This document shows positions 1 to 64,000 of a DNA stretch of 64,000 nucleotides, piece after piece. The notes under the pieces are model-generated. The model made no database searches. It had not been told where the DNA came from and saw only the letters and a program-made list of their open reading frames with translations. Position 1 is the stretch's first letter; each line of letters starts with the position of its first letter. This stretch comes from Escherichia phage ES17. The stretch is taken from the sequence record NC_070984.1, one strand, 5' to 3'. A program made the position numbers and the translations under genes.

Positions 1-92
1 TTACAAATGCCCCTGCTGAGATAAATTATCCTGCCAATTATGGGTTATATCTTGAAGTCATTGGCGTAGTTACAGGAGGAGGTGAGGTACGA

Positions 93-2135
93 GTGGTGCC
101 AGGGACAAACAATAATAACTACTACTCAGTTTTCTCTGTAAGCTGGACTGGAGGAGTTGGTTCCCGAGTATTTACAGTACGAGAAGAGCTGTCTTCCGCT
201 CGCCCTGTGACTATCTCTCAGGGTGGCACAGGGGCAACTACTGCAAGTGCTGCACGTACTAAACTTGGTTTAGGTTTGGTTTCCACTGAATCAATTGTAC
301 CTATTACCAAAGGTGGTACAGGAGCTACTTCATCAGAGAATGCTCGACTAGCTCTAGTTGCAGCTAAGAGTGGTGATAACTCTGATATCACCTCGATGAC
401 CAACAAGGTTACTTTCACACAATCTCCAGTAATTCCTGATGCTGTAGATGATAATGACGCGGTTGCTTTGAGACAGTTGCATACAAGTGAAGCAGATTTG
501 CTGGCAAGGCTGAAAAGTAGTAATGCAGGTGAAGGTGCATCCCTTATTACCTTTGAAAATGGTAATTCTGTTGAGAGTCTTTCCAGTAAAGATGGGGCTA
601 AAAACATTGGCAGTGGTGAGAGAAGTTTGCTTGTCCGTAACAACGACATTAAGCATTCAGGAGATTTCCCTACCTTACAAGCTGCGGTAAATGCATCGTT
701 ACCAAAAAACGACTTAATTGTTTCCCCCGGTGAATACAGTGAAGCGATTACTATTGGTAGTACACAGTTAAAGGGTGTTGGTGGAGCCACGGTACTGAAA
801 GCTCCGTCAAACTTTACAGACACTATTCAGGTTAAGGCATCTACGCCTCATTGGCAATTCCGCCATAGTGGTGGTTTTGCTATAGATGGTTCTGGGACAA
901 CCGGGGCTGTAGGTATTAGTTTTGACCCGACCGACCAATATGCTGGTCGTCACAACTTTAGTGACGTATACATCCATAACATTAACAAGGCCATTCAGAA
1001 ACCTTCCGGGAATATAGGTAATACATGGAAAGGCATTGGCGTGCAAGGTTGTGACTGGGGTTACTGGGCACAGTCTGCTTCTGAGATGCACTTAGGCTCT
1101 GACACCCTTCAGAACATGCACTTTGATGGTATTAGCACTTACTGTGTTTACTTGAACGCTACAACAGGAGAAGCGCCTGGTACATTCGGAGGTGGTGTAG
1201 GCGGCTGGTGGATTAAAGATAGTATTATGGAAGCCTCTGGCGGTGGTGGTATTTACCTCAAGAACAAGGATGGTGACTGCCCTACTGCCCCATGTGGTGT
1301 ATCCAATGTATGGATGGAAGCTATCGCTACTACTCCAGCTATTAATGTAGATGGTGTATCTCAGAAGCCTCGTGTCCTTAAACTTATTGATACCAGTATC
1401 TTCTTTGCAGAGTACACATACCTTAATAACGTAGAGCTTCAGAACTCCAACCTTGTTACTTATGGCTGCCGAGTAGATAATTCAGATGGCCACATGGATA
1501 TCTCTGTAGATGCCAACAGCAGTTTTGTGGCTGATCAATTGTACCTGAATGGTAGCTCCGGCAAAGATGTAATGGTACGTTCTGTAGCGGCTCAGACAGG
1601 CAAGATTGGGCAAAGCTGGACACCTAATATGAGTATGCGTGGATACCTGCCGGAAGGATACATCTATCGTGTACCTGGTAATAAGCTGGTAGTTAAACCC
1701 TTCGATGGAGGTACTGCTGAATTTAGTGGTACGGCAAGCAGCACTGGGAGTTTGCAGCCACAAGGCCAGTTATCTCAGAGCTGCATGTACTTCGAAATCC
1801 CTGGTGCTGCTGAGTATGAGCTTACTGGTGCTGCATTTCAGATAACTTCCGGTAACTGGTATGTATGGGGCATTAGCACTGAACTGGTACAGGGAACCCC
1901 TACAAACTTCCGCATCGGTGGAGATATCAATGTAGGTGAAGTATTTACTAAGGGGGGCCAGTGGGTGAGTACCTTTGGTGTAGCTCAGGCTAGTGCTTCC
2001 GGTTCAGTGAACCTGCGCCTAAGTACAGCCGGTACAGGCGGAGTAGTCCTACGCCTCGCTGATTACTTCGTAGCGGAGTTCACTACTCAGGCAGAGGCTA
2101 TGCGCTTCGCTAATAGTAGACGTGCCCTGCGTTAA
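93..2135 (+). CDS. Tail fibre / tailspike protein
   Basis: 680-aa ORF, GTG start after AGGAGGAGGTGAGG; N-terminal ISQGGTGATTASAARTKLGLG motif typical of phage tail fibres; frame is open back to window start so true N-terminus may lie upstream. Confidence 0.6.
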   Translation: MVPGTNNNNYYSVFSVSWTGGVGSRVFTVREELSSARPVTISQGGTGATTASAARTKLGLGLVSTESIVPITKGGTGATSSENARLALVAAKSGDNSDITSMTNKVTFTQSPVIPDAVDDNDAVALRQLHTSEADLLARLKSSNAGEGASLITFENGNSVESLSSKDGAKNIGSGERSLLVRNNDIKHSGDFPTLQAAVNASLPKNDLIVSPGEYSEAITIGSTQLKGVGGATVLKAPSNFTDTIQVKASTPHWQFRHSGGFAIDGSGTTGAVGISFDPTDQYAGRHNFSDVYIHNINKAIQKPSGNIGNTWKGIGVQGCDWGYWAQSASEMHLGSDTLQNMHFDGISTYCVYLNATTGEAPGTFGGGVGGWWIKDSIMEASGGGGIYLKNKDGDCPTAPCGVSNVWMEAIATTPAINVDGVSQKPRVLKLIDTSIFFAEYTYLNNVELQNSNLVTYGCRVDNSDGHMDISVDANSSFVADQLYLNGSSGKDVMVRSVAAQTGKIGQSWTPNMSMRGYLPEGYIYRVPGNKLVVKPFDGGTAEFSGTASSTGSLQPQGQLSQSCMYFEIPGAAEYELTGAAFQITSGNWYVWGISTELVQGTPTNFRIGGDINVGEVFTKGGQWVSTFGVAQASASGSVNLRLSTAGTGGVVLRLADYFVAEFTTQAEAMRFANSRRALR

Positions 2136-2159
2136 GAGTAATGACATTACTATAAGCAA

Positions 2160-2180
2160 AACCCCGCTTAGGCGGGGTTA
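2160..2180 (+). terminator. Stem-loop after tail fibre gene (CCCCGC-TTAG-GCGGGG)
   Basis: Perfect 6-bp GC stem 25 nt after stop; no clean U-run on plus strand, so weak as intrinsic terminator. Confidence 0.35.
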
Positions 2181-2361
2181 GCTTCCATAGGGTAGTTGTT
2201 TTCCCTGATGTAGTGGAATTTATCGGAGACAATGAGCTGGCTGCTTTGTTGCATTCTGATAAATAGTTCATAACTCCCCTTCGAGGCCTTTAGTAGTAAG
2301 TACCTTTAGTAAGTAATGAAACTAATATATCCCAAGAGGTTAATACATAGGAGACAGATAA

Positions 2362-2580
2362 ATGAAAATGATGAAACAAGCTGCATATGGTTTAATATGC
2401 TTAGGCGCAGGTGTTGTGGTATCCACCGCAGTTCCTGTAGGCGCAGTTCATCCATTAGTTACAGCACCTTCTCCAGTAGAGAAGCTTAGCTCTCAATGTA
2501 AACAGAGAACAATTCAAAATAACCTAGTTGTTATTTGTCCTGATGCTGAATCTAACGCTCTGAGAAAGATACTACCTTAA
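2362..2580 (+). CDS. Small membrane/secreted protein upstream of endolysin (possible lysis accessory)
   Basis: 72 aa, N-terminal hydrophobic segment GLICLGAGVVVSTAV; RBS GGAGACAGATAAATG. Confidence 0.4.
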   Translation: MKMMKQAAYGLICLGAGVVVSTAVPVGAVHPLVTAPSPVEKLSSQCKQRTIQNNLVVICPDAESNALRKILP

Positions 2581-2609
2581 TTTAAAGGGACCACAAAAGG
2601 AGGTTAGAA

Positions 2610-3101
2610 ATGGATAACGCCGCATTGCCACCTGTACAATTAAACTTAAGCCCAGCTGGAATGGAATTCATTATGAAGCATGAAGGTATGAGAACCAAGG
2701 CTTATAAAGATTCCGCAGGCATCTGGACGATATGTGTAGGGGCTACGCGCGATATGAATGGTTATCCGGTTAGACAAGGATTAACGTATTCTATAGAGGA
2801 TTGTCTAGCTCTGCTAGATAGAGACACACAAGACTCTGTTCGTGCTACTCAGAAGAACATAAAAGTTCCTTTACTAGTTCATGAGTTTGATGCACTCACT
2901 TCTTTCAATTTTAATGTTGGAAGTGGTGCTTTGAGCACATCTAAGTTAAGGAAGGTTATCAATGGAGATGTTAAAGGGGATATTTATTCCGAATTTCTTC
3001 GTTGGGATAAGATAACGGTCAAGGGAGTGAAGCAGAGAAGTCAGGGTCTTCATAACAGAAGGGTTGCAGAAGCTGATCTTTATACCGAAGGTAAATATTA
3101 A
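2610..3101 (+). CDS. Endolysin, GH24 (T4/lambda-type) lysozyme
   Basis: HEGMRTKAYKDSAGIWTICVGAT matches GH24 catalytic Glu / Asp / Thr region; RBS AAAGGAGG. Confidence 0.85.
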   Translation: MDNAALPPVQLNLSPAGMEFIMKHEGMRTKAYKDSAGIWTICVGATRDMNGYPVRQGLTYSIEDCLALLDRDTQDSVRATQKNIKVPLLVHEFDALTSFNFNVGSGALSTSKLRKVINGDVKGDIYSEFLRWDKITVKGVKQRSQGLHNRRVAEADLYTEGKY

Positions 3102-3113
3102 TGGAGGTGCCTC

Positions 3114-3917
3114 TTGGCTATTGAAACTAATGCGGTAGTAGTTACCGACTTAAACCCACTCTATCCTCGTGATAGAGATTATATCTATGAAGGTGCAGCC
3201 CAGCTGCGCCTAGTTAAGCAAGTATTACAGAACACATTCCCCAACTTAACTGAGCCTATGACTGTAAACTCTGACACACTAGCTGCTATCTCTGACAAGA
3301 TCTCTTTTGCTGGTGACTATATGGATGTTGGTGGTTTGATGATTAAGAATGGTACAGCAGGTACTGGTAATAACGACTTTACCACCAAAGCCCAAATGGA
3401 ATCTTTTATGCTCAACTGGATGCAGAATAAGATTTACAGGGTTGGGTCTTATTACATCACTGAGGAAGATATTAACCCGGGAGATTCTACATCTTTAGGG
3501 TTTGGTATCTGGACACAAGTTACTGGTGTTATCATGGGTGCTGGGGTTGTGACCCCTGATGGGACAGTCCCTAATGCTCAGCGTGTGGAGTTTACTGCTG
3601 GTGCTACAGGTGGTCGTGTTTACAACACAGTTAAGACAGAGAACCTGCCATTGACTACAATCTCTGGTTCAAGTTTTTCTCTTTCTAACTATACACACTC
3701 ACATACTACATCATTTGGACGTGGAGATGCAAGTGGACATAACAGCTCACCTAACTGGTATAATCCGGGGGTTAGTTATTCTGTTGCATCAAGTTCTGAT
3801 ACTCACACCCACACCATTACAGGTGATGCAACATTTGGCTATGATGATGTATCTCGTCAACCTATAAATACGTTACCACCCTTCCGTGCAGCATATATCT
3901 GGAGACGTATCAGTTAA
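3114..3917 (+). CDS. Putative tail fibre / structural protein
   Basis: 267 aa, TTG start, Gly/Ser/Thr-rich, sits in structural gene run. Confidence 0.4.
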   Translation: MAIETNAVVVTDLNPLYPRDRDYIYEGAAQLRLVKQVLQNTFPNLTEPMTVNSDTLAAISDKISFAGDYMDVGGLMIKNGTAGTGNNDFTTKAQMESFMLNWMQNKIYRVGSYYITEEDINPGDSTSLGFGIWTQVTGVIMGAGVVTPDGTVPNAQRVEFTAGATGGRVYNTVKTENLPLTTISGSSFSLSNYTHSHTTSFGRGDASGHNSSPNWYNPGVSYSVASSSDTHTHTITGDATFGYDDVSRQPINTLPPFRAAYIWRRIS

Positions 3918-3926
3918 GGAGGAAGT

Positions 3927-6884
3927 ATGGCTCTTTACCCAATAAAATCTTTGGGTGCGGTTGGTGTTATTGCCGACCAATCTCCTACAGATCTGGCTCC
4001 TAATGCATTTACTAATGCAATTAATGCTCGGTTTGTAGAACAGCGTGTGTTTAAGACGGGGGGCTCTGCCCCTCTTTCTTACGTTGAAAGTGATAAAGAA
4101 ATAAGACCATTATCATTCACTTCAATGCCTTTTGACTACTTCAGTGCTAACAATAGTTTCTTACTGGTAGGTACAGATAAGAGTATTTTTAGATTAAATA
4201 ATGAATCTATGGTTGATGTTAGTCGAAGAGTGGCTACAGTCACCAAAAAAGCAGTATCTTATGTCAAGATAAACCCCGTACTAACAGAGATCGTCCCTAA
4301 AGAAACATCTGTTATTATGAATCTTAATGAAAGCAAGGTTCTCGAGGTATCTCTTCTTCCAGAAGGTGTTGTTACTCCATCCCTTGTGTGGGAGGTTAGT
4401 AATCCCTCCTATGGTTCAATATTAGTTGACCCTGATGATAGTAAGAAAGCTACATTGAGTGTCTTATCTAATGAGGGTAGCTTTACTGTCACTGTCTCTA
4501 ATGAAGATGAATCTGTAACTACCAGTATCTCCGTAAAGGTTGTTGATTCTGATTCTGGTATCTTCCTTAACCGGGACTCTGTTCAACTTCGTAAAGGTGG
4601 AACAACCACACTTACAGCAACAACCAGCAAGACCCCACTAACGTGGACTTCTTCTAACCCGTCCATTATATCTGTGGCGCCTAATGGTGACACTACTACA
4701 GCAATATTAACCGCTCAAGGAGTAGGTAATGCACTGATAACAGTAAGCAATGGGTCTAAAACCTCGGAATGCTCTGTTAGTGTTATCAATCAGATTGACA
4801 GTATATCTTTAAGTCAAACAGATTTACAAATTAACCGTGGGACGTCATATGTCTTATACTCTAGTTTAATTCCATCAAATGCTGCAAATCAGAGAATAAC
4901 TTGGACTTCCTCTAACCCAAATATCGCCACTGTTTCGGGAACAGGTCTTCAAGGAACTGTCTCTGGGTTAACTGCTGGGTTTACAGTTATAACAGCAACT
5001 ACGGAAGAAGGTGAAAGGACCGCCACCTGTAACGTCAGGGTTGAGTTATCAAGTAGGGCCCTTTTTTCTGCTGCATCAGCTCCTTCTGAAGAACCTAGTT
5101 CTACGGATTCAGATATTGACACCTCATCTATGTCAGAGGGCAATGCTTTTTATGACTATTCTATGGTTGATGGTGTTGAAGCCTATTCTATAAATGAAGT
5201 CATGTCTAGGTCAACTCAGCTTGAATCCTTAACTCTTGACATTGTGGATACTGAAATTGATGTTGGAGATGAGTTAGTAATAACTGCAACGGCATTCCCT
5301 GAAGGGGAGTACCTTTATAATTGGGTGGTAGATCAGCCGGGGTATATATCCTCTACTTCCACTACCGACTCTTCCTTTACCTTAACTGCTATTAAGACTG
5401 GCAAAGTGAAGATAACCTGCACTGCTAGTCAAGTAGCTCGTAGAGACTATGAAGCATTTGAGAAGTATCCTTGGTATAATACGATTATCTCTAACTGCGC
5501 AGTATTCACTACTCACTACGAAACCCCTCAAGTAAAAGAGTTTGCCTCTGAGTATTTCACAGATCTTCCGGGGTGGGGTGAGCAGACAATAGTAGATGCT
5601 AATGGGAACCCTTCTGTTGTAAAATATAACTGGAAGTGCGAAAGGATTCGTGCATTTAATAATCGTCTATTTGCTCTTAATATGCGAGAGTCTAATGCAT
5701 CAGGAGTTACTACTCACTACCCTCTTCGACTTCGCTGGTCTAACTATGCTAATGAGAATAAGGCACCTACTTTATGGGATGATTTTGCTTATGATAGATA
5801 TGTGACTTCAGATTTAGCAGCAAATGTTGTAGGTCAAACTGAGGCTCTAGAAAATGGATATGCCGGATACATAGATTTAGCTGACTCAAACGGTAGCTTA
5901 GTCGAAATTCTTCCTCTTAAGGATTATCTATTTATCTATACGGAGTTTGAGACTTACATTGGATCCCCAACTAACAACACATATCAACCTCTAATGTTCA
6001 AGAAGCTCTTCAACGACTCTGGAATCTTAGCACCTGAGTGTGTAGTTGAAGTTGAGAGCGGACATTTCGTGGTCACTCAGAATGATGTTATTCTACACAA
6101 TGGTGCAACCAAGAAGTCTATTGCATCTAACAGGGTCAAGAATATGCTTATCAACGAAGTGTGTTTAGTAAACCCTTTGGCTACTAAAGTTCATCTTCAC
6201 CAAGACAAGAAGGAAGTGTGGATTCTTTATGTAGGACCCGGAGAACCTGCTGGGAGCTTTGCTTGTACGAAAGCCGCTGTATGGAACTATGAGTTTGATA
6301 CGTGGTCTTTCCGTACAATCCCATTCTCTCATTGTATTGGTTTAGTCGATCCTCCTACTTTAGAGAAAGGTCCTACTTGGGTTGATTTCCAAGAGTACAC
6401 TTGGGATGACCCTTCAATCAGTGAACTTGTGTGGAGAAAGGATTCTACTAACTTCCGTCAGAGAGTTACTGTAGTAGGTTCTTGGATGAAAGGTTTTTAC
6501 CAAGTGGACATAGGTCCTTATGACTACTCTTATGATAGGCTGAATGATATTGTTGTCAAAAAGCCCCTAGAGATGAGACTGGAAAGAACTGGTATAGATT
6601 TTGACAACGTAACTAATGAATGGAATCAAAAGCACATAAACCGATTCCGTCCACAAGTAACCGGGTCAGGTACGTACATATTCCAAGCTGGTGGTAGTCA
6701 GTATTCGGATCAAGAGGATAGGCATATTCATAGTGAAAAGTCTTATACAATTGGTGTGGACAGACATGTAGGTGTCCGACTGAACCATCCGTATCTATTC
6801 TATAATGTTATAGATAATGATGTTAACAGTAATGCAGCAATCAATGGTCTAACTATTGAGTTTGCTGTTGGCGGGCGAAGATAA
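3927..6884 (+). CDS. Large structural protein with bacterial Ig-like (Big_2-type) repeats
   Basis: 985 aa; three repeats of the LTWTSSNPSIISV...TAxGxG..ITV type between aa 130-360. Confidence 0.55.
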   Translation: MALYPIKSLGAVGVIADQSPTDLAPNAFTNAINARFVEQRVFKTGGSAPLSYVESDKEIRPLSFTSMPFDYFSANNSFLLVGTDKSIFRLNNESMVDVSRRVATVTKKAVSYVKINPVLTEIVPKETSVIMNLNESKVLEVSLLPEGVVTPSLVWEVSNPSYGSILVDPDDSKKATLSVLSNEGSFTVTVSNEDESVTTSISVKVVDSDSGIFLNRDSVQLRKGGTTTLTATTSKTPLTWTSSNPSIISVAPNGDTTTAILTAQGVGNALITVSNGSKTSECSVSVINQIDSISLSQTDLQINRGTSYVLYSSLIPSNAANQRITWTSSNPNIATVSGTGLQGTVSGLTAGFTVITATTEEGERTATCNVRVELSSRALFSAASAPSEEPSSTDSDIDTSSMSEGNAFYDYSMVDGVEAYSINEVMSRSTQLESLTLDIVDTEIDVGDELVITATAFPEGEYLYNWVVDQPGYISSTSTTDSSFTLTAIKTGKVKITCTASQVARRDYEAFEKYPWYNTIISNCAVFTTHYETPQVKEFASEYFTDLPGWGEQTIVDANGNPSVVKYNWKCERIRAFNNRLFALNMRESNASGVTTHYPLRLRWSNYANENKAPTLWDDFAYDRYVTSDLAANVVGQTEALENGYAGYIDLADSNGSLVEILPLKDYLFIYTEFETYIGSPTNNTYQPLMFKKLFNDSGILAPECVVEVESGHFVVTQNDVILHNGATKKSIASNRVKNMLINEVCLVNPLATKVHLHQDKKEVWILYVGPGEPAGSFACTKAAVWNYEFDTWSFRTIPFSHCIGLVDPPTLEKGPTWVDFQEYTWDDPSISELVWRKDSTNFRQRVTVVGSWMKGFYQVDIGPYDYSYDRLNDIVVKKPLEMRLERTGIDFDNVTNEWNQKHINRFRPQVTGSGTYIFQAGGSQYSDQEDRHIHSEKSYTIGVDRHVGVRLNHPYLFYNVIDNDVNSNAAINGLTIEFAVGGRR

Positions 6885-6890
6885 TACTAA

Positions 6891-6918
6891 GGGAGCTTCG
6901 TGCTCCCTTTTCTTGTTT
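6891..6918 (+). terminator. Intrinsic terminator
   Basis: GGGAGC-TTCG-TGCTCCC hairpin followed by TTTTCTTGTTT, 7 nt after stop of 3927-6884. Confidence 0.65.
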
Positions 6919-6934
6919 ATTATAAGGAGGGTCT

Positions 6935-7903
6935 ATGGGTGCTGGTGGCTTTCGTAAGAATACCGGAAGAAACAACACAACACAACCTTATAGTGTGGGC
7001 TTTCTAAACACCTCTGAGAGTGTAGAAACCAATAACGTTGCAATATATGATGAACTCCAGAACATTAGCACTGCAACCAATCAAATGTTCCAAGCTATAG
7101 ATGAAATCCACGAGGAGATTGATGTTCGTATTAAAGCTCTTCATGCTATGAATTTGCAATTCGATGAATTAGAGAACCGTGTTACAACAGAGATTGAGAC
7201 TGCCATTGCAGATATCATAACACAAATGGGTAATCTATCCACTGATGATATTTGGGATAACTCTGTTCAGCCTCCTGTTAAGTTAGATTCAACTATGTCT
7301 GGTATTAAGACTTCTATAGAAGGCAATACAGCATCTATTCAAACTGTCGAAGGCATTGTCAATGATCAAGGACAAGAGATTGCCCTTATTCAGTCTGATT
7401 TAACTAACGGGACAGGTAGTGCTTCTCAATATATGAAACTCACTGAATATGAAGCTACTTGGGGAGTAAATTCCACAGTAAATGGAAAGACAGCAGGAGT
7501 AAAACTGACAAATAATGGTTCTGTAAGCCAATTCCAAGTCACAGCTGATAAGTTTGTGGTATCTGATGGCACATCAGGAAGTACTCCCTTCAAGGTTGAG
7601 AATGGAAGGGCTGTTATGGAGTTTGCTGATATTACTAATGTCAATATTACAACAGCTCAAATAGCAACAGCTAGGATTGAATGGGCACAGATTGATAATG
7701 TTAGTATAACAAATGCACAAATCACAAGTCTCTCCGCTGATAAGATAACGGCTGGGTCTATGTCAGGGACTAATTGGCGTCTTACAGTTGGCGGTGACTT
7801 TGTTTTAGGTGGAACAGGTGGTGCACAATTATGGATGAATGGAAACAGAATAGATTTCTACGACGGAAGTGGTGCTCTAAGAATTAGAATAGGGAGTTGG
7901 TAA
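6935..7903 (+). CDS. Virion structural protein (tail-associated?)
   Basis: 322 aa ORF with RBS AAGGAGGG; no recognisable catalytic motif. Confidence 0.4.
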   Translation: MGAGGFRKNTGRNNTTQPYSVGFLNTSESVETNNVAIYDELQNISTATNQMFQAIDEIHEEIDVRIKALHAMNLQFDELENRVTTEIETAIADIITQMGNLSTDDIWDNSVQPPVKLDSTMSGIKTSIEGNTASIQTVEGIVNDQGQEIALIQSDLTNGTGSASQYMKLTEYEATWGVNSTVNGKTAGVKLTNNGSVSQFQVTADKFVVSDGTSGSTPFKVENGRAVMEFADITNVNITTAQIATARIEWAQIDNVSITNAQITSLSADKITAGSMSGTNWRLTVGGDFVLGGTGGAQLWMNGNRIDFYDGSGALRIRIGSW

Positions 7904-7904
7904 T

Positions 7905-8936
7905 ATGGCATATGGAATATGGACACAACCAGTAGGGCCGGGGCCAGCAACCCCCGCTCCCTTGTTTATTGATAGCGGAAGTACTTTCCCTCAGTTCAAG
8001 AATAGTATAAGAGGGAGCTTTAACTTTAATGGAGCTGGGAGATCTTTCCCTATTAGTGGATGGGATGGCAGTGGTCAGATAGTTATTGTTCCTACCGGTT
8101 CTTTATGCTGGCAATGGGAAGTCCCTCCTAACCTAGTTCCTGATGTTTATTGTGTGAATAATATCTATGTAGAAAACAACTCCTCTTTTAGAGTTACTCT
8201 GAATCAGAACCCCGGTAGTAATCCACTATTCGATTGTGGGTTCAACGTATATCAAATATGGCCTAGAGCGGATAGGAATTATGGAATTACCTTTTCTAAT
8301 ACAGCAGACTACTTCTCAATATCTGACAGTGGGGTCGTCGGTCAATGTATTTGGGCTTGGCAGGGGACCATAAACAATGCCCTTCAGATACCAAATATCG
8401 GTGGGTTCAATATGACCAATGCTGTTGTGTTTGCTAATTGGTCTGATGGAGGGGTAGGACTATCTTATACCTCTGATGACAGGGTTATTCGCGTCTATCA
8501 GAACAGACCCTATGTCAACGGAAACACTAATGAAGGAGGGTCTGTCTTTGCGAGGGTTGCCGTATTCTGTAACGGAGCTGGTGTTCCTGAGCATAATGGA
8601 GGTTTGAATATTTACTCTCCGGGTACCACACAATGTGTCTTCTCTACTAACAGAACACCTTTCACTGTGGATACTTTTATAGGATCAGGAGGTGGTAACA
8701 CGGGAATGTCATACCCCATGATACCTCTTACCTCTGGGATAGGTGCAATAAAAGGCCGAGGCAGTGGATGGAGATATCAGCAAATGAGATCTCACACAAT
8801 GAGTGGTTCTACGATAGGAACTGGCTATGGAAGGTATTTGTTTCAGTGGGATCAAAATTACGACCTAGGAGCTGATACTGTAGTTAATTTATCAGTCCCT
8901 GTAATAAATGCAGCTAAGGTTTTTGCTGGACTATAA
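7905..8936 (+). CDS. Virion structural protein
   Basis: 343 aa; start overlaps previous stop (TAATATG); Gly/Asn-rich. Confidence 0.4.
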   Translation: MAYGIWTQPVGPGPATPAPLFIDSGSTFPQFKNSIRGSFNFNGAGRSFPISGWDGSGQIVIVPTGSLCWQWEVPPNLVPDVYCVNNIYVENNSSFRVTLNQNPGSNPLFDCGFNVYQIWPRADRNYGITFSNTADYFSISDSGVVGQCIWAWQGTINNALQIPNIGGFNMTNAVVFANWSDGGVGLSYTSDDRVIRVYQNRPYVNGNTNEGGSVFARVAVFCNGAGVPEHNGGLNIYSPGTTQCVFSTNRTPFTVDTFIGSGGGNTGMSYPMIPLTSGIGAIKGRGSGWRYQQMRSHTMSGSTIGTGYGRYLFQWDQNYDLGADTVVNLSVPVINAAKVFAGL

Positions 8937-8948
8937 CAAGGAGATATT

Positions 8949-9731
8949 ATGGCAATTAAAATGGGTATTGAAGAACTAGACCCAATGGTTCAACAGGCTT
9001 CAAAGAAGTATGGGATTCCTGCTGCTTTGATTCATGCTGTAATCCAAAGAGAGTCTAGTGGTCGTCCTACAGTAGCTTCTGGAACTGGTCCTGTAGGTTT
9101 AATGCAAATCAGTAAAGGGTTGGCTAAAGACTACGGATATAAATTGGAAGATAGATTGGACCCAGCAAAGAATATTGATATGGGTGCTCGGTATATCAGA
9201 GACAACCTAAAAGCTTTTAACGGTGACGTCAAGAAAGCAATGGTTGGTTATTCAGAAGGTATCGGCGGAGCTAAGCAAATGTTCGCTGGTAAAAGAGGGT
9301 TTACTCCACAGGCTCTTGATTCAATGAACAATAAACACTTTCTTCCTTTCTATGGTGATGCAGCTTCTCAGATTGCTAACCCTATTGGAGCTTTGCAAGC
9401 TGTTCAACCAGTTAACCAGTTTAGTCCGGATACTCTTGATAGAGAGAAGGCTGCTCAAGCTCCGACTCAGGCAGAAATTGCTGCTTCTAAGACTGGTGCT
9501 TTAGGCGGCAATCCAGTAGAGTTTTACTCTGATGAAGCACAGGAAGGAGAAGATCAGAAGCCTCAACAGAACTTTGGTAATGCAGTATTAGGAGTAGCTG
9601 CTATGCTTGCTGGTAAACCTCCTACTTCTCAAACAGTTCAGAGGGCAAGTGCACCACATGCAGCAGGTTCTCAGTACAGTCCACAAACACAAGCAGTGCT
9701 CAGACGTTTGGCTAGCATTGGTGTGAAGTAA
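8949..9731 (+). CDS. Lytic transglycosylase (SLT domain) virion protein
   Basis: ALIHAVIQRESSGRPTVASGTGPVGLMQI matches the SLT catalytic E-S ... GLMQ motif. Confidence 0.8.
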   Translation: MAIKMGIEELDPMVQQASKKYGIPAALIHAVIQRESSGRPTVASGTGPVGLMQISKGLAKDYGYKLEDRLDPAKNIDMGARYIRDNLKAFNGDVKKAMVGYSEGIGGAKQMFAGKRGFTPQALDSMNNKHFLPFYGDAASQIANPIGALQAVQPVNQFSPDTLDREKAAQAPTQAEIAASKTGALGGNPVEFYSDEAQEGEDQKPQQNFGNAVLGVAAMLAGKPPTSQTVQRASAPHAAGSQYSPQTQAVLRRLASIGVK

Positions 9732-9750
9732 TAATCGTTAAGGAGGACTT

Positions 9751-10803
9751 ATGTCTTTATTTGGAAAATCAGCTTCTAGCAAAACCACAGTGGCTCCTTC
9801 CTCTCAGGTTGATGCCCTGCTGAAGCAGATTGTTGCTAATGCTCAGAATATGCAGAACAACGATCAGGGTTTTATTTCCCAACAGCTGGCTGGGTTCAAT
9901 GGCAACCAACAAGGTGCTCTGAATAACTTAGCAGCTTCCACAACTCAAAAACAATTGGCTAATATGTACACACCTCGTACACAGCAAGGATTGGACCAAC
10001 TAAATGCTCTTGCCCAACAGTATCAGAATATTGTTAATAGTGGTGGAGTGACGGCTGAAGGGGTTAATAACTTTAGTAAAGGTTTGAATAACTCAGCTCT
10101 TGCACAAGCTACTAGCAAAGCAGCTTCTAATGTCTCTCTTGGTAATGGCTCTGACTCTGGCTCTCTCCGTAGGGCTGCGGCTCAAGGGGCTGCTTTGAAT
10201 GGTGCTAACACTAACCTGTCTCGTACTATCAGTGGCAAGAATATGGGGATCAGTGCTCTTCAACAAGACCAAAACTTCCAGAGAGGCTTACTTGGTGCTC
10301 AGTCAGGGTTAGCTGGACAGAATCTCAATCTTGGTGCTCAAGGTGTTCAGGCAACTCAACAGGCTATTCAGAATCAGCTCATGGCTGGTAATTTACAACA
10401 GCAGCAAGCTCAGGCTCAAGCTGATATCAATTGGCAGAACGCTATTGGCTCTCAGCAGTATGGATGGAATCAGCTTAACAACCAGCTTAATGTACTAAAC
10501 AGTGTAAGTCCAATGGCTGGATACACAATTAAGAATGCTGCTCCGGGAGTTAATGTTGGACAGCAGCTCCTAGGTGCTGGTATCACTGGATTAGGTATTG
10601 CAGGTCGTATGGGTGCTTTCTCTCCTAATCAACAGACTCAGAATGCTTGGAGTTCCTATAACAACTCAGGTGGGCAATCTGGAATGGCTGGTCCTATGAT
10701 TGGGGGTTCTAATCTTTCTCAACAGAGAGGTCAGTCTAACTGGTTATCCACAGCAGGTAGTAATATCTTAGGTGGTGTCTTAGGGGCATTTGGAGCAAAC
10801 TAA
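9751..10803 (+). CDS. Gln/Asn/Gly-rich internal virion protein
   Basis: 350 aa, low complexity Q/N/G; N-terminus MSLFG...FNGNQQGALNNLAAS paralogous to next gene. Confidence 0.4.
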   Translation: MSLFGKSASSKTTVAPSSQVDALLKQIVANAQNMQNNDQGFISQQLAGFNGNQQGALNNLAASTTQKQLANMYTPRTQQGLDQLNALAQQYQNIVNSGGVTAEGVNNFSKGLNNSALAQATSKAASNVSLGNGSDSGSLRRAAAQGAALNGANTNLSRTISGKNMGISALQQDQNFQRGLLGAQSGLAGQNLNLGAQGVQATQQAIQNQLMAGNLQQQQAQAQADINWQNAIGSQQYGWNQLNNQLNVLNSVSPMAGYTIKNAAPGVNVGQQLLGAGITGLGIAGRMGAFSPNQQTQNAWSSYNNSGGQSGMAGPMIGGSNLSQQRGQSNWLSTAGSNILGGVLGAFGAN

Positions 10804-10815
10804 AGGAGAATATCT

Positions 10816-11784
10816 ATGTCACTTTTTGGTGGAGGCGGAAGTAAAACTACTTCCCAAATGATTCGTCCTGAATACATTCAACAGTATATTGACCAGCTTA
10901 ATAAGCAGATTGGTAATACCAGTTCAGGGGATTATGTTTATCGAGATAATGTAGGGTTTAATAATAACCAGACAGAGGCACTTAACAACTTAGCACAATC
11001 TGGTGCTCTAGGAACTCTCTCACAGCAGTATATGGATGCAGCAGGTCAAGGGTTAGGGTATCTAGATAATGCCTATAAAGGCTATCAGAGCCTCTCTGGA
11101 CAAGGTGGGATTACTGGAGAACAGATTGGTGCTCTCGCTGGTCAATTATATGATGATGACGCTGTGCAAGCAGCCATTACAGCTAATAATGAACAAGTTC
11201 AACAGAATCTAGCACGTAATGCTCTTCCTCAGTTAGCTCAGCAGTATGCTGGTCAGCAAGGTTCAGGTGCTCGTATGGCTAAATCTTTTGCCCAAGGTGA
11301 TGCTCTGAATCAGATGCAAGGGCAAGCAACAGATATTACCAACAGTGCCTATAACTCGGCTATTAGTCAAGCTGAAAGCATTCTCTCTGGTAATAGACAG
11401 AATCAGGCAGCTGCTCTCTCTGGTCTTTCTACTATTGGTTCTAACCTTTCTAACCTAGGTCAGCAGGGTGCTAATTTGTCTCAACAGCAAATGATGAATC
11501 AATGGAATGCAGGATTGCAGCAACAACAGCAACAACAGAATGAATATGATAATGCCTACCAGAATGCTCAGAACGCAGCTAATTGGGGATGGCAAGATAT
11601 CAACAACCAACTCGGTGCAGCAGGTGTACTTAACGGTGCTCTCGGACAAACTACAACCACTAAAACCTCTGGTGGCAAAGGTGGTTTCCTTGGTGGAGCT
11701 ATGAGTGGTTCAGCAGCAGGCTCTTCCTTTGGGCCTTGGGGTGCATTAGCTGGGGGTCTAATCGGTGGGTTGGCTAGTACTTAA
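10816..11784 (+). CDS. Gln/Asn/Gly-rich internal virion protein (paralog of 9751-10803)
   Basis: 322 aa; MSLFGGGGSKTT...FNNNQTEALNNLAQS mirrors the upstream gene. Confidence 0.4.
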   Translation: MSLFGGGGSKTTSQMIRPEYIQQYIDQLNKQIGNTSSGDYVYRDNVGFNNNQTEALNNLAQSGALGTLSQQYMDAAGQGLGYLDNAYKGYQSLSGQGGITGEQIGALAGQLYDDDAVQAAITANNEQVQQNLARNALPQLAQQYAGQQGSGARMAKSFAQGDALNQMQGQATDITNSAYNSAISQAESILSGNRQNQAAALSGLSTIGSNLSNLGQQGANLSQQQMMNQWNAGLQQQQQQQNEYDNAYQNAQNAANWGWQDINNQLGAAGVLNGALGQTTTTKTSGGKGGFLGGAMSGSAAGSSFGPWGALAGGLIGGLAST

Positions 11785-11797
11785 TTAGGAGATAAAT

Positions 11798-13447
11798 ATG
11801 CAACAGACAACTTACGCTCAGGTCAGAAGTCGTGACCCGAGAAATACTTTCTATGGTGTTAATCCGGGAGCGGCTTCGGCCTCTCCTTATATGGCTAGAC
11901 CCGTTCAGACAGCAGATATTTCTATGTATCAACGACCTGCTGTACCTGCTGGGTTATCTGCTCTTGTAGGTCAAACTTCAGTTGATTATCAGAATATGTT
12001 GAATCCTGTTCAGAGTAATGGTCTTCCTTCTGACATTCCGAATGATGTACAACCTCAATCACAACAGGCTGTAACTCTTCCTGAGTTTGAGAACCAAGAA
12101 ACCATGCAAGCTGCTGGACTTTCTCCTTCTGCTATTCCTCAAGAATCAGAACCTCTTCCGGTAACACCTCCTACTAAACCGCTAGAAGCTGGTCCTATGG
12201 AGTTTACTCCTTCTCAGGTAGAACAGGCACAAGGTGTGATTAACACTCTTGCTCAAGGACAAGACACTGGTGATGGAATGGCTGCTGCTACTCGTGCTAA
12301 AGATCAAGAGCGTGTTAACAACGATATCTTGCAAGTTGCGAAAGCTAAAGACCCTTCAGAAGCTTGGAACAAACTACAGAAAGAACCATTCTATCAGAAC
12401 TCTAGTTTCTATACAGGTTTGATGGGTGTAGGTCTTTCCATTATGTCAGGTAAGTCTCCTATTGAAGCTTTCCAGATTGGTCAGGGAATGGCTAATCAGG
12501 ATGAGACTAAGAAGCAACTGGAAGCTAACCGTGATGCCTTGATTGAACAAGGCTTCTCTCAAGACTCGATCGCAGCTGCTATTGCTAACGGAGACCCGTC
12601 TCTACTGAAGATGAGAGCTGTAGACCCTGCTCAGAAAGAAGCGCTGTATGCTGCTCGTGAAGAACGACAAAATGCTGAATGGGATAGACGTCAACAGATT
12701 CAAGAGCAAACTATGCGTGAGCGTGCTGATGAAACTCGTCGTGCCGCTGAAGAAAGAGCTAACATGAACTTTGAACGTCAGAAAGAGTTGATTGGTTATC
12801 GTGATAAGGTTAAGGCTGAACGTGCTGAACAAGCTGCTCAGAGTTTTAACTTTAACCCGAAAGAAGTTCGTCTTGCTCAGAATACAGCTGAAGGTACGGT
12901 TGCTAAGCAGTGGGCAGAGAAAGGTGGCCTGTTTAACCAGTCTAACAAAGACTTGGATTTGGCTGATAAAGCTGTTAAGGATAAAGACTATCAGACAGCT
13001 CGTTCTGCTTACATGCAGGCTATCATGAACTCTGCAAGAGCTGAAATCGGTGCTACTCGTTCTCTTACCGAAGAAGACTTAGGGCACTTTGCAGAAGACC
13101 CATCAATCTTCGTTCGTGTTGGCAACAAGTTTGCACTGAAATCTGGATGGCGTCCTACTGATTCTGCTCTTGCTTATGCTCGTAAGCAAGCTAACGTTGG
13201 TCACACCTCTGCAATGAAAGGTGTTGCTGATGCTAAGAGAGCTACGATTGAAGCTTACATCGGTTCTGGTATGGATAAGAAGAGAGCTACTGCATTGGTT
13301 AACCGTGCAATCCCTTCTGGTGGTTTCTATGACCCTCTAGGTGTTTTCTCTGAACAAGCAGAAGAAGCAGTTGGTGGTGCAGTAACCAATCCTAAGCTTA
13401 ATGGTGCTTTATCAGCTGTCGAAGACACTAGCTGGTTCACTCAATAA
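11798..13447 (+). CDS. Internal virion / ejection protein
   Basis: 549 aa, charged coiled-coil-like centre (EERQNAEWDRRQQIQEQTMRERADETRRAAEERANM). Confidence 0.4.
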   Translation: MQQTTYAQVRSRDPRNTFYGVNPGAASASPYMARPVQTADISMYQRPAVPAGLSALVGQTSVDYQNMLNPVQSNGLPSDIPNDVQPQSQQAVTLPEFENQETMQAAGLSPSAIPQESEPLPVTPPTKPLEAGPMEFTPSQVEQAQGVINTLAQGQDTGDGMAAATRAKDQERVNNDILQVAKAKDPSEAWNKLQKEPFYQNSSFYTGLMGVGLSIMSGKSPIEAFQIGQGMANQDETKKQLEANRDALIEQGFSQDSIAAAIANGDPSLLKMRAVDPAQKEALYAAREERQNAEWDRRQQIQEQTMRERADETRRAAEERANMNFERQKELIGYRDKVKAERAEQAAQSFNFNPKEVRLAQNTAEGTVAKQWAEKGGLFNQSNKDLDLADKAVKDKDYQTARSAYMQAIMNSARAEIGATRSLTEEDLGHFAEDPSIFVRVGNKFALKSGWRPTDSALAYARKQANVGHTSAMKGVADAKRATIEAYIGSGMDKKRATALVNRAIPSGGFYDPLGVFSEQAEEAVGGAVTNPKLNGALSAVEDTSWFTQ

Positions 13448-13463
13448 GACCTAAGTCCTGCCT

Positions 13464-13478
13464 TCTATAATGTATATA
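13464..13478 (+). promoter_or_regulatory. Candidate phage-sigma promoter motif TAATGTATA
   Basis: CTATAATGTATATAGG 40 nt upstream of ATG 13515; same 9-mer recurs at 23195-23203 (minus) and 23387-23395 (plus). Confidence 0.5.
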
Positions 13479-13514
13479 GGGGGTAGGACATTTTTATTTA
13501 TAAAAGGAGACGTT

Positions 13515-16500
13515 ATGGCTAACATTAAACCGTGGGAAGAAGCTTCCAAAGCTCCTGCGTATCTGAATGCCTCTCCGGAGCAACAAGCTCAAATGAGAGA
13601 ACAATATAAGGCAGCAGGTGGCTCTATTCCTGAGGAACAACCAGTAGCACAACCACAACAAGAAGAACGTGGTGCTATAGGTGAGTTTGCTCAAGGTGTG
13701 TCAAATGCTCTTCAATCTGGTGGTGCAAATATTGCAGCTAGTGCTGCTAAAGGTATTGGTGGTTTAGTTGAGATTGGTGAGAATCTAGCTGGAGCACAAA
13801 CTAGTTATGGTAAGCGTATCCAAGAGAACTCTCAGAATCTTCTGAAAGAACGTATGGATAAGATTGAGGATGGGATTGGTAAAACTGTCGGTCAGTATGC
13901 TGGCGTTGCTGGTGATATCGGTTTGACAGTTGCTAACCCATTGGCTGCTGCTGCTATCATCGCAGGTCGTGAGACAGGTCGTGCATATGCAGACCAAACC
14001 CCTGAAGAGGGAGAAGATAAGTCTATTCTAGATGCAGCCTTAGTTGGTGGTGCTAACTATGCGGCTCAGAGAATCCTTCCGGGTGCTGTCGGTACAGCTG
14101 AGTCCACACTTGGACGTATTGGTCAGAACGTTGCTAGTAACGCAGTGGCTGGTGCTAAAGGTGGCGCTCTTGTGGGTGCTGCTGAAGCTCAGAACAAGCA
14201 TGGAGATGATACAACCTTTGCTAATGTATTAGAGGGTGCTATCGAAGAAGGTGCTATGGGTGCTGCATTCGGTGGTGCAGTTGGTGGAGTTCATGGTTTG
14301 ATTAGCCGTCCAGATTCTGCTGTCTTCAAGAATACTCCAGAGTATGCGAAGACTGATATTGCTGCTGATGATGAACTAATTCGTAGTGCTAAGAATATTG
14401 ATGAACTGAAAGAAGCTTACTCTAAAGCTGAAACTGCTAACGCTGCTTCTGCTCTGAATCTTCTGGATGAGAATGGATTCCGTATTACAGATGCTGTTGC
14501 TGTGGATTCTCCTGCTGCTCAGCGTATTCTTAATACTGACCAAGCTCGTGCTGAGAAAGCTGCTTCTGTTCAGAAAGAACATTCCAACATTCCGGGCCTT
14601 AATCCTTTAGCTTCTCCTGCTAAGACTCGTGGTAAAGCATTTGCTGATAATGAGCACAACCAGAAGCAGGCTGTTGCTATGAAGGATGCAATGGCTGACT
14701 ACACCAAAGACAACACGAAAGCTCTTACAGATGTTCTAGATAACCTAGACCGTGAATTAACTTCTCTCCGAGCTTCTGGTGATTTTACTGGTAGTCCGAT
14801 TGATATTAAGAATCGTACACAAGCTGACCGTGATTTCATTGATGCTTACAAGACTTTCTACAATGAAGCAAATCGATTCAAAGCTCGTGAAGGTGAAGAT
14901 TTTAATAACTTTGTAGAGAAAGCTACTGAACTACAGAAGATGGCTGATAATGTTTCTCCAGAGATGAAGAAAGCTATCGGTGGGTTGAAGAAACTGAAAG
15001 GTATGCCTGAAGGTTTTAATCCTATTCAAGATGCTTATACTCTGAACAATACAGCTAAATTCATGAGCAACCAAGATCGTGGTTGGACTTCCTTGACTGA
15101 TGATGGATTCCGTGAAGCTTCTTCACCTAGTCTGGTAATGAACACTCTTGGTGCTGCTAAGTATGCTCTGAATCGCTTCTCTTCTCAGCGTGCTCGTTCT
15201 CAACGTGTTAAGCAACAAGAATCTAACAGTGAAGCTATCCGCTCTCTTGCTCGTGGTGATTTGGAAGTTGCTCGTGCTAAATCTACTGCTGATGAAGCTC
15301 GTGCTAAGATGGAAGAAGAACCAGTTGTTGATGACATTAAATTTAAGACGCAAAATGACGTAGAAACCGAACCGGTTCGGGAGCCTTCTTCTAGTACTGT
15401 GACGGAAGAAAATCTTCCTTCTTCTACTCCTCAAGAGACTCCTCTTACAGCTCGTGATTTAGTTGCGCAAAGACGCGCTATCCGTCAGGCTGAACAGCGT
15501 CGCGCTGAAGAAGAGGCATTGGCTGCTCAAGAAGCTCCGGTCGAACAGGCTCCACAGGCTGAACCTCTCCCTGCTCGTAACCCTCTAGAGGAGCGTCGTG
15601 CAATGGAACAGCAACGTGCTCAAGAAGAGGCCGCACAGGCTCCAGAACCTACCGTAGAGGAACCAACAGTCAAAGCTGAGCCATTACCTGCCCGTGCTCC
15701 TAAAGCTCCTAAGGAAGCTGTACAGGACGTTAAACCGGCAAGTGGTGTAGAACGTTTAGCTGCTATGTCTAGTGCTGCTCGTCAGGCTACTAAAGATCGT
15801 GCAGAACGCTTTGCTCGTTCTCTGTACTCTAAGGCTGCTAAAGCTAAAGCTACTGCTGAAAACTTCTTGGCTTATAAAGGTGATCCTAAGGAACTGATGC
15901 GTCGTATTCGTCAGGAAGATAATGCTATCAACACTGAACGTCATGAAGAAATGGCTCGTAACCAGTTGGCTTCTCAGCAAGGTATTGCTACTGCTAAGAA
16001 CAACACTGTACGAACTAATTTTGCTGAATGGGTTAAGGAACGTGGTCTGCCAGAAGACATTGCTACTAAGGCATTACGTGCTGAAGAGAAAGGTTTAGGT
16101 GGGAACGTAACTAACTTGGATAGTCTGAAACGTCGTGCTGAAAGGTTGTATCAGAAGCAGCGTGAAGATGAGTTTGATAGACTGTACCAACAAGCTCTAG
16201 AAGAGAATAAAGCTTTCGATAACAAGAATGCTCCTAAGCTGGTTGACCAGAAGAAAGAGCTTCAGTCTGAGATTGATACTTTGATTGATGCAGAACCTTT
16301 ACGTCCTGCTCAGAAAGACGCTATGCGTAAATTGATGAATGACTTTGTAGATGGAAAGTTTAAATCTTCAGAGAAGGCTGGTAGGGAAGAGGCTTTGGAA
16401 GTTGGTCAGATGAAGGATATTTGGGATGGGTTTATTAACACCTATAACAGAGAAGTGAATGCCTTCAACAAAGCTAACAAGAACTCTCAGTACGAAGCTG

Positions 16501-17936
16501 CTGCTAAGCATTTACAGGCTCGTGAAGAACGTCTTGCTACACTCAGGAAAAAGGCTCAGGCTCGTTCGGATGCTAAAGCTGCTGTTGAGAATGAACGTAA
16601 AACTCTAGAGGCTATTGCAGCTCAGAAGAGTGAGATTGAGAAGATGATGGAAGGTTTACCTAAACCTGTTCGTGAGGCTCAGGAATCTCGTACACTGAAA
16701 CAGTTGGCTGCTCACCACGATAAGAACTCTCCAGTTCCTCCAGAGAAGTTCCGTAGTTATATTGAACGTATTCACAACGCCGAGTCAGATTACCTTGATC
16801 GTCAGCGCCGTTTGACTGATGCAGAGGAAGATGCTCGTCAGGCTAAGTGGAACAAGATGTATGAACAAGCGGAAGAGATGAACCGTAAGTTTGATGTGGA
16901 CAAGAGAGTTAAGCGCAGTGAAGAGCTTAAAGCGGCCCAAGAGCGTGAGAATGACCTTATGGCAGTACAACGTCAACGTGATGACATTCATCGCCGCCTG
17001 ATGCGTACTATGGAAGATAAGGGCATATCTAGAGAGGATGCTGAAGCATTTGCTGGTTCCTATATGGATAACCGTTATGCACTTCTTGAGAAGCCTATGA
17101 CTCCTACTGAACATCAGAATGCTCGTTCTCGTATCGAAGCTGATGTTGAGAAGTTTGCTAAGAAGTACGAATCAATGACTCCTATCGAGAAAGAGATTGT
17201 TAAGGTTACTGGAGATACTGAAGGTAAGCTTGATAACTTGGATGCGGATACTAGGAAGGCTATTGAGGAGGCTCAGAAGGTTGACTCTGATATTAAGAAA
17301 CTGCAAGAGGAAGAGTTGGAGATGGAGAAGATTCGTTCTGCTCTGCCTGATGATGAAAGATCTCAAGCAAATTCTGATATCTTGGAAAGCATTAAACAAC
17401 AGGAAGAGGTCTTTGCTGATAAAGTAGAGAAAGCTTTCTTGAGTGGGAAGAGCTTGGATGAGTTGGCTAGTGTGGCTGAAGTTTTAGACAGGGTTCATGG
17501 TGCAGATAAGGCTGGTAACAACCGTCGCTTTGTACGTGCATTGCAGACTGCTGCTGAAAACAAGAAGAAGTATGGTGATAATCCAGTAGCTTGGTTTAGT
17601 GCTGATGATTACTCTGCCATTGCTAAACTTGGTGCTTCTTCCGCAGGTGGTAACAAATCCAGAGCACTGGAGAAGATCTTTGGTTCTACAGCTGAACAGG
17701 CTAAGAGTAAGTTGCTTGGTAGGGATGATGTAGCGAAGATGAGACGTGTGATTGAAGATAACCCTGATATTAAGATTCCTTCTTACAAGACAACGAATCG
17801 TACTGAGTACTTGCAGTTCTTGGAGAAGTTTAATGACGAAGGGAAGCCTAAGATTAAACGTGGCTCATTGTCAGAGAAGCTTGAACGCAGTAAGCGTCAA
17901 TCGAGACTCCGTGTAAGAGTTCGACCTAAGGAGTGA
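13515..17936 (+). CDS. Large (1473 aa) Ala/Glu/Lys-rich virion protein (internal core / ejection protein candidate)
   Basis: ATG 13515 with RBS AAAAGGAGACGTT; track ORF start 13470 overlaps the promoter motif and is rejected; long charged helical regions. Confidence 0.5.
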   Translation: MANIKPWEEASKAPAYLNASPEQQAQMREQYKAAGGSIPEEQPVAQPQQEERGAIGEFAQGVSNALQSGGANIAASAAKGIGGLVEIGENLAGAQTSYGKRIQENSQNLLKERMDKIEDGIGKTVGQYAGVAGDIGLTVANPLAAAAIIAGRETGRAYADQTPEEGEDKSILDAALVGGANYAAQRILPGAVGTAESTLGRIGQNVASNAVAGAKGGALVGAAEAQNKHGDDTTFANVLEGAIEEGAMGAAFGGAVGGVHGLISRPDSAVFKNTPEYAKTDIAADDELIRSAKNIDELKEAYSKAETANAASALNLLDENGFRITDAVAVDSPAAQRILNTDQARAEKAASVQKEHSNIPGLNPLASPAKTRGKAFADNEHNQKQAVAMKDAMADYTKDNTKALTDVLDNLDRELTSLRASGDFTGSPIDIKNRTQADRDFIDAYKTFYNEANRFKAREGEDFNNFVEKATELQKMADNVSPEMKKAIGGLKKLKGMPEGFNPIQDAYTLNNTAKFMSNQDRGWTSLTDDGFREASSPSLVMNTLGAAKYALNRFSSQRARSQRVKQQESNSEAIRSLARGDLEVARAKSTADEARAKMEEEPVVDDIKFKTQNDVETEPVREPSSSTVTEENLPSSTPQETPLTARDLVAQRRAIRQAEQRRAEEEALAAQEAPVEQAPQAEPLPARNPLEERRAMEQQRAQEEAAQAPEPTVEEPTVKAEPLPARAPKAPKEAVQDVKPASGVERLAAMSSAARQATKDRAERFARSLYSKAAKAKATAENFLAYKGDPKELMRRIRQEDNAINTERHEEMARNQLASQQGIATAKNNTVRTNFAEWVKERGLPEDIATKALRAEEKGLGGNVTNLDSLKRRAERLYQKQREDEFDRLYQQALEENKAFDNKNAPKLVDQKKELQSEIDTLIDAEPLRPAQKDAMRKLMNDFVDGKFKSSEKAGREEALEVGQMKDIWDGFINTYNREVNAFNKANKNSQYEAAAKHLQAREERLATLRKKAQARSDAKAAVENERKTLEAIAAQKSEIEKMMEGLPKPVREAQESRTLKQLAAHHDKNSPVPPEKFRSYIERIHNAESDYLDRQRRLTDAEEDARQAKWNKMYEQAEEMNRKFDVDKRVKRSEELKAAQERENDLMAVQRQRDDIHRRLMRTMEDKGISREDAEAFAGSYMDNRYALLEKPMTPTEHQNARSRIEADVEKFAKKYESMTPIEKEIVKVTGDTEGKLDNLDADTRKAIEEAQKVDSDIKKLQEEELEMEKIRSALPDDERSQANSDILESIKQQEEVFADKVEKAFLSGKSLDELASVAEVLDRVHGADKAGNNRRFVRALQTAAENKKKYGDNPVAWFSADDYSAIAKLGASSAGGNKSRALEKIFGSTAEQAKSKLLGRDDVAKMRRVIEDNPDIKIPSYKTTNRTEYLQFLEKFNDEGKPKIKRGSLSEKLERSKRQSRLRVRVRPKE

Positions 17937-17943
17937 TAAAAGA

Positions 17944-17980
17944 AAAGCCCCAACCGAAAGGAAGGGGCTTTATTTGTTTC
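17944..17980. terminator. Bidirectional intrinsic terminator at convergence of plus and minus transcription
   Basis: GCCCC ... GGGGC stem flanked by A-run upstream and TTTATTTGTTT downstream. Confidence 0.7.
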
Positions 17981-18125
17981 TAAGTTTTAAAAACCATCAA
18001 ATTCGTCATACATCCCAATTCTCTTCAGAAGTCTGGATGTTCATCTTCAAAGCATCCTGAGATGCCTCCGTAGAACCAATCTGATTTATTGCCAAGAATG
18101 ACAACTTCTTCATTCATATACCCTC

Positions 18126-18287
18126 CTAGATTGTGTTTATAAAATTAGTAAGTTTCTCTTCACTTTCATCAAAAGCTTTTCCAGCTGCTTCCATCTCCCA
18201 AGTATCGGCATTGTCAATAAAGCTCTGAGCTTCTAATAGGTCGTGGATTAAGTCGAAGAGTTTATTTTTATCTGCTTGTGTGATCAT
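18126..18287 (-). CDS. Small acidic protein (53 aa), not in ORF track
   Basis: ATG 18287 preceded by AGGA RBS; MITQADKNKLFDLIHDLLEAQSF... Confidence 0.3.
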   Translation of the reverse strand: MITQADKNKLFDLIHDLLEAQSFIDNADTWEMEAAGKAFDESEEKLTNFINTI

Positions 18288-18295
18288 GTCAGTTC

Positions 18296-18523
18296 CTAGA
18301 TTAAATCGTAATACTGAATAATGTCAGAGAGTTTGAACTCTCGAATCTCATCTTTCTCTACATCTATCGCTGTCATAATCCAACAAGGTTTGCCACCGTT
18401 ATGAAAACGGGAGCTAGCAACGGAGGTTCGGAGTGGAATAACGGACCGGTCAGCAACCTCGCCTCTCCAATTGCGATAGCGAAAGCGAAGCACTTGTTGC
18501 GTAGATTTTTGACCATCACTCAT
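18296..18523 (-). CDS. Hypothetical protein
   Basis: ATG 18523 overlaps stop of HNH gene (ATGA); track ORF extended to 18664 is probably too long. Confidence 0.35.
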   Translation of the reverse strand: MSDGQKSTQQVLRFRYRNWRGEVADRSVIPLRTSVASSRFHNGGKPCWIMTAIDVEKDEIREFKLSDIIQYYDLI

Positions 18524-18917
18524 TTCCTTTTTTGAATTGTTTTCTTGCATCATTCTCTTCTTTTGTTTTAATCTTATGACAAGGGTCTTTACACAGAACC
18601 TGAAAACCTTCTTTCTCACACAGAGCACGAGAGATGATCTCATCCCAAGTGGCTTCATGGTCAAGAGGAACTATAGGCTCTATGTGGTCAATAGCCATAT
18701 CCTTTACAGGGTGGTCAGAACCACACATGGCACACTTAAAGTGCATTGCCAGTCTACCTGTCTTTGGATTAATCTTCTGCTCTGTCTTGGCGTCTGCTAG
18801 TGCATCGAACATGGGCTTCCACTTTCTAGTCAGAGAACGAATCCCTGACTTGATAAAAGAATTGTAACGAGCTTCAGTCCACATTCCAGAGCATCTAGTC
18901 TTCTCAGCCTTCGCCAT
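18516..18917 (-). CDS. HNH endonuclease
   Basis: CAMCGSDH ... DHIEPIVPLDH ... CKDPCHKIK zinc-liganded HNH motif. Confidence 0.75.
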   Translation of the reverse strand: MAKAEKTRCSGMWTEARYNSFIKSGIRSLTRKWKPMFDALADAKTEQKINPKTGRLAMHFKCAMCGSDHPVKDMAIDHIEPIVPLDHEATWDEIISRALCEKEGFQVLCKDPCHKIKTKEENDARKQFKKGNE

Positions 18918-19108
18918 AACCTACACTCATATCATCTTCTTCCCATACACGTTTATCTACTCGGTGTGATACTTTTTCACGTTTTTCTTTAATATAGCGG
19001 TTGCCTAATTCGTGGCTATATTTAATACGCTGCTCTTTACGAGATTCACGGTTGGAGGAGTTTTCATCATATGAACGATAATCAAATTTACCCATTATAA
19101 TATCCTTA

Positions 19109-19927
19109 TTACCAAGATTTATCTAACCATGTCCAGTCGAACAGGTCTTCCGGAGTCTGACCAACAAAGAGCAGCCGAGCATTCTCAAGCATCTTCTCTT
19201 CATCTTCAGTATCGAACTTCTTATAATATTCCATTCGTACTATATGATACATGGTCCATCTATCTGTAACACCAGCCAACAGACTAGCTGCTGCTTTCTT
19301 CCCTATTCCTTGACGTCGAAGCTGAAGCTTACCACCCCACATAACCTCTTTACGTTCCCCACATCCGGGGATGTTATCCGTACCATCTCCAATCAACATT
19401 TGATAGAAGAAGTTTTGCCATGAAACTAAATCAGATACGTAATGAGGAGGGACTTCTTTCTGTCTTTCTCCACAAGCCCAGCGATAATGCCATCCGGGAG
19501 TTATCAACAAATCCTTGTCTCTAGTACAGATGATAGTATTCTTATCCCTACGTTGCCTTTCAGCTAGTGCATCATCAGCCTCTCTCCCAAAGACCTCAAT
19601 GTATTCGTACTTGGCTTTAATGTAATCACCAACGTTTTGCCAGTGAAAAGGTCTTTCTCCGGGAGGTCTGTTTGCCTTGTAGTCTTGTTGCTTAGCAACA
19701 TCGAAACGGAAGTTACCGCCTTCGCTGAAGTAGAATACAACCTTACTACAACCCGAGCGAGCTATAATTGTATCAATCTTGTACTGAAGTCGTTCAATCA
19801 TGAAATTGTAATCAACTGGAACACGTCCTGTGTCAAGGAAGGGATGCTCCTGAGTAAGAGCACCCACTTCATACCGAAGAACGTCAGCGTCCACTATAGC
19901 AACTTCAGGGAGCTTAACTTCTTCCAT
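19109..19927 (-). CDS. 5'-3' exonuclease / flap endonuclease (T7 gp6 / PolI 5'-nuclease family)
   Basis: GREADDALAE and LIGDGTDNIPG motifs; start placed at ATG 19927 (AGGA RBS) rather than track start 19951. Confidence 0.8.
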   Translation of the reverse strand: MEEVKLPEVAIVDADVLRYEVGALTQEHPFLDTGRVPVDYNFMIERLQYKIDTIIARSGCSKVVFYFSEGGNFRFDVAKQQDYKANRPPGERPFHWQNVGDYIKAKYEYIEVFGREADDALAERQRRDKNTIICTRDKDLLITPGWHYRWACGERQKEVPPHYVSDLVSWQNFFYQMLIGDGTDNIPGCGERKEVMWGGKLQLRRQGIGKKAAASLLAGVTDRWTMYHIVRMEYYKKFDTEDEEKMLENARLLFVGQTPEDLFDWTWLDKSW

Positions 19928-20803
19928 AAATATCATCCTGAGCTTGAGCAATAATCCAATCTAGGTCTGATACTGCTGATTCAATAGTTGAGTCATTAAA
20001 CAGTAGATATGTTTTTCTCTGTTCGCCTTCAATATACGAGCGAGAATCTCTATCAAAAGAACAACCATCTCTAAGAACTTGGACAACTTGGACATTGAAA
20101 TTCTTTTCTAGTTCTCGTACCTCTGCATCAAAGCCTCCGTCAGTGAAAACAATAATGTCGTCCTGACCCAGCCCTTCTTGTTTGATGCTCTCTACAGCAA
20201 GATTCCCCATATGGTTGTTGCCAAACATAGGTTTTAAGAAGTCTTCACTTGTAGAAATCATCAAATCTCTTACAGACTTCCCTCCCCATTCTGGTCTAGG
20301 CTTTTCTTTCCATTCACGATCTTCATAGAGTGCTAGAAAGTTTTCTAGAGGCATACCCAATGCAGCAGCAGCTACATTATACATCGGCTCCTTGAAAGAC
20401 TTGGTTGAATATCCATGATGGTATGAGTGTGCATTTACCCAAGCACTAGCTATCGTATCTTTACCACAACCCGGAGGCCCATTAAGAATTACCACTAAAG
20501 GTTTATATTGGGAGCATTCCACCATATTAGTCAGTGCTGGATTGCCTTGAGATTCCATTTCTAATTGCTCCGTGTGGTCATGTGAGTAGTCTACTGGAGA
20601 AGTTTTGTTACCAGTAACTTTAGGTAAAATCGCTCTAGTTGTTTCTACGTATTTACCGCCATCAATATTGATTTGAAACTCTACAAGCTCATTCTGTAAC
20701 TCATATCCTGATAAGTTGGATAGCTCCTCCAACTCATCTCTGACGAAATTTAAATGTTTGATTTTAATTGCAAGAGCTTTCTTTAAAACTTTTACCTCTT
20801 CAT

Positions 20804-20813
<10 letters not shown>
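19914..20813 (-). CDS. P-loop kinase, dNMP-kinase-like, with N-terminal extension
   Basis: Walker A ILNGPPGCGKDT resembles T4 gene 1 dNMP kinase GxxxSGKDT. Confidence 0.5.
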
Positions 20814-22097
<1,284 letters not shown>

Positions 22098-22340
22098 AAT
22101 GCATCTCTTTATAAATAGTTTCCGTGTTCTTCTTCCAGTTAGATAAACCGGTAAGAACCCTCTGAGCAACTTCATCAGCTGCCCTACTTCTTTCAATCTC
22201 TAACTCTTGCTGGTGCTTCTCTTTGTCCAGATTACTGCTGTCTGTTTGGTACTCGTTAAACTTCATACCACCAAAGAATACAAGAGCTGAGAAAATGATA
22301 AACCCTATATTATCACTTAATGTACTTTGCATACTGTCTC

Positions 22341-22367
22341 CAACGAAAAAGCCACCCGAAGGTGGCT
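22341..22367 (-). terminator. Intrinsic terminator (UUCG-tetraloop hairpin)
   Basis: Minus-sense AGCCACCUUCGGGUGGCU followed by UUUUUCG, 20 nt after stop of SSB gene. Confidence 0.75.
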
Positions 22368-22388
22368 AAGCTATAACAAGGAGAGTTA

Positions 22389-23135
22389 TCAGAAAGGCGA
22401 ATCGTTATCATCTTCATAAGTAGAAGCAGGCTCTTTATCAATCGTAGGAATTGAAGGAGTAGCTTCTTTCTGTTCTGTTTCAGAAGCACGAGTAATTTCA
22501 CGACCAGCCAGAGGCATGTTCTTAGCGTCATTAGCTTGAGTAAGCAGATTGCGCTGGAACGGGAACATCAGTTGATAAGATGCTACGTTCTCGTCGGTTT
22601 CAGCATACGGTTCGAAGAATACCAGAGGACTACGAGCTTCACCAACTGCTGCACGATATTTAGTTGGGATTGGAGAAATGGTCTTGATGGAGTTTTTAAC
22701 TTCACCAGCTTTGTTAGTGTAAGAGTTAACCAGAATGTTAACAGGCTGACCTAACAGAACATCCTTGAACCAAGACAGATCACCTTTCAGTGCTTGAATA
22801 CTTGGGTCAACCATCTTGCAAAGATCAAGAATACCAGAGTTCTTAGCTCGTGGGTTTACATCATAGCTCTTGAACTGGCAAGCCGGACGTGGTTCTAATG
22901 CCTTACCATCGGAATCTTTACCAGTAGCATCAACACCAATCAGCTCGAAAGCTAAATCCATACGGAAAGCCGGATTCTTAGGAGTTACTGCTTTGGTCTT
23001 CGGGTCAATCCAAGGGTCACGATTGTGAACACCCAAACCTACTACACGAACGATACGTGCTTCGTATTCACCATCAGGGATTACATCGTAGTTGGATTTA
23101 CGGGAAGAAGTTGCGATAGTTGGAATCATAGACAT
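22389..23135 (-). CDS. ssDNA-binding protein (T7 gp2.5-like)
   Basis: 248 aa with acidic C-terminal tail ending YEDDNDSPF; own promoter motif upstream and terminator downstream. Confidence 0.5.
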   Translation of the reverse strand: MSMIPTIATSSRKSNYDVIPDGEYEARIVRVVGLGVHNRDPWIDPKTKAVTPKNPAFRMDLAFELIGVDATGKDSDGKALEPRPACQFKSYDVNPRAKNSGILDLCKMVDPSIQALKGDLSWFKDVLLGQPVNILVNSYTNKAGEVKNSIKTISPIPTKYRAAVGEARSPLVFFEPYAETDENVASYQLMFPFQRNLLTQANDAKNMPLAGREITRASETEQKEATPSIPTIDKEPASTYEDDNDSPF

Positions 23136-23194
23136 AGTGTAATTTCCTTATTTAATTTGAAAGATTGTTGCTCTCTTTGAGCGGTTATGTATAA

Positions 23195-23203
23195 TATACA
23201 TTA
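23195..23203 (-). promoter_or_regulatory. TAATGTATA promoter motif upstream of SSB gene
   Basis: Minus-sense ATGTAATGTATATTATAC about 60 nt upstream of ATG 23135. Confidence 0.5.
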
Positions 23204-23386
23204 CATATATAGTGTAGGAACTACCGGAAGGTAGTAGGTTTTGTCCAAACAAAAGTCTCTTTAGAATTATTTGTTGGAGATTGTCTCTTATAAACCCGAG
23301 ACTGCCTAGCAGTTACATAAGCTCTAGCTTTTTCTGTAGCTGCATACTTATGGTTAAATTTCATGGTAGTATATCTCTAAGTGCTA

Positions 23387-23395
23387 TAATGTATA
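23387..23395 (+). promoter_or_regulatory. Orphan plus-strand TAATGTATA motif with no plus-strand gene downstream
   Basis: GCTATAATGTATATAAG; faces an AT-rich, repeat-containing 300-bp non-coding stretch. Confidence 0.35.
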
Positions 23396-23827
23396 TAAGT
23401 TATAGCTGATAAAGTTATTGCACGGGACTGACGACGATAAGGCGCAGACGACAATCTCTCATAAGTTTGTAAGAAATTGAGAGACTACCGGAAGGGCAGG
23501 AGCCACCTGCGAGATAAAAATAGAGAATTAAGGAATCCTTGATTTAGGTTGTAGGGACTCCTAGGGACTTTGATTCTCTATTTAAAAGAATATTAATTAC
23601 TTATTACCTAAATAATTAACTAACTTACTTAAACCAAATTCAATAAGAATAGATAAAAAGATTATTCCTAAGAAAGCTAAAAAGTAAAGGATATAAGTTA
23701 CCATTCAAGTAAACCTTTAAAGTTAGATTTTTCTACTATCCTCTGATAACGAAGATTAGAATCAGCTTGTTTCTTTAACATCTCATTATATTGATCTCTG
23801 ATAGAGTCTTTATGTACTACAGGTTCT

Positions 23828-24331
23828 TTAAATAACGAGATCTTGTTCTTTTCTTCTTTCATCAAAGACCTTCCTAATCTCTTGCAGAGAAACAGCTTTA
23901 TAGTTAATTTGCTCCATTGATGTACAGAAATATCTCCAATCATCAATTACGTGGTTATGAGTATGAGCATAAATATTAAACTTCCCTCTCATCTCATCAG
24001 TGTGAATAGGAATATGAGTTACCCAAAACTCTTTATATTTATAATCACCAGAGATTCTACGGAAGACTTTCATCATATCAGGGAGAAGTTCTAACCTGTC
24101 ATGGTTCCCTAAGACTAGATGCTTCTCTCCTCTTACTTCAGCGATGATATCAAGGGCATACTTTTCAAACACCCAATCACCGGTAAAGAAGATTTTATCA
24201 CGTTTAGTTACATGATCAAATGCAGCTAGGATTGCTTTGTCATGTTCTTCGATGGTTTTAAATTGCTTACGAAAACTACAGATGTTGCGATGGCCTAAGT
24301 GACCATCCCCTGCAAAATAAACTTCAGCCAT
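23828..24331 (-). CDS. Calcineurin-like metallophosphatase
   Basis: GDGHLGH ... GDWVF ... GNHD ... HTH motif series. Confidence 0.7.
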   Translation of the reverse strand: MAEVYFAGDGHLGHRNICSFRKQFKTIEEHDKAILAAFDHVTKRDKIFFTGDWVFEKYALDIIAEVRGEKHLVLGNHDRLELLPDMMKVFRRISGDYKYKEFWVTHIPIHTDEMRGKFNIYAHTHNHVIDDWRYFCTSMEQINYKAVSLQEIRKVFDERRKEQDLVI

Positions 24332-24340
24332 AAAGACCTC

Positions 24341-24556
24341 TTAGATAGTACACCCATCACAAGTTAAGTCACCTAGCAGGGACAGGGAAAGTAATCTGGA
24401 TTGCTCATCGCTGTATAGTTGATCAATCTCTTCTTTAAGTTTTGCCAACTCCATAAAGTTAATGAGCTGACCATGTTCGAGGCAGTATGTTTTTAGTACG
24501 AACAAAACTTCAGCGTTGGTTGAGTCTTCACTTGAGTATTTATCAATGTATTCCAT
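24341..24556 (-). CDS. Hypothetical protein
   Basis: 71 aa track ORF, co-oriented, tight spacing. Confidence 0.3.
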   Translation of the reverse strand: MEYIDKYSSEDSTNAEVLFVLKTYCLEHGQLINFMELAKLKEEIDQLYSDEQSRLLSLSLLGDLTCDGCTI

Positions 24557-24558
24557 TT

Positions 24559-24780
24559 TTATGCCACATCTCCTTGTTTGTTGTTAATAATATCCAGTGC
24601 TGTATAAGCTTTACCTGTTCCTAAGTATTCCAAAACTGGAGGACTCTTCTTTTCTTCAGCGACTACATAAGGTGTGATCTTCCCTTTCAGTACAGCCTGA
24701 GATGCTTTAGCACTGTCTTCAGAGGTATGAATAGTAGTAAGCCCTTTCTTTCCAATTCTATAAGTGTGAACCCAAATCAT
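24559..24780 (-). CDS. Hypothetical protein
   Basis: 73 aa track ORF, co-oriented. Confidence 0.3.
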   Translation of the reverse strand: MIWVHTYRIGKKGLTTIHTSEDSAKASQAVLKGKITPYVVAEEKKSPPVLEYLGTGKAYTALDIINNKQGDVA

Positions 24781-24940
24781 TCTTCTTCCTCATATTCCCA
24801 ATTTCTTTCATAATATCCAGAGTTATAGTTTAGGGCGCACTTCTCGGCCTCTTCTATGTCGTCGGTGTTTAGGATATTCACCCACCCTCCAGCTTCATCA
24901 AAACCTTCTTCTTCCTCGTTAATCCATACACTATATTTCT

Positions 24941-25333
24941 TCATCGAATCACCAAAGGCTCTTCAGAGTACACAGGAGCGGCTATTTCTACAGGAGGTGC
25001 TGCCCTAAGGTCATTAAGTCTTACGCCCTTCAGCATACCGTCTAGGTGGTCCTTTTTGGGGATTCCAACAGGGAAGTCATCAATCCAGATATCGACGAAG
25101 AAGCCTAACTGTCGACACACCTCATCCTTCTGCACACCATTACAAAAGATGACAGGGATTTGCAGGGTCTCTGCATCATAGAGGATATCCACGTTATCAT
25201 AACCATTAGGCTCTGAGAAACGGAAAGTCACGAATCTTACATCATGTCCATACCCTTTCATCAATCCTATCACATCTCTCCACAGTCGTCTGTCTGCTGT
25301 GTAAGTGTCATCATAATCTAAACCAATATTCAT
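24941..25333 (-). CDS. HAD-superfamily phosphatase (nucleotidase-like)
   Basis: N-terminal MNIGLDYDDT (DxDxT motif I) and C-terminal WIDD; start moved to ATG 25333 because the terminator hairpin abuts the track TTG start. Confidence 0.5.
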   Translation of the reverse strand: MNIGLDYDDTYTADRRLWRDVIGLMKGYGHDVRFVTFRFSEPNGYDNVDILYDAETLQIPVIFCNGVQKDEVCRQLGFFVDIWIDDFPVGIPKKDHLDGMLKGVRLNDLRAAPPVEIAAPVYSEEPLVIR

Positions 25334-25349
25334 GTCAAACCCTTTAGAC

Positions 25350-25373
25350 AAGAAAAGCCGCCCGAAGGCAGCT
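25350..25373 (-). terminator. Intrinsic terminator (UUCG-type hairpin)
   Basis: Minus-sense AGCUGCCUUCGGGCGGCU + UUUUCUUGUCU. Confidence 0.6.
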
Positions 25374-25565
25374 TCTTATTTAACTGTTCACTTTAGCTTC
25401 AAGTGTTTCGTTTTCAATACTCAAGTCAATCACTACACCAGTAAGCTCAACGACTGCTTGGCGAAGGGCATCTTTACCCATAGAGTGTACTTGAGATAAG
25501 AAGAAAGCTTTACCTTCTTCAGTGGATAGGGTTTCTTTTAATTCAGAAGCAGTCATTGATATTCC

Positions 25566-25760
25566 TTATGTTATGTTATAAATTCGCATGATTGTACCAC
25601 CGGTTAGTTCAATTTCGGCAATCTTCTCATCTCGTTCTAAATCTGTATACACTAGCACATTCTCAAATACACCTGTTGCGTCAGTATAAAGGATGTTATA
25701 CTTCGGAGGTGGCTTACGGTAGATACCTTCCATCACTCTTTCTCCTCTCGTTCTTTCCAC
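25566..25760 (-). CDS. Hypothetical protein
   Basis: 64 aa track ORF. Confidence 0.3.
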   Translation of the reverse strand: MERTRGERVMEGIYRKPPPKYNILYTDATGVFENVLVYTDLERDEKIAEIELTGGTIMRIYNIT

Positions 25761-25916
25761 AGTTCAGCAAGTTCTAAATAAAACTCAGCTTCATCAGGAC
25801 GTCCTTGTTCATTACAGATGGCGCTCTGACGATAACACCAATCCGATGGCATCTCTTCCACTTCAATCTCCTTGTTACGAACCAATCAATAAGAATAGTT
25901 CATTCATCTTATTTAT

Positions 25917-26108
25917 TCACTCTACCAATGCAGGTACTTCTATCCTTTTAACTGTGAATGACTTGTTTGGAAACTTTCGAACTAGCTCTGCTGCTTTGGT
26001 TATTGCTAAGTTCTCTGTCTCAAAGATACACAGTTGACCATTTAATGCTACGAGAGTGGAGCCACCACTGTAGATGGCCCAAGATTGATAATAACCACGA
26101 ACACTCAT
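25917..26108 (-). CDS. Hypothetical protein
   Basis: 63 aa track ORF immediately downstream of polymerase gene. Confidence 0.3.
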   Translation of the reverse strand: MSVRGYYQSWAIYSGGSTLVALNGQLCIFETENLAITKAAELVRKFPNKSFTVKRIEVPALVE

Positions 26109-26116
26109 AACTCACC

Positions 26117-27961
26117 TTAGTGCGTATGCATCCAGTTAAGTCCAATCTGACAATCAGAGGCCAGAGGACATTCCATATTCAAATACTCACCAGCCTTCTT
26201 AACACAAAGCTCGGTGTGCTCTTTGAGTTTCTGTACATCGTTACGATTAACTGAGAACTGGCCCTCGTCGTGCATATCAATTACCTTAGCACAACGAACT
26301 CCATCCTTCTCAATCCACTTGTTAAGGAACATCATAGCGTATTTCATAACAACAGCACCAGCACATTGCAGGAGAGTGTTAAGTGCTTTATGAACCATAA
26401 CTTTACCAGTGGCATCTCGTCTCATTGTAATCTTACGACCATCAACACCAATCAAGTATCCTTGAGCAGCTTTCTCTGTCATACGATCAATGAGGATTGC
26501 AATACATGGGTTCTCTGCCAAGAAACGTGCTCGCATCACTGAACCTTCGTCAGCCCCACCACCTACAATTGAGCCAAGCTTAGCGTCGCCAGCACCGTAG
26601 TTGAATGCATAGATAAACGTTTTAGCATTGTCACGAGTAGGAAGACCAGCAAGTTTCTGGTTGTGGGAGTGGATATCACCTTCAAGGAGAATATCACGAT
26701 ACATAATAGCAGAAGCTAAACCACGTTCTGCCAGAGCTTTCTTAGCTGGGTTGTTCTCTTCAATTGCCTCAGCAAGCATATCCCTACACTCTTTAATGAG
26801 GTAGTGAGCGAGCATACGAAGTTCAAGTCCAGAACCATCATACCCTAAGAATACTTCTTTACCAGCGGGTATGTAATATTTGTAAGCACCTATAGGTTTA
26901 TCTTTCTTCCCCGGCTTACCTTTCTCGTAAATTACGTTAGTACCTTTTCGTATATAACAACCATCAGGAACAACGTTAGTAATAACGAAAGGACGAGAGT
27001 GATCACTGTCTGAGTTATAGTCAGACTCAAACAAACTGCGACACTCGTGACCAAACAGACCACGGGAGGGAATATTAACCACGATACGATGTTTGAATCG
27101 AAAAGTCGGCGTAGCGCAGCTGTTAGCTTCTGCCGAAAGTTTACCATCTTCGCGTTCCTTTGCTATGAGTCCACTGATAAGACCTAGCCTGTGAGCCGCT
27201 ACAACGCGTCTCTTAAGCAAACTTCCGACACTCCCTAGCTCACCCCCTAACCCTTCTTCAAGAGTCTCCTCGAGGTTTGTAGGAGCTGTAGGCCACTTGT
27301 TTGATGTGGCTAGTGCTTTCTTAATCTCATCAAACGTTACAGGATTACGGCGATTAGGGTTCAACCCCAAACCAAATACGTAAGCCTTCATGTAATTCTT
27401 AGTCTTAAACCTGAAATGCTTTTCTAAGAACTTCTTAATATCAGCGTCAACCATCTCGGCTGTCTGCTTCTGCTTAGCATTGCCTCGCATCCAAGCAGTA
27501 TACCATGCTTGGTACGTTCCATACTTTCTCATATCTTTCTTGATTTCGAAAGTATTCCAAGGCTTCTTAGATACGTTAAACTCTGGAGGAAGAAAGCCTT
27601 CATCCATAAGAGCTTCTTTAACTCGTGCATCTTTCGATGGGTCAAAGTCTACGTATTCGACACAGGTGAAAGCTCCACCAATATCTTCTCTCTTCAGCCC
27701 AACCCTATCACAATAGGCTTGAGGCCACTTCTGCAAAGCTCCAGACTTCTTAAACGGCTTCATATAAGTAGAGCCATCTAATCTCATCTTAGGTAAGAGA
27801 GGAATCAACTCTCTGTCAATATTAACAATAATCTCTTTAAGGAGGTGAACATACCACCGAGCATTTCTTCGGTTGAAACTCACTCCGTGCTTTGCTTGCT
27901 TAGAGATTATATCAGCGACAGTCATCTCTGTCAAAAATGGAAGAGCGTCCGGGTTGCTCAC
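26117..27961 (-). CDS. DNA polymerase, family A, T7 gp5-like polymerase domain (no exonuclease domain)
   Basis: Motif A FLGYDGSGLELRMLAHYL, motif B PTRDNAKTFIYAFNYGAGDAKLG, motif C VIDMHDEGQF; near-identical spacing to T7 gp5 C-terminal half. Confidence 0.85.
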   Translation of the reverse strand: MSNPDALPFLTEMTVADIISKQAKHGVSFNRRNARWYVHLLKEIIVNIDRELIPLLPKMRLDGSTYMKPFKKSGALQKWPQAYCDRVGLKREDIGGAFTCVEYVDFDPSKDARVKEALMDEGFLPPEFNVSKKPWNTFEIKKDMRKYGTYQAWYTAWMRGNAKQKQTAEMVDADIKKFLEKHFRFKTKNYMKAYVFGLGLNPNRRNPVTFDEIKKALATSNKWPTAPTNLEETLEEGLGGELGSVGSLLKRRVVAAHRLGLISGLIAKEREDGKLSAEANSCATPTFRFKHRIVVNIPSRGLFGHECRSLFESDYNSDSDHSRPFVITNVVPDGCYIRKGTNVIYEKGKPGKKDKPIGAYKYYIPAGKEVFLGYDGSGLELRMLAHYLIKECRDMLAEAIEENNPAKKALAERGLASAIMYRDILLEGDIHSHNQKLAGLPTRDNAKTFIYAFNYGAGDAKLGSIVGGGADEGSVMRARFLAENPCIAILIDRMTEKAAQGYLIGVDGRKITMRRDATGKVMVHKALNTLLQCAGAVVMKYAMMFLNKWIEKDGVRCAKVIDMHDEGQFSVNRNDVQKLKEHTELCVKKAGEYLNMECPLASDCQIGLNWMHTH

Positions 27962-27977
27962 TTTATACTCCTTTAAA

Positions 27978-28391
27978 TTATTGGTAAAGTAAATCTGTAA
28001 ATGCTTGGTTATCTTCTACTACATCCAAGGATGTGGAATCAACAGCATATGTTCTCATTGCTGCATTTGTTTGTGCCCAAGTAGATTGAGAATAAGAAGA
28101 CCTAACTTCACGAGGCTGTTCTCGTACCAGATGAGCCACAACCCTCTGATTAGCAACTTCTTCTCTTTCTCTAATAGCTCTCTGAATGTAGGCCAGCTTC
28201 ATACCCCAAGCTTCTTCAAACTCTTGAGGGTGTTTATCGCTGATAACCACATACTGACGTTCAGGAATACCAGAGCGAATCTCTGATAATAATTCATGGA
28301 ACAAATCTAGTTCATGTTCAGTGAGATTCATTTCGATATCATCCCACTTGAGAACTAAGAAACGGTTTTGGTGTCTAGCTGGTAATGGCAT
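27978..28391 (-). CDS. Hypothetical protein
   Basis: 137 aa track ORF. Confidence 0.35.
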   Translation of the reverse strand: MPLPARHQNRFLVLKWDDIEMNLTEHELDLFHELLSEIRSGIPERQYVVISDKHPQEFEEAWGMKLAYIQRAIREREEVANQRVVAHLVREQPREVRSSYSQSTWAQTNAAMRTYAVDSTSLDVVEDNQAFTDLLYQ

Positions 28392-28554
28392 CCTACTCCA
28401 CCTCTACTTCAATGTAAGTTCTCTCACCGACGTCATCTTTTAAGACCCATGACTTGGCATCTTCTTCAGACTTAAAAGCTTTCACAACGCTGTAACCACC
28501 TTCCCATTCATCACCGAACCAGCGCTGTCCTACGTAAATGTATTCTTTCATTAC

Positions 28555-28839
28555 TCAACCTTTTGGGAGTGGCATCAAAAATTCCATAGCAGATTTAATC
28601 TCATTATTGATTCGTGAATCACGATAAGAGATAAACTTACCTTTGCTATCACGTAACATCACATGGGTTCTGGCTGTTTTGTGAGGGAGCAATGTGATAC
28701 TAGTTGGAATAGCATCAATCCCTACAGCGTATTTGTCAATAGTCTTACTTTCAGCCAACAGATAAGACCAAGTACGCGGTTTCTGCTCCGGGCGGTTAGG
28801 GTATGTGTCCCGAATTTGAACCATAGCTAACTTATTCAT
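28555..28839 (-). CDS. Hypothetical protein, tandem paralog A
   Basis: 94 aa; KTARTHVMLRDSKGKFISYRD...LMPLPKG parallels next gene. Confidence 0.4.
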   Translation of the reverse strand: MNKLAMVQIRDTYPNRPEQKPRTWSYLLAESKTIDKYAVGIDAIPTSITLLPHKTARTHVMLRDSKGKFISYRDSRINNEIKSAMEFLMPLPKG

Positions 28840-28840
28840 A

Positions 28841-29095
28841 TTAAACTCCTTTAGGGAATGGGATGAGATTTTCTACTGCAACACGGAAAGATTTTTCTAC
28901 GTTCTTATTCTTATAAGAGATAAATTTTCCATCAGCTCCTCGAAGGAGTACGTTAGTGCGAGCTGTATTTGGGTTTTGTTGAATCATAGAACGAATGATG
29001 TTCTCTGAACCTCTATGCTTATTGGTGAATTTCCAACTGATAGTTTTACCGGTACGAGTTACATCAATGATATTTACGATTTTTACAATAGACAT
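28841..29095 (-). CDS. Hypothetical protein, tandem paralog B
   Basis: 84 aa; NTARTNVLLRGADGKFISYKN...LIPFPKGV. Confidence 0.4.
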   Translation of the reverse strand: MSIVKIVNIIDVTRTGKTISWKFTNKHRGSENIIRSMIQQNPNTARTNVLLRGADGKFISYKNKNVEKSFRVAVENLIPFPKGV

Positions 29096-29138
29096 ATTTA
29101 TTACCTAAGAAGTTTAATTTGGTTTATATAAAAGAAAA

Positions 29139-29159
29139 GGCCACCTGATTAGGCAGCCT
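29139..29159 (-). terminator. Intrinsic terminator (G-U containing stem)
   Basis: Minus-sense GGCUGCC-UAAUCAG-GGUGGCC + UUUUCUUUU after stop at 29165. Confidence 0.5.
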
Positions 29160-29164
29160 TTGTT

Positions 29165-29458
29165 CTAGAGACGAAGCCAAGTTTGATAGTCAGCTTCAGT
29201 GTAATGGTTGTTTCGAGAGTTGTTTTTCATTTCCTTGAGAGTAGCTCTCAGGTCAATGTTATGCTCTCTCCTTGTTCTATTCGGGTCTGTATCTTCTAAT
29301 AGATGGGAGTGATCACTACAAGAGTAGTGCTTATAGTGGTCCCTGTATCCTCTACTTGGAGAATACTTGGTCATTAAAGTTGCAACTCTTTTTACACCCT
29401 CTGCTTTACAGAATTTACAATAAGTGTGAATTGTACATCTTTTTGTTTCTGCTGACAC
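29165..29458 (-). CDS. Cys/His-rich small protein (zinc-binding)
   Basis: CTIHTYCKFCKA ... HYKHYSCSDHSH. Confidence 0.35.
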   Translation of the reverse strand: MSAETKRCTIHTYCKFCKAEGVKRVATLMTKYSPSRGYRDHYKHYSCSDHSHLLEDTDPNRTRREHNIDLRATLKEMKNNSRNNHYTEADYQTWLRL

Positions 29459-29468
29459 TATAACCTCT

Positions 29469-29783
29469 TTATGAGCTTAAAGCTCCTTTGCGTGCTCCAG
29501 CTGCTTTTCCAGCTCGATCACCACTTTTGCCGCCGTTTGAACGGTTTGAGCTGACTGATTCAACACGTAAGTTGCTTGACGCATTAGAGCCTCCAGACTT
29601 GACAGCTCGTTTGTGTCCAACGTCTTTACCTCTGACAGCAGCTTTTCCATCGCGCTTTTCAACGATGCGACGTGCACGGTGGCGCTGAGCATCTCCGCTC
29701 TTGCTCCCAATTCCCGTTTCACCGCGCTTGATCGCAGTCCTTCTTTCTTGTGCATAGTCTCTTTTTCCTACATGATCTGCCAT
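29469..29783 (-). CDS. Highly basic Arg/Lys/Gly-rich protein
   Basis: Strong RBS CAGGAGAAATCTA-ATG; alternative-frame ORF 29477-29755 lacks RBS. Confidence 0.4.
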   Translation of the reverse strand: MADHVGKRDYAQERRTAIKRGETGIGSKSGDAQRHRARRIVEKRDGKAAVRGKDVGHKRAVKSGGSNASSNLRVESVSSNRSNGGKSGDRAGKAAGARKGALSS

Positions 29784-30112
29784 TAGATTTCTCCTGATTC
29801 TCTTTGATTAAAGGTGTGGATGGCGTGGCAATTAGCACACAATATCCTGCACTTCCTCATCTCTTCTTTTACTTGAGATAAAGATCTGGTGTGCCCTTTG
29901 GAGAGTTCGAATGACTTAGTTAATGGATTTAAATGATCAAACTGAAGAGCAGATGCGTGGCCCTTAAAGCCACACTCAGAGCATCCATAGAATGTTTTAA
30001 CTCTACGGATAAAAGCTAGTTGCCTAACTCTTCTTTTCTCGTTATCTGCCTTTCTCTTATCTCTATTTCCTGGGTCGGCCCATCTACACGAGTCATTGCA
30101 AAACCTCTGCAT
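29783..30112 (-). CDS. HNH endonuclease
   Basis: CSECGFKGH ... FDHLNP ... CANCH motif. Confidence 0.7.
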   Translation of the reverse strand: MQRFCNDSCRWADPGNRDKRKADNEKRRVRQLAFIRRVKTFYGCSECGFKGHASALQFDHLNPLTKSFELSKGHTRSLSQVKEEMRKCRILCANCHAIHTFNQRESGEI

Positions 30113-30200
30113 TATATACTTCGTTACAAATGGTACCTTACAGGTTTCACATTCCTTGTGGTATGTTGCTATTTGGACCCCCTTGTGTGAACTATAAGAA

Positions 30201-30650
30201 TCAACTCTCTTCTAGTATAATCCTGTACATTGCTTCCTGAGCATCTTTCATATCTACATATGGACCAAGCACCTCACTATCTTTTCTGATGAACCAATCA
30301 CCTTCTTTGAATATCAGAGATACGTGAACATCTTTATTATTTGCTTTGACTGCTCGCCCCCATGCTGGGTTATGTCGGGATAAATTATCAATATGACAAT
30401 TATCAGTGCGCCCATCCAGATGGTGTAAATAAGATTGAGGCCACTGGCCTGTCTCTTTATACCATACGGCTTTCTTCAATTCAACAATGCCACATGGTAG
30501 TCCTATGTATAGGATATTAGGCTGTAAGCTAAAATTATACCACTTAGATGTGAAAGGGATTAGAGGTTCCCTTTTGGTGAAAAACATCGGCCCCTCTCGA
30601 ATGTATTCTAGACTATCTATACACTTCAAAATCTTTTCACTATAAAGCAT
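30201..30650 (-). CDS. HNH-family homing endonuclease-like protein
   Basis: HHLDGRTDNCHIDNL fits the HH.DG...N....NL HNH pattern. Confidence 0.5.
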   Translation of the reverse strand: MLYSEKILKCIDSLEYIREGPMFFTKREPLIPFTSKWYNFSLQPNILYIGLPCGIVELKKAVWYKETGQWPQSYLHHLDGRTDNCHIDNLSRHNPAWGRAVKANNKDVHVSLIFKEGDWFIRKDSEVLGPYVDMKDAQEAMYRIILEES

Positions 30651-31390
30651 TAACTGTTTACCTTTTCCATAGCTTTAACAATAGCTTTACAGAAACCAGA
30701 ACGAACAATGTCATCCGATTCGCCGTCTACAATCTCAGCGAACTCATACAGATCATGTTCATCAATAAAGTTAGTAGCCCAAGTAAGACCGCTCTCACGA
30801 CCACGCATATCATGCTGGTTAGTATCACCCATGCAGAACAGCTGAGAGGTTTCTCCCAATCGAGTCATGATTGAGAAGGCTTCATCTTTAGTGGTGTTCT
30901 GGAACTCATCAACAATAACAATAGCATCATTGAAAGAACGACCACGGAGATATTCCAGAGGTACGAACTCGATGTTACTGTTACCGAGCTGGCATTCATA
31001 GAACCCCTTACCATATCGCTGAGTAATAACATCAATGATAGGCATCAGGTAAGGTTCAAACTTCTCACGCATTCCTCCCGGAAGTAACCCAAGAGAGTTG
31101 CCCATGCCGACAGAAGGGCGACTCAGAATGATCTTCTGAATCTTACCGCTCTTCAGTGCATCAATAACTGTGGAAGTGATTACAAAGGTCTTACCACAGC
31201 CCGCAGGAGCGTCTGTGAACACAACTTGTTTAGTCTTAATAGCATTGAGTAGCTCAGACTGAAACTGGTTCTGAGGGACTACAGGCTTTGCTAAAACCAC
31301 CTCTTCATACTCTCGCTTACCTTTACGAGTAACAAGTGCTTCCCGACGAAGGTCTTTCCGTGATTCTTTCCGTGATTGACGACGACTCAT
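30650..31390 (-). CDS. phoH: PhoH-like ATPase
   Basis: Walker A FTDAPAGCGKTFV, Walker B VIVDEFQN. Confidence 0.8.
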   Translation of the reverse strand: MSRRQSRKESRKDLRREALVTRKGKREYEEVVLAKPVVPQNQFQSELLNAIKTKQVVFTDAPAGCGKTFVITSTVIDALKSGKIQKIILSRPSVGMGNSLGLLPGGMREKFEPYLMPIIDVITQRYGKGFYECQLGNSNIEFVPLEYLRGRSFNDAIVIVDEFQNTTKDEAFSIMTRLGETSQLFCMGDTNQHDMRGRESGLTWATNFIDEHDLYEFAEIVDGESDDIVRSGFCKAIVKAMEKVNS

Positions 31391-31572
31391 TTACGCTCTC
31401 CAATTTCTTCGTAATGACACTCAGTAGTTAAGCAGTCTTTACAGATTGCTGTATAAACCCTGACGTTAGTAAATCGTTTGTTCTCCCCTTTGGTTGGAGA
31501 GCCTTTGGCAAGCTCTCTGATAACCTTGTTACTTAAATGAAGGTTTGTTCCTTCACATTTAGAGCACTTCAT
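31387..31572 (-). CDS. Zinc-ribbon mini-protein
   Basis: CSKCEG ... CKDCLTTECH four-Cys arrangement. Confidence 0.4.
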   Translation of the reverse strand: MKCSKCEGTNLHLSNKVIRELAKGSPTKGENKRFTNVRVYTAICKDCLTTECHYEEIGERK

Positions 31573-31888
31573 GGTTCATATCTTTATGAATCCTGTAAAC
31601 AGCTGTCGCCATACAAGCAACAGCCTCGTTGTGTGGGAGGTGCATCCCTGTAGAACCATCCCAATCTTTGAACTCATTGTCAAAGACTCCGGTAGGCTCT
31701 GGATATAGAGCTTGCAGCTCCACTAGATCATTAGCAACTTGTTGCCATTTATCATCAGACCAGATAGGGTCATCCAACCAGTAATACAAATAGGAATGGA
31801 TGATCAATTGCTTTCTATGCCGATTGATTACTTCAGCGGGACTTATCTCACTTCCATTTGAAGTCCTAAATGTATTACTGTCAATCAT
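31559..31888 (-). CDS. Stand-alone protein resembling NAD-dependent DNA ligase domain Ia
   Basis: HSYLYYWLDDPIWSDDKWQQVANDLVELQALYPE vs LigA [34 protein letters not shown] (from memory). Confidence 0.35.
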   Translation of the reverse strand: MIDSNTFRTSNGSEISPAEVINRHRKQLIIHSYLYYWLDDPIWSDDKWQQVANDLVELQALYPEPTGVFDNEFKDWDGSTGMHLPHNEAVACMATAVYRIHKDMNHEVL

Positions 31889-32139
31889 TTCACAACCTTA
31901 AATTTGAATGTTGTTGGGTGATAATAATGCAACCTATTGATAGTGTGCTTTGTTTCGAGATATATCCTGCAAGAGTGGCACATGACATGGGTCAGACCAG
32001 TTACAGGGTTAGGTTTGAAGTTGGCGACAGGCTTCTCTTTCTTACAGAAGCTACAGACTTTCTTTTCCATCTTTTCTCCAGTGGTCAACGAATTGCTGAA
32101 ACACCTTATGGTCGAATGTGAAACCACGAGCAATCCCAC
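31885..32139 (-). CDS. Zinc-finger mini-protein
   Basis: CSFCKKEKP ... CHSCRIY; true start probably internal Met (about 32070). Confidence 0.35.
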   Translation of the reverse strand: MGLLVVSHSTIRCFSNSLTTGEKMEKKVCSFCKKEKPVANFKPNPVTGLTHVMCHSCRIYLETKHTINRLHYYHPTTFKFKVVK

Positions 32140-32300
32140 ACTCTACGAAAGTAGAAGGCATATAGTCTACATCATCTTTAGATGTATGACCATAAACTTG
32201 AATAAGCTTTTTAATCTTATCCTTCTCTCTTCGAGGAAGCATCCTAAATGCCTCCTGAATATCTGTAATATGTTTGATTTTCATCAGAAAGCCTCTGATA

Positions 32301-32957
32301 TTAACTCTCCAAAGTTTTCTTCAGAGCTGCCCATGAGATTGGGTAGAGCTTAGCCATCTCTTCATCTACGGATTTAGCAAACACTCGAACTTCATATTGA
32401 GCGTGAGATGAGAGTCGCTGACGACACAACTCAAACCAGCCATACAAAGAACCAGTCCACACCCACTCAGTGATCATCCCCTGAGGAAGAACAAATCGAG
32501 CTTGCTCTGGTGCAATAAATTCAATCAACTTGTCATATGTTGCTAGAGAAGCTTCATATGCATCGTTAATTAACATTAATGCTTCAGCTCGCTCTCCGTC
32601 GATGAGTTGAATCCCTGAACCTGCATGGAGGTCCGAAGGTCTCGCAAAAATCTCTTTAGGGATGAAGACTTCAACTGCTCCATCTTTATACCGCCGGGAC
32701 ATTTCGTTCCACGAGAATCCAACCTGATGCTTGCCCAACTGTCTCGCAATTGCGATAGGTGCTTTGCATCGGAAACTGACTTGCGGGTGTCGGAATGGAG
32801 TACAGTGTTTTTCCCGTGCAAGGAAGTTGATAAGTTTTGTGTCTCTCTCATTTAAGTCACCTTCTCGAACAACACCGAAAGATACTCTAGCTGCATTGAC
32901 TACAGATTTGTCACTACCCATTGCTTCAATCAGTGTTGCTTGTAGTTGTTCGTTCAA
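32301..32957 (-). CDS. thyX: Flavin-dependent thymidylate synthase ThyX family, with altered RHR motif
   Basis: TPFRH..SFRCKAPIAIARQ ... SWNEMSRRY and EQARFVLPQG...AQYEVRV are ThyX-like; canonical RHR is KHQ here. Confidence 0.75.
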   Translation of the reverse strand: MNEQLQATLIEAMGSDKSVVNAARVSFGVVREGDLNERDTKLINFLAREKHCTPFRHPQVSFRCKAPIAIARQLGKHQVGFSWNEMSRRYKDGAVEVFIPKEIFARPSDLHAGSGIQLIDGERAEALMLINDAYEASLATYDKLIEFIAPEQARFVLPQGMITEWVWTGSLYGWFELCRQRLSSHAQYEVRVFAKSVDEEMAKLYPISWAALKKTLES

Positions 32958-33396
32958 TTAAAAGTTCCTTTTTTCGATTCATGTAAACTTGATGAGCTTC
33001 TTCGGCAGTTCCATACATACCTAGATGTATATCTACTTTATCAATACAAATAACAGCCCTATATCTAATAGTCCCTGATTTATATTTGACAACCTTAACA
33101 CCTTGAAGCCCTGTTTCCTTGTTTGATACCCTAGCCCCGAACTGGTTGTGGCAGTTTGTCGAGGTGTCCACCAATCTCAAGTTCTGTATTGAGTTGTTCT
33201 TCTTATTTCTATCGATATGGTCTATCTGAGAAGAAGGCCACTCTCCATAGTAAAAGAACCATGCCACTTTATGAGCTTTGTGTACTTTCCCTTTAAACCG
33301 CAGGGTTATGTACTTACTTCGAGTTCCTCCTAATTTCTTACCTTTTCGAAAGAACTCTCCAGTCTCAGGGATATACTCTAAATCATCGATTAACAT
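32926..33396 (-). CDS. HNH homing endonuclease with AP2-like DNA-binding domain
   Basis: QIDHIDRNKKNNSIQNL (HNH) plus YRAVICIDKVDIHLGMYGTAEEA (AP2-like). Confidence 0.75.
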   Translation of the reverse strand: MLIDDLEYIPETGEFFRKGKKLGGTRSKYITLRFKGKVHKAHKVAWFFYYGEWPSSQIDHIDRNKKNNSIQNLRLVDTSTNCHNQFGARVSNKETGLQGVKVVKYKSGTIRYRAVICIDKVDIHLGMYGTAEEAHQVYMNRKKELLIERTTTSNTD

Positions 33397-33661
33397 TCAG
33401 AGCTGTATCTAAAAATGCTTTCAGGTTTGCTTCAGTCTGCATACCAGAGAGGCTGTAGTGTGCACCACTGTTACGGTCAGGCACAACGAAAGCAGGGATA
33501 CTTCGTACACCATACTTAACAGCTTGTTCACGACCATCACCTTCAAGGATGTTAATCTCTTCCACTTCTACATCAAACTCCTTAACAACCTTCTCAAAGG
33601 TAGGAGCCATTGCTTTACATGGAGCACACTGATCACTATAAAACTTAATTACTTTAGGCAT
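33383..33661 (-). CDS. Thioredoxin-like protein
   Basis: 92 aa with SDQCAPCK redox motif in thioredoxin-fold position. Confidence 0.7.
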   Translation of the reverse strand: MPKVIKFYSDQCAPCKAMAPTFEKVVKEFDVEVEEINILEGDGREQAVKYGVRSIPAFVVPDRNSGAHYSLSGMQTEANLKAFLDTALNVNR

Positions 33662-33669
33662 GTAAATCC

Positions 33670-33849
33670 TTATGCAGTCAGGAGGTGAAGCAGGAATGGG
33701 ATAACAACAGCTACGATAACCATGATAGTTGATGCTGTTTGAATCTCACCTTTCTTATCAGGAGTTTCTTCAATAAGCTTACCAGAAGCCCAATAAATAC
33801 CACCACCAATAAAGATAGCCCAAATACCCCATACGATTGCTGATAACAT
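33670..33849 (-). CDS. Small two-TM membrane protein (59 aa), not in ORF track
   Basis: MLSAIVWGIWAIFIGGGIYWAS...MVIVAVVIPFLLHLL; RBS AAGGA. Confidence 0.35.
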   Translation of the reverse strand: MLSAIVWGIWAIFIGGGIYWASGKLIEETPDKKGEIQTASTIMVIVAVVIPFLLHLLTA

Positions 33850-33910
33850 ATATCTATATCCTTATAAATAAGTTCGCCCCACCTCGGGTTAGGAGACAGG
33901 GCGGAGGTTT

Positions 33911-34522
33911 TTAGTAAGACACGTCACCACTTGAATGGGACATGTTGCTCTTGACGAAGTAGCAATACTTGCCAAGACCTTCATTAATTTCTTGAAGCAT
34001 ACTCTGATCGACAGGGTAGGTGGCTAAATCACCATCAAACTCATCCATCTTCTCAATAATACACATCAAGGTCATGCACATATCAGAGAGCATACCGTCC
34101 ATGTCTAGATCAGCGTTACCCTCTGAGAACCAAGCATGAGAGAGGTAGTTAGCTGCTGTAGCATCCACTTTAACACAGTGGTAACGCATACGTTCAGCAA
34201 TACGATCTCCTACCTGTCGTGCGTAATCTTCCAGCTCATCAAACATACCATGAACACCCTGAAATCCTGCACCAGAGACGTTCCAGTGGTAGTTTTTAGC
34301 TTTGATATGCAAGAGTTCCATGTTAGCTTGTAAGCAGCTCAGGATGTGTTCTAGGCTGTTTGCACTAATCATGCCTTGCATTGTTTCAAGGCGAGAGATT
34401 GAAAGCTCAGACCGGTCTAACATACTATAACTGTCACGACCAATCTCAGGTAAATCAAAGACATTCTTATGCATTTGGGTTTTCTCCATCAAGTTCAACT
34501 GAATTAGCAACATTACGTGCAA
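33911..34522 (-). CDS. Dps / ferritin-like protein
   Basis: KNYHWNVSGAGFQGVHGMFDELEDYARQVGDRIAERM matches the Dps ferroxidase-site helix pattern. Confidence 0.65.
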   Translation of the reverse strand: MHVMLLIQLNLMEKTQMHKNVFDLPEIGRDSYSMLDRSELSISRLETMQGMISANSLEHILSCLQANMELLHIKAKNYHWNVSGAGFQGVHGMFDELEDYARQVGDRIAERMRYHCVKVDATAANYLSHAWFSEGNADLDMDGMLSDMCMTLMCIIEKMDEFDGDLATYPVDQSMLQEINEGLGKYCYFVKSNMSHSSGDVSY

Positions 34523-34796
34523 TATTATCCATTACCTGCTGGGTAATTACGATGCAGTTCTGTGGATCTACTGACTTAGAACGCCCCATTTCAGGGTCAT
34601 ACACCTTAACTCGCTTAGCAGTTGAACCTGTAACCTGAAGAACCTTCAACAGATATCCCTGATTACCGATAGACCAAGCAACAACATCACGATTCTTGAT
34701 AAAGCGACCAAGCATATCACGATGATAAAACTGTTGCATCACCTTGGATTTTGTAATCTCTTCAGTGGGCGGGGCCACTTTACTCAAATCTAACAT
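34467..34796 (-). CDS. Hypothetical protein
   Basis: 109 aa track ORF; near-match promoter motif AAATGTATA about 45 nt upstream. Confidence 0.35.
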   Translation of the reverse strand: MLDLSKVAPPTEEITKSKVMQQFYHRDMLGRFIKNRDVVAWSIGNQGYLLKVLQVTGSTAKRVKVYDPEMGRSKSVDPQNCIVITQQVMDNIARNVANSVELDGENPNA

Positions 34797-34868
34797 AACT
34801 CTCTCCTGTAAAATACAAATTCTTATTGTACTCTATATACATTTGAGAGTTACCATATCTACTACCAA

Positions 34869-35078
34869 TCAGTAGTAAATTACTTTAGACATAAAAGAAC
34901 CAGTGTTAGGGTCTTCATGCCAGCGATGTATGTCAGCGCTTTTTACTATTGTGCCCAGAGTCTTCAACTGTTTCTTAGCAATACGAGCCTCTTTGCGAGT
35001 GTCAAACAATTTGATGCTATCTTTTCTCATGTGTTGCTCAAGATCCCAAACAACATGAATAGCCCACATCTTTTTCAT
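34869..35078 (-). CDS. Hypothetical protein, tandem paralog
   Basis: 69 aa; shares length and ...ARxxKK...HxxxE...G...VxY pattern with next gene. Confidence 0.35.
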   Translation of the reverse strand: MKKMWAIHVVWDLEQHMRKDSIKLFDTRKEARIAKKQLKTLGTIVKSADIHRWHEDPNTGSFMSKVIYY

Positions 35079-35287
35079 TAGTAATGCACCTTTCCGCTGA
35101 TATAAACACGACCAGAAGAATACTCCTTGGCCTTATGAATACTGATGCTCTTAGTTAAGTCTACATTGAACATAGACTTTTTAAAATCTCGAGCTTGTTG
35201 GCGAGTGGGTAGTGCAGTCATAGTCATGCCACCTGATGCCCACTTAATCTTTGCTAACCAAAATTGTCTCATAGTGATTGGTCTCAT
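35078..35287 (-). CDS. Hypothetical protein, tandem paralog
   Basis: 69 aa; stop/start overlap with previous gene. Confidence 0.35.
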   Translation of the reverse strand: MRPITMRQFWLAKIKWASGGMTMTALPTRQQARDFKKSMFNVDLTKSISIHKAKEYSSGRVYISGKVHY

Positions 35288-35328
35288 TTTACTAAACTCT
35301 TTAAATATTATTACTATGGATTATAACA

Positions 35329-35550
35329 TTAGGTCTCGATAAGGCGACTAGTATCATAACCGACATACGGAGATATTAGATTATTCTCAGGAGCAGTCCC
35401 TCGACAAGCAATAACAATATCATATTTCCCAGAGCCGTGAACTTCGTGGAAGATTTCAACTGCCTTATCTTTTTCAGTGGAGAATTGTATCGGATACACT
35501 TCACCTCTTTTGTAGGGGACTATAACATAAAGATCTACTGTTTTATGCAT
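35329..35550 (-). CDS. Hypothetical protein
   Basis: 73 aa track ORF. Confidence 0.3.
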   Translation of the reverse strand: MHKTVDLYVIVPYKRGEVYPIQFSTEKDKAVEIFHEVHGSGKYDIVIACRGTAPENNLISPYVGYDTSRLIET

Positions 35551-35754
35551 ACCTCACTGCTCCATTTCACTATCGTTTGACCAAACTAGGCTGTGATGTT
35601 TGAATTCACCTTTCAGCTCCTTAGTATGATTACTGTCAAGTTGGGTTTGTTTAACAATCAACCCCACATCAAATTCTGATACAGACTTCTCTCCTTCTTC
35701 TAAGTTGTTGTTATAAACACTTCACAGAAGCTCGGTCATTTTTTCATTAGTCAT

Positions 35755-36264
35755 CTATCTTTCATCCACATTAAAGGATAGGTGAAGCCTACTTCTCATA
35801 GACTTCGCTAGGAGTTTTGCCTCTTCAAGAGTTTTCACTCCATATACAGACTCACGTTTACCATCTTTTTGAATAGATACACAGAATGTCCCGCCCTTCT
35901 CTTGGTAGACATTCTTAACTCCTAGTTTGTTATCAACCCTTGTCTTAGCATTCTGACTGTTCTCAGAGTGATAGCACTTTCTCAGGTTAGTTTCTTCTAG
36001 GTTTTCTCTGTTACCATCGGCATGATCTATTTGATATTCATCCGATAAATCCTCACCAGTATAAAGAACAAAAAGAATCCTATGATTGTGGACATGAACT
36101 CCTCCTAAGGGAATTTGATAATATCCATCTTTTGTGAGCTTGCCAGCAGGTTTACCTACTATATCATTAGCAAACTTACTAGGCTTCCTTTTCCAAGAAA
36201 GCCCTGAAGGTGATGACATGTCTATGTTAAAGAGATCAACTACTTCATCATAGCATATCAGCAT
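35755..36264 (-). CDS. HNH homing endonuclease with AP2-like domain
   Basis: YQIDHADGNRENLEETNL HNH motif; start placed at internal Met to avoid 128-nt overlap with dcd. Confidence 0.7.
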   Translation of the reverse strand: MLICYDEVVDLFNIDMSSPSGLSWKRKPSKFANDIVGKPAGKLTKDGYYQIPLGGVHVHNHRILFVLYTGEDLSDEYQIDHADGNRENLEETNLRKCYHSENSQNAKTRVDNKLGVKNVYQEKGGTFCVSIQKDGKRESVYGVKTLEEAKLLAKSMRSRLHLSFNVDER

Positions 36265-36802
36265 GATTTGTTCCACCAAAAGCTTTTGTTGGCCCTTGTT
36301 GGTTATTATATGAACCTTTCGTTGCGTAGCTGTCCTCTTCGGATGAAGAGTGTTTAAAGAATTCCATTTGACCAATACGCATTCCCGGTTTGATCAGCAG
36401 AGAGTGATGCTGTAGAACATTCTTGAATTCCATAGTTAACTGGCTACCATGCCAACCGCCGTCAGCATGACCAGCGTGCATGTGCTCTAAGAAACAACGA
36501 CCAACAGTGGACCGTAGCATGAAATCGCAGCTAATATTATCTGGCAGATTGAATGTCTCCATTGTATGAGCCAAGAAACACTCACCCGGTTTGATCACTA
36601 ACCCTTCCTCTGGAATCATAACCTCATTGAAGTTAGGAGATTCTTTAGCAGAGATATCAACAACCCCGTTAGCTGCACCTTCCATTAGAACGCGATCTCC
36701 AATACGAACATCAATGCTGGAGGAATTAACAGCTGAGTGTGGTGCATCAATAACACCATCATCAATTAATTTATGTAACTCTGGACTTCCTAGTAAACTC
36801 AT
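36248..36802 (-). CDS. dcd: dCTP deaminase (dUTPase superfamily)
   Basis: 184 aa; SSIDVRIGD ... GHADGGWHGSQLTMEF ... GMRIGQMEF matches Dcd pattern. Confidence 0.7.
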   Translation of the reverse strand: MSLLGSPELHKLIDDGVIDAPHSAVNSSSIDVRIGDRVLMEGAANGVVDISAKESPNFNEVMIPEEGLVIKPGECFLAHTMETFNLPDNISCDFMLRSTVGRCFLEHMHAGHADGGWHGSQLTMEFKNVLQHHSLLIKPGMRIGQMEFFKHSSSEEDSYATKGSYNNQQGPTKAFGGTNHADML

Positions 36803-36811
36803 TCTTATTCC

Positions 36812-38182
36812 TTAGTTATTTGTTTCCATGTCAAAAGAGATTCCACGACCCGCTTCATCGGCAAACCGAACTGTACGGGTTTGAGGTTCTAATACTTCAG
36901 GGTTGTTAGCAATAAAGCGATCAGCGAGACTATCTCCCAAATCTTGTTCCATACCTTCATCAGTCCAGATAACACGAGAAGGGGCGTTGATATCACCAAC
37001 AGCGAAACCCTGACCAGAGAACTGACGTGCGCTAACAGTTAAGCCGTTTGGTCGACCACGAGAGGGTCTAGCCATCCATCGCTCCATAGAATCACTTGTA
37101 ATACCAAGAGCTTCTTCAAAAGATGTTCTACGAGTAGGGCTTTCTCTTCGTGACTCTTGTGCTCGACGCATTGCAGGGGCTACAAACACCCCTTCAATTG
37201 CATTGTGTCGGTTAGGTTCCTCTTCTCGACCAAGCAGATCACCACCCGTGTTAGTCGTTAAATTTGTCAACCCCTCAGACCAATACGCATGAATCTGACC
37301 AGAACCGTGAAGACTAGACATAATCTGAATCTCTTCATAAGGGATTCCAAAGAATCGACTCATGTCTCGGTTAACACAATATAGAGCACTTGTTGTATCT
37401 TCAATAAGAGAAACCTGACCTAATCCATTGACTAGATGACTAACTGGCTGAGGTGTGGGAAGATATCGAGTTTGGGCCATGTATTGATGCGCAACTGCTG
37501 GAGAGGAAAATCTCAACACTTGTGAGTTAGGCCACTTCTTGTGAACATACCTGATTTCACGACTAGAGACAACCACTGGACAAGGGGAAGTCATAGCCAA
37601 ATATCCGTGAGAAGTCATGAATAAGTTGTCAAGAGTCATCGCACCACGGCACATCATAGGAAAATTATCCAATACCTCTTCAATAGAAGTAGGATAATTA
37701 AACATGAATTGGATACGAACCCCATTCCACTGAAACTCAATAATATCAGTGAATGTTAATTGAGAACCCCCAGCATAGGATTCGTTTGTAGCTTCAGCAA
37801 GAAGTGATGCATATTCAATATCTTGTGACTCTAGCCATTCCTTCACATTACTTTCAATCTCCCGTCCAAGCTCTTGCCAACGATCAGTTGGGATGAAAGT
37901 GTTTTGAGTTCTTGGTGTTTGTCCTCTGACAATAAAGATATCAATGTCATGTGGAGCTATGTTATTAAGGACAGCATCACGAACAGCCCCACCAGTAATG
38001 ATGGGACAGATACCATCTGGAATCAAGTTGTTGTTAATCAACTGTTCAATGAAGTGACGACCAACAGTGATATCAGGTTGTTGAGCAACCTTATCTTCAA
38101 TTTGGTTAATCGGGATAACAATCATTTTACATTTTCCAATATAATGAAGGTGGGTCGTAAGGGTCAAATCCCGTGAGTTCAC
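36812..38182 (-). CDS. Class II nucleotidyltransferase (CCA-adding / poly(A) polymerase head-domain family)
   Basis: [23 protein letters not shown] = GGxVRD ... DxD motif; start likely internal near 38125. Confidence 0.55.
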
Positions 38183-38684
38183 ACAAGAAAAGATAAACCT
38201 TAACAGTTAAGTTAACGTCCTGTTCACAATAAGTAAACATATCTTCAGTGAAAGCATCCCATGCTTCCTCTTGCTCACCATAATCGCCCTTAAGTTCTCC
38301 TAAGAACTCACCCCACTGCTTCAAACCATGACCCCTTGGGCCACGTCTAGGGTCGCCTTTCGGATACTCAGGACTGTCACCAATACGGTCAGGTTTAAGA
38401 TATCGACTAAGACATAAAGTGTCGAAGACGTTAAAACGATAGTTAATCAGATTGGGATACATCTTCTTCAGAGCACAAAGGTCGAAGTCAATAATATTGT
38501 GACCCACCAGTACATCTGCTTCTGTAAGTTTACGAATCCCATCTTCAATTTGGTGAGGCCGATAGCCCCACCTTTCACCAGTTTCAACATCGAAGATATA
38601 AATACACCATACTTTAGTTATGTCATCGTACAGTGCATTACTCTCGATATCGAATGCAAACACTTTCTTCTTTTTCTTTACCAC
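38127..38684 (-). CDS. 3'-5' exonuclease domain protein, T7 gp5 N-terminal homolog
   Basis: [37 protein letters not shown] parallel T7 DNAP exo motifs SDIEANAL / HNGHKYD / DTLVLSRL / YNVQDVVVT. Confidence 0.8.
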
Positions 38685-40468
38685 GGTGAAGCTCCATCTG
38701 CTTGGTTGACGAGAGAAGCTGCATCCTCTCCGTTAGTTAAAACGAATGGATTATCTTCATCAACTTCAAAGTCTTCCCTTTCTACAAGTCTCCCGGTTTC
38801 ACTGATATACTTAGTATAGCAGACACCTGTCTGACCGTAGTTACGTTCTTTCAGTAATCGAATGACTGAGAGGTTCTTAGCTAAGCCATCAGCTTGCTTG
38901 TCACGCTCAAAGCCAATGATACACTGACACCAACGCATAAGAGAACGAGAGCCAGTGAACTGCACTTCACGTACCTGTCCACCTTCTTCATGAGGAGCAC
39001 CACCTGCCGGAGCATTAAGGTGAGATAGCACGAAAGCGGTAAAGTCTAATTCTTTGCACATACCAGCAAGCTCGGAAGCAATCTTACTGATTTCAGTGTT
39101 AATCTCTGAAGGTGTTAAATGGGACACCAGAGCGGTAATGTTATCAAGGATGATGAACTTACACTGGTTTTCAACTACCCAGAAACGGATACACTGTTTA
39201 ATGTCTTCCCATTCATTCTGTCCGAAGTTGTCATACAAGAAGAATTTGTCTGCATAACGAAGTGCTTCATTACGCAAATCCTCCTCATCATATTCAACAT
39301 CAGGTCGGTGGAAAGGAATTGATGCCGACTTACCAGCAATGTTCTTAACAGACATGCCTACCTTCTCTTCCAAGAAGAAGCCACCTCCATTAAAACCATG
39401 TTCTAAGCACAGATGAGCAACCAGCTCATGAGCAATGAGTGTTTTACCACTCCCTACTCCACCACCAATTGCTACCACCTCTCCCCATCGAATACCGAAG
39501 GTCATCTCATTCAGAGTCTTCCACGGATATGGGATACCCCACTCCGCTTTCTTCAGAGCATCATCAAGGCAATCAAAGATTGTTACAGCACCAGCAGGAG
39601 ATTCCCGCTTTGCTGAGTACTTGAGAATGTTGAATAACTCTTGACCACGACCAGACAGAAGCATGTCATTCGCATCCTTAATCTCTTTCTCCACACCGTT
39701 GTATGGGAAAGTTCCTTTAGGAATACGAGCAAACTTAACATGAGGGAATAAAGAACGACCTTTTGTTAAAGCTATCTCACCTGCATCATCGTTGTCCATG
39801 CAGAGCACAACCTCCTCAAAACCATTTACGAAGTCTCGATTACGAGACAACACAGAAGAGATTGAACCTGCACCGAACGGTAAAGAAACACATGCTGGTT
39901 TGATGTTTGTTGCATTTGTAAAAGCTGTAAGGACATGGAAACCTGACATACAGGATAGCGGGTCTTCAAAAATGAACAGCTTCTTGTTGTACACATCTCC
40001 ACGTTGAGCTTGTGCCATACCAAACAAATCTGCTTCTTTCACACTGCCGACGTAATAGAACTTCTTACTATCTAGCAGCTTAACCTCATAACCAACGATG
40101 TTTCCATCACGTTCACGAGGAAAGAAGTAGCTGTCTGGTGTCTGACCATCAGTTTGACTGAGACCAATACGACACTCAAACCGCTCTGATACAGCTTTAG
40201 GGATTAAACGGCGAGTGAGTTCACCCTGAGGAAGCTCTAAGCAATCATCTAAGACTTCTCTCAACTCTTCAGGGGATAACTCTTTCTTCTCGTTTGGAGT
40301 AGGTGTAGTGCCCTTTTCGAACACTTCGTAATTCCCACAACGGTTACAACTTCCCCACTCCTCACCAGTCTCTTCGTTACGGAAGAGAATCATGTGGTTG
40401 TGGGTTTTATCACGACCATGAGAGATACATTCCTTACAACCTGTGTCTCCCAAAATGATCTTTGACAT
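38678..40468 (-). CDS. Primase-helicase (T7 gp4-like)
   Basis: N-terminal zinc ribbon CKECISHG...CNRCG, TOPRIM region, helicase Walker [10 protein letters not shown]. Confidence 0.85.
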
Positions 40469-40494
40469 GCTCTTCCTCCTTGGAATCCTTGAGC

Positions 40495-40698
40495 TTAGTA
40501 GAACGAACGAATTTCATCCCACACTTGTTCCTGTTCTTTCCTATAAAAAGAAAGTTGGGTCTTGAACATCTCCACTGATGATTCAAAGTTTTTGGTTTGT
40601 GCAGCTTCAACGAAACGTTCATGTCGGTTGATTTTGCACCGTAGCATTAAATACTTGGCTTCAAGTCTCCGAAGAGCCTGCCTTTTCTCAAGATTCAC
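40495..40698 (-). CDS. Hypothetical protein
   Basis: 67 aa track ORF. Confidence 0.3.
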   Translation of the reverse strand: MNLEKRQALRRLEAKYLMLRCKINRHERFVEAAQTKNFESSVEMFKTQLSFYRKEQEQVWDEIRSFY

Positions 40699-41107
40699 TT
40701 TTCAGATACTCTGACCAGTCGCCAGATTCAACCAGAATATCTTGTTCTTCGTCGATATGATAAATCCAAGCGATAACAGTTTCACCTGAGTCCATCTTAA
40801 CAGCAATCTGAGTACGCTGATAGAAGCTGTCTTCAGGGCTACGTTTGTTGTAACCTTCCAGACGGTCATACGGACCTTCCAGACCTGCTTTGTCAGTAGC
40901 AAACACTTCTACACGAACAGGCTTATTGTTATTGCTGTGTGCGAGAGAGATGCTCGGGAAGTAGGAACCACCGTAACGGAACAGATCGAAGTTGTCTTCA
41001 GTCCAACCTTCACCAATTGACTTAGCACCAGCTCGGTCATTAACTAAATAGTTAGCTTGACCACGACGAAGAGAACCATAAGTTGCTACGTAAATTACTT
41101 CTGACAT
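40688..41107 (-). CDS. Gamma-glutamyl cyclotransferase-like (AIG2/GGCT fold) protein
   Basis: YVATYGSLRRGQANY N-terminal signature plus ...YDRLEGY...YQRTQIAV...VIAWIYH. Confidence 0.65.
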   Translation of the reverse strand: MSEVIYVATYGSLRRGQANYLVNDRAGAKSIGEGWTEDNFDLFRYGGSYFPSISLAHSNNNKPVRVEVFATDKAGLEGPYDRLEGYNKRSPEDSFYQRTQIAVKMDSGETVIAWIYHIDEEQDILVESGDWSEYLKSES

Positions 41108-41176
41108 TATCTATACCTTTGTTGGTTTGTTTAGTTTATCCGAACTAGCCTCATCTTTCGAAGAGGCTAAAGCAGA

Positions 41177-41362
41177 TTACTCTGTAATAAAGATTTTGAT
41201 TACACCGCAGATTGCTGCACTTTCAAACACTGCAACAGCTTCACTTCCTTGAAAGAAGGCCACTTTGCCATCAGAGAAGTTAAACATGTCAGCATCGAGG
41301 TCCATTGCTCGCATCTCACCAGCTGCATTGGTATCTTTAAACAGAACTTTATACTTATTCAC
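41177..41362 (-). CDS. Hypothetical protein
   Basis: 61 aa track ORF. Confidence 0.3.
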   Translation of the reverse strand: MNKYKVLFKDTNAAGEMRAMDLDADMFNFSDGKVAFFQGSEAVAVFESAAICGVIKIFITE

Positions 41363-41607
41363 AGATATGTTACTCCCTTGTCTTGTTGTGCTTCAGTGAT
41401 GATACGCTCTACACATTCCATAGAGTACTTATCACCACGTTTTAGGAAAGTTACAATTGCAGAGAATTGATTACCAATCATTCGCTGATTAGTAATACCC
41501 AACTCCTCACACAATTTACGCAACTCTTTACGAGAGCCTACAATAAGAGGCTCTTTTTGTTCCATCATTCCATTTTGTACTAGATCTTCCAATGAAAACA
41601 TATCCAT
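41359..41607 (-). CDS. Hypothetical protein
   Basis: 82 aa track ORF. Confidence 0.3.
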   Translation of the reverse strand: MDMFSLEDLVQNGMMEQKEPLIVGSRKELRKLCEELGITNQRMIGNQFSAIVTFLKRGDKYSMECVERIITEAQQDKGVTYL

Positions 41608-41613
41608 ATATCC

Positions 41614-42816
41614 TTAGTAGTTTACAACAGTGCCATCATTCAGGGTAAGGTTATTAATCTGCAACACACGACCAAGCTGACGATCACTAATTGGTGCGTT
41701 CCATCCAGAGCGGTAGAAGTTACGACCACAGAAGAACAAGATCACATTACTTGCTACAGTTGAACCATTTTCAGGATGCTTGATGTTAGCGATATAATAA
41801 CCACGACGCAGATTACGACGGGTTACAGGGTTGATCTCTAACCCTTGCTCTTCAACCTGCATTATTTCAGGGACAGGCTCCGAAGACTCTTCAACAACTG
41901 GCTCGGAGCTTTCCGCTGATAGTGCGTAATCCTCATCACCTGCTGGTGAAAATGTTTCTTCCACTTCTTCCACGGGAAGTTCGTATGCAACACGGTAGTC
42001 AGGCTCAACACCAGAGAAGCTCTTAACAAACTCAACGATGTTGTGAGTGTAGGTTTCCAGAGTTGTGCCAGTCAGGCCCGGAGCTGTATTAACTTCCAGA
42101 ACCCAAGCGTTAGTACCTTTGCTAATCAGGTCAACAGCACCGAAGTTCAAACCCAGAGCAGATACAGCTTTGTGAGCTTGAATCAGAACTTGATCAGGAG
42201 GCGCTTCAGTGAAGGAGTTAGAATAAACCCAACCAGTATGATGGTTACGAATATCTTCACGATAGCTTTCCAGTTCACGATAACCATTACGACGAATCTT
42301 CTTCTGAACGTAAGTGATAACACCTTCGAACACATGAACACGCCATTCACGACGTGGGCCTTGGATGCCTTTGGTGTACAGAGGAGCATCCGCAACACCT
42401 TCTCGCGGAAGACGAACAGTGATCCCCTCACCAGAGTGACCAGTCAAGGTTGCACGTTCATAAACAATTTCATTCCGGTTCCAGTTCTGAGCTACTTCAC
42501 GATCTACGGTGTATTCAACAGTTTTGACTTCAGCTAAACGCAGTGCGTTAAATGCTGCAACTTTGTTAGCGGCTCGGTTCAAGGCAACCACAGAGTTCAA
42601 TACAGTTGCACCGCCAAAGAAAGAATCATTATATCGACGGTTTCCGTAGTTGACAACAATATCACCAACTCGAGAACGATAACGAGAACCCTCTGATACC
42701 AGAGACATTACGTTAGCATTTAGTCGAAGTTCCTGAATCTTAGTGTTAATTGCAGAAGTAAGTTCACGAACTGAATCAGAAGGGCCATAAGGAAGAACAC
42801 GGATACGAGTAGTCAT
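41614..42816 (-). CDS. ATP-grasp enzyme
   Basis: C-terminal AVDLISKGTNAWVLEVNTAPGLTG matches ATP-grasp E-x-N Mg/ATP-binding motif. Confidence 0.6.
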   Translation of the reverse strand: MTTRIRVLPYGPSDSVRELTSAINTKIQELRLNANVMSLVSEGSRYRSRVGDIVVNYGNRRYNDSFFGGATVLNSVVALNRAANKVAAFNALRLAEVKTVEYTVDREVAQNWNRNEIVYERATLTGHSGEGITVRLPREGVADAPLYTKGIQGPRREWRVHVFEGVITYVQKKIRRNGYRELESYREDIRNHHTGWVYSNSFTEAPPDQVLIQAHKAVSALGLNFGAVDLISKGTNAWVLEVNTAPGLTGTTLETYTHNIVEFVKSFSGVEPDYRVAYELPVEEVEETFSPAGDEDYALSAESSEPVVEESSEPVPEIMQVEEQGLEINPVTRRNLRRGYYIANIKHPENGSTVASNVILFFCGRNFYRSGWNAPISDRQLGRVLQINNLTLNDGTVVNY

Positions 42817-42818
42817 TG

Positions 42819-43043
42819 TTAGATACCTTTAAGTTTAAGAATTTCGTTACGAGTTTTTTGAATCTGAGCTTCAATTTCGAAGTAGTCATTGAACGCATCG
42901 TTCTCTACTTCATCGGATGGTGCATCAATCAGACCGAAAGCGAACGGATACAGCTTTCGCTGCTCCGTTACCAATTCGATATGAACTCCTATGTAATACT
43001 GTAGGAGAGTAATCTTCGGTTTCTTAGGAACCAGATTTGACAT
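42819..43043 (-). CDS. Hypothetical protein
   Basis: 74 aa track ORF inside operon. Confidence 0.3.
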   Translation of the reverse strand: MSNLVPKKPKITLLQYYIGVHIELVTEQRKLYPFAFGLIDAPSDEVENDAFNDYFEIEAQIQKTRNEILKLKGI

Positions 43044-43257
43044 GAGGTTCTACCTTAATGCCTTTGATTTTTACATAATCAGCAAGCACGTTGTTGATCA
43101 CCGTTGGGAAAGGAACCTCAACCTGTGTTTCAAGTACTTGACCAATACCAGCTTGCATCCACTTCTGGATTGCACGAAGGTTATCACATCCTGTGCTCGT
43201 CATCGGGATACGTCGAGTAGTTACAACGTTATCCAGCATCATCTTACGAATTTCCAT
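43024..43257 (-). CDS. Hypothetical protein
   Basis: 77 aa track ORF inside operon. Confidence 0.3.
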   Translation of the reverse strand: MEIRKMMLDNVVTTRRIPMTSTGCDNLRAIQKWMQAGIGQVLETQVEVPFPTVINNVLADYVKIKGIKVEPHVKSGS

Positions 43258-43259
43258 AC

Positions 43260-45290
43260 TTAACCTCTATTCAATGAACATTTAGGAGAATTACAATAAA
43301 CTTGATTCATAGAACCAAGCGTACAACTTTCAGCATCGCGCCACGGAATCTGCTTAAAACACTCTGAGCAGTATCCGAGGGTTGACCACATTGCTTTGGT
43401 GAAGTCAGTGCTTCGGTTTCCGTCGAAGCTGACGACAGTTTTGCGGAGAGCTGTTCGTGATTCAGGAAACACACCTGCTTTCTCAGCAGGTTCCTCCTTT
43501 TTTGGCTTAGTTGAGATTGCAAAAATACTGTTGCTACGTTTCTCAACATAAGCATCAACAACATCCTCCAGAGTGATGCCTGTCTGTTTCGCTGAGGAAG
43601 GTAATACAGTCATACGACCGATCATATCTTCAGTTACACGTAAAGCGAATTCAGGACGACGGGCGTTTGTTGTATCTGTTGCTTTAATCCAGACATAACC
43701 ATCTTTGATCGTAGCATTAGACACTTTCTTCTTTACTTCTACAGCGCAGACTTTACAGATATCTTCACCACGAAGACGACTAAGTTCATCATCGAACTCA
43801 TTCTCTGTTTTAACTTCACCGCAGATTTCACAAACACCAATAGGAGTTTCCTCCTCTTCTTCCTCTTTAGGTTTAGTCAAACCTTCCAGACATTCAGGAT
43901 GCCAATAGCACTGATATGCGAAGACTGCTTTAGGTGCATCCTTCCAATCAATGTGCTTATCACAACCACCACAATCACCATGAGAGTGCGCTTCCCAGAA
44001 TTTACGAGTGATAGTAACACCATTCTTGTTGACGAAACTATCATTCATATCAAAAGGGATATCATCATCGAAGTCAGCAGTAGTTGACTCAGGCTCCTTT
44101 TTCTCCAGAGATGGGTCAACAAAACGACCTGCTGTGATCACTAAACGGACCATAGCATTGACTTCGGAGATGCAGGATACTGTCCCACGGTAAACAATTT
44201 TAGGGTCTTTCAGGGCATCCTGATAAGCCTTAATGTCTACGTTATGAACATCACCTTCGATATACTCTTGAGATTTCTCATCGTAGATATAACCAATCAT
44301 CTTACCACGAGAAGGAACAGCACCGGCAGTTGCATAAGGAACAAACTCATGCGGAGTGATTTCCACAGTCATATCGCGGCGAATATCAATGTTTCGATCG
44401 CTTGCGATTTTGTTTTGACTTACCACTGCGTTTCTTCGACGAACGTCTGCCGCTGTCACACCCGGCTTCGTGTCGTAAGGATTGCTTGTACTGCTTTTTG
44501 AGGAACTTTGATAGTTGCTTTGGCTGTAATTGTTCGAGTAGTAATTGCCCCAACGATTGACTACCGTAAAAACCGGAAGCTCGTGGGCGACCTCTTCAAC
44601 CAGTGTCATGCTGTTATTAGACATGTCAAAGATATACTCTGTACCAACTTTACACTCAAAATGCTCATCAATACGGTTCTTGTGAGACTTCGAACGCTTC
44701 AGAATCCACATCAGCATATCTTCTTCAGAAGCGCCAAACCAATCTCTGTTACAACGTGCGAGATGGAAAGGACGCTCTTCGTTACGAATGATATGAAGGC
44801 GGTTATCAGAAGCATCATGCCAGATTAAGGTGAAAGCACCATCCAGCTTTTGAATAGTCTCTGCTGCACCAATAGTGTTAATAGAGTGGCAGATGTTCTC
44901 ACTATCTACCTCGAAGTTTTTACTGTCAGGTAACAGGTCTTGGTCCATCAAGGTTCCATTATGAACCAGAGTGATGTTACCATGTTGGAAAGGATGGGCG
45001 TTCTTGGCGTTAACTGCACCTTTCGTTGCATGACGGCTGTGACCAACAATCCATGAAGGTGCTACAGTGTAAGCTGTTTCACCAGTGGTGTGCTTCTTGT
45101 ACTCATCTTGTAGGATGAATGCGAAAGAAGGAAGAGCTTCTTTATAAGTGAAGACTTCCTTAGTACTTTTACGCTGACCAAAGATACCGGAGGAATGTTG
45201 TCCTCGGAATACTCCAGCATAAAAGAGTTGGTTAAATACGTCTAAATCAGTGCTTGACAGATTACCGCCAGCTAATACGATGCCACAAAT
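43260..45290 (-). CDS. Class-II (Ntn) glutamine amidotransferase domain fused to Cys-rich C-terminal region; apparent ATT initiation
   Basis: Frame open 113 codons upstream of track start; begins ATT-TGT: (I)CGIVLAGG, VFRGQHSSGIFG, VGHSRHATKG..NAHPF, LVHNGTL are GAT-II hallmarks; C-terminus has 4 CxxC pairs. Confidence 0.75.
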   Translation of the reverse strand: MCGIVLAGGNLSSTDLDVFNQLFYAGVFRGQHSSGIFGQRKSTKEVFTYKEALPSFAFILQDEYKKHTTGETAYTVAPSWIVGHSRHATKGAVNAKNAHPFQHGNITLVHNGTLMDQDLLPDSKNFEVDSENICHSINTIGAAETIQKLDGAFTLIWHDASDNRLHIIRNEERPFHLARCNRDWFGASEEDMLMWILKRSKSHKNRIDEHFECKVGTEYIFDMSNNSMTLVEEVAHELPVFTVVNRWGNYYSNNYSQSNYQSSSKSSTSNPYDTKPGVTAADVRRRNAVVSQNKIASDRNIDIRRDMTVEITPHEFVPYATAGAVPSRGKMIGYIYDEKSQEYIEGDVHNVDIKAYQDALKDPKIVYRGTVSCISEVNAMVRLVITAGRFVDPSLEKKEPESTTADFDDDIPFDMNDSFVNKNGVTITRKFWEAHSHGDCGGCDKHIDWKDAPKAVFAYQCYWHPECLEGLTKPKEEEEEETPIGVCEICGEVKTENEFDDELSRLRGEDICKVCAVEVKKKVSNATIKDGYVWIKATDTTNARRPEFALRVTEDMIGRMTVLPSSAKQTGITLEDVVDAYVEKRSNSIFAISTKPKKEEPAEKAGVFPESRTALRKTVVSFDGNRSTDFTKAMWSTLGYCSECFKQIPWRDAESCTLGSMNQVYCNSPKCSLNRG

Positions 45291-45293
45291 TTT

Positions 45294-45323
45294 CTAATCC
45301 ACCTGAAGGGTAAACCCTTTCAT
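45294..45323 (-). other. 9-codon upstream mini-ORF (MKGFTLQVD) ending 3 nt before GAT-II ATT codon
   Basis: ATG 45323 with AAAGG RBS; in-frame TAG at 45294-45296, then AAA, then ATT-TGT. Confidence 0.35.
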
Positions 45324-45369
45324 CTAATTAACCTTTAAATTGTGCCCCTTTATCAGAGGCACCCATTGA

Positions 45370-46473
45370 TTACAGCGCTTGCTCTAACTGATTTTCCAGA
45401 TGGTCTGGAATGTACCCTGTGATATTGCTATCACTGTGACCTGACTCACGTAGTAAGTCAAAAATAGCACGGATACGCTGTTCTGGAGCGTGTCTTACTT
45501 GAGATAGGTCTGCTGTACGAAGCATAACCAAAATCTCTTGGTACAAGTTGTTAGCGTTCCCTCGGACATACCCAAGGAAGCCATAGAAGTCTGACATAAG
45601 ACGTAAGTCAACAAGAGCCTCTCCGTTGGAGTTGGTTCGACGTAAACGAATACGACCAGACTGTTCTACTTCATGAGAACGGCAATACAAAACATCACGG
45701 GCCATACAATATCCTGAATGCAAATCAGATTCATCCAGATTGTAATCCAGAGGAAGGTAAGGAAGCATTGGGGCAAATCGTACAGTATTTAAGTGCTCAA
45801 TAAACTGATCATTGCTCATATCTGCGTTATCTAAAGCCAGCTTCTTCAACATCAAGAAGCGGTTAACCAGATTGAGAAGTTGACCACGTTTCCACTTAGG
45901 CTCACTGATACGGAACTCAATTGAACCGTATTGGGCAAGTGGCAGAAGGTTCAGAGATGTATATTTATCCCATGAACGAACCAGACGGTTGAAGAATTCT
46001 TCACCATCGTAGTTAAATGCGTCAGAGGCATTCATTACCTGTGCTTGTACCACTGCAAACGCAGGGCAGAAATTGCTACGGTAACGATGGTAGCCTGAAC
46101 ACTTGAACAGCATCTTTTCATAGAAGGTCCAAGCAAGGATGGTCTTCTTGAGGATATTACTATCAGCATCCCTCATATCCATATGAACGTGAGTAGAGCA
46201 ACGCCAAGTCCCCTCGGCGTGCGATTCAGCTACTGCTTCACTCAGGTTGTTGATAGCGTCTAACAACTCCTGTCCGTTGTAAGGTCGTGAACATACCATT
46301 TCACAACCGTTACGCAGGGAACCATCCTCTGTGCAATCCCACATATCTGCTTCGATATGTTCAGAACCTTCGAGTTCAAGTTCAATACCGACACCGCACT
46401 GAAGTGCAATTGAACTATGCGCCTCAGTTAAACGACCTTCTCGATATCCAAAAGTTTGCGCTACAGTTGTCAT
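45370..46473 (-). CDS. Glutamine-synthetase/GCS2-like amidoligase (carboxylate-amine ligase)
   Basis: GIELELEG, EDGSLRNGCE, THVHMD, GSIEFR motif series. Confidence 0.5.
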   Translation of the reverse strand: MTTVAQTFGYREGRLTEAHSSIALQCGVGIELELEGSEHIEADMWDCTEDGSLRNGCEMVCSRPYNGQELLDAINNLSEAVAESHAEGTWRCSTHVHMDMRDADSNILKKTILAWTFYEKMLFKCSGYHRYRSNFCPAFAVVQAQVMNASDAFNYDGEEFFNRLVRSWDKYTSLNLLPLAQYGSIEFRISEPKWKRGQLLNLVNRFLMLKKLALDNADMSNDQFIEHLNTVRFAPMLPYLPLDYNLDESDLHSGYCMARDVLYCRSHEVEQSGRIRLRRTNSNGEALVDLRLMSDFYGFLGYVRGNANNLYQEILVMLRTADLSQVRHAPEQRIRAIFDLLRESGHSDSNITGYIPDHLENQLEQAL

Positions 46474-47087
46474 AACGAATCCACCAACGTAATATTATAA
46501 TTGCTAAGGTTTTCAGAGATGTGATGAAAATGCTCCAGAAGTCGCATCGGTTGTTGACCATAAGAGTCACGAGGTGCTTCCAGATCTACCTGACCTACCA
46601 GTGCACCTTTATAATGCACTTTACCATCTGTAGGATTGATGTAAATATAACGAGTAACCAATCCATCAAATTCAGGATTGAACAGACTGTAAACCATTTC
46701 ACCAGAGATCGAACGACCAATTCCAGGAGCGTTTCGAATCTTGTTACCCATCAAACCCTTCGCTCTCTGACGAACAGGGTTGATATGAGTCCAGCTTACA
46801 GTGTTACCGTTATGGAACAGATAACCAACATCAGGTGATTCAAGAATCAAGGTTGGGTCGAACACTGGAATATTCATCGTAGTGTTTCGGAGATTCCCAT
46901 GCTCGTTCTTGTACCACTGCTCTACAACAAAATACAGAGCCTGTTCTGCTTCATGCGAGAAGTCATCGCTGCGGAAGTTACCGCTCTGCTCAACACCAAT
47001 CACAAAACACGGAAGGTTGATATTGCCTGCTCGTTTAGCAATCCATGTACCATTATAGTAATGAGAAAAATCAGCTACTAAGCTCAC
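46470..47087 (-). CDS. Hypothetical protein in amidoligase operon
   Basis: 205 aa; start overlaps upstream stop. Confidence 0.35.
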   Translation of the reverse strand: MSLVADFSHYYNGTWIAKRAGNINLPCFVIGVEQSGNFRSDDFSHEAEQALYFVVEQWYKNEHGNLRNTTMNIPVFDPTLILESPDVGYLFHNGNTVSWTHINPVRQRAKGLMGNKIRNAPGIGRSISGEMVYSLFNPEFDGLVTRYIYINPTDGKVHYKGALVGQVDLEAPRDSYGQQPMRLLEHFHHISENLSNYNITLVDSL

Positions 47088-47096
47088 GATAACCTC

Positions 47097-47903
47097 TTAT
47101 GCTACCTGAAGGAGTTTGATCTGCTGGTCAGCTTCTTTAACGTTGTTCCCGTTAATGATTTCATGAAGCTTCTCAATCGGAAGGCGAGAGTGCAATGCCA
47201 TCAGGGTGGACATATCACACTGCTGAACAACCTTGTCAACCTGATCGTAAACAAACTTACGGTTTTCACGATCACTAATCCAGAAGTTAGACAGAGAACG
47301 GTATTCAATACCATAGTCTTTATAACGGATTGCAGATGCTTTACCGTAGAGTTCTTTACGGCGAGTATCTTTGTCCATAATTACTGCTGGGAGAGACAGG
47401 AAGTAGTCACACAACACACCCAGCATCATCTGAGTTTGCAGAGTGATATCCAAAGCACCAACTACGCCAAGATGTACGTGACCACCGGCAGTACGAAGTC
47501 CCTTATTCTGAGAAGTCGGGGATGGGTTTTTCTGACCAGTGAAGGCGTTGAAATCAGGAGTGCACCCGAAGATGAACGCTGATTCATTAAAGGTCTTCAT
47601 TTCTTCTTCGGTGAAGATGTGAGAGCTAACACCCGGAGCTGTTTCCATGTCCAGTTTGTTCAGGACATTATTGGTAAGATCGATACCACGTTGCATGTTA
47701 TCGTTAAACGCTTCAAAACCGCTCTGTGGGTCGATATCAAACTCAGCCAGTACGTTGTCCTCTTGAAGACGAACATCTTTAGCCAGAGTGATCTTATCGT
47801 CCTTAGAACAGCCTAATAGACCAGCTACAGAGGTGATGATACCATTACTGGTACGAACGAACATTTCAGGGTCAGAGCCGATAAGGAATTTGCGCTTAGT
47901 CAT
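47097..47903 (-). CDS. Second GS-like amidoligase (COOH-NH2 ligase type)
   Basis: IGSDPEMF, AEFDIDP, TAGGHVHLG, GIEYRS motif series. Confidence 0.45.
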   Translation of the reverse strand: MTKRKFLIGSDPEMFVRTSNGIITSVAGLLGCSKDDKITLAKDVRLQEDNVLAEFDIDPQSGFEAFNDNMQRGIDLTNNVLNKLDMETAPGVSSHIFTEEEMKTFNESAFIFGCTPDFNAFTGQKNPSPTSQNKGLRTAGGHVHLGVVGALDITLQTQMMLGVLCDYFLSLPAVIMDKDTRRKELYGKASAIRYKDYGIEYRSLSNFWISDRENRKFVYDQVDKVVQQCDMSTLMALHSRLPIEKLHEIINGNNVKEADQQIKLLQVA

Positions 47904-48867
47904 TGTAATACTCCACTAGTTCAGAAAAGAGAGATGAGATTGTGTTACCAACTTCTTCAGGAGTAAGACCGGAATCTTCTCCAGTTCTTTGAATCAGTCG
48001 GGCTATAAAGTTTTGTACTGTAATGTTTCCCAACTTGTCGTCTATGGTTTCACGTTTATGACCATGACAAGTGGACCAGAGTCTTAGCCACTCTGACATT
48101 GTTGCATATTCAGCTGGGTCTTGATCTTTAGCAAGAGCAAATCTTCGTAAGGTCTCTGGGTTATGGTTACGAACATAGCCGTTCTCATTGTAACCAACAC
48201 CAAAAGGGTTTTGAACCCATACTTGATTCGTGTATTCATCAGAGTCTACAACCAAAGGAAGGAATGCTGATGCTGGCATATTGTAGTTAATAACAATAGA
48301 TGTGCTCTCACTGCTCCCATTGGATCTTCCTTGTTGAGTCCACCCTCCAAAGAAGTCACGACCCAACCCAGCTAACACTAGAGCGATGCCGATGCGTTTA
48401 CGCTTCAGCCACTCTTCCCTGTCTTCAATTCCTTCTGCTAGGAAATCCATTCCACGATACTGCCCTTCCAGAATGCTACGGAAGAGCATAAGTCCTGTGA
48501 AGATCTGATCTGCTGGATGCTCACGAAGGTTGACAGCAACACTATTCGCTGAAGTGATCGTAAATACGTCACGATAGCAAGACATGGAGTTCATAATGTC
48601 TGCTGTTTCAACTAAGTTCTTTTCGATATCAGATGTAACATGACCGTGAAAAGAGTGAGTCCAGTAATTCAACATCTCCAGTTGCAAGTTGATATCACGG
48701 TTGAAGCTACGATAGCGCCCTTCTTCCGTGATAACTTCACCATTAATGTCATTTACCCACTGGCCTTGCATGTGGTTGTGGATACCGAAGCACCCACGAC
48801 CTAAGAACTTCTGTTCCCCTAAATCCTGTTGAAGATTCAGAGGTACGATCGTTGTGGAGATTGACAT
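47896..48867 (-). CDS. Hypothetical protein in amidoligase operon
   Basis: 323 aa, overlaps neighbours by 8 nt. Confidence 0.35.
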   Translation of the reverse strand: MSISTTIVPLNLQQDLGEQKFLGRGCFGIHNHMQGQWVNDINGEVITEEGRYRSFNRDINLQLEMLNYWTHSFHGHVTSDIEKNLVETADIMNSMSCYRDVFTITSANSVAVNLREHPADQIFTGLMLFRSILEGQYRGMDFLAEGIEDREEWLKRKRIGIALVLAGLGRDFFGGWTQQGRSNGSSESTSIVINYNMPASAFLPLVVDSDEYTNQVWVQNPFGVGYNENGYVRNHNPETLRRFALAKDQDPAEYATMSEWLRLWSTCHGHKRETIDDKLGNITVQNFIARLIQRTGEDSGLTPEEVGNTISSLFSELVEYYND

Positions 48868-48877
48868 AACTAACCTT

Positions 48878-50077
48878 TTATTTTCCTAAAAATAATCCGC
48901 TCATAACACCATCCCACTCAGAGGATGGAATCACTGAATACTCCGAACTTTGGTCCAGAGTCCCACTACTAAATCGCTGAATAATGTTGTAGATGTTGAA
49001 CAGGTCTTTAGCCTCGGCACGAATGCCGTAGATTAACCTGTTAGCTGTTCTCTCATTTTTAGACACGCGACGGGTAAAGTTAATCAGAAGGTTGTCACAT
49101 TTCAGGATTTCCGATTCACTCTCTACTAAGTCGGGGTGCATCACCGGCAAGAACATCGAGTTATTAACTCGTAATTCTGCTGTTTCATCATTCTCATAAT
49201 GAATCCACTTAAAATCTTCATCACGGAAATGACCGCATCCATCCCTATACGACTGTTGACGCCAAGGCACTTGAAATGCTTCAGCATATTTATCAGCCAT
49301 ACCAACTGTAAACAGTGACGCTGGGAAGATACAAGCATCCCAATCATTACCGACCAGAGTTGCTTTCGTTTCGCCCAAGAGGTTGGTGTAGGTGCTAACC
49401 ATTCGTGAGTAAACGTAAGCCTGAAGGATTGTCCAGCCTTCAACCAACCATTTATGAAGGAAGGTTTCCACTTGGCTCTCTTCATCTTCACAATAGAAGG
49501 TTCGGTCTAACATCAAATAGAACAGACAACGATCAGCAGGGATATTCTCAGTTGCTACCCCCATAAAACCTTTATCGTGCCAGCGTAAACAGGAGGGACG
49601 ATCTTTGTCCACAAATGCTTCCATAGCTTCCAGTACAGCACGAGGTGTGGTTCGATGCTCAGGGTTTTTGTCGTTCCAACGTTCGATGTTGTTCTTAGGT
49701 GGCGTGTCTTCATCTTCATACGAACACCAACTTAAAGCTTCAGCTACATGCTTTTCATCACGCCAACGTCTAAAACCTAACATCTTCATATGAGTTCCAG
49801 AGTTCCAGATATGCTTGATTTTACACATATCCATCTCTCGGCTTAACAGGAACTCTTCCCCATCAGCACTACGAACGTTAGCTTCTTCATGCCACACTCG
49901 AACGTGCATATTCCATCCATGAGTTGCCTCATACATGTTAGGGTCGAAGTAGTCATCGTACTCTTCATCGTCTTCATCAACGCCACCGTTATAGTTGCGA
50001 AGCTGAAGGAACCCATAACAAGGAGGGTTGACTGTTAAAACATTACCTTCAGTATCTTCTAATGTTACTGGAAACAT
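48878..50077 (-). CDS. Hypothetical protein in amidoligase operon
   Basis: 399 aa track ORF. Confidence 0.35.
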   Translation of the reverse strand: MFPVTLEDTEGNVLTVNPPCYGFLQLRNYNGGVDEDDEEYDDYFDPNMYEATHGWNMHVRVWHEEANVRSADGEEFLLSREMDMCKIKHIWNSGTHMKMLGFRRWRDEKHVAEALSWCSYEDEDTPPKNNIERWNDKNPEHRTTPRAVLEAMEAFVDKDRPSCLRWHDKGFMGVATENIPADRCLFYLMLDRTFYCEDEESQVETFLHKWLVEGWTILQAYVYSRMVSTYTNLLGETKATLVGNDWDACIFPASLFTVGMADKYAEAFQVPWRQQSYRDGCGHFRDEDFKWIHYENDETAELRVNNSMFLPVMHPDLVESESEILKCDNLLINFTRRVSKNERTANRLIYGIRAEAKDLFNIYNIIQRFSSGTLDQSSEYSVIPSSEWDGVMSGLFLGK

Positions 50078-50088
50078 TATACCAACCT

Positions 50089-50451
50089 CTATTGGTTTTT
50101 AATCAACTCAATCGACTTACGAATATAAAGAATATCTCGGAAGTTTCGATAGTTGTTCATAAATTGATGCTTCTGGAACTCAGCTTCTTCCAGAGCTTTC
50201 TTTGCTTCTGCGTAGTTTTTACGGGCAAGATGTACAACCCGCTCCGGTAACACGTTTGCACGATGGATTAGATACTTATGAGCTTTCATGTTACTTTGCT
50301 CACGAGCAATCTTACCTTTAGCAACCTTGATACCATTTGCAATCCAAGCAAGTTCTTGCTCAAGCTCTTCGTTGGACATACCACCGAGGTTTGATGCAAC
50401 CTTGTTCAGAGTTTCAATATTAACGTTGCCCTTGATGGGACGTGTATTCAT
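50089..50451 (-). CDS. Hypothetical protein
   Basis: 120 aa, Lys/Glu-rich helical. Confidence 0.35.
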   Translation of the reverse strand: MNTRPIKGNVNIETLNKVASNLGGMSNEELEQELAWIANGIKVAKGKIAREQSNMKAHKYLIHRANVLPERVVHLARKNYAEAKKALEEAEFQKHQFMNNYRNFRDILYIRKSIELIKNQ

Positions 50452-50453
50452 AC

Positions 50454-50606
50454 TTACTCCTGTTGTTTACACTCGTCAATAACCCACTGATAAGTGGATT
50501 GCCCAGAAAAGAAACACTGAATAAATCCAGATGTTCTCTGCGTTACCAGTGCTAGTGCACAAATCACTACCGCTGCTGCTAGCAGTTTTAAATCTAATTT
50601 AGACAT
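50454..50606 (-). CDS. Small signal-peptide protein (50 aa), not in ORF track
   Basis: RBS GAGAGGAAAT-ATG; MSKLDLKLLAAAVVICALALV...; stop 3 nt before next ATG. Confidence 0.35.
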   Translation of the reverse strand: MSKLDLKLLAAAVVICALALVTQRTSGFIQCFFSGQSTYQWVIDECKQQE

Positions 50607-50625
50607 ATTTCCTCTCGTTGAATTT

Positions 50626-50650
50626 AAAAAAGGACTCTCCGAAAAGAGTC
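50626..50650 (-). terminator. Intrinsic terminator
   Basis: Minus-sense GACUCU-UUUCGG-AGAGUC + CUUUUUU. Confidence 0.6.
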
Positions 50651-50715
50651 AAGCTTTAAATACAAAAAGATATTACCCAATATCTGTGGATAACCTGCTC
50701 TTAAAATATCTATCC

Positions 50716-50833
50716 GACGGATGTTCGAGGAATGTTCCTCTCCCTAGCATCGGCCCCATACGGGAAATATATTAAGATTAGGTTAGTTGAGTCAGAATAA
50801 CTCACATAGCCCTCCGAAGAAGGCTATAGGCGT
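50716..50833. repeat. Conserved intergenic element, copy 1
   Basis: Shares GGATGTTCGAG ... CTCTCCCTAGC ... CATA ... ATTAA ... CTCACATAGCCCT ... GGCTATA with copy at 55697-55806. Confidence 0.6.
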
Positions 50834-50841
50834 TACTACAA

Positions 50842-51057
50842 CTAAAAATCACTTGATTTTACAAAATCATCACTAAGGATTTCGTCAATTTCTTTGTTAG
50901 TCAAGTCTTTCCTGAACCAACAACAAGGTACATCCACCCATTGACCAGAGTTGTTTTCTACAGAGCATCTATTGCCTGTCTTACTCTTGCACTTATAGGT
51001 CTTACCTTTGTCTAGACGGTAGTGTATTCTGTAAACGATCGACACAAGTGTTATCAT
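50842..51057 (-). CDS. Cys-rich small protein
   Basis: CKSKTGNRCS ... VPCCW. Confidence 0.35.
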   Translation of the reverse strand: MITLVSIVYRIHYRLDKGKTYKCKSKTGNRCSVENNSGQWVDVPCCWFRKDLTNKEIDEILSDDFVKSSDF

Positions 51058-51290
51058 TACTCGCCTTTCTTAGCACGATCTTTGGCAGTTTTGCCAGTGC
51101 GGATGCGATGAGAAACGTTAACCAGAGTGCCACCATCAACTACGGTAACGCTCTTGTTTTTAGCCAGATCGAACACAGTTTTCTCTGTGCCACCCAAGCG
51201 AATTTGCTTAGGTTCGCTGAAGGTTTGGGTTGATTTGGATTGGAACTGGAACGGTTGACGGATTGCATCAATTGCACTTACTTTAGACAT
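51057..51290 (-). CDS. Hypothetical protein
   Basis: 77 aa; upstream leader holds GGGAATTCCC palindrome. Confidence 0.35.
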   Translation of the reverse strand: MSKVSAIDAIRQPFQFQSKSTQTFSEPKQIRLGGTEKTVFDLAKNKSVTVVDGGTLVNVSHRIRTGKTAKDRAKKGE

Positions 51291-51362
51291 AGGGGAAATT
51301 CCTTAAAAAGTCATGGCTGCGTAGAGGGAATTCCCTACGCAAATTGGGCCGCCCACAGAGAG

Positions 51363-51380
51363 GCGTCATAGTACTAAAAG
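51363..51380. repeat. 18-nt conserved motif GCGTCATAGTACTAAAAG, copy 1
   Basis: Identical 18-mer at 57853-57870; both followed in minus sense by a hairpin and U-run. Confidence 0.6.
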
Positions 51381-51523
51381 GAGGAGAGAAGAGGGCTTAT
51401 TTAGCTACCTTTTTCTGTCCGTTTACAAACCAGATAATTGAACCGTCAGGCTGGCGTTGACCGAAGCCTTTCTGGTTGATCATATCATCATAAGAATATG
51501 CTTTTGTTTTCACTTACTTACCC

Positions 51524-51775
51524 TTACATCGGAGTTAAGATGATCTCTGCTTTGGCAAACTTCTCGCCAACTTCAAGAGTGTCAGAAACAGGACGAGGTT
51601 CGCCTGTACCTAAATTAACTGCTCTGCGATATCCACCAGATAGAGGCATCATCAAATAAATGACCTGACTGTCATCATCTTTTAAAGTAAAGATGTCAGC
51701 GGTTGACAGATCTTTAACAAAGAGTTTCTTTTTTTCTTTGTTGTGAACCTTAATATGTATCGTGCTCATTCTCAC
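51524..51775 (-). CDS. Small-protein paralog family member 1
   Basis: 83 aa; family pattern MK...L..L..G.VF...[YW][IL]K...VNL..G. Confidence 0.45.
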   Translation of the reverse strand: MRMSTIHIKVHNKEKKKLFVKDLSTADIFTLKDDDSQVIYLMMPLSGGYRRAVNLGTGEPRPVSDTLEVGEKFAKAEIILTPM

Positions 51776-52017
51776 TCCTGAACCACAGACATACGAATCA
51801 TTTCTACCTGATCATCAAGACCTTTAACAGATAGTACACCTGTGGATAGATTCACTACAGGAACCCAGCCACTGGCTATACGGATGTTACCAGAAGCATT
51901 TTCAACCCTCATATAATACTGAGGAGAGGCACTTCCGTGCTGAACCATGAAGGGGTTTCCGGGAATGATTGTTTCCAATCGAACCGTATTATCCTTTTTC
52001 TTTGGGATGATTTTCAT
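51772..52017 (-). CDS. Small-protein paralog family member 2
   Basis: 81 aa; MKIIPKKKDNTVRLETIIPGNPF...VVNLSTG. Confidence 0.45.
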   Translation of the reverse strand: MKIIPKKKDNTVRLETIIPGNPFMVQHGSASPQYYMRVENASGNIRIASGWVPVVNLSTGVLSVKGLDDQVEMIRMSVVQE

Positions 52018-52265
52018 TATGTATTATCCACCAAAAGTTCTGCCGACACAGGAATAACTCGACAATAAATAGAAGGTGCTGTTACATTGCCATCAGACAG
52101 ACGAAGAGTGATTGATCTGTCAGAGTTGATAGTAACGTTTGGACTTGCAGACACAGACCCTTTGACATACAGGGTTGCATTGTCAGGAAACTTAAACACA
52201 GCTCCGCTGGGAAGTGAGTTGAGGTCAACTGTAGTCACTTCTTCTTTCTTGTGAGTAATCTTCAT
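52017..52265 (-). CDS. Small-protein paralog family member 3
   Basis: Start at internal MKITHKKEEVTTVDLNSLPSGAVF; track N-terminal extension overlaps next gene. Confidence 0.45.
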   Translation of the reverse strand: MKITHKKEEVTTVDLNSLPSGAVFKFPDNATLYVKGSVSASPNVTINSDRSITLRLSDGNVTAPSIYCRVIPVSAELLVDNT

Positions 52266-52266
52266 A

Positions 52267-52497
52267 TTATTTACCCTGAATAATAAGTTTAGATTCGAAC
52301 AGATCAACAGTATTGGACAAAGGGACAGGAAAGAAAATATCTTTAGGGTTCCGAACACACATTGCAGAATGCTCCCCTGTTTTTATCCAGAATTTAGGGA
52401 CTACATCGTCACCAGTAAAACGAAAAACATCTCCATTCTCCAAGTCAGAGAAAGTCTTGGAGGGTGTTTTGCTTTTTGGTACTAGCTCAAAATTCAT
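52267..52497 (-). CDS. Small-protein paralog family member 4
   Basis: 76 aa; FSDLENGDVFRF...KFWIKTGEH. Confidence 0.45.
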   Translation of the reverse strand: MNFELVPKSKTPSKTFSDLENGDVFRFTGDDVVPKFWIKTGEHSAMCVRNPKDIFFPVPLSNTVDLFESKLIIQGK

Positions 52498-52505
52498 CTT
52501 GATTC

Positions 52506-52817
52506 CTATTTAAGTTTGAGGCTAATGTTAAGGTGCATACATGCTCTGTTCTGTACAGCAGCATAACTTCTACCGAGCATGTCAGCCATTCTCTGAATAG
52601 ACATGAACCCAGCATTACGGATAAGGAACTGGTCCTCTTCTTCAGACCATTTAACTCGGATTGAAGCTCTTGATATGCCGAATTTAGTGCAAGCTGTGTT
52701 AACAGCATTCTCCGTTACATTCATAATCTGAGCTACTTCTTGAACCGAGTACTCTTTGATTAGTCTCCGAAGATTTTCAATCTGCATCGGAGTCCATATA
52801 GTTCTTCGTGCTTTCAT
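52506..52817 (-). CDS. Tandem helix-turn-helix DNA-binding protein (putative early regulator)
   Basis: Two repeats W-x-E-x-L...S.QE.A.....AV: WTPMQIENLRRLIKEYSVQEVAQIM and WSEEEDQFLIRNAGFMSIQRMADML. Confidence 0.4.
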   Translation of the reverse strand: MKARRTIWTPMQIENLRRLIKEYSVQEVAQIMNVTENAVNTACTKFGISRASIRVKWSEEEDQFLIRNAGFMSIQRMADMLGRSYAAVQNRACMHLNISLKLK

Positions 52818-53299
52818 ACATCCTCCAATTAATTGTTAAAACTATCAGGGGAGAACACTAGCTCTGGGCCACGCTGTAGATATCGGCCTACCTTCCACAG
52901 CTAATCAGCTAATATACTCCCCTAATAGTTTATGAATAGGGGGAGGGGACGAATCCTCCCTTATCCTATTAGTTAATATTGCATGTAAGATCTAACAATC
53001 GGTTGCCTTTGTAGGAATAAGCGTAAAGCCAATCCAGCACTAAACTCCCGCCCCCTTAGTGGGCTGGGTTATTAAAGGGTAACGCCCTTATGGGCTAGTT
53101 ACATGAATGTTAGTTTGATAGGAGATCTGAAGTCCTATCTCAAAGGACTCTCGTAAGAATCCTTCACGATATTACTTATTCATCTCTCGTCGGCTATCTC
53201 TCCAAGCCAACCAAGTGTAGGTTTTCAGTTCTTCAAAGTCTTCTGGAGAGAATAGATACTCTTTGAAGGTATCACCAAACCACTTTAAAAATTCTTTAG

Positions 53300-53560
53300 T
53301 CATGAGTCCTCATACTTTTTGTTAGGAAGGATGAAATCCCAAAGAGCAGCCCATACTGCGAGAGATATAAACAGTACAGCAATGATAGGCCATAGGAAAA
53401 CCATGGCTGCTATCTTTGCAAGGTCTGCTTCACCCCTCCAGTTTCTAAAGCATTCATCACCTTTAACATCTATAACCTTAATAAGTACTCCTGATAACAC
53501 CATACCTATCAGGTAGGTTATTAACATACTAACAAGACTGATCACAAGGCTGATCTCCAC
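53300..53560 (-). CDS. Two-TM small membrane protein
   Basis: 86 aa; ISLVISLVSMLITYLIGMVLSGVLI and LWPIIAVLFISLAVWAALW. Confidence 0.4.
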   Translation of the reverse strand: MEISLVISLVSMLITYLIGMVLSGVLIKVIDVKGDECFRNWRGEADLAKIAAMVFLWPIIAVLFISLAVWAALWDFILPNKKYEDS

Positions 53561-53702
53561 ATGTTTTACAGATCACTGGTGAGTAACTACAGGCAGGATA
53601 TACTGACACCCCATCAAACGTCTCACATCCACAATCAGGACATGTACCGTTGGATTCCATGTCATCATCGTCATCTACTTCACCGCCACCAAAACAACTC
53701 AT
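53529..53702 (-). CDS. Cys-rich zinc-ribbon mini-protein (57 aa), not in ORF track
   Basis: MSCFGGGEVDDDDDMESNGTCPDCGCETFDG...CKTCGDQPCDQSC. Confidence 0.35.
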   Translation of the reverse strand: MSCFGGGEVDDDDDMESNGTCPDCGCETFDGVSVYPACSYSPVICKTCGDQPCDQSC

Positions 53703-53711
53703 ACAGACTCC

Positions 53712-53933
53712 CTAATAAACTAAACCTACAGCCTTTGCATCAGGTTGAGGGACTACCTTTGCGCTAGGGCGATAACCATCCACTGAACCGTTCCAAAGAT
53801 TGACACAGGTGATATATCCATCGTCTATGATGTCTGTTTTAATCCAGAAGTGTTTATCATGACCAAAAATACTTCCGTTTGGCAGCGTGGACAGCTCAAC
53901 GGTTTTAAGGGACTGCTTAGAGTCTAGTTTCAT
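53712..53933 (-). CDS. Small-protein paralog family member 5
   Basis: 73 aa; LSTLPNGSIFGHDKHFWIKTD...CVNLWNG. Confidence 0.45.
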   Translation of the reverse strand: MKLDSKQSLKTVELSTLPNGSIFGHDKHFWIKTDIIDDGYITCVNLWNGSVDGYRPSAKVVPQPDAKAVGLVY

Positions 53934-53940
53934 AATAACC

Positions 53941-54189
53941 TCAATTATCGTAGCATGTATTCCAATACATGTAGTTAACGTACGTTCTCGGTTTGATTCC
54001 GTACATGATGAAGTGAGTCTTCTTAATCCTTTCCTTCAGCGTGTAATAAAGGCCATCACTGAAGTTACCAATCTTTACTTGGAAGCGTAAGGAGCGAGCA
54101 TCCATTCGAAGCATAGAGATTAACTGTACTCTACTACCCCCAGCCATCTCTTCAAGAAGCTTCTTTGTATTCCAATAATGAGCTGCCAT
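53941..54189 (-). CDS. Hypothetical protein
   Basis: 82 aa track ORF. Confidence 0.3.
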   Translation of the reverse strand: MAAHYWNTKKLLEEMAGGSRVQLISMLRMDARSLRFQVKIGNFSDGLYYTLKERIKKTHFIMYGIKPRTYVNYMYWNTCYDN

Positions 54190-54190
54190 A

Positions 54191-54472
54191 TTACCACTCC
54201 TTACCGGTTGTTGTTACAGAGCCACCACACCACTGCGCATCGGATAAGGTTTTAGTCTCCTCATCTACTGCTGCACCATTCAGACATGAGATACCATTGT
54301 AACGCATATCAATTTCACCAGAAGGAACCTTCTCACCTTTATGCCAGCGAGAAACACAAACACCTTCCACTGCTACTGCACACCATCCATCAGGACGGCT
54401 CTGTACGCAGCCTGTAAGGGCCACACAGACAAGGAAGATACAGATTAAGGATATTACACCACCCCAACTCAT
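54191..54472 (-). CDS. Cys-rich lipoprotein (candidate superinfection-exclusion / receptor-blocking protein)
   Basis: Signal peptide with lipobox ALTGC, five further Cys in 70-aa mature part. Confidence 0.5.
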   Translation of the reverse strand: MSWGGVISLICIFLVCVALTGCVQSRPDGWCAVAVEGVCVSRWHKGEKVPSGEIDMRYNGISCLNGAAVDEETKTLSDAQWCGGSVTTTGKEW

Positions 54473-54491
54473 GGCTACCTCCTATTTGATT

Positions 54492-54568
54492 TGGCGCACC
54501 CTACAGGATTCGAACCTGTAACCGACGGATTAGAAATCCGATGTTCTGTCCAATTGAACTAAGGGCGC
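54492..54568 (-). tRNA. tRNA-Arg(UCU): tRNA-Arg (anticodon UCU), CCA encoded
   Basis: Manual cloverleaf: acceptor GCGCCCU/AGGGUGC (one G-U), D stem GUUC/GAAC, anticodon loop UUUCUAA, T arm ACAGG-UUCGAAU-CCUGU, discriminator G + CCA. Confidence 0.85.
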
Positions 54569-54748
54569 GGAATTATTTAGATCATATCTCGCTTGGTGAT
54601 ATGACCACATGTTTTGCACTGCATGATATAGCGTACACCTTTATGTTTCGTACCACCATAATCATCAGTGATCTTTAGTGTATACTTCTCAAGAATTACC
54701 CAATCATGCAGATGGAATAGACGTTTAAACCACTTGAACATAATAACC

Positions 54749-55000
54749 TCAAGCGCAAGCAGGGAGAGTGATGATTTTATACTTGCCTTCAAACTCTCCA
54801 AATAAACCCAAGAATGTAGGACTGTAAGTACCAGTACAAACAAACTCATCAAACAATGCGTTATAACTAGGCTTGATCTTCCAAGCCCATACATAACCCA
54901 TCTTGTCAATTGCAATGTAACGAGTGTTCAGAGGAACAGTCATCATTATACCATCAACTTCGATCACTTTAGTGATTGGTGCAGCTTGGAAGTTTTTCAT
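54749..55000 (-). CDS. Hypothetical protein
   Basis: 83 aa; ATG overlaps stop of upstream mini-gene (ATGA). Confidence 0.35.
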   Translation of the reverse strand: MKNFQAAPITKVIEVDGIMMTVPLNTRYIAIDKMGYVWAWKIKPSYNALFDEFVCTGTYSPTFLGLFGEFEGKYKIITLPACA

Positions 55001-55173
55001 ACTTTACCTTTGATAAAAATGTCATTACCACAGACACAGCATGAACGAACAACAGTAGCGCCACGCTGAACGATACGGACCTCTTCCTTAACCAGATTAA
55101 CACGAGCACCACAGCAAGGAGAGTTGACATAAGAGTAACCAGCTTGTGTATTCTTGATTGTTTGCTTAGACAT
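54997..55173 (-). CDS. Cys-rich mini-protein (58 aa), not in ORF track
   Basis: MSKQTIKNTQAGYSYVNSPCCGARVN...SCCVCGND. Confidence 0.35.
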   Translation of the reverse strand: MSKQTIKNTQAGYSYVNSPCCGARVNLVKEEVRIVQRGATVVRSCCVCGNDIFIKGKV

Positions 55174-55272
55174 TTGAGCTTCCTCTTGTTAGTTTAGGTA
55201 AACCACCCCAATCACTGCTGCACTCATTCATGTGGAATGCAGATGGGAAAAGTAATTAAAGGTGATTTACCT

Positions 55273-55301
55273 AAAACAACAAAGGCCACCCGAAGGCAGC
55301 C
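55273..55301 (-). terminator. Intrinsic terminator (UUCG-type hairpin)
   Basis: Minus-sense GGCUGCC-UUCG-GGUGGCC (G-U pairs) + UUUGUUGUUUU. Confidence 0.6.
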
Positions 55302-55310
55302 TTTTATTTA

Positions 55311-55451
55311 TTAACTGTTATACGTCCAACCACCTTGCTTGTTACGGATGGCTGACATTGCATGAATCCAAAAGCCTTCCAGTTTCAGAGCACCATTAGC
55401 TACTGCATCCATACGTTCAGGGCGGTTCATACGTTTGGTTGATACTTTCAT
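55311..55451 (-). CDS. Small basic protein (46 aa), not in ORF track
   Basis: MKVSTKRMNRPERMDAVANGALKLEGFWIHAMSAIRNKQGGWTYNS. Confidence 0.3.
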   Translation of the reverse strand: MKVSTKRMNRPERMDAVANGALKLEGFWIHAMSAIRNKQGGWTYNS

Positions 55452-55696
55452 ACCTATCTCTCTTTGTTAGTGGAGGCATTATTGCCAGTTGATATAAGGG
55501 ATAGCCCTAGTCAGTAGACTAATCCTGACCGCGTACTCATTGCCGACCTTCTCTGCCTAAGAGTTCAGGTTCTAGAGCTATCTCTTATTCCAACTGGTGA
55601 AGACTCCCTACCCCTAGGAAGTCTCCTGAATCCCAAACTAATACGTACCCCTACATATCAGAAAGTCTTTCGAAAATTAACAGGTTTTAGTCTAGC

Positions 55697-55806
55697 ACCG
55701 GATGTTCGAGCAAGCTCTCCCTAGCGGTGTGGCATATGCCTGAATTAATAAGTTAATGAGGAACACCCTCACATAGCCCTCTGATAAACACAAGGGCTAT
55801 AAGTCG
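55697..55806. repeat. Conserved intergenic element, copy 2
   Basis: See copy 1 at 50716-50833; includes inverted repeat ATAGCCC ... GGGCTAT. Confidence 0.6.
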
Positions 55807-55809
55807 ATG

Positions 55810-56028
55810 TTACTTTTGAGTCAAACACAGATCGGGACGTGGCATAACAGTGGTTGATAGACCGAAGACTTCAACATAACCGCTGCTCAAGTTAGCAGCC
55901 TTACGCAAACCGTCAGAGGTCTTATCTTCTAGCATCAGCCAGAAACGTTTATCGTAAGAGAAAACATCACCGCCCTTAACATCTTCTGCATTTGCATATT
56001 TAGGATAATCAACTACTTTAATTTCCAT
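55810..56028 (-). CDS. Small-protein paralog family member 6
   Basis: 72 aa; AEDVKGGDVFSYDKRFWLMLED...AANLSSG. Confidence 0.45.
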   Translation of the reverse strand: MEIKVVDYPKYANAEDVKGGDVFSYDKRFWLMLEDKTSDGLRKAANLSSGYVEVFGLSTTVMPRPDLCLTQK

Positions 56029-56286
56029 TCACTTACCTTTATTAGTAATTACTGCATCTGGGATAAGGATTACAGGAAGATTTGAATTAAGCTTCATAAC
56101 CTGATTAGTTCTTAAACCAAGCACAACTGTTCCAGAATCTTTCCTGTTCGACTCGGTTACGTGTGGAGTGAATAAACTAACAACCAAATAGTGATCGACG
56201 CATGTAGATTTAACTTGGAATACATCTCCAAGCTTTAAATCACCCACTGTAAGATCTGGGTCTTTCATCTCAAGATCAATCTTCAT
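56029..56286 (-). CDS. Small-protein paralog family member 7
   Basis: 85 aa; VGDLKLGDVFQVKS...VVLGLRTNQV. Confidence 0.4.
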   Translation of the reverse strand: MKIDLEMKDPDLTVGDLKLGDVFQVKSTCVDHYLVVSLFTPHVTESNRKDSGTVVLGLRTNQVMKLNSNLPVILIPDAVITNKGK

Positions 56287-56512
56287 CTTTAGCCTCTATG
56301 TTGGTTATGTGAAGATCACTACGTACTTGGCAGACTTCATCCCGTTTAAAAGGCATGAGCTTTCCAGTTACCACATCAACACAGTTGACATAATTGTCTG
56401 CGTACAATGTGTCGGTTCTGATGTAAAGGGATTCTTTACGCTCAAACAGAACCCCCGGCTTCATGTTATTTAAGCGAAGCATTGTACGATCGGATTTAAT
56501 ATTAACTTTCAT
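56276..56512 (-). CDS. Small-protein paralog family member 8
   Basis: 78 aa; LNNMKPGVLFERKESLYIRTD...CVDVVTG. Confidence 0.45.
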   Translation of the reverse strand: MKVNIKSDRTMLRLNNMKPGVLFERKESLYIRTDTLYADNYVNCVDVVTGKLMPFKRDEVCQVRSDLHITNIEAKDED

Positions 56513-56514
56513 CT

Positions 56515-56772
56515 TTAATCCACCTTATTGGTAAGTCGAGCATTATCAACTACCTGAACAACAGTATCTTTTCTCAACATTGTTATTCTATCCGAAGTGA
56601 GATCTACTACTACTCTTTCGTCAGGCTTCCAACTAGCTGAATAAACGGTTGAGGAATCTAGCTTTACTGTAAGATATATTTTATTTTTAGGTGGAACAGT
56701 TTCAAAAACACTCCCCACCTTCAGGTCTTTCAGTTGCTTGACTACAGGGGCTGTATTAATATCATGCTTCAT
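56515..56772 (-). CDS. Small-protein paralog family member 9
   Basis: Start at internal MKHDINTAPVVKQLKDLKVGSVFETV. Confidence 0.4.
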   Translation of the reverse strand: MKHDINTAPVVKQLKDLKVGSVFETVPPKNKIYLTVKLDSSTVYSASWKPDERVVVDLTSDRITMLRKDTVVQVVDNARLTNKVD

Positions 56773-57058
56773 TGTTAATCTCCTGCTGTTTAGCAATAGC
56801 CACTCGCAAGTCTTCATTAGCACGAGCAAGGCGTAACACTTCGTGGTTGAGGTTCTGAAGACGCTTGTTTCTGTCCTCTACTTGCATAATAAGATCGTTA
56901 AGTGTTACTTTAACTTTCTCATTATACATCTCATCCACTCGAACTAGGGATTTATACATTCTTTCCCAGCTTGCTGCTTTGTTTCTGAGAACAATAAATC
57001 CTAGAACACTGATAGTTAAACAGCTTACAAAAAGGAATTTATATACTTCTAAAGTCAT
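56762..57058 (-). CDS. Type II membrane protein with coiled coil
   Basis: N-terminal TM FLFVSCLTISVLGFIVL then heptad-rich helix. Confidence 0.4.
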   Translation of the reverse strand: MTLEVYKFLFVSCLTISVLGFIVLRNKAASWERMYKSLVRVDEMYNEKVKVTLNDLIMQVEDRNKRLQNLNHEVLRLARANEDLRVAIAKQQEINNEA

Positions 57059-57257
57059 ATTATTTACCCTTTATCAGAGATTAAAAGTAATATTATTTAA
57101 GTAAGTTATATTTAGTAAACTTATTTTCTAAGAAATTTTCAAAGGGTCTATATACAGAGCATTACCCATAGTCCCAGAATACTACCATCTTTTTCAATAA
57201 ATTTACTAAGTGGTTGGTTTATAAAGGAATTTAGTTTGTCAAATCTGGCACTAGTGA

Positions 57258-57647
57258 TTATTCCCTAGAGCTGTTATCGAACACTAAATCACCACAATAC
57301 ATAGGATTGGCATACCATTTTGGCACCCCTTCGCTCTTACTCTGAAAGTAAGTCCCACTATACAGCGGAACATAATTCTTCTTAAGGGCACGTTTAGCTA
57401 GCCGCTCGCTTTCTCCAATGGCTTGCTTAGTCATCGGATTTTTATCACGAATCAGCTTTACATAACGCTTATAAGGTTTCTCCTGTTTTAATAGTACCGG
57501 AATCCACTCAAACTGGTTCTTTTGTCTTATCACCTGTTCAGCGGTCAGTTTTCGTTGGGCCATTCTATTTATCACGGTATCCGCAACTAACGCCTTACAT
57601 GCGGTTGGCTGATTCCCTGCCTCATAATAAATAGTCAATGTCAACAT
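57258..57647 (-). CDS. SleB/CwlJ-type cell-wall hydrolase domain protein
   Basis: IYYEAGNQPTACKALVADTVINRM resembles the Hydrolase_2 N-terminal motif (from memory). Confidence 0.45.
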   Translation of the reverse strand: MLTLTIYYEAGNQPTACKALVADTVINRMAQRKLTAEQVIRQKNQFEWIPVLLKQEKPYKRYVKLIRDKNPMTKQAIGESERLAKRALKKNYVPLYSGTYFQSKSEGVPKWYANPMYCGDLVFDNSSRE

Positions 57648-57694
57648 TAGCTGTGCCGTTGTTATCAGAACTTGATACCTCCTGTTTTACGGGC

Positions 57695-57722
57695 ATAAAA
57701 AAGCCCCAGCCGTAGCCGGGGC
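57695..57722 (-). terminator. Intrinsic terminator (UACG tetraloop)
   Basis: Minus-sense GCCCCGGC-UACG-GCUGGGGC + UUUUUU. Confidence 0.75.
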
Positions 57723-57784
57723 AAACCTGAAAGCAACACATGACCGTTGCTATAAATACACTCGCAAATGCACTTACAGCAACG

Positions 57785-57807
57785 CAAAAAGCCGCTCAAA
57801 GGCGGCT
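57785..57807 (-). terminator. Intrinsic terminator
   Basis: Minus-sense AGCCGC-CUUUGA-GCGGCU + UUUUUGCG. Confidence 0.65.
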
Positions 57808-57852
57808 ATGCGGAAGCTTCAAATGGGGAGAGGGCACGACGCTACAGAAAGA

Positions 57853-57870
57853 GCGTCATAGTACTAAAAG
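57853..57870. repeat. 18-nt conserved motif GCGTCATAGTACTAAAAG, copy 2
   Basis: Sits between stop of 57888-58331 and two tandem terminators. Confidence 0.6.
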
Positions 57871-57887
57871 AGGGGGCTATATTCCTA

Positions 57888-58331
57888 CTACTTAACCCTT
57901 GCCTCTTTGATGGGGTCAATGTATTTTTCAACGCCCCACTTGTGTTTACTATCTGCGTAGAAAACATCAGGTGCACATTGGCTTGTTTTAGGGAAGGCTT
58001 GCGGGTCTTTCGTGCTCCCCTTAAACTTCTGTTTACCTCGAGTGCGACCATTACAGAAGATTTCTAACTTCTTCTCTTCTTCTGTTTTAGCTCCCCCGCT
58101 CTGTAACAAAGAACGTTTATGATCAGCCAACAACAACGCATCAGCCCGATGGACACGATGGCCTACACGCTTTGCCACACTGGAAGGAACATGGGATTCA
58201 GCCTCAGCCTTTGCAGCACGACGTTTTAAACTACGCTTACTAACGTGATTAGTTGCCTTCGGTTTCTCTTTCTCTAGTTCAGAGATAGCAAAACAACGAC
58301 CGCCCTTCATGCTGATTTTAGATTTAGCCAC
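57888..58331 (-). CDS. Basic hypothetical protein
   Basis: 147 aa, Lys/Arg-rich; higher GC than neighbours. Confidence 0.35.
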   Translation of the reverse strand: MAKSKISMKGGRCFAISELEKEKPKATNHVSKRSLKRRAAKAEAESHVPSSVAKRVGHRVHRADALLLADHKRSLLQSGGAKTEEEKKLEIFCNGRTRGKQKFKGSTKDPQAFPKTSQCAPDVFYADSKHKWGVEKYIDPIKEARVK

Positions 58332-58400
58332 AATCTTATTCCTTTCAGTGATAAGTTATATCGGGCAAGCCCATCAAGGCGATAGGCTTGAACAAATAAC

Positions 58401-58610
58401 TTAATCAAGTAAACTAAACGATTTCCAACTACGTAGAAGGATTGTACCGTCATCCATAGTTACACATAATTTTAGTAGTTTCTTATTGGCACTACTCACC
58501 GTTGTAATTCGTCCGGTTGTACATTTACCTTTATTGCTATAAAGATATACAACACGACGGCCTAACAAGCGGGAAGGTGCTTTCTTAAACTCTGAAATGT
58601 TAGTGATCAT
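58401..58610 (-). CDS. Hypothetical protein
   Basis: 69 aa track ORF. Confidence 0.3.
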   Translation of the reverse strand: MITNISEFKKAPSRLLGRRVVYLYSNKGKCTTGRITTVSSANKKLLKLCVTMDDGTILLRSWKSFSLLD

Positions 58611-58831
58611 GATGCTTGATACCTTTGAATGTGTTCAATACGGGTTGATTGAGCAAATGACGCTTTAACAGCCATTTTCCTAACTTCTTCTTTACGCTGG
58701 TTAGTGTGTACAGTATCCCAATGATTGTTATCACGTTGGCGCTGTAATATCTTACTACATTTGCGATGGTTTCCCGTGCTGCGATGTTTCTCACAAATAG
58801 GACACTTGCCAAAATTACTACTGAATATCAT
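58607..58831 (-). CDS. Cys/His-rich small protein
   Basis: GKCPICEKHRSTGNHRKC; overlapping alternative frame 58600-58812 not chosen. Confidence 0.3.
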   Translation of the reverse strand: MIFSSNFGKCPICEKHRSTGNHRKCSKILQRQRDNNHWDTVHTNQRKEEVRKMAVKASFAQSTRIEHIQRYQAS

Positions 58832-59055
58832 TTTCTCAATCCCAGCTTTCTTAAGATACGGCCTAACGTTGTTTCTTGCGTGATAATATAACTGATCGCT
58901 TCACGTTCCAGCGTTTCAATCTTCATTGGCGACGGATACCATTCACCGGTAATAACACATTTACATTCAACGCCATACTTTTTAGATAGTCGGTAATGTT
59001 GACCGTTGACAAGATTCCTATAGATCGTGGTATGTGTAATTAACATGATCGTCAC
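58828..59055 (-). CDS. Hypothetical protein
   Basis: 75 aa track ORF. Confidence 0.3.
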   Translation of the reverse strand: MTIMLITHTTIYRNLVNGQHYRLSKKYGVECKCVITGEWYPSPMKIETLEREAISYIITQETTLGRILRKLGLRK

Positions 59056-59100
59056 CTTTAATTAGATTCTTTGATTAATGCACTGAATCAATGCACTGAT

Positions 59101-59133
59101 AAAAGAAAAGGCGCTACCCGTTAAGATAGCGCC
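59101..59133 (-). terminator. Intrinsic terminator
   Basis: Minus-sense GGCGCUA ... UAGCGCC stem + UUUUCUUUU after stop at 59158. Confidence 0.7.
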
Positions 59134-59157
59134 TTATGTTTATTTAAATTGTATTAC

Positions 59158-60066
59158 TTATGCCGCTTGACGTGCCGCCATAATTTCAGCCGCTTTACGC
59201 AATACTTCTTCCTCTTCTGCTTTCGCCGCTTGTTCGCTACGGGTAGCAACCGTTGAAGAGATACGACCGCGCAGACTTTCTAACTTCTCCTGCATAGCTG
59301 CAACAGTCTTTTCCATTTCATCAGCGTATGAATCGAGTGATTCTAATTCCTTGCTTGATGCGTTCATCAGATAATCATCCGAGATCGCTACCGTCGAGGC
59401 CGTGATTTTCTTGATGAGTGAATCAAAGGACTTTTTAACCTTCCCAACTTCTTCACTCAGGGCGATAGTGTTATCGCTGGTTGCGCCGTTGCGCTCATCA
59501 GCCAGTAATTTGGCTTCAATACGGATTGCATTCAAGCGTTCAACCAAAGCATAAATATCCTGATTAAAATCTTCCTTGTTTTTCGCCGGAATTTGCAGGT
59601 GTGCCGCCACGTTGTCATTGCAACCTTTGTAGAAGTTAGGATTATCCACTTCAATTGCACGACCTAATGCAAAGTTTTCGAAAGCATTTGACCAGCGAGC
59701 GCGGTTTTGTTCCATTTTGGTTTTAATTTGCGCTTCTTTCGCATCTTCTTTAGCTTTCGCCTCACCTTCCAGATTAATCCACTTTTTACGACCATTTGCC
59801 GCATCGGTGTTAAACTTGATAGGAGTTAAGAAAGTAATTGCGGTAGCGATAACATCCATATCACGGAAACGTTCAGTTAACAGGAAGTCAACCGCCGCCT
59901 GCAATACATCTAACTTCTTACCGTTGCTACGAAAGTGCTGCAAATGCCCTAACAGGAAGTTAGAAACATCTTGTTTGATCGCCGCGTTATTACTGCGAAT
60001 GTTGTTAGCCAGAGCATTAAAACCGGATTCGTTAACCAGAGTAAAGATTTTAGCCATAATATTCAC
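59158..60066 (-). CDS. First early-operon protein (302 aa, helical / coiled coil)
   Basis: RBS AAAGGTGAATATT-ATG; first gene downstream of promoter/boxA cluster; no recognisable enzymatic motif. Confidence 0.45.
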   Translation of the reverse strand: MNIMAKIFTLVNESGFNALANNIRSNNAAIKQDVSNFLLGHLQHFRSNGKKLDVLQAAVDFLLTERFRDMDVIATAITFLTPIKFNTDAANGRKKWINLEGEAKAKEDAKEAQIKTKMEQNRARWSNAFENFALGRAIEVDNPNFYKGCNDNVAAHLQIPAKNKEDFNQDIYALVERLNAIRIEAKLLADERNGATSDNTIALSEEVGKVKKSFDSLIKKITASTVAISDDYLMNASSKELESLDSYADEMEKTVAAMQEKLESLRGRISSTVATRSEQAAKAEEEEVLRKAAEIMAARQAA

Positions 60067-60880
60067 CTTTCAATTGTAAGGGCGCTATTGCCCCGCTCTC
60101 TATGAGCTTGTTTAAGTCACTATTAACTTAACTATAACCACTCGTTGTTAAGTAGTTATAGGTAAGCGGGGCGGTCTTATCAGGAGTTAACCTTGCCGCC
60201 CCCTTATCCGTGATGTTTCATCTGGTATCTTTAATTAGTCGCTATAAACGAAGCCGACCTGATAGCGATGATCAATCATCACAATAAGGCTATGCGTCCG
60301 ACTCTATTTAATTACATTGCTGTAACCGTCGGCAATATCGTCTACTTTGTTTTCGCTCCCGCTTATCCTTTTGTATCAGCTCTCTATCGCTAGTCATCGC
60401 CCACTACGGGATACTATTGCGAAAGAGTCACTAACCGCCTAATATTCCGGCGTTTTATATCTTTCAGCAGGTTTACTACATAACCCGGCTATGTACTTTC
60501 ATCCTATGATGAATCTCAAGCCGTTCACATCGTAAACGTTCGCATTAAACCTTATTGTTAAATAGCAATTTGCCACTTTTTAACCACTCCCCGCCGCTCT
60601 CAATTGAGCGTTAATTCGTCGGACTTGCCTACCCTGATTAACTTCTTTCACTGTAGCACCGTGTTAGCAATGACCGCCGCTACCCTTAACCGTGGGCGAT
60701 TAGCTCAAGTCTTTGCGTGTACTCAATGAATCCGTTTATCAATGGTGACGTTTCCAGTAAGGGAATGTAAAACTGTTTACCCTGATAATTTAGGGAGTTT
60801 TACGCCGTTTTATCTGGTATGCTTTCCGATGGTTATTATCATCAAGCATATTCAACCGATATAGGAGAATGTTTAAATTA

Positions 60881-60890
60881 TTAAAGAGCG
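60881..60890 (-). promoter_or_regulatory. boxA-like element A (transcript CCGCUCUUUAAUAAUUUA)
   Basis: Matches rrn boxA UGCUCUUUAACAAUUUA at 15/17; preceded in transcript by hairpin AGUGUG-AGAAAG-CACACU. Confidence 0.55.
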
Positions 60891-60980
60891 GTAAATCTAT
60901 CAGTGTGCTTTCTCACACTATGCAACTGTTAGCCGTTGTTACGCTTTTCACTGAAGCGATGATTTGCTTAGTGAGTGCTC

Positions 60981-61009
60981 ATTATGAATCATGTTGTTTT
61001 CGCTGTCAA
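60981..61009 (-). promoter_or_regulatory. Sigma70-like early promoter P2
   Basis: Minus-sense TTGACA - 17 nt - CATAAT. Confidence 0.55.
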
Positions 61010-61114
61010 CCGCTTTTTAATCTTTTTTCGTCGTTCCCGCTATTGGGAGGATATATCAATCAGCTTTGTTTGATTGAAGATTAAGCGGTGAGGCTTAACT
61101 TATGATTCATATTG

Positions 61115-61124
61115 TTAAAGAGCG
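61115..61124 (-). promoter_or_regulatory. boxA-like element B (transcript CGCUCUUUAACAAU)
   Basis: 13-nt identity with rrn boxA core GCTCTTTAACAAT. Confidence 0.55.
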
Positions 61125-61391
61125 TTTTTAGCCTTTTATAGTGTCTGCTAATCACTGCATCATTGAAGGCTTACTGATTCATTAACAGGACGCCTAACCC
61201 TGAACTACTCGCTGCACTATGTGCCACCTTTCCCGCGATACGTTGATTTGGGAACTTGTTAGCGGTGTATCTGCTAACTTGTGGTTAGTATGGACTACTT
61301 TAACCACGTTTGCAACTCTTTTTATCATCTTCTTTTAATTCCTTTCCCTTATCTCGCGTGAATCTATGCGAAAGGGCAAGATGATAAGTTT

Positions 61392-61401
61392 TTAAAGAGC
61401 G
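61392..61401 (-). promoter_or_regulatory. boxA-like element C (transcript CCGCUCUUUAAAAACUUAUCA)
   Basis: About 30 nt downstream of P1; preceded by GUCA-GCGA-UGAC hairpin. Confidence 0.5.
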
Positions 61402-61431
61402 GGATTTTTTAAGTCATCGCTGACTATGCTC

Positions 61432-61460
61432 ACTATATGTCAGGCTGTTTTCGGTGTCAA
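61432..61460 (-). promoter_or_regulatory. Sigma70-like early promoter P1
   Basis: Minus-sense TTGACA - 17 nt - TATAGT. Confidence 0.6.
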
Positions 61461-61499
61461 TACTCTTTTTGAGAATATTTTCACTTTCTAGCCTGATTT

Positions 61500-61509
61500 T
61501 TAAAGAGCG
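61500..61509 (-). promoter_or_regulatory. boxA-like element D (transcript CCGCUCUUUAAAAAUCAG)
   Basis: Immediately preceded by boxB-like hairpin GGCAA-GAAA-UUGCC; about 45 nt downstream of P3. Confidence 0.55.
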
Positions 61510-61556
61510 GGGCAATTTCTTGCCTTGTATGTTTTACATCGTACCCGATGAAATGA

Positions 61557-61584
61557 AGTATACGCTAATCAGATGAGGTTGCAA
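61557..61584 (-). promoter_or_regulatory. Sigma70-like early promoter P3
   Basis: Minus-sense TTGCAA - 16 nt - TATACT. Confidence 0.5.
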
Positions 61585-61843
61585 TAGGGTAAAGCAAATT
61601 ATTTTAAACTTTTTCACTATAGGAAGGTAAAAGAGCAGGCGCACGCGATACATCATAGAAAATGGCTTGTAAAGCGATATTTAGCGGCCTAAAACGCATC
61701 ACAACGAGCTAAAAGGGAGTAAGGCATACAATCACCTCATAAAAGAGAAAAGCCTCACTAGGAGGCTTACAGGAAGGATTAGAGAATCAGATAAATTATG
61801 ACCATAGGCATGACTACGGCACAATACAGGAGAAAGATTAAGC

Positions 61844-62215
61844 CTATGGATTTACACATTGACCGTTACCGGATGCCATTTCATTCATGGACTCATCAAA
61901 GAGCGTCAACGATGAGCGCATCAAGTGATCTACCGTGATTTGCTTACCAGTGGTTTCATTTACCAGTTGAATAGTTTTATCGTATGATTGTACATGTTCG
62001 AAATCATTCACATGTAAAATAATAACTTTAGGTGACTTTTTACCAGTTTCGTAATTCTCTACGAGATAGGTACACTGTAAACCGTCAACCGTATCAGGGG
62101 AGAATGTTGCAGCCTTTACACTACCCATATCCGATAGCAGGACACCTAACAGGAGAACAACCAGAAAGAAGCCTACAACCGTTTTAACGACGAATTTAAT
62201 AAACCACATAGCCAA
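61844..62215 (-). CDS. Membrane-anchored small protein
   Basis: 123 aa; N-terminal TM VVGFFLVVLLLGVLL. Confidence 0.4.
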   Translation of the reverse strand: MAMWFIKFVVKTVVGFFLVVLLLGVLLSDMGSVKAATFSPDTVDGLQCTYLVENYETGKKSPKVIILHVNDFEHVQSYDKTIQLVNETTGKQITVDHLMRSSLTLFDESMNEMASGNGQCVNP

Positions 62216-62402
62216 TCAACCTTTAATAATGAGATTAAGCACATCGAGAGCGGCAACAATCAGTAAGTAATTTAAAGAAATGAAGCCCACGACAAACAAA
62301 AACAAAAACAGCACATCCAGACCTTAGAAAACGTAAGAATACAGCATATCAGTAATGAACAGCAGGAAGGTCGCACCAAACAAGCAACGCCAAAAATAAT
62401 CA

Positions 62403-62678
62403 CTATTCATCGTTGCTATTCTCGCCAAAAAATGCTACGCTAATCTGTTCCACTTCTTCCAGCGACAGGAGAATCCCGCGTTGGGCTAAATACTTCCCAA
62501 CGGTTATATAATCTTGCACTAAACAGACAATAGGAAAGCGTATATTTTGAATCTCACCTTTGGAAAGAAAAGACAAATATCCAACGTCGATTGATTCATC
62601 AAAGGACAATGTAACGCCACCGTAATTATGCGTATCAATTAACGCAATAGTTTCATTTCCCATTGGTATCATCCCCAA
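62403..62678 (-). CDS. Hypothetical protein
   Basis: 91 aa track ORF. Confidence 0.35.
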   Translation of the reverse strand: MGMIPMGNETIALIDTHNYGGVTLSFDESIDVGYLSFLSKGEIQNIRFPIVCLVQDYITVGKYLAQRGILLSLEEVEQISVAFFGENSNDE

Positions 62679-62919
62679 TCAGACCATGATTAAGCAGGTT
62701 AGCCAGCGACAAATCACCGTCAATATAGATTGATCTGAAATCATCGCGGGTAATTTCGAAATCAGCAAAGGCTAGCCAATCTTTAAGAGGCTGATATTCC
62801 ATCCTGCAAAAAGTGATAACAGGCAAGATTATCTGACCATCAAGTGTATTAAACAGGATAGAGCTTCCACCAACAAAACAAGAAAAGCCATTAGATAACT
62901 TAATTTCTTTGATAGCCAT
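62653..62919 (-). CDS. Hypothetical protein
   Basis: 88 aa track ORF, 26-nt overlap with next. Confidence 0.35.
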   Translation of the reverse strand: MAIKEIKLSNGFSCFVGGSSILFNTLDGQIILPVITFCRMEYQPLKDWLAFADFEITRDDFRSIYIDGDLSLANLLNHGLIGDDTNGK

Positions 62920-62944
62920 TTTTACACTCCCAAAATAGGTTATT

Positions 62945-63436
62945 TTACTTACTAGCCTTAATGCAGTTGGCTAAATTAACGTGAACGGTATAAACAGCGT
63001 TATCAGCGTTATTGTAAATAGTCGTGGCGATCATCGACTCATTGATCGGGCCATAGCTCACAAGATTAGTAACGGCTTTAACGTCTTCATAACGTCGTAC
63101 AGTGCCATAAGTAACCATATCCGCATCGTTATCGGTACGCTTAAGCACTAAATCACTGTTAGGATGATTGTCTAGTGTCTTAGACTGAAAGAGAACGCCA
63201 TCATTAGTAACGTTGCTAAATTTCATCTTTAGCACGATATTATTGCTGTCACTATCCGCACCGTTGCAAATCATCCAACCCTTATTGATGGAACTAGAGA
63301 AGACACTAGCCGCATCAGTTGCAGGAGCAGGACTAGCGATAGCCTTATCAGAAAGAGATGTGACCAGTGCACTAACACCAATCGCTGCAACTAGTGCATA
63401 ACTTGCCAGATTAACTACCTGCATTGCTTTAGCCAT
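62945..63436 (-). CDS. Secreted protein with signal peptide
   Basis: 163 aa; MAKAMQVVNLASYALVAAIGVSALVTSLS; RBS AAGGAATAACGAA; sigma70-like promoter 39 nt upstream. Confidence 0.45.
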   Translation of the reverse strand: MAKAMQVVNLASYALVAAIGVSALVTSLSDKAIASPAPATDAASVFSSSINKGWMICNGADSDSNNIVLKMKFSNVTNDGVLFQSKTLDNHPNSDLVLKRTDNDADMVTYGTVRRYEDVKAVTNLVSYGPINESMIATTIYNNADNAVYTVHVNLANCIKASK

Positions 63437-63474
63437 TTCGTTATTCCTTAGATAAATTCAACCAACTATCGACA

Positions 63475-63502
63475 ACTATATAATAAAGGAAAAGACTGTC
63501 AA
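63475..63502 (-). promoter_or_regulatory. Sigma70-like promoter
   Basis: Minus-sense TTGACA - 16 nt - TATAGT. Confidence 0.55.
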
Positions 63503-63598
63503 ACGTTTATTTTCTAACTTTCCTATAACTTACTGAAAACTAAAGGAATTTAATTTACTAAACTTTCCATACTCAGAGAATCAGCTTACTTCTTATTG

Positions 63599-63715
63599 TT
63601 ACTTTATAACACTAATCCTACGGGTGTTACGCTGGCGCTACGGGTAGCAGACCAACAGACCAGGACAAACGGGGATACAACAACCGCAGGGCAGACCACG
63701 GGGAAACATAGCCAG
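63599..63715. repeat. GC-rich direct-repeat cluster in AT-rich non-coding DNA
   Basis: CTACGGGT x2 (13 nt apart), AGACCA x3, ACGGGGA x2 within 110 bp. Confidence 0.5.
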
Positions 63716-64000
63716 ATAGTGCGGTAATAATATACCACTTAAATAATTAGTTAACTATTAATAGCATTACTCAAACATCAAAGACCATTCGCTACGCTCA
63801 TGTACGCTGAAAAAGAAAGTAATAAAAGAAACAATTAAAAGAAACATAATCTTTCCACTTAATTAATACATACATCATTATTGCACTCATAATCATTACT
63901 ATTGAAACTATTTACAATCAAACTATGGGGGATGTGGGCTATTGCTTATGGGTATTATTAGCCTATTCATAGTGCCTTAATCTAATCATTATACAGTGCT

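Follow-up and report, generated by a model that had tools for sequence, protein, structure and literature searches.

A conserved ATT codon as the very likely start of a phage class-II glutamine amidotransferase gene, with a possible link to homing-endonuclease cassettes

Where does translation begin in a gene whose product needs a cysteine at its N-terminus, when no canonical start codon precedes that cysteine? The question is raised by a gene of Escherichia phage ES17 (NC_070984.1), from which we analyzed a stretch of 64,000 nucleotides, referred to here as the window. The genome is that of a phiEco32-like Kuravirus, and the gene, on the minus strand, is the homologue of phi32_83. Five features frame the problem:

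43260..45290, minus strand: class-II (Ntn) glutamine amidotransferase (GAT) coding sequence, phi32_83 homologue (translation, Pfam, EU330206 boundaries)
45370..46473, minus strand: amidoligase gene (Amidoligase_2), phi32_84 homologue, upstream of the GAT gene
45288..45290, minus strand: ATT, inferred AUU initiation codon (conservation and annotation, below)
45285..45287, minus strand: TGT, codon of the Cys1 nucleophile (profile alignment; invariant in alignment A1)
44949..44951, minus strand: TTG, first canonical in-frame start, 113 codons downstream of the ATT, rejected here as the start

Counted from the ATT, the GAT gene has 676 codons, remains open to a stop at 43260, and has boundaries identical to those of phi32_83 in EU330206. 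The amidotransferase domain occupies the first ~235 aa and is followed by a Cys-rich C-terminal extension. Pfam recognizes GATase_6 (55 bits, cut-off 27) and GATase_7 (27.4 bits, cut-off 25) in the protein, and a Pfam search of the C-terminal 440 aa returned no match. In a profile alignment, the window cysteine falls on residue 1/2 of GlmS (1xff), PurF (1ecb), and GFAT1 (6r4h), and R28, G29, N110, G111, and D128 are invariant in GAT alignment A1. A PDB search with the single sequence gave no match, and a profile search succeeded. From the position of Cys1, the domain signature, and the conserved residues, we conclude that the window protein is a class-II GAT; its glutaminase activity and its coupling to an acceptor are inferred. 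We found no biochemical study in the literature searched. The gene lies in a cluster of amidoligase, COOH-NH2 ligase, and ATP-grasp genes whose product is unknown.

Along the minus strand, the order is an in-frame TAG, AAA, ATT (45290-45288), TGT (45287-45285), and GGC ATC GTA. Only two sense codons, AAA and ATT, lie between the TAG and the Cys codon, and the ATT is the sole route to a catalytic N-terminal Cys. The first 113 codons are coding and under strong purifying selection (dN/dS 0.065-0.077; synonymous pS ~0.7, saturated), and in an alignment of 13 sequences third-position periodicity in the Cys frame begins at the TGT. The ATT is invariant in 98 independent phage records, and a search of IMG/VR found no ATG revertant of a phiEco32-type leader. 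The start itself is already known: the CDS in the phiEco32 GenBank record has begun at this ATT since 2008, the RefSeq copy and SU10 do likewise, and it is the only ATT start among the 128 CDS of phiEco32. Many records truncate the gene nonetheless, and our literature search for this ATT start found nothing relevant. The window meets the criterion for an AUU gene, in that no canonical in-frame start lies between the stop and the N-terminus and the AUU is conserved; use of the AUU in vivo is inferred. An earlier note on this stretch had proposed initiation at the ATT, and on comparative evidence that proposal held. We consider it very likely that the ATT is the functional start, in the absence of an experimentally mapped N-terminus, ribosome profiling, or reporter data.

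Could the gene start instead at the TTG at 44951, yielding a 563-aa protein, with the 113 upstream codons a decaying GAT remnant or the ATT a base-call error? In favor of this reading, many pipelines annotate the GAT from the TTG, and the SU10 proteomics table gives 63.8 kDa, which fits the 63.83 kDa of the 563-aa product. The SU10 proteomics used the truncated 563-aa GAT model; the supplements contain no peptide-level data and give no promoter or terminator between CDS86 and CDS85. However, a start at the TTG would delete Cys1, R28-G29, and N110-G111. All catalytic residues are invariant, dN/dS is 0.07 over the 113 upstream codons, and the TTG is not preceded by a Shine-Dalgarno (SD) sequence. 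The possibility of a base-call error, raised in the earlier note, was not borne out, as the ATT is identical in the 98 independent records and in several metagenome assemblies. We regard this alternative as all but excluded. The point has practical weight, since in many deposited genomes the GAT is 3 to 113 codons too short and lacks its catalytic cysteine, and a truncated model was used for searching in at least one proteomics study.

What precedes the ATT? In 5' to 3' order, the minus strand between the amidoligase gene and the Cys codon contains the following:

45328..45366, minus strand: mini-ORF ORF-a (MGASDKGAQFKG, then stop), present in 12/13 sequences despite indels
45342..45362, minus strand: stem-loop GTGCCTCT-GATAA-AGGGGCAC, just past the amidoligase stop (folding, compensatory changes)
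45286..45337, minus strand: 52-nt block with no variable column (Kuravirus, Suseptimavirus, Nieuwekanaalvirus)
45332..45336, minus strand: AAAGG (SD1), similar to an SD, 8 nt before the uORF ATG
45320..45331, minus strand: TTAATTAGATGA, stops in all three frames (TAA, TAG, TGA) overlapping the uORF ATG, inside the invariant block
45294..45323, minus strand: 9-codon uORF (MKGFTLQVD, then stop), ATG at 45323-45321 and TAG at 45296-45294
45306..45319, minus strand: hairpin AAGGG-TTTA-CCCTT within the uORF, ending 1 nt before SD2
45298..45304, minus strand: AGGTGGA, Shine-Dalgarno (SD2) serving the AUU (anti-SD duplex)
45291..45297, minus strand: 7-nt A-rich spacer TTAGAAA, which holds the uORF-ending TAG (45296-45294)

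The anatomy set out in the earlier note (ATT, TGT, TAG, uORF, SD, stem-loop, and 113 codons) held in every detail; missing from it were the existing ATT annotation, the hairpin abutting the SD, and the link to a homing-endonuclease cassette.

SD2 forms a duplex of -5.9 kcal/mol with the 16S 3' end at a spacing of 7, and the hairpin before it has an energy of about -4.6 to -6.1 kcal/mol. The uORF (ATG AAA GGG TTT ACC CTT CAG GTG GAT TAG) is in the GAT frame, extends across both the hairpin and SD2, and leaves 3 nt between its stop and the ATT. It is invariant in Gordonclarkvirinae, and its version in Aeromonas phage BUCT695, MKGLTLQAD followed by a stop, carries two non-synonymous changes; the constraint is therefore on the nucleotides and not on the peptide. 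An identical GGATTAGAAAATTTGTGG occurs in BUCT695, in the Melvirus phage PQ867847, and at locus L128, the last two without a uORF ATG. In the ATG-type homologue L082, the real GAT initiation region has the form AAAGGTTAAT-nnn-ATG (AAAGGTTAATCAAATG followed directly by TGT). Whether the uORF ATG is an ancestral GAT start, as the similarity to L082 suggests, or a mutated ancestral SD, as an alignment with L033 suggests, is undecided. Farther upstream, the strong stem-loop at 45342-45362 (-14.2 kcal/mol; z = -5.07 vs shuffles) resembles a terminator but has no T-run; compensatory changes preserve its stem in SU7, KBNP1711, and metagenome sequences, where the loop also varies. ORF-a occupies the gap between the amidoligase gene and the uORF, starting 3 nt past the stop of the former and leaving 4 nt before the ATG of the latter. 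ORF-a may be what is left of an endonuclease ORF, or it may act as the first stage of a relay; the idea that this stage is essential was downgraded, because the ATG of ORF-a is ACG in L103.

The 52-nt block has no variable column among 13 distinct sequences from three genera, and downstream of it, read in the Cys frame, almost all third codon positions of the coding sequence vary. Zero changes over 52 nt would arise by chance with a probability of <1e-8 even at pS = 0.3. Over the 63-nt leader, 89/98 of the independent records reach at least 99% identity. Because it is conserved across 98 records and three genera, the leader is not a product of chance or of sequencing error. The SD, the hairpin, and the start codon do not fully account for the invariance of the block, which includes the spacer from SD1 to the uORF ATG. 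Folding z-scores for the whole leader were not significant, and an Rfam scan of the region found no cis-regulatory RNA match (best 14-17 bits vs gathering scores of 44-70). Short folds of the window and of PQ867847 show a long-range stem, UUAAUU/GAUUAG, around the hairpin; it is absent from a 121-nt fold, z-scores are weak, and it was given no weight here. Among 5,426 E. coli genomes, BLAST found no match to the leader, which is therefore not host-derived; neither leader nor hairpin repeats elsewhere in the window, and the leader is therefore not a repeated promoter or operator. Scans for sigma-70 promoters and terminators found nothing on the GAT strand. One promoter-like site lies on the plus strand, in non-conserved coding sequence.

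The uORF is in the GAT frame, which admits the reading that translation starts at its ATG, reads through the in-frame UAG, and makes a 12-residue propeptide (MKGFTLQVDxKI) that removes itself to expose Cys1, as in Bacillus subtilis PurF. Ntn amidotransferases can indeed self-process propeptides, as B. subtilis PurF does. However, the window encodes no suppressor tRNA (only tRNA-Arg(TCT)), TAG is an ordinary stop that ends 14/128 phiEco32 genes, an upstream ATG is missing in relatives that share the TAG-AAA-ATT, and the uORF of L084 is in a different frame. Readthrough is thus very unlikely. Stop-codon recoding or suppression was rejected on the same two grounds, the lack of a suppressor tRNA and the ordinary use of TAG.

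Another possibility is that termination and reinitiation are obligatory. Under this explanation, a free 30S subunit cannot use the AUU, and translation relies on ribosomes that come off the uORF, possibly after passing through the amidoligase gene and ORF-a, and resume 3 nt past the UAG. Several features favor it. The uORF has AAAGG 8 nt upstream, identical to the functional GAT initiation region of L082; its stop is 3 nt from the AUU; stops in three frames overlap its ATG; ORF-a links the amidoligase stop to it in 12/13 sequences; and its region is invariant. In addition, L084 has a comparable 9-codon uORF that stops 1 nt before its ATT, and in L058 an upstream gene stops 4 nt before the ATT. 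However, the ATT relatives PQ867847, L128, L059, VPp1, and 275E43-1 lack a uORF ATG while having the same SD, spacer, and ATT. The TAG of TTAGAAA is conserved in uORF-less relatives too, and it is therefore not retained for uORF termination. Moreover, the strong, perfectly spaced SD favors direct 30S recruitment, and the ORF-a ATG is lost in L103. Because ATT-start relatives, including L121, have no comparable uORF, the uORF is not required for AUU use. Obligatory reinitiation remains possible. The choice that the earlier note left between direct AUU initiation and termination-reinitiation is still a fair one, with the qualification that reinitiation is not a general requirement.

Is the ATT start peculiar to phiEco32-type phages? 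A profile search with a 7-sequence alignment yielded 25 loci, and pattern scans for the SD-spacer-ATT junction returned mostly chance matches, with L128 and L170 the sole new lineages. ATT-TGY starts are present in L055, L058, L059, L084, L128, L170, PQ867847, BUCT695, VPp1, and 275E43-1, lineages that are scattered over the protein tree with 30-44% mutual identity. Within the GAT family, ATT is more frequent than GTG plus TTG, whereas in phiEco32 overall GTG plus TTG outnumber ATT starts 15 to 1. The SD spacing is 7 in 10/10 ATT leaders as against 13/54 ATG leaders, and the median SD duplex is stronger in the ATT class (-9.75 vs -6.5 kcal/mol, p = 0.03). A hairpin abutting the SD occurs in 10/16 non-ATG and 4/54 ATG leaders (Fisher p = 1.4e-5), and hairpin energies also differ between the start-codon classes (Mann-Whitney p = 4e-4). 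The abutting hairpins of other ATT and TTG leaders have the same position and a different sequence, for example AGGGGT-TGTG-ACCCCT in PQ867847; L170, an ATT locus, has no abutting hairpin. Two observations are apparently new: ATT starts turn up repeatedly across the phage GAT-II family, in at least 10 scattered lineages, and they always come with a 7-nt spacer and a strong SD, usually with a small hairpin abutting the SD.

The relatives also revealed an association with homing endonucleases. An HNH motif lies upstream of the GAT gene in 3/8 ATT loci and 0/53 ATG loci. The GAT-adjacent HNH endonucleases form one family, and each of their five closest GenBank homologues is directly upstream of a GAT gene. 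Endonuclease-positive loci start with ATT (five), TTG (two), or ATG (one, UFV-P2), and endonuclease-negative loci with ATG (53), ATT (5), TTG (3), or GTG (1); the association between endonuclease presence and start codon has p = 7e-5, or p = 0.004 for loci found through the endonuclease only. The five endonuclease-negative ATT lineages show no trace of an endonuclease. Near-identical genomes show the insertion itself. L084 and L082 have 95% identical flanks, the L084 cassette follows ...AAAGGTTAATCAA ATG TGT, and the new start of L084 is ATT. Likewise, IME234, with an ATG start, has flanks 95-99% identical to those of VPp1 (ATT) and WD615 (TTG). Left homology with IME234 stops at the ATG in VPp1. 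In WD615 it stops ~38 nt upstream of the ATG, because the incoming cassette displaced the native SD and ATG and supplied its own. On the right, homology picks up again at the new start in both phages. The insertion site and the association with non-ATG starts are thus shown in relatives. An HNH family at the GAT start, with two natural experiments in which insertion at ATG/TGT replaced ATG with ATT or TTG, is apparently new, and the literature searched contained no relevant report of endonucleases at the start codon of a GAT gene.

Does the window leader descend from such a cassette? A tblastn search of the window with seven members of the endonuclease family gave no match at E < 0.6, and no Gordonclarkvirinae record has an endonuclease at the GAT start, the 67 full-length matches all being colinear without insertion. 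With no endonuclease ORF, the window can therefore be at most a relic and not a cassette member. Its leader is 79% identical over 55 nt to that of the endonuclease-carrying PQ867847, exactly at the GAT start of PQ867847, and 91% identical to that of BUCT695, where a member of this endonuclease family survives in decayed form. The GAT proteins of the window and BUCT695 are only 52% identical, and each is nearer to ATG-type relatives, so that the shared leader conflicts with the protein phylogeny. In BUCT695, CTTTAAATGTAA lies between the endonuclease remnant and the hairpin, and it is also present in endonuclease-free ATG-type relatives; a simple cassette boundary is therefore complicated there. 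Cassette ancestry of the window leader is accordingly an inference from module similarity over 55-80 nt and from the incongruence of leader and protein, limited by the shortness of the segment and the ambiguous BUCT695 boundary.

Extremely few genes of bacteria and phages start at AUU, and textbooks explain such starts by regulation linked to IF3. The AUU may have been selected for regulation, as in infC, through sensitivity to IF3 or to hold down the output of a potentially toxic glutaminase, with the ATT starts convergent and the endonuclease link secondary. A strong SD with a weak codon is the expected appearance of IF3-sensitive control, ATT exceeds GTG plus TTG in the GAT family, unlike in phiEco32 as a whole, five ATT lineages have no endonuclease, and Gordonclarkvirinae have long kept the ATT without any endonuclease. 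However, the switch from ATG to ATT or TTG coincides exactly with cassette insertion in near-identical genome pairs, two cassettes use TTG, which IF3 does not strongly discriminate against, and the leader and protein phylogenies of the window and BUCT695 point to transfer and not to convergence. Selection for regulation remains a possibility, with IF3 control inferred.

We instead favor, by a modest margin, an explanation that combines an AUU start, a cassette-type module, and a uORF relay. The AUU (45290-45288) would be translated as fMet-Cys, and removal of Met would expose Cys1. This weak start would be served by a module made of the 5-bp hairpin abutting the SD, the spacer of exactly 7 nt, and the AUU, a module that may share ancestry with, or merely resemble, the 3' end of the mobile HNH homing-endonuclease cassettes. 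Such cassettes insert precisely between the ATG and TGT of phage class-II GAT genes, often taking over the original ribosome site and ATG of the gene and supplying an ATT or TTG substitute; an ATG in the substitute position would presumably rebuild the homing site ATG/TGTGG. In phiEco32-type phages, the endonuclease ORF would have been lost and the module alone left, under very strong selection, and the ATG with its own weak SD would now open the 9-codon uORF through the hairpin and SD2. Ribosomes ending the uORF 3 nt before the AUU would probably re-initiate, alongside direct 30S binding. The conservation and recurrence of the ATT, the coding nature of the N-terminus, and the shared architecture of the module are shown. 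AUU use in vivo, the cassette descent of this leader, homing-site immunity, the uORF contribution, and the role of the hairpin are inferred.

A bolder reading, slightly less likely than not, is that an HNH family homes into the GAT initiation codon, captures the ribosome-binding site (RBS) and ATG, and carries a portable surrogate module (hairpin, strong SD, 7-nt spacer, and AUU or UUG) that keeps the gene working while the homing site is destroyed; the cleavage preference this supposes is inferred. The phiEco32-type leader would then be a domesticated relic whose leftover ATG opens a relay uORF. If this is true, rare AUU starts in phages may be footprints of mobile-element immunity and not of translational regulation. 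In the gene of an enzyme whose N-terminus is essential, the start codon is among the rare positions at which a substitution leaves the protein unaltered, and it is therefore a site where the conflict between endonuclease and target can be settled. The bolder reading would also provide a testable origin for non-canonical starts, a compact natural module (hairpin, SD, and 7 nt) that makes AUU usable, and a new case of a mobile element hijacking the initiation signals of a gene.

How does this locus compare with known systems? Like GlmS, PurF, AsnB, and GFAT, the window protein would have an N-terminal Met-Cys with Cys1 as the nucleophile, shares the R-G, H-N-G, and D motifs, and aligns to the profile from residue 1. 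Unlike them, it has a Cys-rich C-terminal extension of ~440 aa, its family is specific to phages, and its start is non-AUG. E. coli infC (encoding IF3) and pcnB likewise keep AUU among orthologues behind a functional SD, and discrimination against the start codon is expected to cap output. In contrast to those genes, the GAT gene has no known autoregulatory logic, its AUU lies directly before an obligatory Cys1, and AUU recurs polyphyletically among members of a single phage gene family, in association with a mobile element. In termination-reinitiation coupling, as in the RNA-phage lysis gene and trp junctions, an upstream stop likewise lies a few nt from the restart and the SD is inside the upstream ORF; here, however, the uORF is only 9 codons and is absent in several relatives that use the same AUU module.

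The closest parallels are with phage homing endonucleases. In Aeromonas phage 25, seg43(25) has a stable hairpin immediately upstream of its RBS that does not sequester it and whose function was described as undetermined (PMC2988022). The GAT hairpin also abuts the RBS at its base without occluding it, in a homing-endonuclease context, but the RBS that follows it belongs to the invaded gene and not to the endonuclease, and the hairpin correlates with a non-ATG start. As with mobE in nrdA of Aeromonas phage Aeh1 ("genes-in-pieces") and the T4 seg and mob genes (PMC2988022), a free-standing HNH endonuclease sits inside a conserved phage metabolic gene that is still functional, with presence/absence polymorphism in close relatives, co-conversion of flanks, and hairpins beside the RBS (PMC2988022). 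Unlike mobE in nrdA, the GAT insertion is at the initiation codon, so that the "N-terminal fragment" is Met(-Cys) only. The GAT cassette must therefore bring a surrogate initiation region (ATT or TTG), and it is only that region that the window retains.

The glutamine amidotransferase (GAT) gene of this phage very probably starts at ATT, as an earlier note had proposed, although the support is comparative and there is no experimental N-terminus. The window derives from a phiEco32-like podophage (Kuravirus, Gordonclarkvirinae); EK5, FS2B, and EcM-vB1 are 100% identical to an 801-nt query around the finding, and phiEco32 is 97.5% identical. The gene is the minus-strand homologue of phi32_83, named 'glutamine amidotransferase', and lies within a predicted peptide/metabolite-ligase cluster (COOH-NH2 ligase, amidoligase, GAT, two small ORFs, and an ATP-grasp enzyme). 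It has been placed in the early class, on a long early transcript (PMC4281155). The C-terminal ~440 aa (43260-44580, minus strand) have no Pfam match and contain three zinc-ribbon-like CxxC...CxxC pairs and an acidic linker, EEEEEE. The start region is arranged as follows.

Features of the GAT leader and start region
45366-45328, minus strand: ORF-a, a mini-ORF of 12 codons (MGASDKGAQFKG, then stop) that begins 3 nt past the amidoligase stop, spans the strong stem-loop, and stops 4 nt short of the uORF ATG
45362-45342, minus strand: strong stem-loop, -14.2 kcal/mol, z = -5.07
ATG 45323-45321 to TAG 45296-45294, minus strand: uORF, encoding MKGFTLQVD, then stop
45319-45306, minus strand: hairpin AAGGG-TTTA-CCCTT, within the uORF, ending 1 nt before the SD
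45304-45298, minus strand: Shine-Dalgarno sequence (SD) AGGTGGA, with a 7-nt spacer to ATT
AAA, ATT 45290-45288, TGT 45287-45285, minus strand: start region, with the frame open to 43260 (676 codons)
44951, minus strand: TTG, the first canonical in-frame start, 113 codons past ATT

Every feature described in the earlier note was found where it had been placed, including the stable upstream stem-loop; the hairpin inside the uORF was absent from that description.

The in-frame TAG is separated from the Cys codon by AAA and ATT alone. In the family profile this Cys lines up with Cys1, the catalytic residue of E. coli GlmS, E. coli PurF, and human GFAT1. R28-G29, N110-G111, and D128 are invariant. 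When ES17 was compared with SU7, ECBP2, KBNP1711, and EP335, members of two other genera, codons 1-113 gave a saturated pS of ~0.7 and dN/dS of 0.065-0.077, and in a 13-sequence alignment substitutions fall at every third position of the Cys frame from TGT itself onward. These codons are therefore translated and under selection. The ATT is not an error, since identity over the 63-nt leader reaches at least 99% in 89 of 98 phage records, and likewise in independent metagenome assemblies; a base-call error, which the earlier note had named as refuting its claim, is thereby excluded. A rival explanation is readthrough from the uORF ATG across TAG. This is unlikely because no suppressor tRNA is encoded in the window and TAG is an ordinary stop in phiEco32, ending 14 of its 128 genes.

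The bare fact of the ATT start is already on record, since the GenBank and RefSeq entries of phiEco32 and that of SU10 annotate it. It is the only ATT among the 128 phiEco32 CDS, which otherwise start with ATG (112), GTG (13), or TTG (2). Deposited annotations of KBNP1711, EP335, BUCT695, PQ867847 (3 aa), VPp1 (68 aa), and 275E43-1 (10 aa) carry a truncated GAT from which the catalytic Cys is removed. In the SU10 proteomics table the protein is entered at 63.8 kDa, which matches a 563-aa model (63.83 kDa); 676 aa would be 76.1 kDa.

How widespread is this start? The codon preceding Cys1 was read in a set of homologous loci drawn from IMG/VR, metagenomes, GenBank phages, and genomes; GenBank has 313 phage records with this GAT. 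ATG-TGY accounts for the majority, and ATT-TGY occurs in the phiEco32 group, BUCT695, loci L055, L058, L059, L084, L128, and L170, Melvirus phage PQ867847, and Vibrio phages VPp1 and 275E43-1. The ATT-start proteins share 30-44% identity and are scattered among ATG-type relatives in a neighbour-joining tree. Within the family ATT is commoner than GTG and TTG combined, the reverse of genome-wide usage. Aligned SD-start spacing is exactly 7 in 10/10 non-redundant ATT leaders versus 13/54 ATG leaders (p ~3e-6), and ATT leaders have the stronger SDs, with a median of -9.75 kcal/mol against -6.5 for ATG leaders (p = 0.03). Under a uniform algorithm, a 4-7-bp hairpin lies 0-2 nt from the SD in 10/16 non-ATG but 4/54 ATG leaders (Fisher p = 1.4e-5); VPp1 and WD615 have additional SD-abutting hairpins seen by eye. 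The hairpin sequence is unrelated from lineage to lineage. The uORF does not belong to this common architecture: it is present in the phiEco32 group and BUCT695, with a similar 9-codon ORF in L084 (another frame, stop 1 nt before ATT), and absent from PQ867847, L128, L059, VPp1, and 275E43-1. The TAG in TTAGAAA is conserved also where the uORF is missing. L170 has an ATT-start GAT (AGGAGGA ttataaa ATT TGT, 540-620) without an SD-abutting hairpin on a 4.2-kb contig binned as 'Bacteroidia MAG', which is probably a phage fragment.

The non-ATG starts are associated with a homing endonuclease. The leader is directly preceded by an HNH endonuclease (CxWxG..DGYP ... HxCDNxxCINPxHL) in L084 and PQ867847 and by a decayed copy in BUCT695, giving 3/8 ATT loci versus 0/53 ATG loci (p = 0.0016). 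When GenBank phages were searched with the L084 and PQ867847 enzymes, the five closest homologues (UFV-P2, VPp1, T2S1, WD615, and 275E43-1) were all directly upstream of a GAT gene. The seven, among them VPp1 gp47, WD615 gp16, 275E43-1 P0056, and the PQ867847 ORF12 product, form one family with 33-67% identity, and what remains in BUCT695 corresponds to the first 30 residues of these proteins. GAT starts beside an endonuclease are ATT (5), TTG (2), and ATG (1), versus 53 ATG, 5 ATT, 3 TTG, and 1 GTG without one (p = 7e-5); the five loci found through the endonuclease give p = 0.004 alone.

Comparison of close relatives locates the insertion. L084 and L082 are 95% identical on both sides of the cassette. 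L084 keeps the original ...AAAGGTTAATCAA ATG TGT, then TGA, then a ~0.5-kb cassette comprising the HNH ORF, hairpin GTCGG-TTAT-CCGAC, GGAGGA, TTATAAA, and ATT, after which TGT GGC ATC... resumes. The flanks of Vibrio phages VPp1 and WD615 are 95-99% identical to those of IME234, which lacks the endonuclease and reads ...AAAAGGTATTAAATT ATG TGT GGA (start allele ATG/TGTGGAAT, the slash marking the junction). Left homology between VPp1 and IME234 stops exactly at ATG and right homology restarts at TT ATT TGT; in WD615 the replacement start is TTG TGT. PQ867847 retains an 'ATG TGT G' relic ahead of the endonuclease ORF, and in several cassettes that ORF starts at the apparent original SD and ATG of the GAT gene. 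These comparisons and relics place the cassette insertion between ATG and TGT and show that the initiation region it brings in as a substitute usually starts with a codon other than ATG. L089 (~1170-1215) has an out-of-frame 'ATG TGT GGT ATT GG' 26 nt upstream of its functional 'TTG TGC GGA ATT' GAT start, which suggests that the start region was duplicated there as well, with a functional copy that lacks ATG and the other left as a scar.

ATG/TGTGG is the only universally conserved sequence at the insertion position. We infer, without cleavage data, that a right junction with ATG would re-create this homing site, and that ATT or TTG would break it and leave the protein intact. The endonuclease-carrying Vibrio phage alleles L137 and L139 read GGA ATC GTA where endonuclease-free IME234 reads GGA ATT GTA; this synonymous difference, 9 nt past the junction, could be part of the homing site or of a co-conversion tract.

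Where did the window's own leader come from? The window encodes no endonuclease homologue, and no Gordonclarkvirinae record has an insertion at the GAT start, yet the right end of the leader is of the cassette type. Over 55 nt the leader shares 79% identity with PQ867847, precisely at the GAT start of that phage, including an identical GGATTAGAAAATTTGTGG and the hairpin with compensating differences. With the BUCT695 leader the identity is 91%, yet the GAT proteins of the window and BUCT695 share only 52%, less than either shares with ATG-type relatives (65-68% and 60%). Because leader and protein similarities disagree, we infer that the leader probably moved laterally, as co-conversion during homing (reviewed in PMC2988022) would give. 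This incongruence and the cassette-like right end suggest that the phiEco32-type leader may be a domesticated, endonuclease-free descendant of the cassette. The exact history is unresolved, as the shared segment is short and BUCT695 has, between endonuclease remnant and hairpin, the motif CTTTAAATGTAA, which is common to endonuclease-free ATG relatives. This motif contains AATGTA, the gp36-sigma -10 consensus of phiEco32 (PMC12276001). At the position of 45326-45340 (minus strand), ATG-type relatives (leaders of L033, L029, and L034) and BUCT695 (L008, 3001-3015) have TTTAAATGTAA with AATGTA; the window sequence there is TTTAAAGGTTAA, with AAGGTT. Were a promoter active at TTTAAATGTAA in the relatives, their mRNA would carry the hairpin at its 5' end. 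The uORF ATG could be either the ancestral GAT start, being similar to the L082 initiation region, or a by-product.

The leader is under unusual constraint. The 52 nt at 45337-45286 have zero variable columns in 13 distinct sequences (Kuravirus, Suseptimavirus, and Nieuwekanaalvirus), and both flanks vary freely; the chance of no change is ~1e-8 even at pS = 0.3. Constraint acts on nucleotides rather than the uORF peptide, since the uORF has no synonymous variation and its sole variant, Aeromonas phage BUCT695, has two non-synonymous changes (hairpin loop and SD). The full invariance is explained only in part. No further copy of the leader was found in the window, no match in E. coli genomes, and no Rfam family. 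The ORF-a frame stays open despite indels in three genera and bridges the amidoligase stop and the uORF in 12/13 sequences; in metagenome locus L103 its ATG is ACG. TTAATTAGATGA (45320-45331, minus strand) has TAA, TAG, and TGA, one per frame, overlapping the uORF ATG, and resembles an all-frame terminator followed by a restart. The stem-loop at 45342-45362 (minus strand) is terminator-like, following the amidoligase gene without a T-run; its stem is kept across genera by compensatory changes, with loops GATAA, GACAA, GGTAA, GAAA, and TATAC. A sigma-70-like TTGACA-16-TACGAT (45254-45281, plus strand) would give an antisense RNA beginning near ATT, and the coding sequence there is not conserved in other genera.

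The earlier note had left termination-reinitiation and direct AUU use as alternatives, and both remain possible, with the uORF missing from several ATT relatives. In the direct route, the SD, strong and at optimal spacing, would recruit 30S subunits, which start at AUU with fMet-tRNA; deformylase and Met-aminopeptidase would then expose Cys1. In the relay route, ribosomes may also start at the uORF AUG, since the gene is in a long early transcript; the uORF initiation region equals a functional one elsewhere. On their way they would open the hairpin; after terminating at UAG, with the SD just behind, they would resume at AUU 3 nt further on. A three-step relay through ORF-a is conceivable but not essential, because ORF-a is lost in one of the 13 sequences. 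The hairpin itself may stack on or present the SD-anti-SD helix, prolonging 30S residence on a weak codon, insulate the SD from upstream sequence, or act as a 5' stabiliser once upstream RNA is cleaved.

Thus, the ATT start is known from the type-phage annotation. In the literature searched we found no earlier description of its polyphyletic recurrence in the GAT family, the fixed hairpin-SD-7-nt module, or the tight association with a start-codon-targeting homing endonuclease, and these appear to be new. The kinds of phenomena involved, non-AUG initiation and gene-splitting free-standing endonucleases, are known. Moreover, the GAT-leader hairpin has an analogue in a homing-endonuclease context, the hairpin abutting the RBS of seg43(25), which was called unexplained (PMC2988022).

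Follow-up and report, generated by a model that had tools for sequence, protein, structure and literature searches.

The window analysed here is the 64,000-nucleotide stretch of Escherichia phage ES17 (NC_070984.1), a phiEco32-like (Kuravirus) coliphage. Every gene around the two elements described below lies on the minus strand, and the elements are therefore to be read as reverse complements. Copy A is situated between the homologues of phi32_91 and phi32_90, and copy B between those of phi32_113 and phi32_112. The earlier note had placed both upstream of small early genes; ORFs of 50 and 46 amino acids do come next, with the correction that these genes are on the minus strand. The main features of the two loci are the following.

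50454-50606, minus strand: 50-aa ORF after copy A, phi32_90 homologue, with its ATG at 50604-50606
50626..50650, minus strand: intrinsic terminator, GACUCUU-UUCG-GAGAGUC followed by C and U6 (terminator scan)
50685-50693: perfect DnaA-box consensus TGTGGATAA (TTATCCACA on the minus strand), exact match, beside copy A only
50685..50845, minus strand: copy A, whole structured RNA (5' flank/P0, P1, P2, linker, P3, P5, internal loop, P4, P6 3' strand), covariance-model match of 161.9 bits
55281..55304, minus strand: intrinsic terminator downstream of the 46-aa phi32_112 homologue, with 10 pairs and the tail GUUGUUUUAG in the terminator scan
55311-55451, minus strand: 46-aa ORF after copy B, phi32_112 homologue
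55599..55658, minus strand: two more conserved hairpins 3' of copy B, with GGGG tetraloops
55696..55812, minus strand: copy B (copy-A-only model, E = 5.8e-10; model R2, 119 bits)

The two copies share three long blocks in identical order, none of which has a further exact copy in the 64 kb.

50719-50729 and 55700-55710: shared block GGATGTTCGAG
50738-50748 and 55715-55725: shared block CTCTCCCTAGC
50801-50814 and 55768-55781: shared block CTCACATAGCCCTC

Taken singly, the observed counts of GGATGTTCGAG, CTCTCCCTAGC and CTCACATAGCCCTC were reached in 19/100, 3/100 and 5/100 shuffles, but the blocks as an ordered set cannot be attributed to chance. A covariance model trained on copy-A homologues only, with copy B left out, recovered copy B at 55.5 bits (E = 5.8e-10), and a filters-off covariance search of the window found, besides both copies, nothing better than E = 0.03. 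Aligned over 119 columns, the copies show 67% identity. The blocks and the model thus confirm that two related elements lie where the earlier note had put them, at 50716-50833 and 55697-55806.

Read as the transcribed strand, both copies adopt a common helix set (P0/P1, P2, P3, P5 and P4) within a non-coding element of ~120-160 nt and five to six helices, in which P5 and P4 flank an invariant 7x7 internal loop, CUAGGG(A/C) // (G/A)AACAUC. The parts of copy A are listed first.

50832..50837, minus strand: 5' flank AGUAAC, the P0 5' strand, pairing with GUUAUU at 50796-50801 (RNAalifold)
50805..50828, minus strand: P1 hairpin UAUAGCCUUC-UUCG-GAGGGCUAUG, ten pairs, 99% of cells paired
50788..50804, minus strand: P2 hairpin UGAGU-UAUUCUG-ACUCA, fifth pair GC 12, UA 11, CG 3
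50755..50764, minus strand: P3 mini-hairpin CCC-GUAU-GGG, two of three pairs covarying
50714..50753, minus strand: 3' domain (P5, internal loop, P4)
50753-50748 with 50719-50714, minus strand: P5, CCGAUG with CGUCGG, three compensatory pairs
50747-50741 // 50726-50720, minus strand: internal loop CUAGGGA // GAACAUC, closed by P5
50740-50727, minus strand: P4, GAGGA-ACAU-UCCUC, two compensatory pairs
50704-50699 and 50696-50691, minus strand: P6 3' strands UUAAGA and AGGUUA, pairing with UCUUAA at 50777-50772 and UAACCU at 50785-50780

The corresponding parts of copy B and its 3' flank are as follows.

55811-55806, minus strand: 5' flank AACAUC, overlapping the TAA stop of the phi32_113 homologue
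55801-55772, 55771-55757 and 55740-55731, minus strand: P1, P2 and P3
55729-55725 with 55700-55696, minus strand: P5, CACCG with CGGUG
55724-55718 // 55707-55701, minus strand: internal loop CUAGGGA // GAACAUC
55717-55708, minus strand: P4, GAG-CUUG-CUC
55658-55641, minus strand: downstream hairpin 1, AUAUGUA-GGGG-UACGUAU (RNAalifold with covariation; in the MFE structure)
55626-55599, minus strand: downstream hairpin 2, GGAGACUUCCUA-GGGG-UAGGGAGUCUUC (in the MFE structure)

The hairpin of the earlier note, whose stem is maintained while its loop differs between the copies, is P1, on the minus strand at 50828-50805 and 55801-55772. Its loop varies freely (UUCG, CUCG, CUCC, CUUC, or 7-12 nt), and U-G, C-G, U-A and A-U exchanges were seen in its stem; P4 likewise carries a hypervariable loop on an invariant stem. 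P3 reads CCC/GGG in copy A and GGC/GCC in copy B; ECBP2-type copy B and the 7-11 group have GCC/GGC. In copy A, the 5' flank directly follows the TAG stop (50842-50844) of the phi32_91 homologue; the P0 column pair 12-54 is AU in 8, GC in 1 and GU in 1, and one A-C breaks P0 in the ECBP2 group. P0 of copy B (AACAYC with GRUGUU) shows CG in 6, UA in 3 and UG in 2. Because P2 shares 2 nt with the P0 3' strand, P0 and P2 are alternative or pseudoknotted. P6 is a predicted long-range helix closing copy A (RNAalifold and single-sequence MFE), with three compensatory pairs between lineages in helix 2 and an invariant helix 1. Both GGGG hairpins downstream of copy B have invariant loops, and the differences in their stems between phages were noted by visual inspection of an alignment.

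Across 26 distinct sequences, 98% of cells pair and 11 pairs show compensatory changes; over all analyses, pairing is 97.5-98.2% canonical, with 11-13 pairs changed on both sides. Slid controls fall to 34-52%, and the observed values were reached in 0/500 shuffles. An unfitted MAFFT alignment of copy A gave 97.5% of cells paired and 13 compensatory pairs, where shuffles gave 3.4 +/- 1.5. The structure is confined to the sense strand, because G-U cells number 67 and A-C cells 2; the MFE z of copy A is -3.78 in sense and -1.61 in antisense, and its single-sequence MFE recovers every helix. The internal-loop positions adjoining P4 are A/G in 28 sequences, C/A in 13 and A/A in 3, and never C/G. 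A conserved multi-hairpin RNA structure common to both copies is therefore well supported, and the covariance analysis across related phages that the earlier note had suggested yielded compensatory pairs far above shuffles, in a structure of five to six helices, larger than the one hairpin claimed. A search of Rfam with the elements matched no family, riboswitch families included.

Homologues proved to be near-universal in about 100 relatives, which answers the earlier note's concern that relatives might lack them. The element was found in 97-102 phage records, with exactly two copies in each of the Kuravirus-like genomes examined, and the distant Salmonella phage 7-11 group retains copy A together with its DnaA box and terminator. 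The copy A intergenic region is 69-74% identical in DNA to that of the 7-11 group, equal to the best-conserved enzyme genes; right of 47.8 kb, the only DNA alignable with this group is that region and a 44-nt stretch starting intergenic region C. Region C is a third structured intergenic region with a similar layout. In every annotated relative, a stop codon lies within the element's 5' flank, though the upstream gene differs among phages. The elements do recombine, since ECBP2-type copy A bears a B-type P1 and EcoN5 has its A block duplicated. A third lineage with the same ligase cluster has no element.

Each module begins where the preceding gene ends, at its stop codon, and an intrinsic terminator lies downstream. 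The terminator of copy A starts ~35 nt past P6 and ends 20 nt 5' of the ATG of the phi32_90 homologue, so that the genes beyond it can be reached only by read-through; a promoter would not fit in between. It is kept in the Kuravirus-like and 7-11 lineages, with compensatory changes in the upper stem, and the 7-11 record lists it as a terminator. For copy B, the first terminator downstream is the one at 55281..55304, with one or two tiny genes intervening; phiEco32 has a matching terminator site after phi32_111, following gp112/gp111 downstream of copy B. Strong minus-strand terminators also occur at 59135, 57807 and 57722, past the early promoters (61460, 61009) and ahead of copy B, and no element precedes them; therefore, either the element is not the sole read-through device, or those sites end separate transcription units. 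In phage 7-11, long leftward early transcripts originate from just two sigma-70 promoters, situated at its extreme right: five were predicted, and only the two upstream of gene 151 were validated. The promoters of the early genes of SU10 and phiEco32 have also been described as far upstream (PMC4281155).

Several other explanations of the elements have to be weighed, two of which concern the DNA itself. The DnaA-box-like site that the earlier note had assigned to one copy is indeed a perfect consensus, but it lies ~25 nt outside the repeated part, in the 3' flank of copy A only. There GGTTATCCACA shows no change among Kuravirus-like and 7-11-like phages, and the first bases of the box fall in AGGUUA (50696-50691), which is also the 3' strand of the predicted long-range RNA helix. 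In inverted orientation, ~42 nt around the box match the leader of E. coli nrdD, which indicates a duplex DNA site at that spot. It is nevertheless quite improbable that the elements act as a replication origin or single-strand initiation signal (DnaA box plus non-template-strand hairpins), an operator, or a recombination boundary of early gene cassettes, even though they recombine and stay in place while upstream genes change. For the repeated part, the G-U/A-C asymmetry and the fact that loops are hypervariable where stems are invariant speak against the operator proposed in the earlier note; only one strand tolerates G-U pairs, and compensatory changes keep pairing, not sequence. The DnaA box is single, with none at copy B, the number of boxes in the window (23, with 17.8 expected) shows no enrichment, GC skew has no inflection at either copy, and recombination leaves the invariant internal loop unexplained. 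Repeated intergenic stem-loop motifs that flank small, variable early ORFs and are plausible recombination boundaries are also found in the PeSL (promoter-early stem-loop) cassettes of T4-type phages, reportedly described by Arbiol, Comeau and Krisch in 2010; however, a PeSL is an early promoter with a single stem-loop, whereas here there is no promoter, and a multi-helix covarying fold surrounds an invariant internal loop. That the conserved blocks are promoters of the downstream small genes, used by sigma-70 or the phage gp36 sigma, is hardly credible. One weak sigma-70-like match in copy A (CTGACT, 18 nt, TATATT, 9/12, 50795-50766) could be cited for it, but sequence inspection showed that it is kept neither in copy B nor in the 7-11 group. 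The promoter scan near both copies found no conserved -35/-10, promoter-like sites in the region are fewer than in shuffled sequence (15 vs 18.0), the gp36-type consensus TAATGTATA is absent near either copy, and any promoter here would still be upstream of the terminator.

The remaining alternatives accept a functional RNA. The elements may, though this is unlikely, form an RNA processing or stability module, in which RNase E or another endonuclease would cut the AU-rich single-stranded P2-P3 linker (CUAAUCUUAAUAUAUUU in A, UUAACUUAUUAAUU in B), with the upstream mRNA shielded at its 3' end by P0, P1 and P2 and the downstream mRNA at its 5' end by P3, P5 and P4, so that segments of the early polycistronic transcript get different half-lives. 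The order of a stable hairpin, the linker and further stable hairpins would suit this, as would the frequent UUCG-type stable tetraloops of P1, the similar layout of the third intergenic region, and the CUUCGG hairpins elsewhere in the 7-11 genome, which the 7-11 paper invokes as mRNA stabilisers or processing sites. The T7 RNase III sites and T4 CUUCGG hairpins are similarly intergenic in early polycistronic mRNA and include very stable UNCG-type hairpins; the present helices (3-10 bp), however, are too short for classical RNase III sites. Simple protective hairpins need neither an invariant 7x7 internal loop kept across copies and phage families nor a three-way junction with a long-range closing helix, stabiliser hairpins have no such conserved junction and loop, and the copy A linker is partly paired in the predicted P6. 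It is rather doubtful that stable trans-acting ncRNAs are released from the early transcript, copy A being a ~215-nt 3'-UTR-type sRNA ending at the terminator, and either titrate a host RNA-binding protein or base-pair with host mRNAs via the invariant loop sequences. After copy A come an AU-rich stretch, the terminator hairpin and its U6 tail, an arrangement that we take to resemble the Hfq-binding module of enterobacterial sRNAs; the B intergenic region (358 nt) is conserved and highly structured with invariant GGGG loops, and CTAGGG is rarer than expected in the window (12 observed vs 21.6), yet 3/12 fall in the B region. On the other hand, the promoter searches found no dedicated promoter, no target or partner was identified, and the downstream genes still depend on read-through of that same terminator. 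It also seems improbable that the junction domain (P6, P3, P5, P4) is the aptamer of a riboswitch-like or protein-responsive attenuator, whose occupancy would decide terminator formation and tune the metabolic operon after copy A (amidoligase, glutamine amidotransferase, ATP-grasp, COOH-NH2 ligase). The architecture of copy A is aptamer-like, with an invariant internal loop; as in transcriptional riboswitches and leader attenuators, a structured domain with a closing helix stands directly ahead of an intrinsic terminator and an enzyme operon, and this enzyme cluster is common to both lineages retaining copy A. However, the elements are intra-operon, right after a stop codon, and not a 5' leader, with no known ligand; the pairing between the P6 3' strand (AAGAG) and the terminator 5' arm (CUCUU) is weak (4-6 bp) and poorly conserved on manual inspection, only tiny genes of unassigned function follow copy B, and the third lineage has the same enzymes without the element.

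We tentatively propose instead that the elements are cis-acting RNAs controlling read-through of the adjacent terminator, and thus a candidate antitermination device. The nascent RNA would fold, and its invariant internal loop would be bound by the elongating host RNA polymerase (as happens with put) or by a protein of the host or the phage (as happens with nut); this binding would let the polymerase pass the terminator and express the downstream block, which past copy A starts with gp90, takes in the amidoligase, GATase and ATP-grasp genes and continues beyond them. A terminating ribosome could sway the choice of P0 or P2, because the P0 5' strand holds the upstream stop codon. HK022 putL/putR are likewise a paralogous cis-acting RNA pair, ~65-70% alike, in early transcripts that the host RNA polymerase makes in its unmodified form, upstream of terminators to be passed, and put function relies on helix bulges and internal loops (PMC9378689). 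However, put is ~70 nt, consists of two long stem-loops arranged as a V and is found near PL and PR, one per operon, whereas the present elements, with their putative antitermination, are ~120-160 nt, kilobases from promoters, on one strand and in one early region, and the element model found no match in HK022. The lambda nutL/nutR sites and the rrn leaders (boxA, boxB, boxC) are also duplicated early-transcript RNA signals combining hairpins with conserved single-stranded sequence, and in lambda, read-through of downstream terminators is licensed through N and Nus factors. Here, the hairpin loops are variable with no fixed GNRA-like pentaloop, the best boxA match was 8/12 in copy B with none in copy A, and no N-like protein was recognised among the neighbouring genes. 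Against the read-through reading, the 7-11 group has a single copy ~18 kb from the promoters, the third lineage carries the ligase cluster without the element, manual inspection showed only the weak, poorly conserved 4-6 bp pairing between element and terminator, and a leaky terminator would require no antiterminator.

Of the regulatory RNA structure shared by both copies that the earlier note envisaged, the structure stands, and the regulatory part is suggested by position. The best explanation is that both copies belong to a family of structured RNA modules that had not been described before, carried within the sigma-70-driven early transcripts of phiEco32-like phages. With modest confidence, and judging from sequence, we regard them as the best candidate for the so-far undefined read-through device of these phages.

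The 5.7 kb surrounding the two elements are 90-95% identical to phiEco32 and about 100 relatives (Kuravirus, Gordonclarkvirinae), and because the genes here, from about 25 kb to 64 kb, all lie on the minus strand, the elements are to be read as the reverse complement. The two paralogues are located in intergenic gaps of the early region as follows:

Copy A: 50716-50833, minus strand, in the 235-nt gap between the phi32_91 homologue (50842-51057) and the phi32_90 homologue (50454-50606)
Copy B: 55697-55806, minus strand, in the 358-nt gap between the phi32_113 homologue (55810-56028) and the phi32_112 homologue (55311-55451)

The three long sequence blocks that an earlier note had described as shared were found at both places in identical order and nowhere else in the window; any single block could recur by chance, but the ordered set could not. 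A covariance model trained on 14 homologues of copy A, with copy B excluded, recovered copy B at 55.5 bits (E = 5.8e-10) and, with filters off, found no other site in the window better than E = 0.03. Over 119 aligned columns, copies A and B share 67% identity. The hairpin with a changing loop that the same note had seen is helix P1, which has 9-10 bp and a freely variable loop. The common fold, which appears on the transcribed strand, was derived from 26 distinct sequences of 13 phages and 16 more from metagenomes, and its other parts are:

5' flank: AGUAAC in copy A and AACAYC in copy B, containing or abutting the stop codon of the upstream gene
P0: the 5' flank paired with the bases just 3' of P1
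P2: UGAGN...NCUCA, with a fifth pair that is U-A, G-C or C-G depending on the sequence
P3: a 3-bp mini-hairpin, CCC/GGG, GGC/GCC or GCC/GGC
P5: CCGAUG with CGUCGG in copy A, CACCG with CGGUG in copy B, UCGGUG with CGCCGA in Salmonella phage 7-11
Internal loop: invariant, 7x7, CUAGGG(A/C) // (G/A)AACAUC, between P5 and P4
P4: invariant at its GAG/CUC base, variable in the extension, hypervariable in the loop
P6 (copy A gap): UAACCU with AGGUUA and UCUUAA with UUAAGA, long-range, taken from the unfitted alignment

In the model-fitted alignment, canonical pairs occupied 98.2% of 742 cells and 11 of the 29 pairs had changed on both sides, and when the partners were slid by 1-3 columns as a control, pairing fell to 34-47%. 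In an unfitted MAFFT alignment of the whole copy A gap, 97.5% of the cells were paired and 13 compensatory pairs were observed, compared with 3.4 +/- 1.5 in shuffles. P6 closes P3, P5 and P4 into a junction; a B-type counterpart (CAGG with CCUG) was rejected, as it clashes with P3 and shows no covariation. P0 and P2 have 1-2 bases in common while each has its own covariation, and are therefore alternative or pseudoknotted. Judged by eye, none of the K-turn, sarcin-ricin and 11-nt tetraloop-receptor motifs fits the conserved loops.

The conserved structure is RNA and not duplex DNA. G-U pairs fill 67 cells of the alignment and A-C only 2, so that the opposite strand would have mismatches, the folding z-score is -3.78 on the sense strand and -1.61 on the antisense strand, and the loops drift while the stems stay. 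A role of the sense strand as single-stranded DNA is formally possible, although the early region is actively transcribed and this strand corresponds to its mRNA. Protein-coding sequence was rejected, because the coding strand of both gaps contains no ORF of at least 40 aa and none that is kept across relatives (copy B holds only a 33-aa TTG ORF), and because stem changes are compensatory and the indels, which shift loop lengths by 2, 3, 4 and 9 nt, do not keep to multiples of three. A tRNA or tRNA-like element was also rejected, as ARAGORN finds only tRNA-Arg. The same tRNA-Arg (54495-54568) is the only feature of the whole window that reaches a gathering threshold in Rfam 15, and at both loci matches with E up to 10 were at chance level (13-18 bits against thresholds of 40-219). 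We regard the elements as very probably a new family of structured RNA modules.

The earlier note had counted a lack of homologous elements in relatives among what would refute its reading, but homologues are present: copy A was found in 102 phage records, copy B in 97, and the 7-11 group has copy A as well. Exactly one A and one B occur at every Kuravirus-like locus examined except EcoN5, in which the A block is duplicated. Salmonella phages 7-11, SE131 and pSal-SNUABM-01, which belong to another family (Grimontviridae), keep copy A, the DnaA box and the terminator in the syntenic place with 69-74% identity. Right of 47.8 kb, only the copy A gap and 44 nt of a third intergenic gap can be aligned between both phage groups. 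No B-type copy was found in the right-hand 40 kb of either genome of the 7-11 group, and no further copies in phiEco32 beyond the window. A third lineage sharing the ligase cluster is without the element, and in 19 more distant viral contigs neither the model nor a fuzzy motif detected a copy at the loci around COOH-NH2-ligase homologues. An exact-pattern scan of IMG/VR returned only Kuravirus-like and 7-11-like contigs plus one chance match (locus L004), and the same scan of JGI and ENA metagenomes returned the same kinds of contig, with chance matches that the model rejected. In EcoN5 (locus L017, 7030-9223), the gp92-like and gp91-like genes, copy A, gp90 and gp89 are duplicated in tandem, giving two identical A copies, and in ECBP2-type phages the A copy bears a B-type P1 hairpin; both indicate recombination at or between the elements.

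Region C, on the minus strand at 52818-53171, is the third long gap without coding sequence in the early operon and has homologues in loci L013 (8757-8953) and L014 (30951-31179, from 7-11). Its start resembles that of the two copies, with a stop codon accompanied by AAGUAAUAUCG, then a hairpin with a UACG loop, UUGAG, another hairpin and AAACUAAC. A mini-hairpin GCCC-AUAA-GGGC comes next, after which the sequences diverge until a terminator-like UUCG hairpin at the end. Every Kuravirus-like locus and the 7-11 group keep region C, with 10 compensatory pairs, and the A/B model gives it only E = 0.04. In the gp126/gp125 gap of 7-11 (L014, 29340-29409), there is also a P1-like hairpin, AAGCCUUCU-UUCG-AGAGGGCUU, followed by a U-rich tail, with a weak model match at the same place in pSal-SNUABM-01.

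The surroundings of the elements are conserved as well. The 5' flank holds the stop codon of the upstream gene in every annotated relative, even where that gene differs (gp91, gp93 or 7-11 gp112 before copy A; gp113 or gp116 before copy B), and the downstream gene is constant. Copy A is followed by the invariant GGTTATCCACA and, about 35 nt past it, by an intrinsic terminator; further terminators lie upstream of copy B:

50650-50626, minus strand: intrinsic terminator after copy A, GACTCTTTTCGGAGAGTC then CTTTTTT, with a 7-bp stem, UUCG loop and U6
59108-59135, 57790-57807 and 57703-57722, minus strand: strong intrinsic terminators between the early promoters and copy B

With its G+C-rich stem-loop and U tract on the transcribed strand, the terminator after copy A is predicted to be Rho-independent; both lineages keep it, with compensatory changes, and it is annotated as a terminator in NC_015938. 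It ends 20 nt before the next ATG, and because of this adjacency the genes from gp90 through the amidoligase, GATase and ATP-grasp cluster can be transcribed only by read-through. After copy B come two conserved hairpins with GGGG loops, a 46-aa gene (in phiEco32 also gp111) and then a terminator. The GGGG hairpins (55599-55658, minus strand) have an invariant tetraloop closed by UA/UA, and their stems vary between phages in a compensatory way. The 358-nt gap of copy B contains UAGGG(G/A) five times, and a 58-nt indel (about 55590-55533) separates phage subgroups. A 107-nt CTAGGG periodicity in the B region was rejected, since its third site is not conserved and the indel falls between the sites in relatives. 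A second repeated non-coding signal consists of two 35-nt terminator hairpins, 25348-25382 (ACAAGAAAAGCCGCCCGAAGGCAGCTTCTTATTTA) and 55276-55310 (ACAACAAAGGCCACCCGAAGGCAGCCTTTTATTTA), which are 86% identical, the latter following the phi32_112 homologue.

Early genes of SU10 and phiEco32 are described as transcribed from right-end promoters (PMC4281155). In the window, strong sigma-70 promoters lie far upstream of the elements, at 63502, 61460 and 61009. A stretch of ~1.8-1.9 kb at about 60067-61843 (phiEco32 72787-74730) contains no minus-strand ORF of at least 50 aa and no annotated phiEco32 gene; it contains the promoters at 61460 and 61009 (both 11/12) and 61584 (9/12), leaving a leader of about 900 nt ahead of the first early gene. 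For 7-11, the only sigma-70 promoters confirmed by primer extension are two that precede gene 151, and the early transcripts cover almost half of the genome (PMC8948821). That the elements might themselves be promoters was rejected: neither copy has conserved -35/-10 hexamers, the only promoter-like match (9/12, copy A) is by inspection not conserved in copy B or 7-11, and the gp36 element TAATGTATA does not occur within 1 kb of either copy.

A site acting at the DNA level is another, improbable explanation, to which the DnaA box relates. The box reported in the earlier note exists as an exact consensus TGTGGATAA at 50685-50693 on the minus strand, but it lies outside the repeated part and accompanies copy A only. 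The window contains 23 DnaA boxes with at most one mismatch against 17.8 expected, and the GC skew has no inflection at either copy; a DnaA-dependent origin or box cluster was rejected because of the single box and the uninflected skew. The first bases of the box, AGGUUA, form the 3' strand of P6, and this pairing would explain part of its conservation but not that of UCCACA. About 42 nt around the box (50665-50706) match the leader that immediately precedes the start codon of nrdD with 86-95% identity in 5326 of 5426 complete E. coli genomes, inverted relative to transcription (locus L073, 1197-1242), and that leader has two perfect DnaA boxes. The match points to a duplex DNA site common to phage and host, possibly bound by DnaA with or without another factor; we found no literature on it.

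For the RNA modules themselves, we tentatively favour a cis-acting read-through (antitermination) function of the put or nut type, while considering it somewhat less than an even bet. The modules are parts of host-polymerase transcripts and sit just ahead of terminators that the polymerase has to pass, their invariant internal loop would suit binding of polymerase or a protein, making it a likely candidate binding site, and they are strongly conserved in two phage groups sharing the read-through problem. On the other side, upstream terminators lack an element: the one at 57703-57722 is followed by the next gene after only about 55 nt with no promoter detected there, so that read-through is also needed where no A/B-type element exists. 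In addition, the 7-11 group has a single copy distant from its promoters, and a leaky terminator would need no helper. The modules could instead serve in RNA processing and stability, act as a riboswitch-like attenuator of the enzyme operon or be released as an ncRNA; the last of these rival readings agrees with the end of copy A, which resembles an Hfq-type terminator module. A CsrA sponge was rejected because GGA motifs occur at about chance frequency in a rough hand count.

The modules are members of neither the put nor the nut family: they lack a boxA and a fixed loop, differ in size and topology, and give no model match. The put RNA of HK022 has two long stem-loops in about 70 nt (PMC9378689), whereas the elements fold into five to six helices within 120-160 nt, and the covariance model R2 of the elements, run with filters off over the whole HK022 genome, gave no match better than E = 0.3. 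put suppresses terminators by acting in cis on host RNA polymerase, with no need of protein factors; the position that this would require, upstream of a terminator within a host-polymerase transcript, is seen in the elements. A fuzzy search for boxA (GCUCUUUAACAA or CGCUCUUA) that covered intergenic regions A, B and C found no site in copy A, and the best in copy B, CCTCATTAACTT, has 4/12 mismatches. The boxB of lambda-type nut and rrn sites is a hairpin whose conserved loop binds an arginine-rich, N-like protein, whereas the P1 and P4 loops are hypervariable. The only matches of the neighbouring proteins are to PHROGs of unknown function, with none to a Pfam family, and an unrecognised N-like peptide may be among them.

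We consider it rather unlikely, yet worth stating, that A, B and region C form a new class of processive antitermination RNA for the early transcripts of phiEco32-like and 7-11-like phages. The modules, alone or with a small phage protein, would make E. coli or Salmonella RNA polymerase resist the intrinsic terminators punctuating the 20-40-kb early transcripts, and the P0/P2 alternative overlapping the stop codon would couple them to the upstream gene's translation.

Sigma-factor appropriation has phiEco32 and 7-11 among its model phages, and the early genes of both depend on very long transcripts made by unmodified host polymerase across intrinsic terminators. The authors of the 7-11 study conclude that there must be an antitermination strategy, which "remains to be defined" (Lavysh et al. 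2022; PMC8948821), and processive antitermination RNA, if real, would be that strategy and the first put-like mechanism in lytic, non-lambdoid phages. An RNA family supported by covariation right before a conserved terminator makes this question directly testable. Whatever the function, the elements, which current annotations leave blank or cover with spurious small ORFs, are a structured RNA family that had not been described, and about 100 sequenced coliphages carry it, some of which serve in therapy-oriented work.

Follow-up and report, generated by a model that had tools for sequence, protein, structure and literature searches.

Host-takeover and anti-defence proteins that still await discovery are encoded mainly in the early regions of lytic phages, but these regions usually read as lists of unrelated ORFans; most of them hold ORFans of this kind and not one expanded scaffold. 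Precedents for multigene families are the 'Tre' terminal-repeat genes of Staphylococcus Twort-like phages and families of the poxviruses and ASFV, which resemble the locus described here in that tandem diverged paralogs occupy early variable regions and differ in copy number among close relatives. The proteins themselves are unrelated to those of this study, and the likeness is one of analogy. Here, a window of 64,000 nucleotides from Escherichia phage ES17 (NC_070984.1), a phiEco32-like Kuravirus (E. coli podophage), was analyzed. An earlier note had described an array of nine small minus-strand paralogs in this DNA, and nine ORFs of 72-85 aa were indeed found between 51524 and 56772, laid out as 4 + 1 + 4:

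51524-51769, minus strand: p1, 81 aa, phiEco32 gp95 type (outside-built profile 34 bits, E 3.5e-10)
51772-52017, minus strand: p2, 81 aa, phiEco32 gp96 type (52.5 bits)
52017-52265, minus strand: p3, 82 aa, phiEco32 gp97 type; its start is an internal ATG inside a longer mechanical ORF
52267-52497, minus strand: p4, 76 aa, divergent, phiEco32 gp98 type (30 bits, E 7e-9)
53712-53933, minus strand: p5, 73 aa, the most canonical member, phiEco32 gp104 type (67.8 bits)
55810-56028, minus strand: p6, 72 aa, phiEco32 gp113 type (52 bits)
56029-56286, minus strand: p7, 85 aa, phiEco32 gp114 type (34 bits)
56276-56512, minus strand: p8, 78 aa, phiEco32 gp115 type (53.9 bits)
56515-56772, minus strand: p9, 85 aa (43.6 bits)

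The bit scores are those of the outside-built profile, an HMM made from p5 and 116 outside proteins. Start codons were refined by RBS spacing and orthologs; the end coordinate of 56829 given earlier corresponds to the longest TTG-start form of p9. All nine ORFs were preceded by a Shine-Dalgarno-like motif at 5-12 nt, and their orthologs were found to be under purifying selection (dN/dS 0.06-0.27), with no sign of positive selection in the ortholog dN/dS. Neighboring family genes abut or overlap in both four-gene clusters (p7 and p8 by 11 nt), a packing tight enough that it would suffice for translational coupling.

The interleaved tRNA, lipoprotein and Cys-rich mini-genes reported earlier all proved to be real, as a tRNA-Arg(TCT), a lipobox protein and two Cys-rich ORFs, and were located among the following features:

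52506-52817, minus strand: HTH regulator
52818-53171, minus strand: conserved non-coding gap 1
53172-53303, minus strand: small ORF
53300-53560, minus strand: small ORF, membrane protein
53529-53702, minus strand: Cys-rich mini-ORF
53941-54189, minus strand: ORF
54191-54472, minus strand: lipobox protein, equal to phiEco32 gp106 ('putative phage lipoprotein')
54492-54568, minus strand: tRNA-Arg(TCT)
54577-54741, minus strand: ORF
54749-55000, minus strand: ORF
54997-55173, minus strand: Cys-rich mini-ORF
55281-55304, minus strand: terminator-like hairpin
55311-55451, minus strand: basic 46-aa ORF
55452-55809, minus strand: conserved non-coding gap 2

The array thus holds two strongly conserved non-coding elements, one of which matches the N-gene leader of P22-like phages.

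The proposed position within an early cluster was borne out by synteny and by the control elements upstream. The window was 94% identical to phiEco32 at 63.4-69.1 kb, with the array syntenic to gp95-gp115, and the matching cluster of phiEco32-like phages forms an early expression class (PMC8948821, PMC9965538, PMC4281155). The nine genes were assigned to the early class, the class being taken from the literature on phiEco32-like phages. The array lies downstream of promoter and boxA-like sites:

63502-63475, 61460-61432 and 61009-60981, minus strand: sigma70-like promoters, each matching 11/12 consensus positions
61508, 61400, 61123 and 60889 (span 60882-61508), minus strand: four boxA-like GCTCTTTA sites
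59135, 57807 and 57722: terminator-like hairpins between the control region and the array

Equivalent promoters exist in SU10/phiEco32 (PMC4281155). The array would be transcribed leftward within a host-RNAP-dependent early operon.

Profile searches, a shuffle control and PHROG cross-hits were found to unite the nine ORFs in one paralogous family, with relatedness beyond composition. When an HMM was built from p5, p6 and p8, the other six ranked as the top six among the remaining 379 window ORFs (≥40 aa), and the iterated search converged on exactly nine. The outside-built HMM scored p1-p9 at 30-68 bits (E 1e-20 to 7e-9 over 382 window ORFs; next ORF E 0.28), compared with a maximum of 9.7 bits for 1,800 composition-preserving shuffles of the same proteins. 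Each of the nine was also assigned to a PHROG at E 1e-29 to 1e-49 (6570, 7832, 7431, 8365, 16423, 9955, 12612, and 10911), and cross-hits connect these separate families. An accidental or compositional similarity, or ORFs that are not genes, might be suspected from pairwise identities of merely 16-33% and from the triviality of an initial 'MK'. This reading was refuted by the profile specificity, the shuffle controls and the ortholog dN/dS, which lies well below 1; full-length homologs elsewhere number in the hundreds and structure prediction is confident, leaving it a negligible probability. The paralogs showed no DNA-level similarity to one another; thus, the duplications are old.

The family signature was determined to be M-K-I ... 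L-x-x-G-D-V-F ... Y-x-K-T ... [variable hairpin] ... N-x-V-N-L-x-T-G ... V-x-P ... A-x-L, in single domains of about 68-87 aa that start at M-K-[IV]. As a family, the array proteins conform to this length class and to the pattern L-x-x-G-[DE]-[VI]-F ... [YWF]-x-[KR]-[TV] ... V-[ND]-L-x-x-G ... V-x-P. Conservation was highest at F23 (invariant in 126 sequences, the nine array members included), G20, V63, G52, L49, and Y30, with G20 present in eight of the nine and replaced by A in p1. The VNL..G-type motif was clear in six members (p1, p2, p5, p6, p8, and p9), less so in p3 and p7, and missing from p4. In p1, TADIF is found where others show G-D-V-F. Eight members aligned end to end with the family; the exception was p4, which aligned confidently over residues 8-45 only (its N-terminal half) and in whose C-terminal half C-V-R-N-P replaces VNL..G. 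Variation in both sequence and length falls in the beta1-beta2 loop and at the beta2-beta3 hairpin tip, with inserts of ≤12 aa at alignment columns 26-27 and 39; p7 carries a long insert in the variable hairpin. The signature residues are mostly of types expected in core and turns; the polar ones (D21, K32, T33, N45, N48, and T51) could instead point to a functional site that all members share, and not to a neutral scaffold.

The AF2 model of p5 was a confidently predicted five-stranded SH3-like barrel, and PaP3 ORF65 and N4 gp21 were also recovered as structural hits. The p4 model (pLDDT 76) was all-beta and did not retrieve family members. AlphaFold modeling predicts for the family a closed, five-stranded antiparallel SH3-like small beta-barrel. 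No signal peptide or transmembrane segment was found in the family sequences, and each array protein is a stand-alone cytoplasmic domain of about 75 aa. At the level of fold, the proteins resemble other SH3-like small barrels: the C-terminal domain of uL2, domain I of EF-P/eIF5A and KOW, Tudor, the DtxR/IdeR SH3-like domain, FeoA, VapX, the UvrD C-terminal domain, and CarD RID. Unlike these barrels, the family stands alone with its own signature, has no detectable sequence relationship to them, and is missing both the KOW G-K-G and the Tudor aromatic cage; a likeness of fold does not carry function over.

We also examined how widely the family is distributed. It comprised 658 representatives of clusters at 50% identity (E ≤ 1e-3); almost every one is a full-length protein of 68-87 aa. 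The profile phrog_6570 was matched by 113/117 outside members, phrog_12612 (that of p1) by 29, and phrog_10911 (that of p4) by 13; on the evidence of the cross-hits, and of outside members that match most of these profiles, the PHROGs 6570, 7832, 7431, 8365, 16423, 9955, 12612, and 10911, kept separate as 'unknown function', form one superfamily. That the earlier note did not recognize the family agrees with the databases: none of the nine matched a Pfam model at E ≤ 1, nor did any of 117 family members at E ≤ 0.01, NCBIfam had no curated model above cut-off (scattered single-member hits at E ≥ 0.004), and a PDB sequence search returned no match. Some records of p9 relatives carry the wrong label 'DNA helicase', and 'endolysin' is another mis-annotation within the family. 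Members were located among early or accessory genes in LUZ24-like, N4-like, and 7-11-like phages. By the outside-built profile, the same family includes LUZ24 gp7 (E 9e-11) and Pa223_007 (E 6e-16) of Bruynoghevirus as well as N4 gp21 (E 3e-17) and ZC08 gp77 (E 2e-15) of Schitoviridae; Bruynoghevirus PaP3 ORF65 also belongs to it. These early or middle proteins of model podophages agree with the array members in size and signature and likewise sit among small genes of early or accessory type, but their phages have one copy, or one plus a marginal hit, compared with nine in ES17.

Another possibility is that the proteins are small barrels that bind nucleic acids as KOW, Sm or Tudor domains do. 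Their substrates would be RNA or DNA of the phage or the host, for example in transcription elongation, translation, or tRNA or RNA repair, and they would not be protein binders with diverse targets. SprT/Spartan-type proteases employ DNA-binding modules, and a Tenacibaculum MAG protein was found in which an SprT-like peptidase is fused to a tandem run of five very basic domain copies. Furthermore, genes for tRNAs or RNA repair are frequent neighbors of family members: RtcB is encoded directly downstream of a member in L002 and in Proteus phage Privateer, RlaP is nearby in contig L016, a tRNA cluster lies near the ZC08 member and the tRNA-Arg within the ES17 array, and p1, p2, and p9 are basic (pI 9.0-9.3). 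However, these links to neighboring genes are few, and accessory regions commonly contain such genes in any case; the family median pI is 5.4, with half of the members below 5.5; six of the nine array proteins are neutral or acidic; the signature has K32 only and no conserved basic patch; and neither the array nor the 117 family members matched the KOW, Tudor, Sm, or FeoA models of Pfam. Nucleic-acid binding is thus considered unlikely. Since the pI within the array spans 5.2 to 9.3, its members have no common electrostatic surface.

When related genomes were compared, the array was found to be fluid in content. Six genomes carried from 3 copies (LAMP, 68.5 kb) to 11 (EP335), distributed over 19 types (≥50% identity) of which only 3 were shared. 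Alleles were mosaic between phages: p1 was 54% identical to its phiEco32 counterpart and 85% to that of phage Paul, while p9 had no copy in phiEco32 and was 93% identical to Paul gp125. Independent tandem arrays were detected in unrelated phage contigs (six copies in L016 and two in L018), and Privateer has two adjacent copies. The term 'fast-diverging' used in the earlier note therefore suits the gene content and the alleles, which change fast, and not the orthologs under purifying selection or the old duplications. Three types, those of p5, p2, and p1, were kept in all five Kuravirus/Nieuwekanaalvirus genomes compared, the reduced LAMP genome included, and this universality suggests a core role for some members. 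Such retention would fit a function in the phage's own programme or in phage-phage competition, not aimed at host defence, for example as adaptors or chaperones of phage early proteins, in control of the early-to-middle switch, or in superinfection exclusion. The genes next to N4 gp21 bear the annotations superinfection exclusion, membrane protein, and lipoprotein; p5 is near lipoprotein and membrane protein genes in ES17; and RNA polymerase is a binding partner of some SH3-like barrels, among them CarD and the UvrD C-terminal domain. Yet a family that has neither signal peptide nor transmembrane segment cannot itself act at the envelope, the high presence/absence turnover and copy numbers are ill-suited to a fixed internal role, and no consistent partner gene was found beside family members across the phage groups compared. 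We regard such an internal or competitive role as rather improbable for the array.

The explanation that we tentatively prefer, while granting it somewhat less than an even chance, is that the nine are old paralogs of a widespread unnamed barrel family, expressed early and acting as an accessory repertoire of binders. This reading is favored because of the turnover in copy number and type, the mosaic alleles, the independent arrays, and the early or accessory placement, together with the pI spread, the non-inhibitory LUZ24 gp7, and the defence resistance of the Gordonclarkvirinae. The comparisons given above establish the proteins' identity and paralogy, the class of their fold, their location among early genes, and how the family evolves; a binding role and its targets we infer. 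Each paralog would be a small, non-toxic, dispensable binder with variable loops on a fixed scaffold, and the loops may let each one recognize, early in infection, a different macromolecule of the host or its defences. Together the nine would serve host takeover or anti-defence as a repertoire of exchangeable accessory proteins, its diversity maintained as phages gain and lose genes and swap alleles with one another. The sole experimental datum on the family is that LUZ24 gp7, one of 13 early proteins expressed in P. aeruginosa, was not growth-inhibitory (PMC4635203); this argues against host-killing takeover and is neutral on anti-defence. Classical takeover by shutoff toxins, each blocking an essential host process, would agree with the early location and small size and has precedents among neighboring early ORFans of LUZ24 (gp4, gp6, gp9, and gp11; PMC4635203). 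Nevertheless, gp7 was outside these four growth-inhibitory proteins, and 9-11 different essential targets for one scaffold in a single phage are implausible, so that shutoff is judged very improbable.

The Gordonclarkvirinae withstand restriction-modification as well as almost every defence system tested, with no known inhibitor, and in BASEL the group, including a clade with 67-69 kb genomes, was sensitive only to Fun/Z (PMC11990801). If that clade is generally low in copy number, as LAMP is, then resistance to the tested systems does not require the additional copies. A more specific proposal, which we hold to be doubtful, is that the fixed SH3-like core and hypervariable loops form a binder scaffold deployed in tandem, exchangeable repertoires, with each paralog neutralizing a different immune system or host factor. 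If true, it would explain the resistance of these phages without a known inhibitor or DNA modification.

Overall, at least eight 'unknown' PHROGs prove to be parts of a single superfamily, which comprises about 650 clusters at 50% identity, occurs in the model phages N4, LUZ24, and phiEco32, and has been repeatedly expanded into tandem arrays. The nine ES17 genes and the three core types provide a compact target set for experiments in a phage group that is genetically accessible (BASEL Bas86-93). At minimum, a new family model is justified and the 'DNA helicase' and 'endolysin' labels on these small proteins should be corrected; beyond this, the family is a testable candidate for the unexplained resistance of this phage group to bacterial immunity.

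The nine small ORFs that the earlier note had described on the minus strand were all found in the window as claimed. Their start codons were refined by the spacing of the ribosome-binding site and by comparison with orthologs, resulting in the following genes:

51524-51769, minus strand, p1, 81 aa
51772-52017, minus strand, p2, 81 aa
52017-52265, minus strand, p3, 82 aa
52267-52497, minus strand, p4, 76 aa
53712-53933, minus strand, p5, 73 aa
55810-56028, minus strand, p6, 72 aa
56029-56286, minus strand, p7, 85 aa
56276-56512, minus strand, p8, 78 aa
56515-56772, minus strand, p9, 85 aa

The array consists of two tight four-gene tandem clusters and one solitary gene; adjacent genes of the clusters abut or overlap, and a Shine-Dalgarno-like motif was detected upstream of all nine ORFs. 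A tRNA-Arg(TCT) gene is enclosed by the array.

Pairwise identity among p1-p9 was only 16-33%, and their relatedness was therefore tested in four ways, with all 382 window ORFs of at least 40 aa serving as the set for the profile tests: (i) an HMM of p5, p6, and p8 returned the remaining six as the best six non-seed matches (E-values 2e-4 to 0.06, compared with 0.27 for the best unrelated ORF), and its iteration converged on exactly p1-p9; (ii) against a second HMM, derived from p5 together with 116 proteins of other phages and metagenomes, each of the nine scored 30-68 bits (E-values 1e-20 to 7e-9), with no other ORF of the 382 better than E 0.28; (iii) composition-preserving shuffles of p1-p9 (n = 1,800) reached a maximum of 9.7 bits; and (iv) the nine were assigned to seven PHROG families that match one another and are nearly all matched from outside as well, with 113 of the 117 outside family members matching phrog_6570, 29 matching phrog_12612 (the family of p1), and 13 matching phrog_10911 (the family of p4). 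The two HMM searches, the shuffle control, and the PHROG cross-matches confirm the proposed paralogy, and a likeness arisen by chance is extremely improbable. The caveat is p4, which is considered a divergent member since it matches the profile through its N-terminal half alone (residues 8-45); in the alignment used for its structure prediction, the C-terminus of p4 was left-justified by MAFFT. When DNA repeats were searched within the array, only short matches at gene starts were found and no DNA-level repetition, so the duplications are ancient and none is recent.

The wider family was visible only by exhaustive profile search, as a word-indexed search with the array proteins returned Kuravirus orthologs only. 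At E ≤ 1e-3, profile search of 1.84 billion representatives identified 658 proteins. The listed top 150 of these included 148 newly returned proteins, of which 131 were no longer than 100 aa and were matched essentially end to end. A short G-D-V-F-like motif accounts for a few long repetitive matches (RCC1-like, Big_5, and low-complexity proteins; P0129, P0188, P0208, and P0226), which were discarded as false positives. One long match looks genuine, that of P0124 (478 aa, from a Tenacibaculum sp. MAG), which carries five tandem copies of the barrel domain behind an N-terminal SprT-like metallopeptidase; this was the only convincing multidomain context found. Across 126 aligned sequences, the signature of the family reads M1 K2 I3 ... 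L17 x x G20 D21 V22 F23, then Y30 x K32 T33, a variable stretch at 34-44, N45 x V47 N48 L49, and finally x T51 G52 ... V63 x P65 ... A68 x L70. Of these positions F23 is invariant, while G20, V63, and G52 are each conserved in more than 90% of the sequences; most of the length variation, in the form of inserts of at most 12 aa, falls at column 39 and ahead of columns 26-27. No match was found when the nine proteins and 117 family members were compared with Pfam-A (2025 copy), NCBIfam (2026), and PDB sequences, and the family is uncharacterised and unnamed. The predicted SH3-like barrel is a fold that the family would have in common with KOW and Tudor domains, yet none of the sequence tests placed it in the KOW or Tudor families. 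The literature on phiEco32-like phages that was covered, which did not extend to the original phiEco32 papers (PMC2587145 and PMC3275717), held no account of the paralogy.

Copy numbers were determined by profile scans of fetched loci from six genomes, as listed below.

Copies of the family in six phage genomes
This window: 9 copies
phiEco32: 9 copies (has gp109, lacks p9)
Paul: 8 copies
LAMP (68.5 kb genome): 3 copies
EP335 (Nieuwekanaalvirus): 11 copies
ECBP2 (Suseptimavirus): 6 copies

Clustering of these copies at ≥50% identity yielded 19 types, with only the p5, p2, and p1 types common to all five Kuravirus and Nieuwekanaalvirus genomes. Orthologs were found to be under purifying selection (dN/dS of about 0.06-0.27), and alleles to be mosaic: p1 shares 54% identity with phiEco32 gp95 versus 85% with the Paul copy, while p3 is 100% identical to its phiEco32 counterpart versus 61% to that of Paul. 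Beyond this group, family members were detected in the early region of Bruynogheviruses (LUZ24 gp7 and others), in N4 (gp21) and the Pseudomonas N4-like phage ZC08 (gp77), in Proteus phage Privateer (two strong adjacent copies and three weak matches, E-values 7e-8 to 2e-3), and in Vibrio phage 1.084.O and metagenomic phage contigs. Tandem arrays arise independently elsewhere, with six copies on contig L016 and two on L018. A profile scan of 149 of the 169 kb of T4 (all but 100-120 kb) revealed no clear member; the sole hint of a relative in the part scanned was Ndd.1 (71 aa, MKSFKDVKVGEIFCL..., L024 46102-46317), a marginal match of 14 bits (E 4e-4 among 244 ORFs). With regard to neighbouring genes, an RtcB RNA ligase gene lies directly downstream of family members in two unrelated phages (L002, 8001-9444; L012, which is Privateer, 15001-16558), and a gene for an RlaP RNA-repair nucleotidyltransferase is less than 2 kb from family members in L016 (214-4061). 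The instances of RtcB, RlaP, and tRNA neighbours are too few for an association.

The region surrounding the array (51400-57100) aligned over 83% of its length with 63.4-69.1 kb of phiEco32 (Kuravirus, Gordonclarkvirinae) at 94% identity, and was also matched by about a hundred related coliphage genomes. In phiEco32, gp95-gp116 are annotated as 'hypothetical' with the exception of a lipoprotein, a 'D5-like regulator', the tRNA-Arg, and a dubious 'DNA helicase'. The latter label is given in phiEco32, ECBP2, and EP335 to a 98-aa coiled-coil/transmembrane protein encoded upstream of p9 (56762-57058, minus strand), for which Pfam provided no support (best match E 0.016, below the cut-off). Within the family, the name 'DNA helicase' has also been given to an 85-aa p9-type member (P0094), and 'Endolysin' to a 77-aa protein of phage EcoN5 that matches p5 in structure (BFVD A0A7L4XW47). 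Annotation errors propagate within this phage group. The region is itself a mosaic, with no phage record in the collection matching it throughout: p4 is 100% identical to its phiEco32 counterpart, the regulator gene at 52506-52817 is 96% identical to that of Paul versus 64% to that of phiEco32, and phiEco32 gp100 and gp109 are absent.

This part of the genome corresponds to the early gene cluster, in which leftward transcription by the host sigma70 RNA polymerase starts at promoters close to the right end (PMC8948821, PMC9965538, and PMC4281155). The 'promoter/boxA cluster' that had been noted upstream of the array was borne out by the following sites:

63502, 61460, and 61009, minus strand, three promoter-like sites, each matching 11 of 12 sigma70 consensus positions
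60882-61508, minus strand, four boxA-like GCTCTTTA motifs within 630 nt
59135, 57807, 57722, and 55304, minus strand, intrinsic-terminator-like hairpins

The boxA-like motif occurs seven times in the whole window compared with 2.8 expected. On the way from the promoters to the array, early transcripts would run through several of the terminator-like hairpins and thus seem to require processive antitermination; the same question was raised for the relative 7-11 (PMC8948821).

Two ORF-free stretches inside the array, gap1 and gap2, were found to be more conserved than the synonymous sites of adjacent genes, and Rfam, searched with lax filters included, matched neither to a family. The features of these stretches are:

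52818-53171, minus strand, gap1, ORF-free
55452-55809, minus strand, gap2, ORF-free, 358 nt
55311-55451, minus strand, conserved basic 46-aa ORF after gap2 (MKVSTKRMNRPERMD..., pI 10.5)
55281-55304, minus strand, strong terminator-like hairpin after the 46-aa ORF

In phage myPSH2311 (68.7 kb) both gaps are 100% identical to those of the window, and together with the sequence between them they take up only about 1.3 kb versus 3 kb here. Over the first 237 nt of gap1, identity amounts to 94.5-99% in Paul, phiEco32, LAMP, and EP335 (Kuravirus and Nieuwekanaalvirus) and to 76% in ECBP2 (Suseptimavirus). A block at about 52838-53075 displays roughly 80% identity to ORF-poor sequence beside tRNA genes in G7C-like Gamaleyaviruses (Mimir124, UE-M6, phi G17, and G7C); it holds an invariant TGTTAGATCTTACATGCAA followed by a hairpin, GGGAGGATTCGTCCCCTCCC, with limited covariation. 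Possible readings of gap1 are a regulatory site and a small stable RNA of the T4 rnaC/rnaD kind. Identity of gap2 is 92-98% across Kuravirus and Nieuwekanaalvirus and 83% in Suseptimavirus, and its RNA fold has a z of -3.5. Directly downstream of nutL, the leader of antiterminator N (gp24) of the P22-like phages BTP1, L, and ST64T contains sequence some 80% identical to a 67-nt block of gap2 (about 55508-55574). LAMP and ECBP2 lack about 80 nt that span the block, and in NJ01-, SU7-, and O18-011-like records the coverage of gap2 is only 77-80%, split between two pieces. The order of gap2, basic ORF, and hairpin is reminiscent of the nutL-leader-N-tL1 layout. Neither Rfam nor Pfam matched the gap2/46-aa ORF module, which could serve in antitermination or in RNase III processing.

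With respect to function, we tentatively propose that p1-p9 are a set of early accessory binders, each of which would recognise a different host or defence component. This reading, to which we give somewhat less than even weight, is based on (i) a fixed core with variable loops; (ii) a small conserved core set alongside a high turnover of genes; (iii) the recurrence of tandem expansion; and (iv) early expression together with a lack of toxicity. The last point bears on a role as toxins and comes from the one experimental result for the family: when 13 early proteins, including LUZ24 gp7 (a member by its match to the outside-built profile at E 9e-11), were produced in P. aeruginosa, only gp4, gp6, gp9, and gp11 inhibited growth (PMC4635203). 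Thus, at least gp7 is not a host-killing factor, and a toxin role for the array is very unlikely. The main rival to the binder proposal is a nucleic-acid-directed role. The closest folds of the predicted structure are RNA-binding by nature, tRNA genes, RtcB, and RlaP are frequent neighbours, and the SprT fusion carries basic repeats, the domain copies of P0124 being rich in Lys/Arg, an architecture which might point to binding of nucleic acids in the lineage concerned. However, the pI of p1-p9 ranges from 5.2 to 9.3 with a family median of 5.4, which argues against a uniform nucleic-acid-binding (or DNA-mimic) surface, and we regard such a role as unlikely for the array. It appears less likely that p1-p9 serve the phage's own programme or exclusion.

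The accessory-binder proposal is compatible with, but not demonstrated by, the published observation that Gordonclarkvirinae resist restriction-modification and nearly all tested defence systems (PMC11990801). N4 gp21 and LUZ24 gp7 belong to the same family as p1-p9 and are themselves uncharacterised. As a phenomenon, the array resembles by analogy the lineage-specific multigene families of viral accessory proteins. Overall, the family of p1-p9 is real, large, and unnamed; its genomic niche is familiar, and its organisation as an array of paralogs is unusual.
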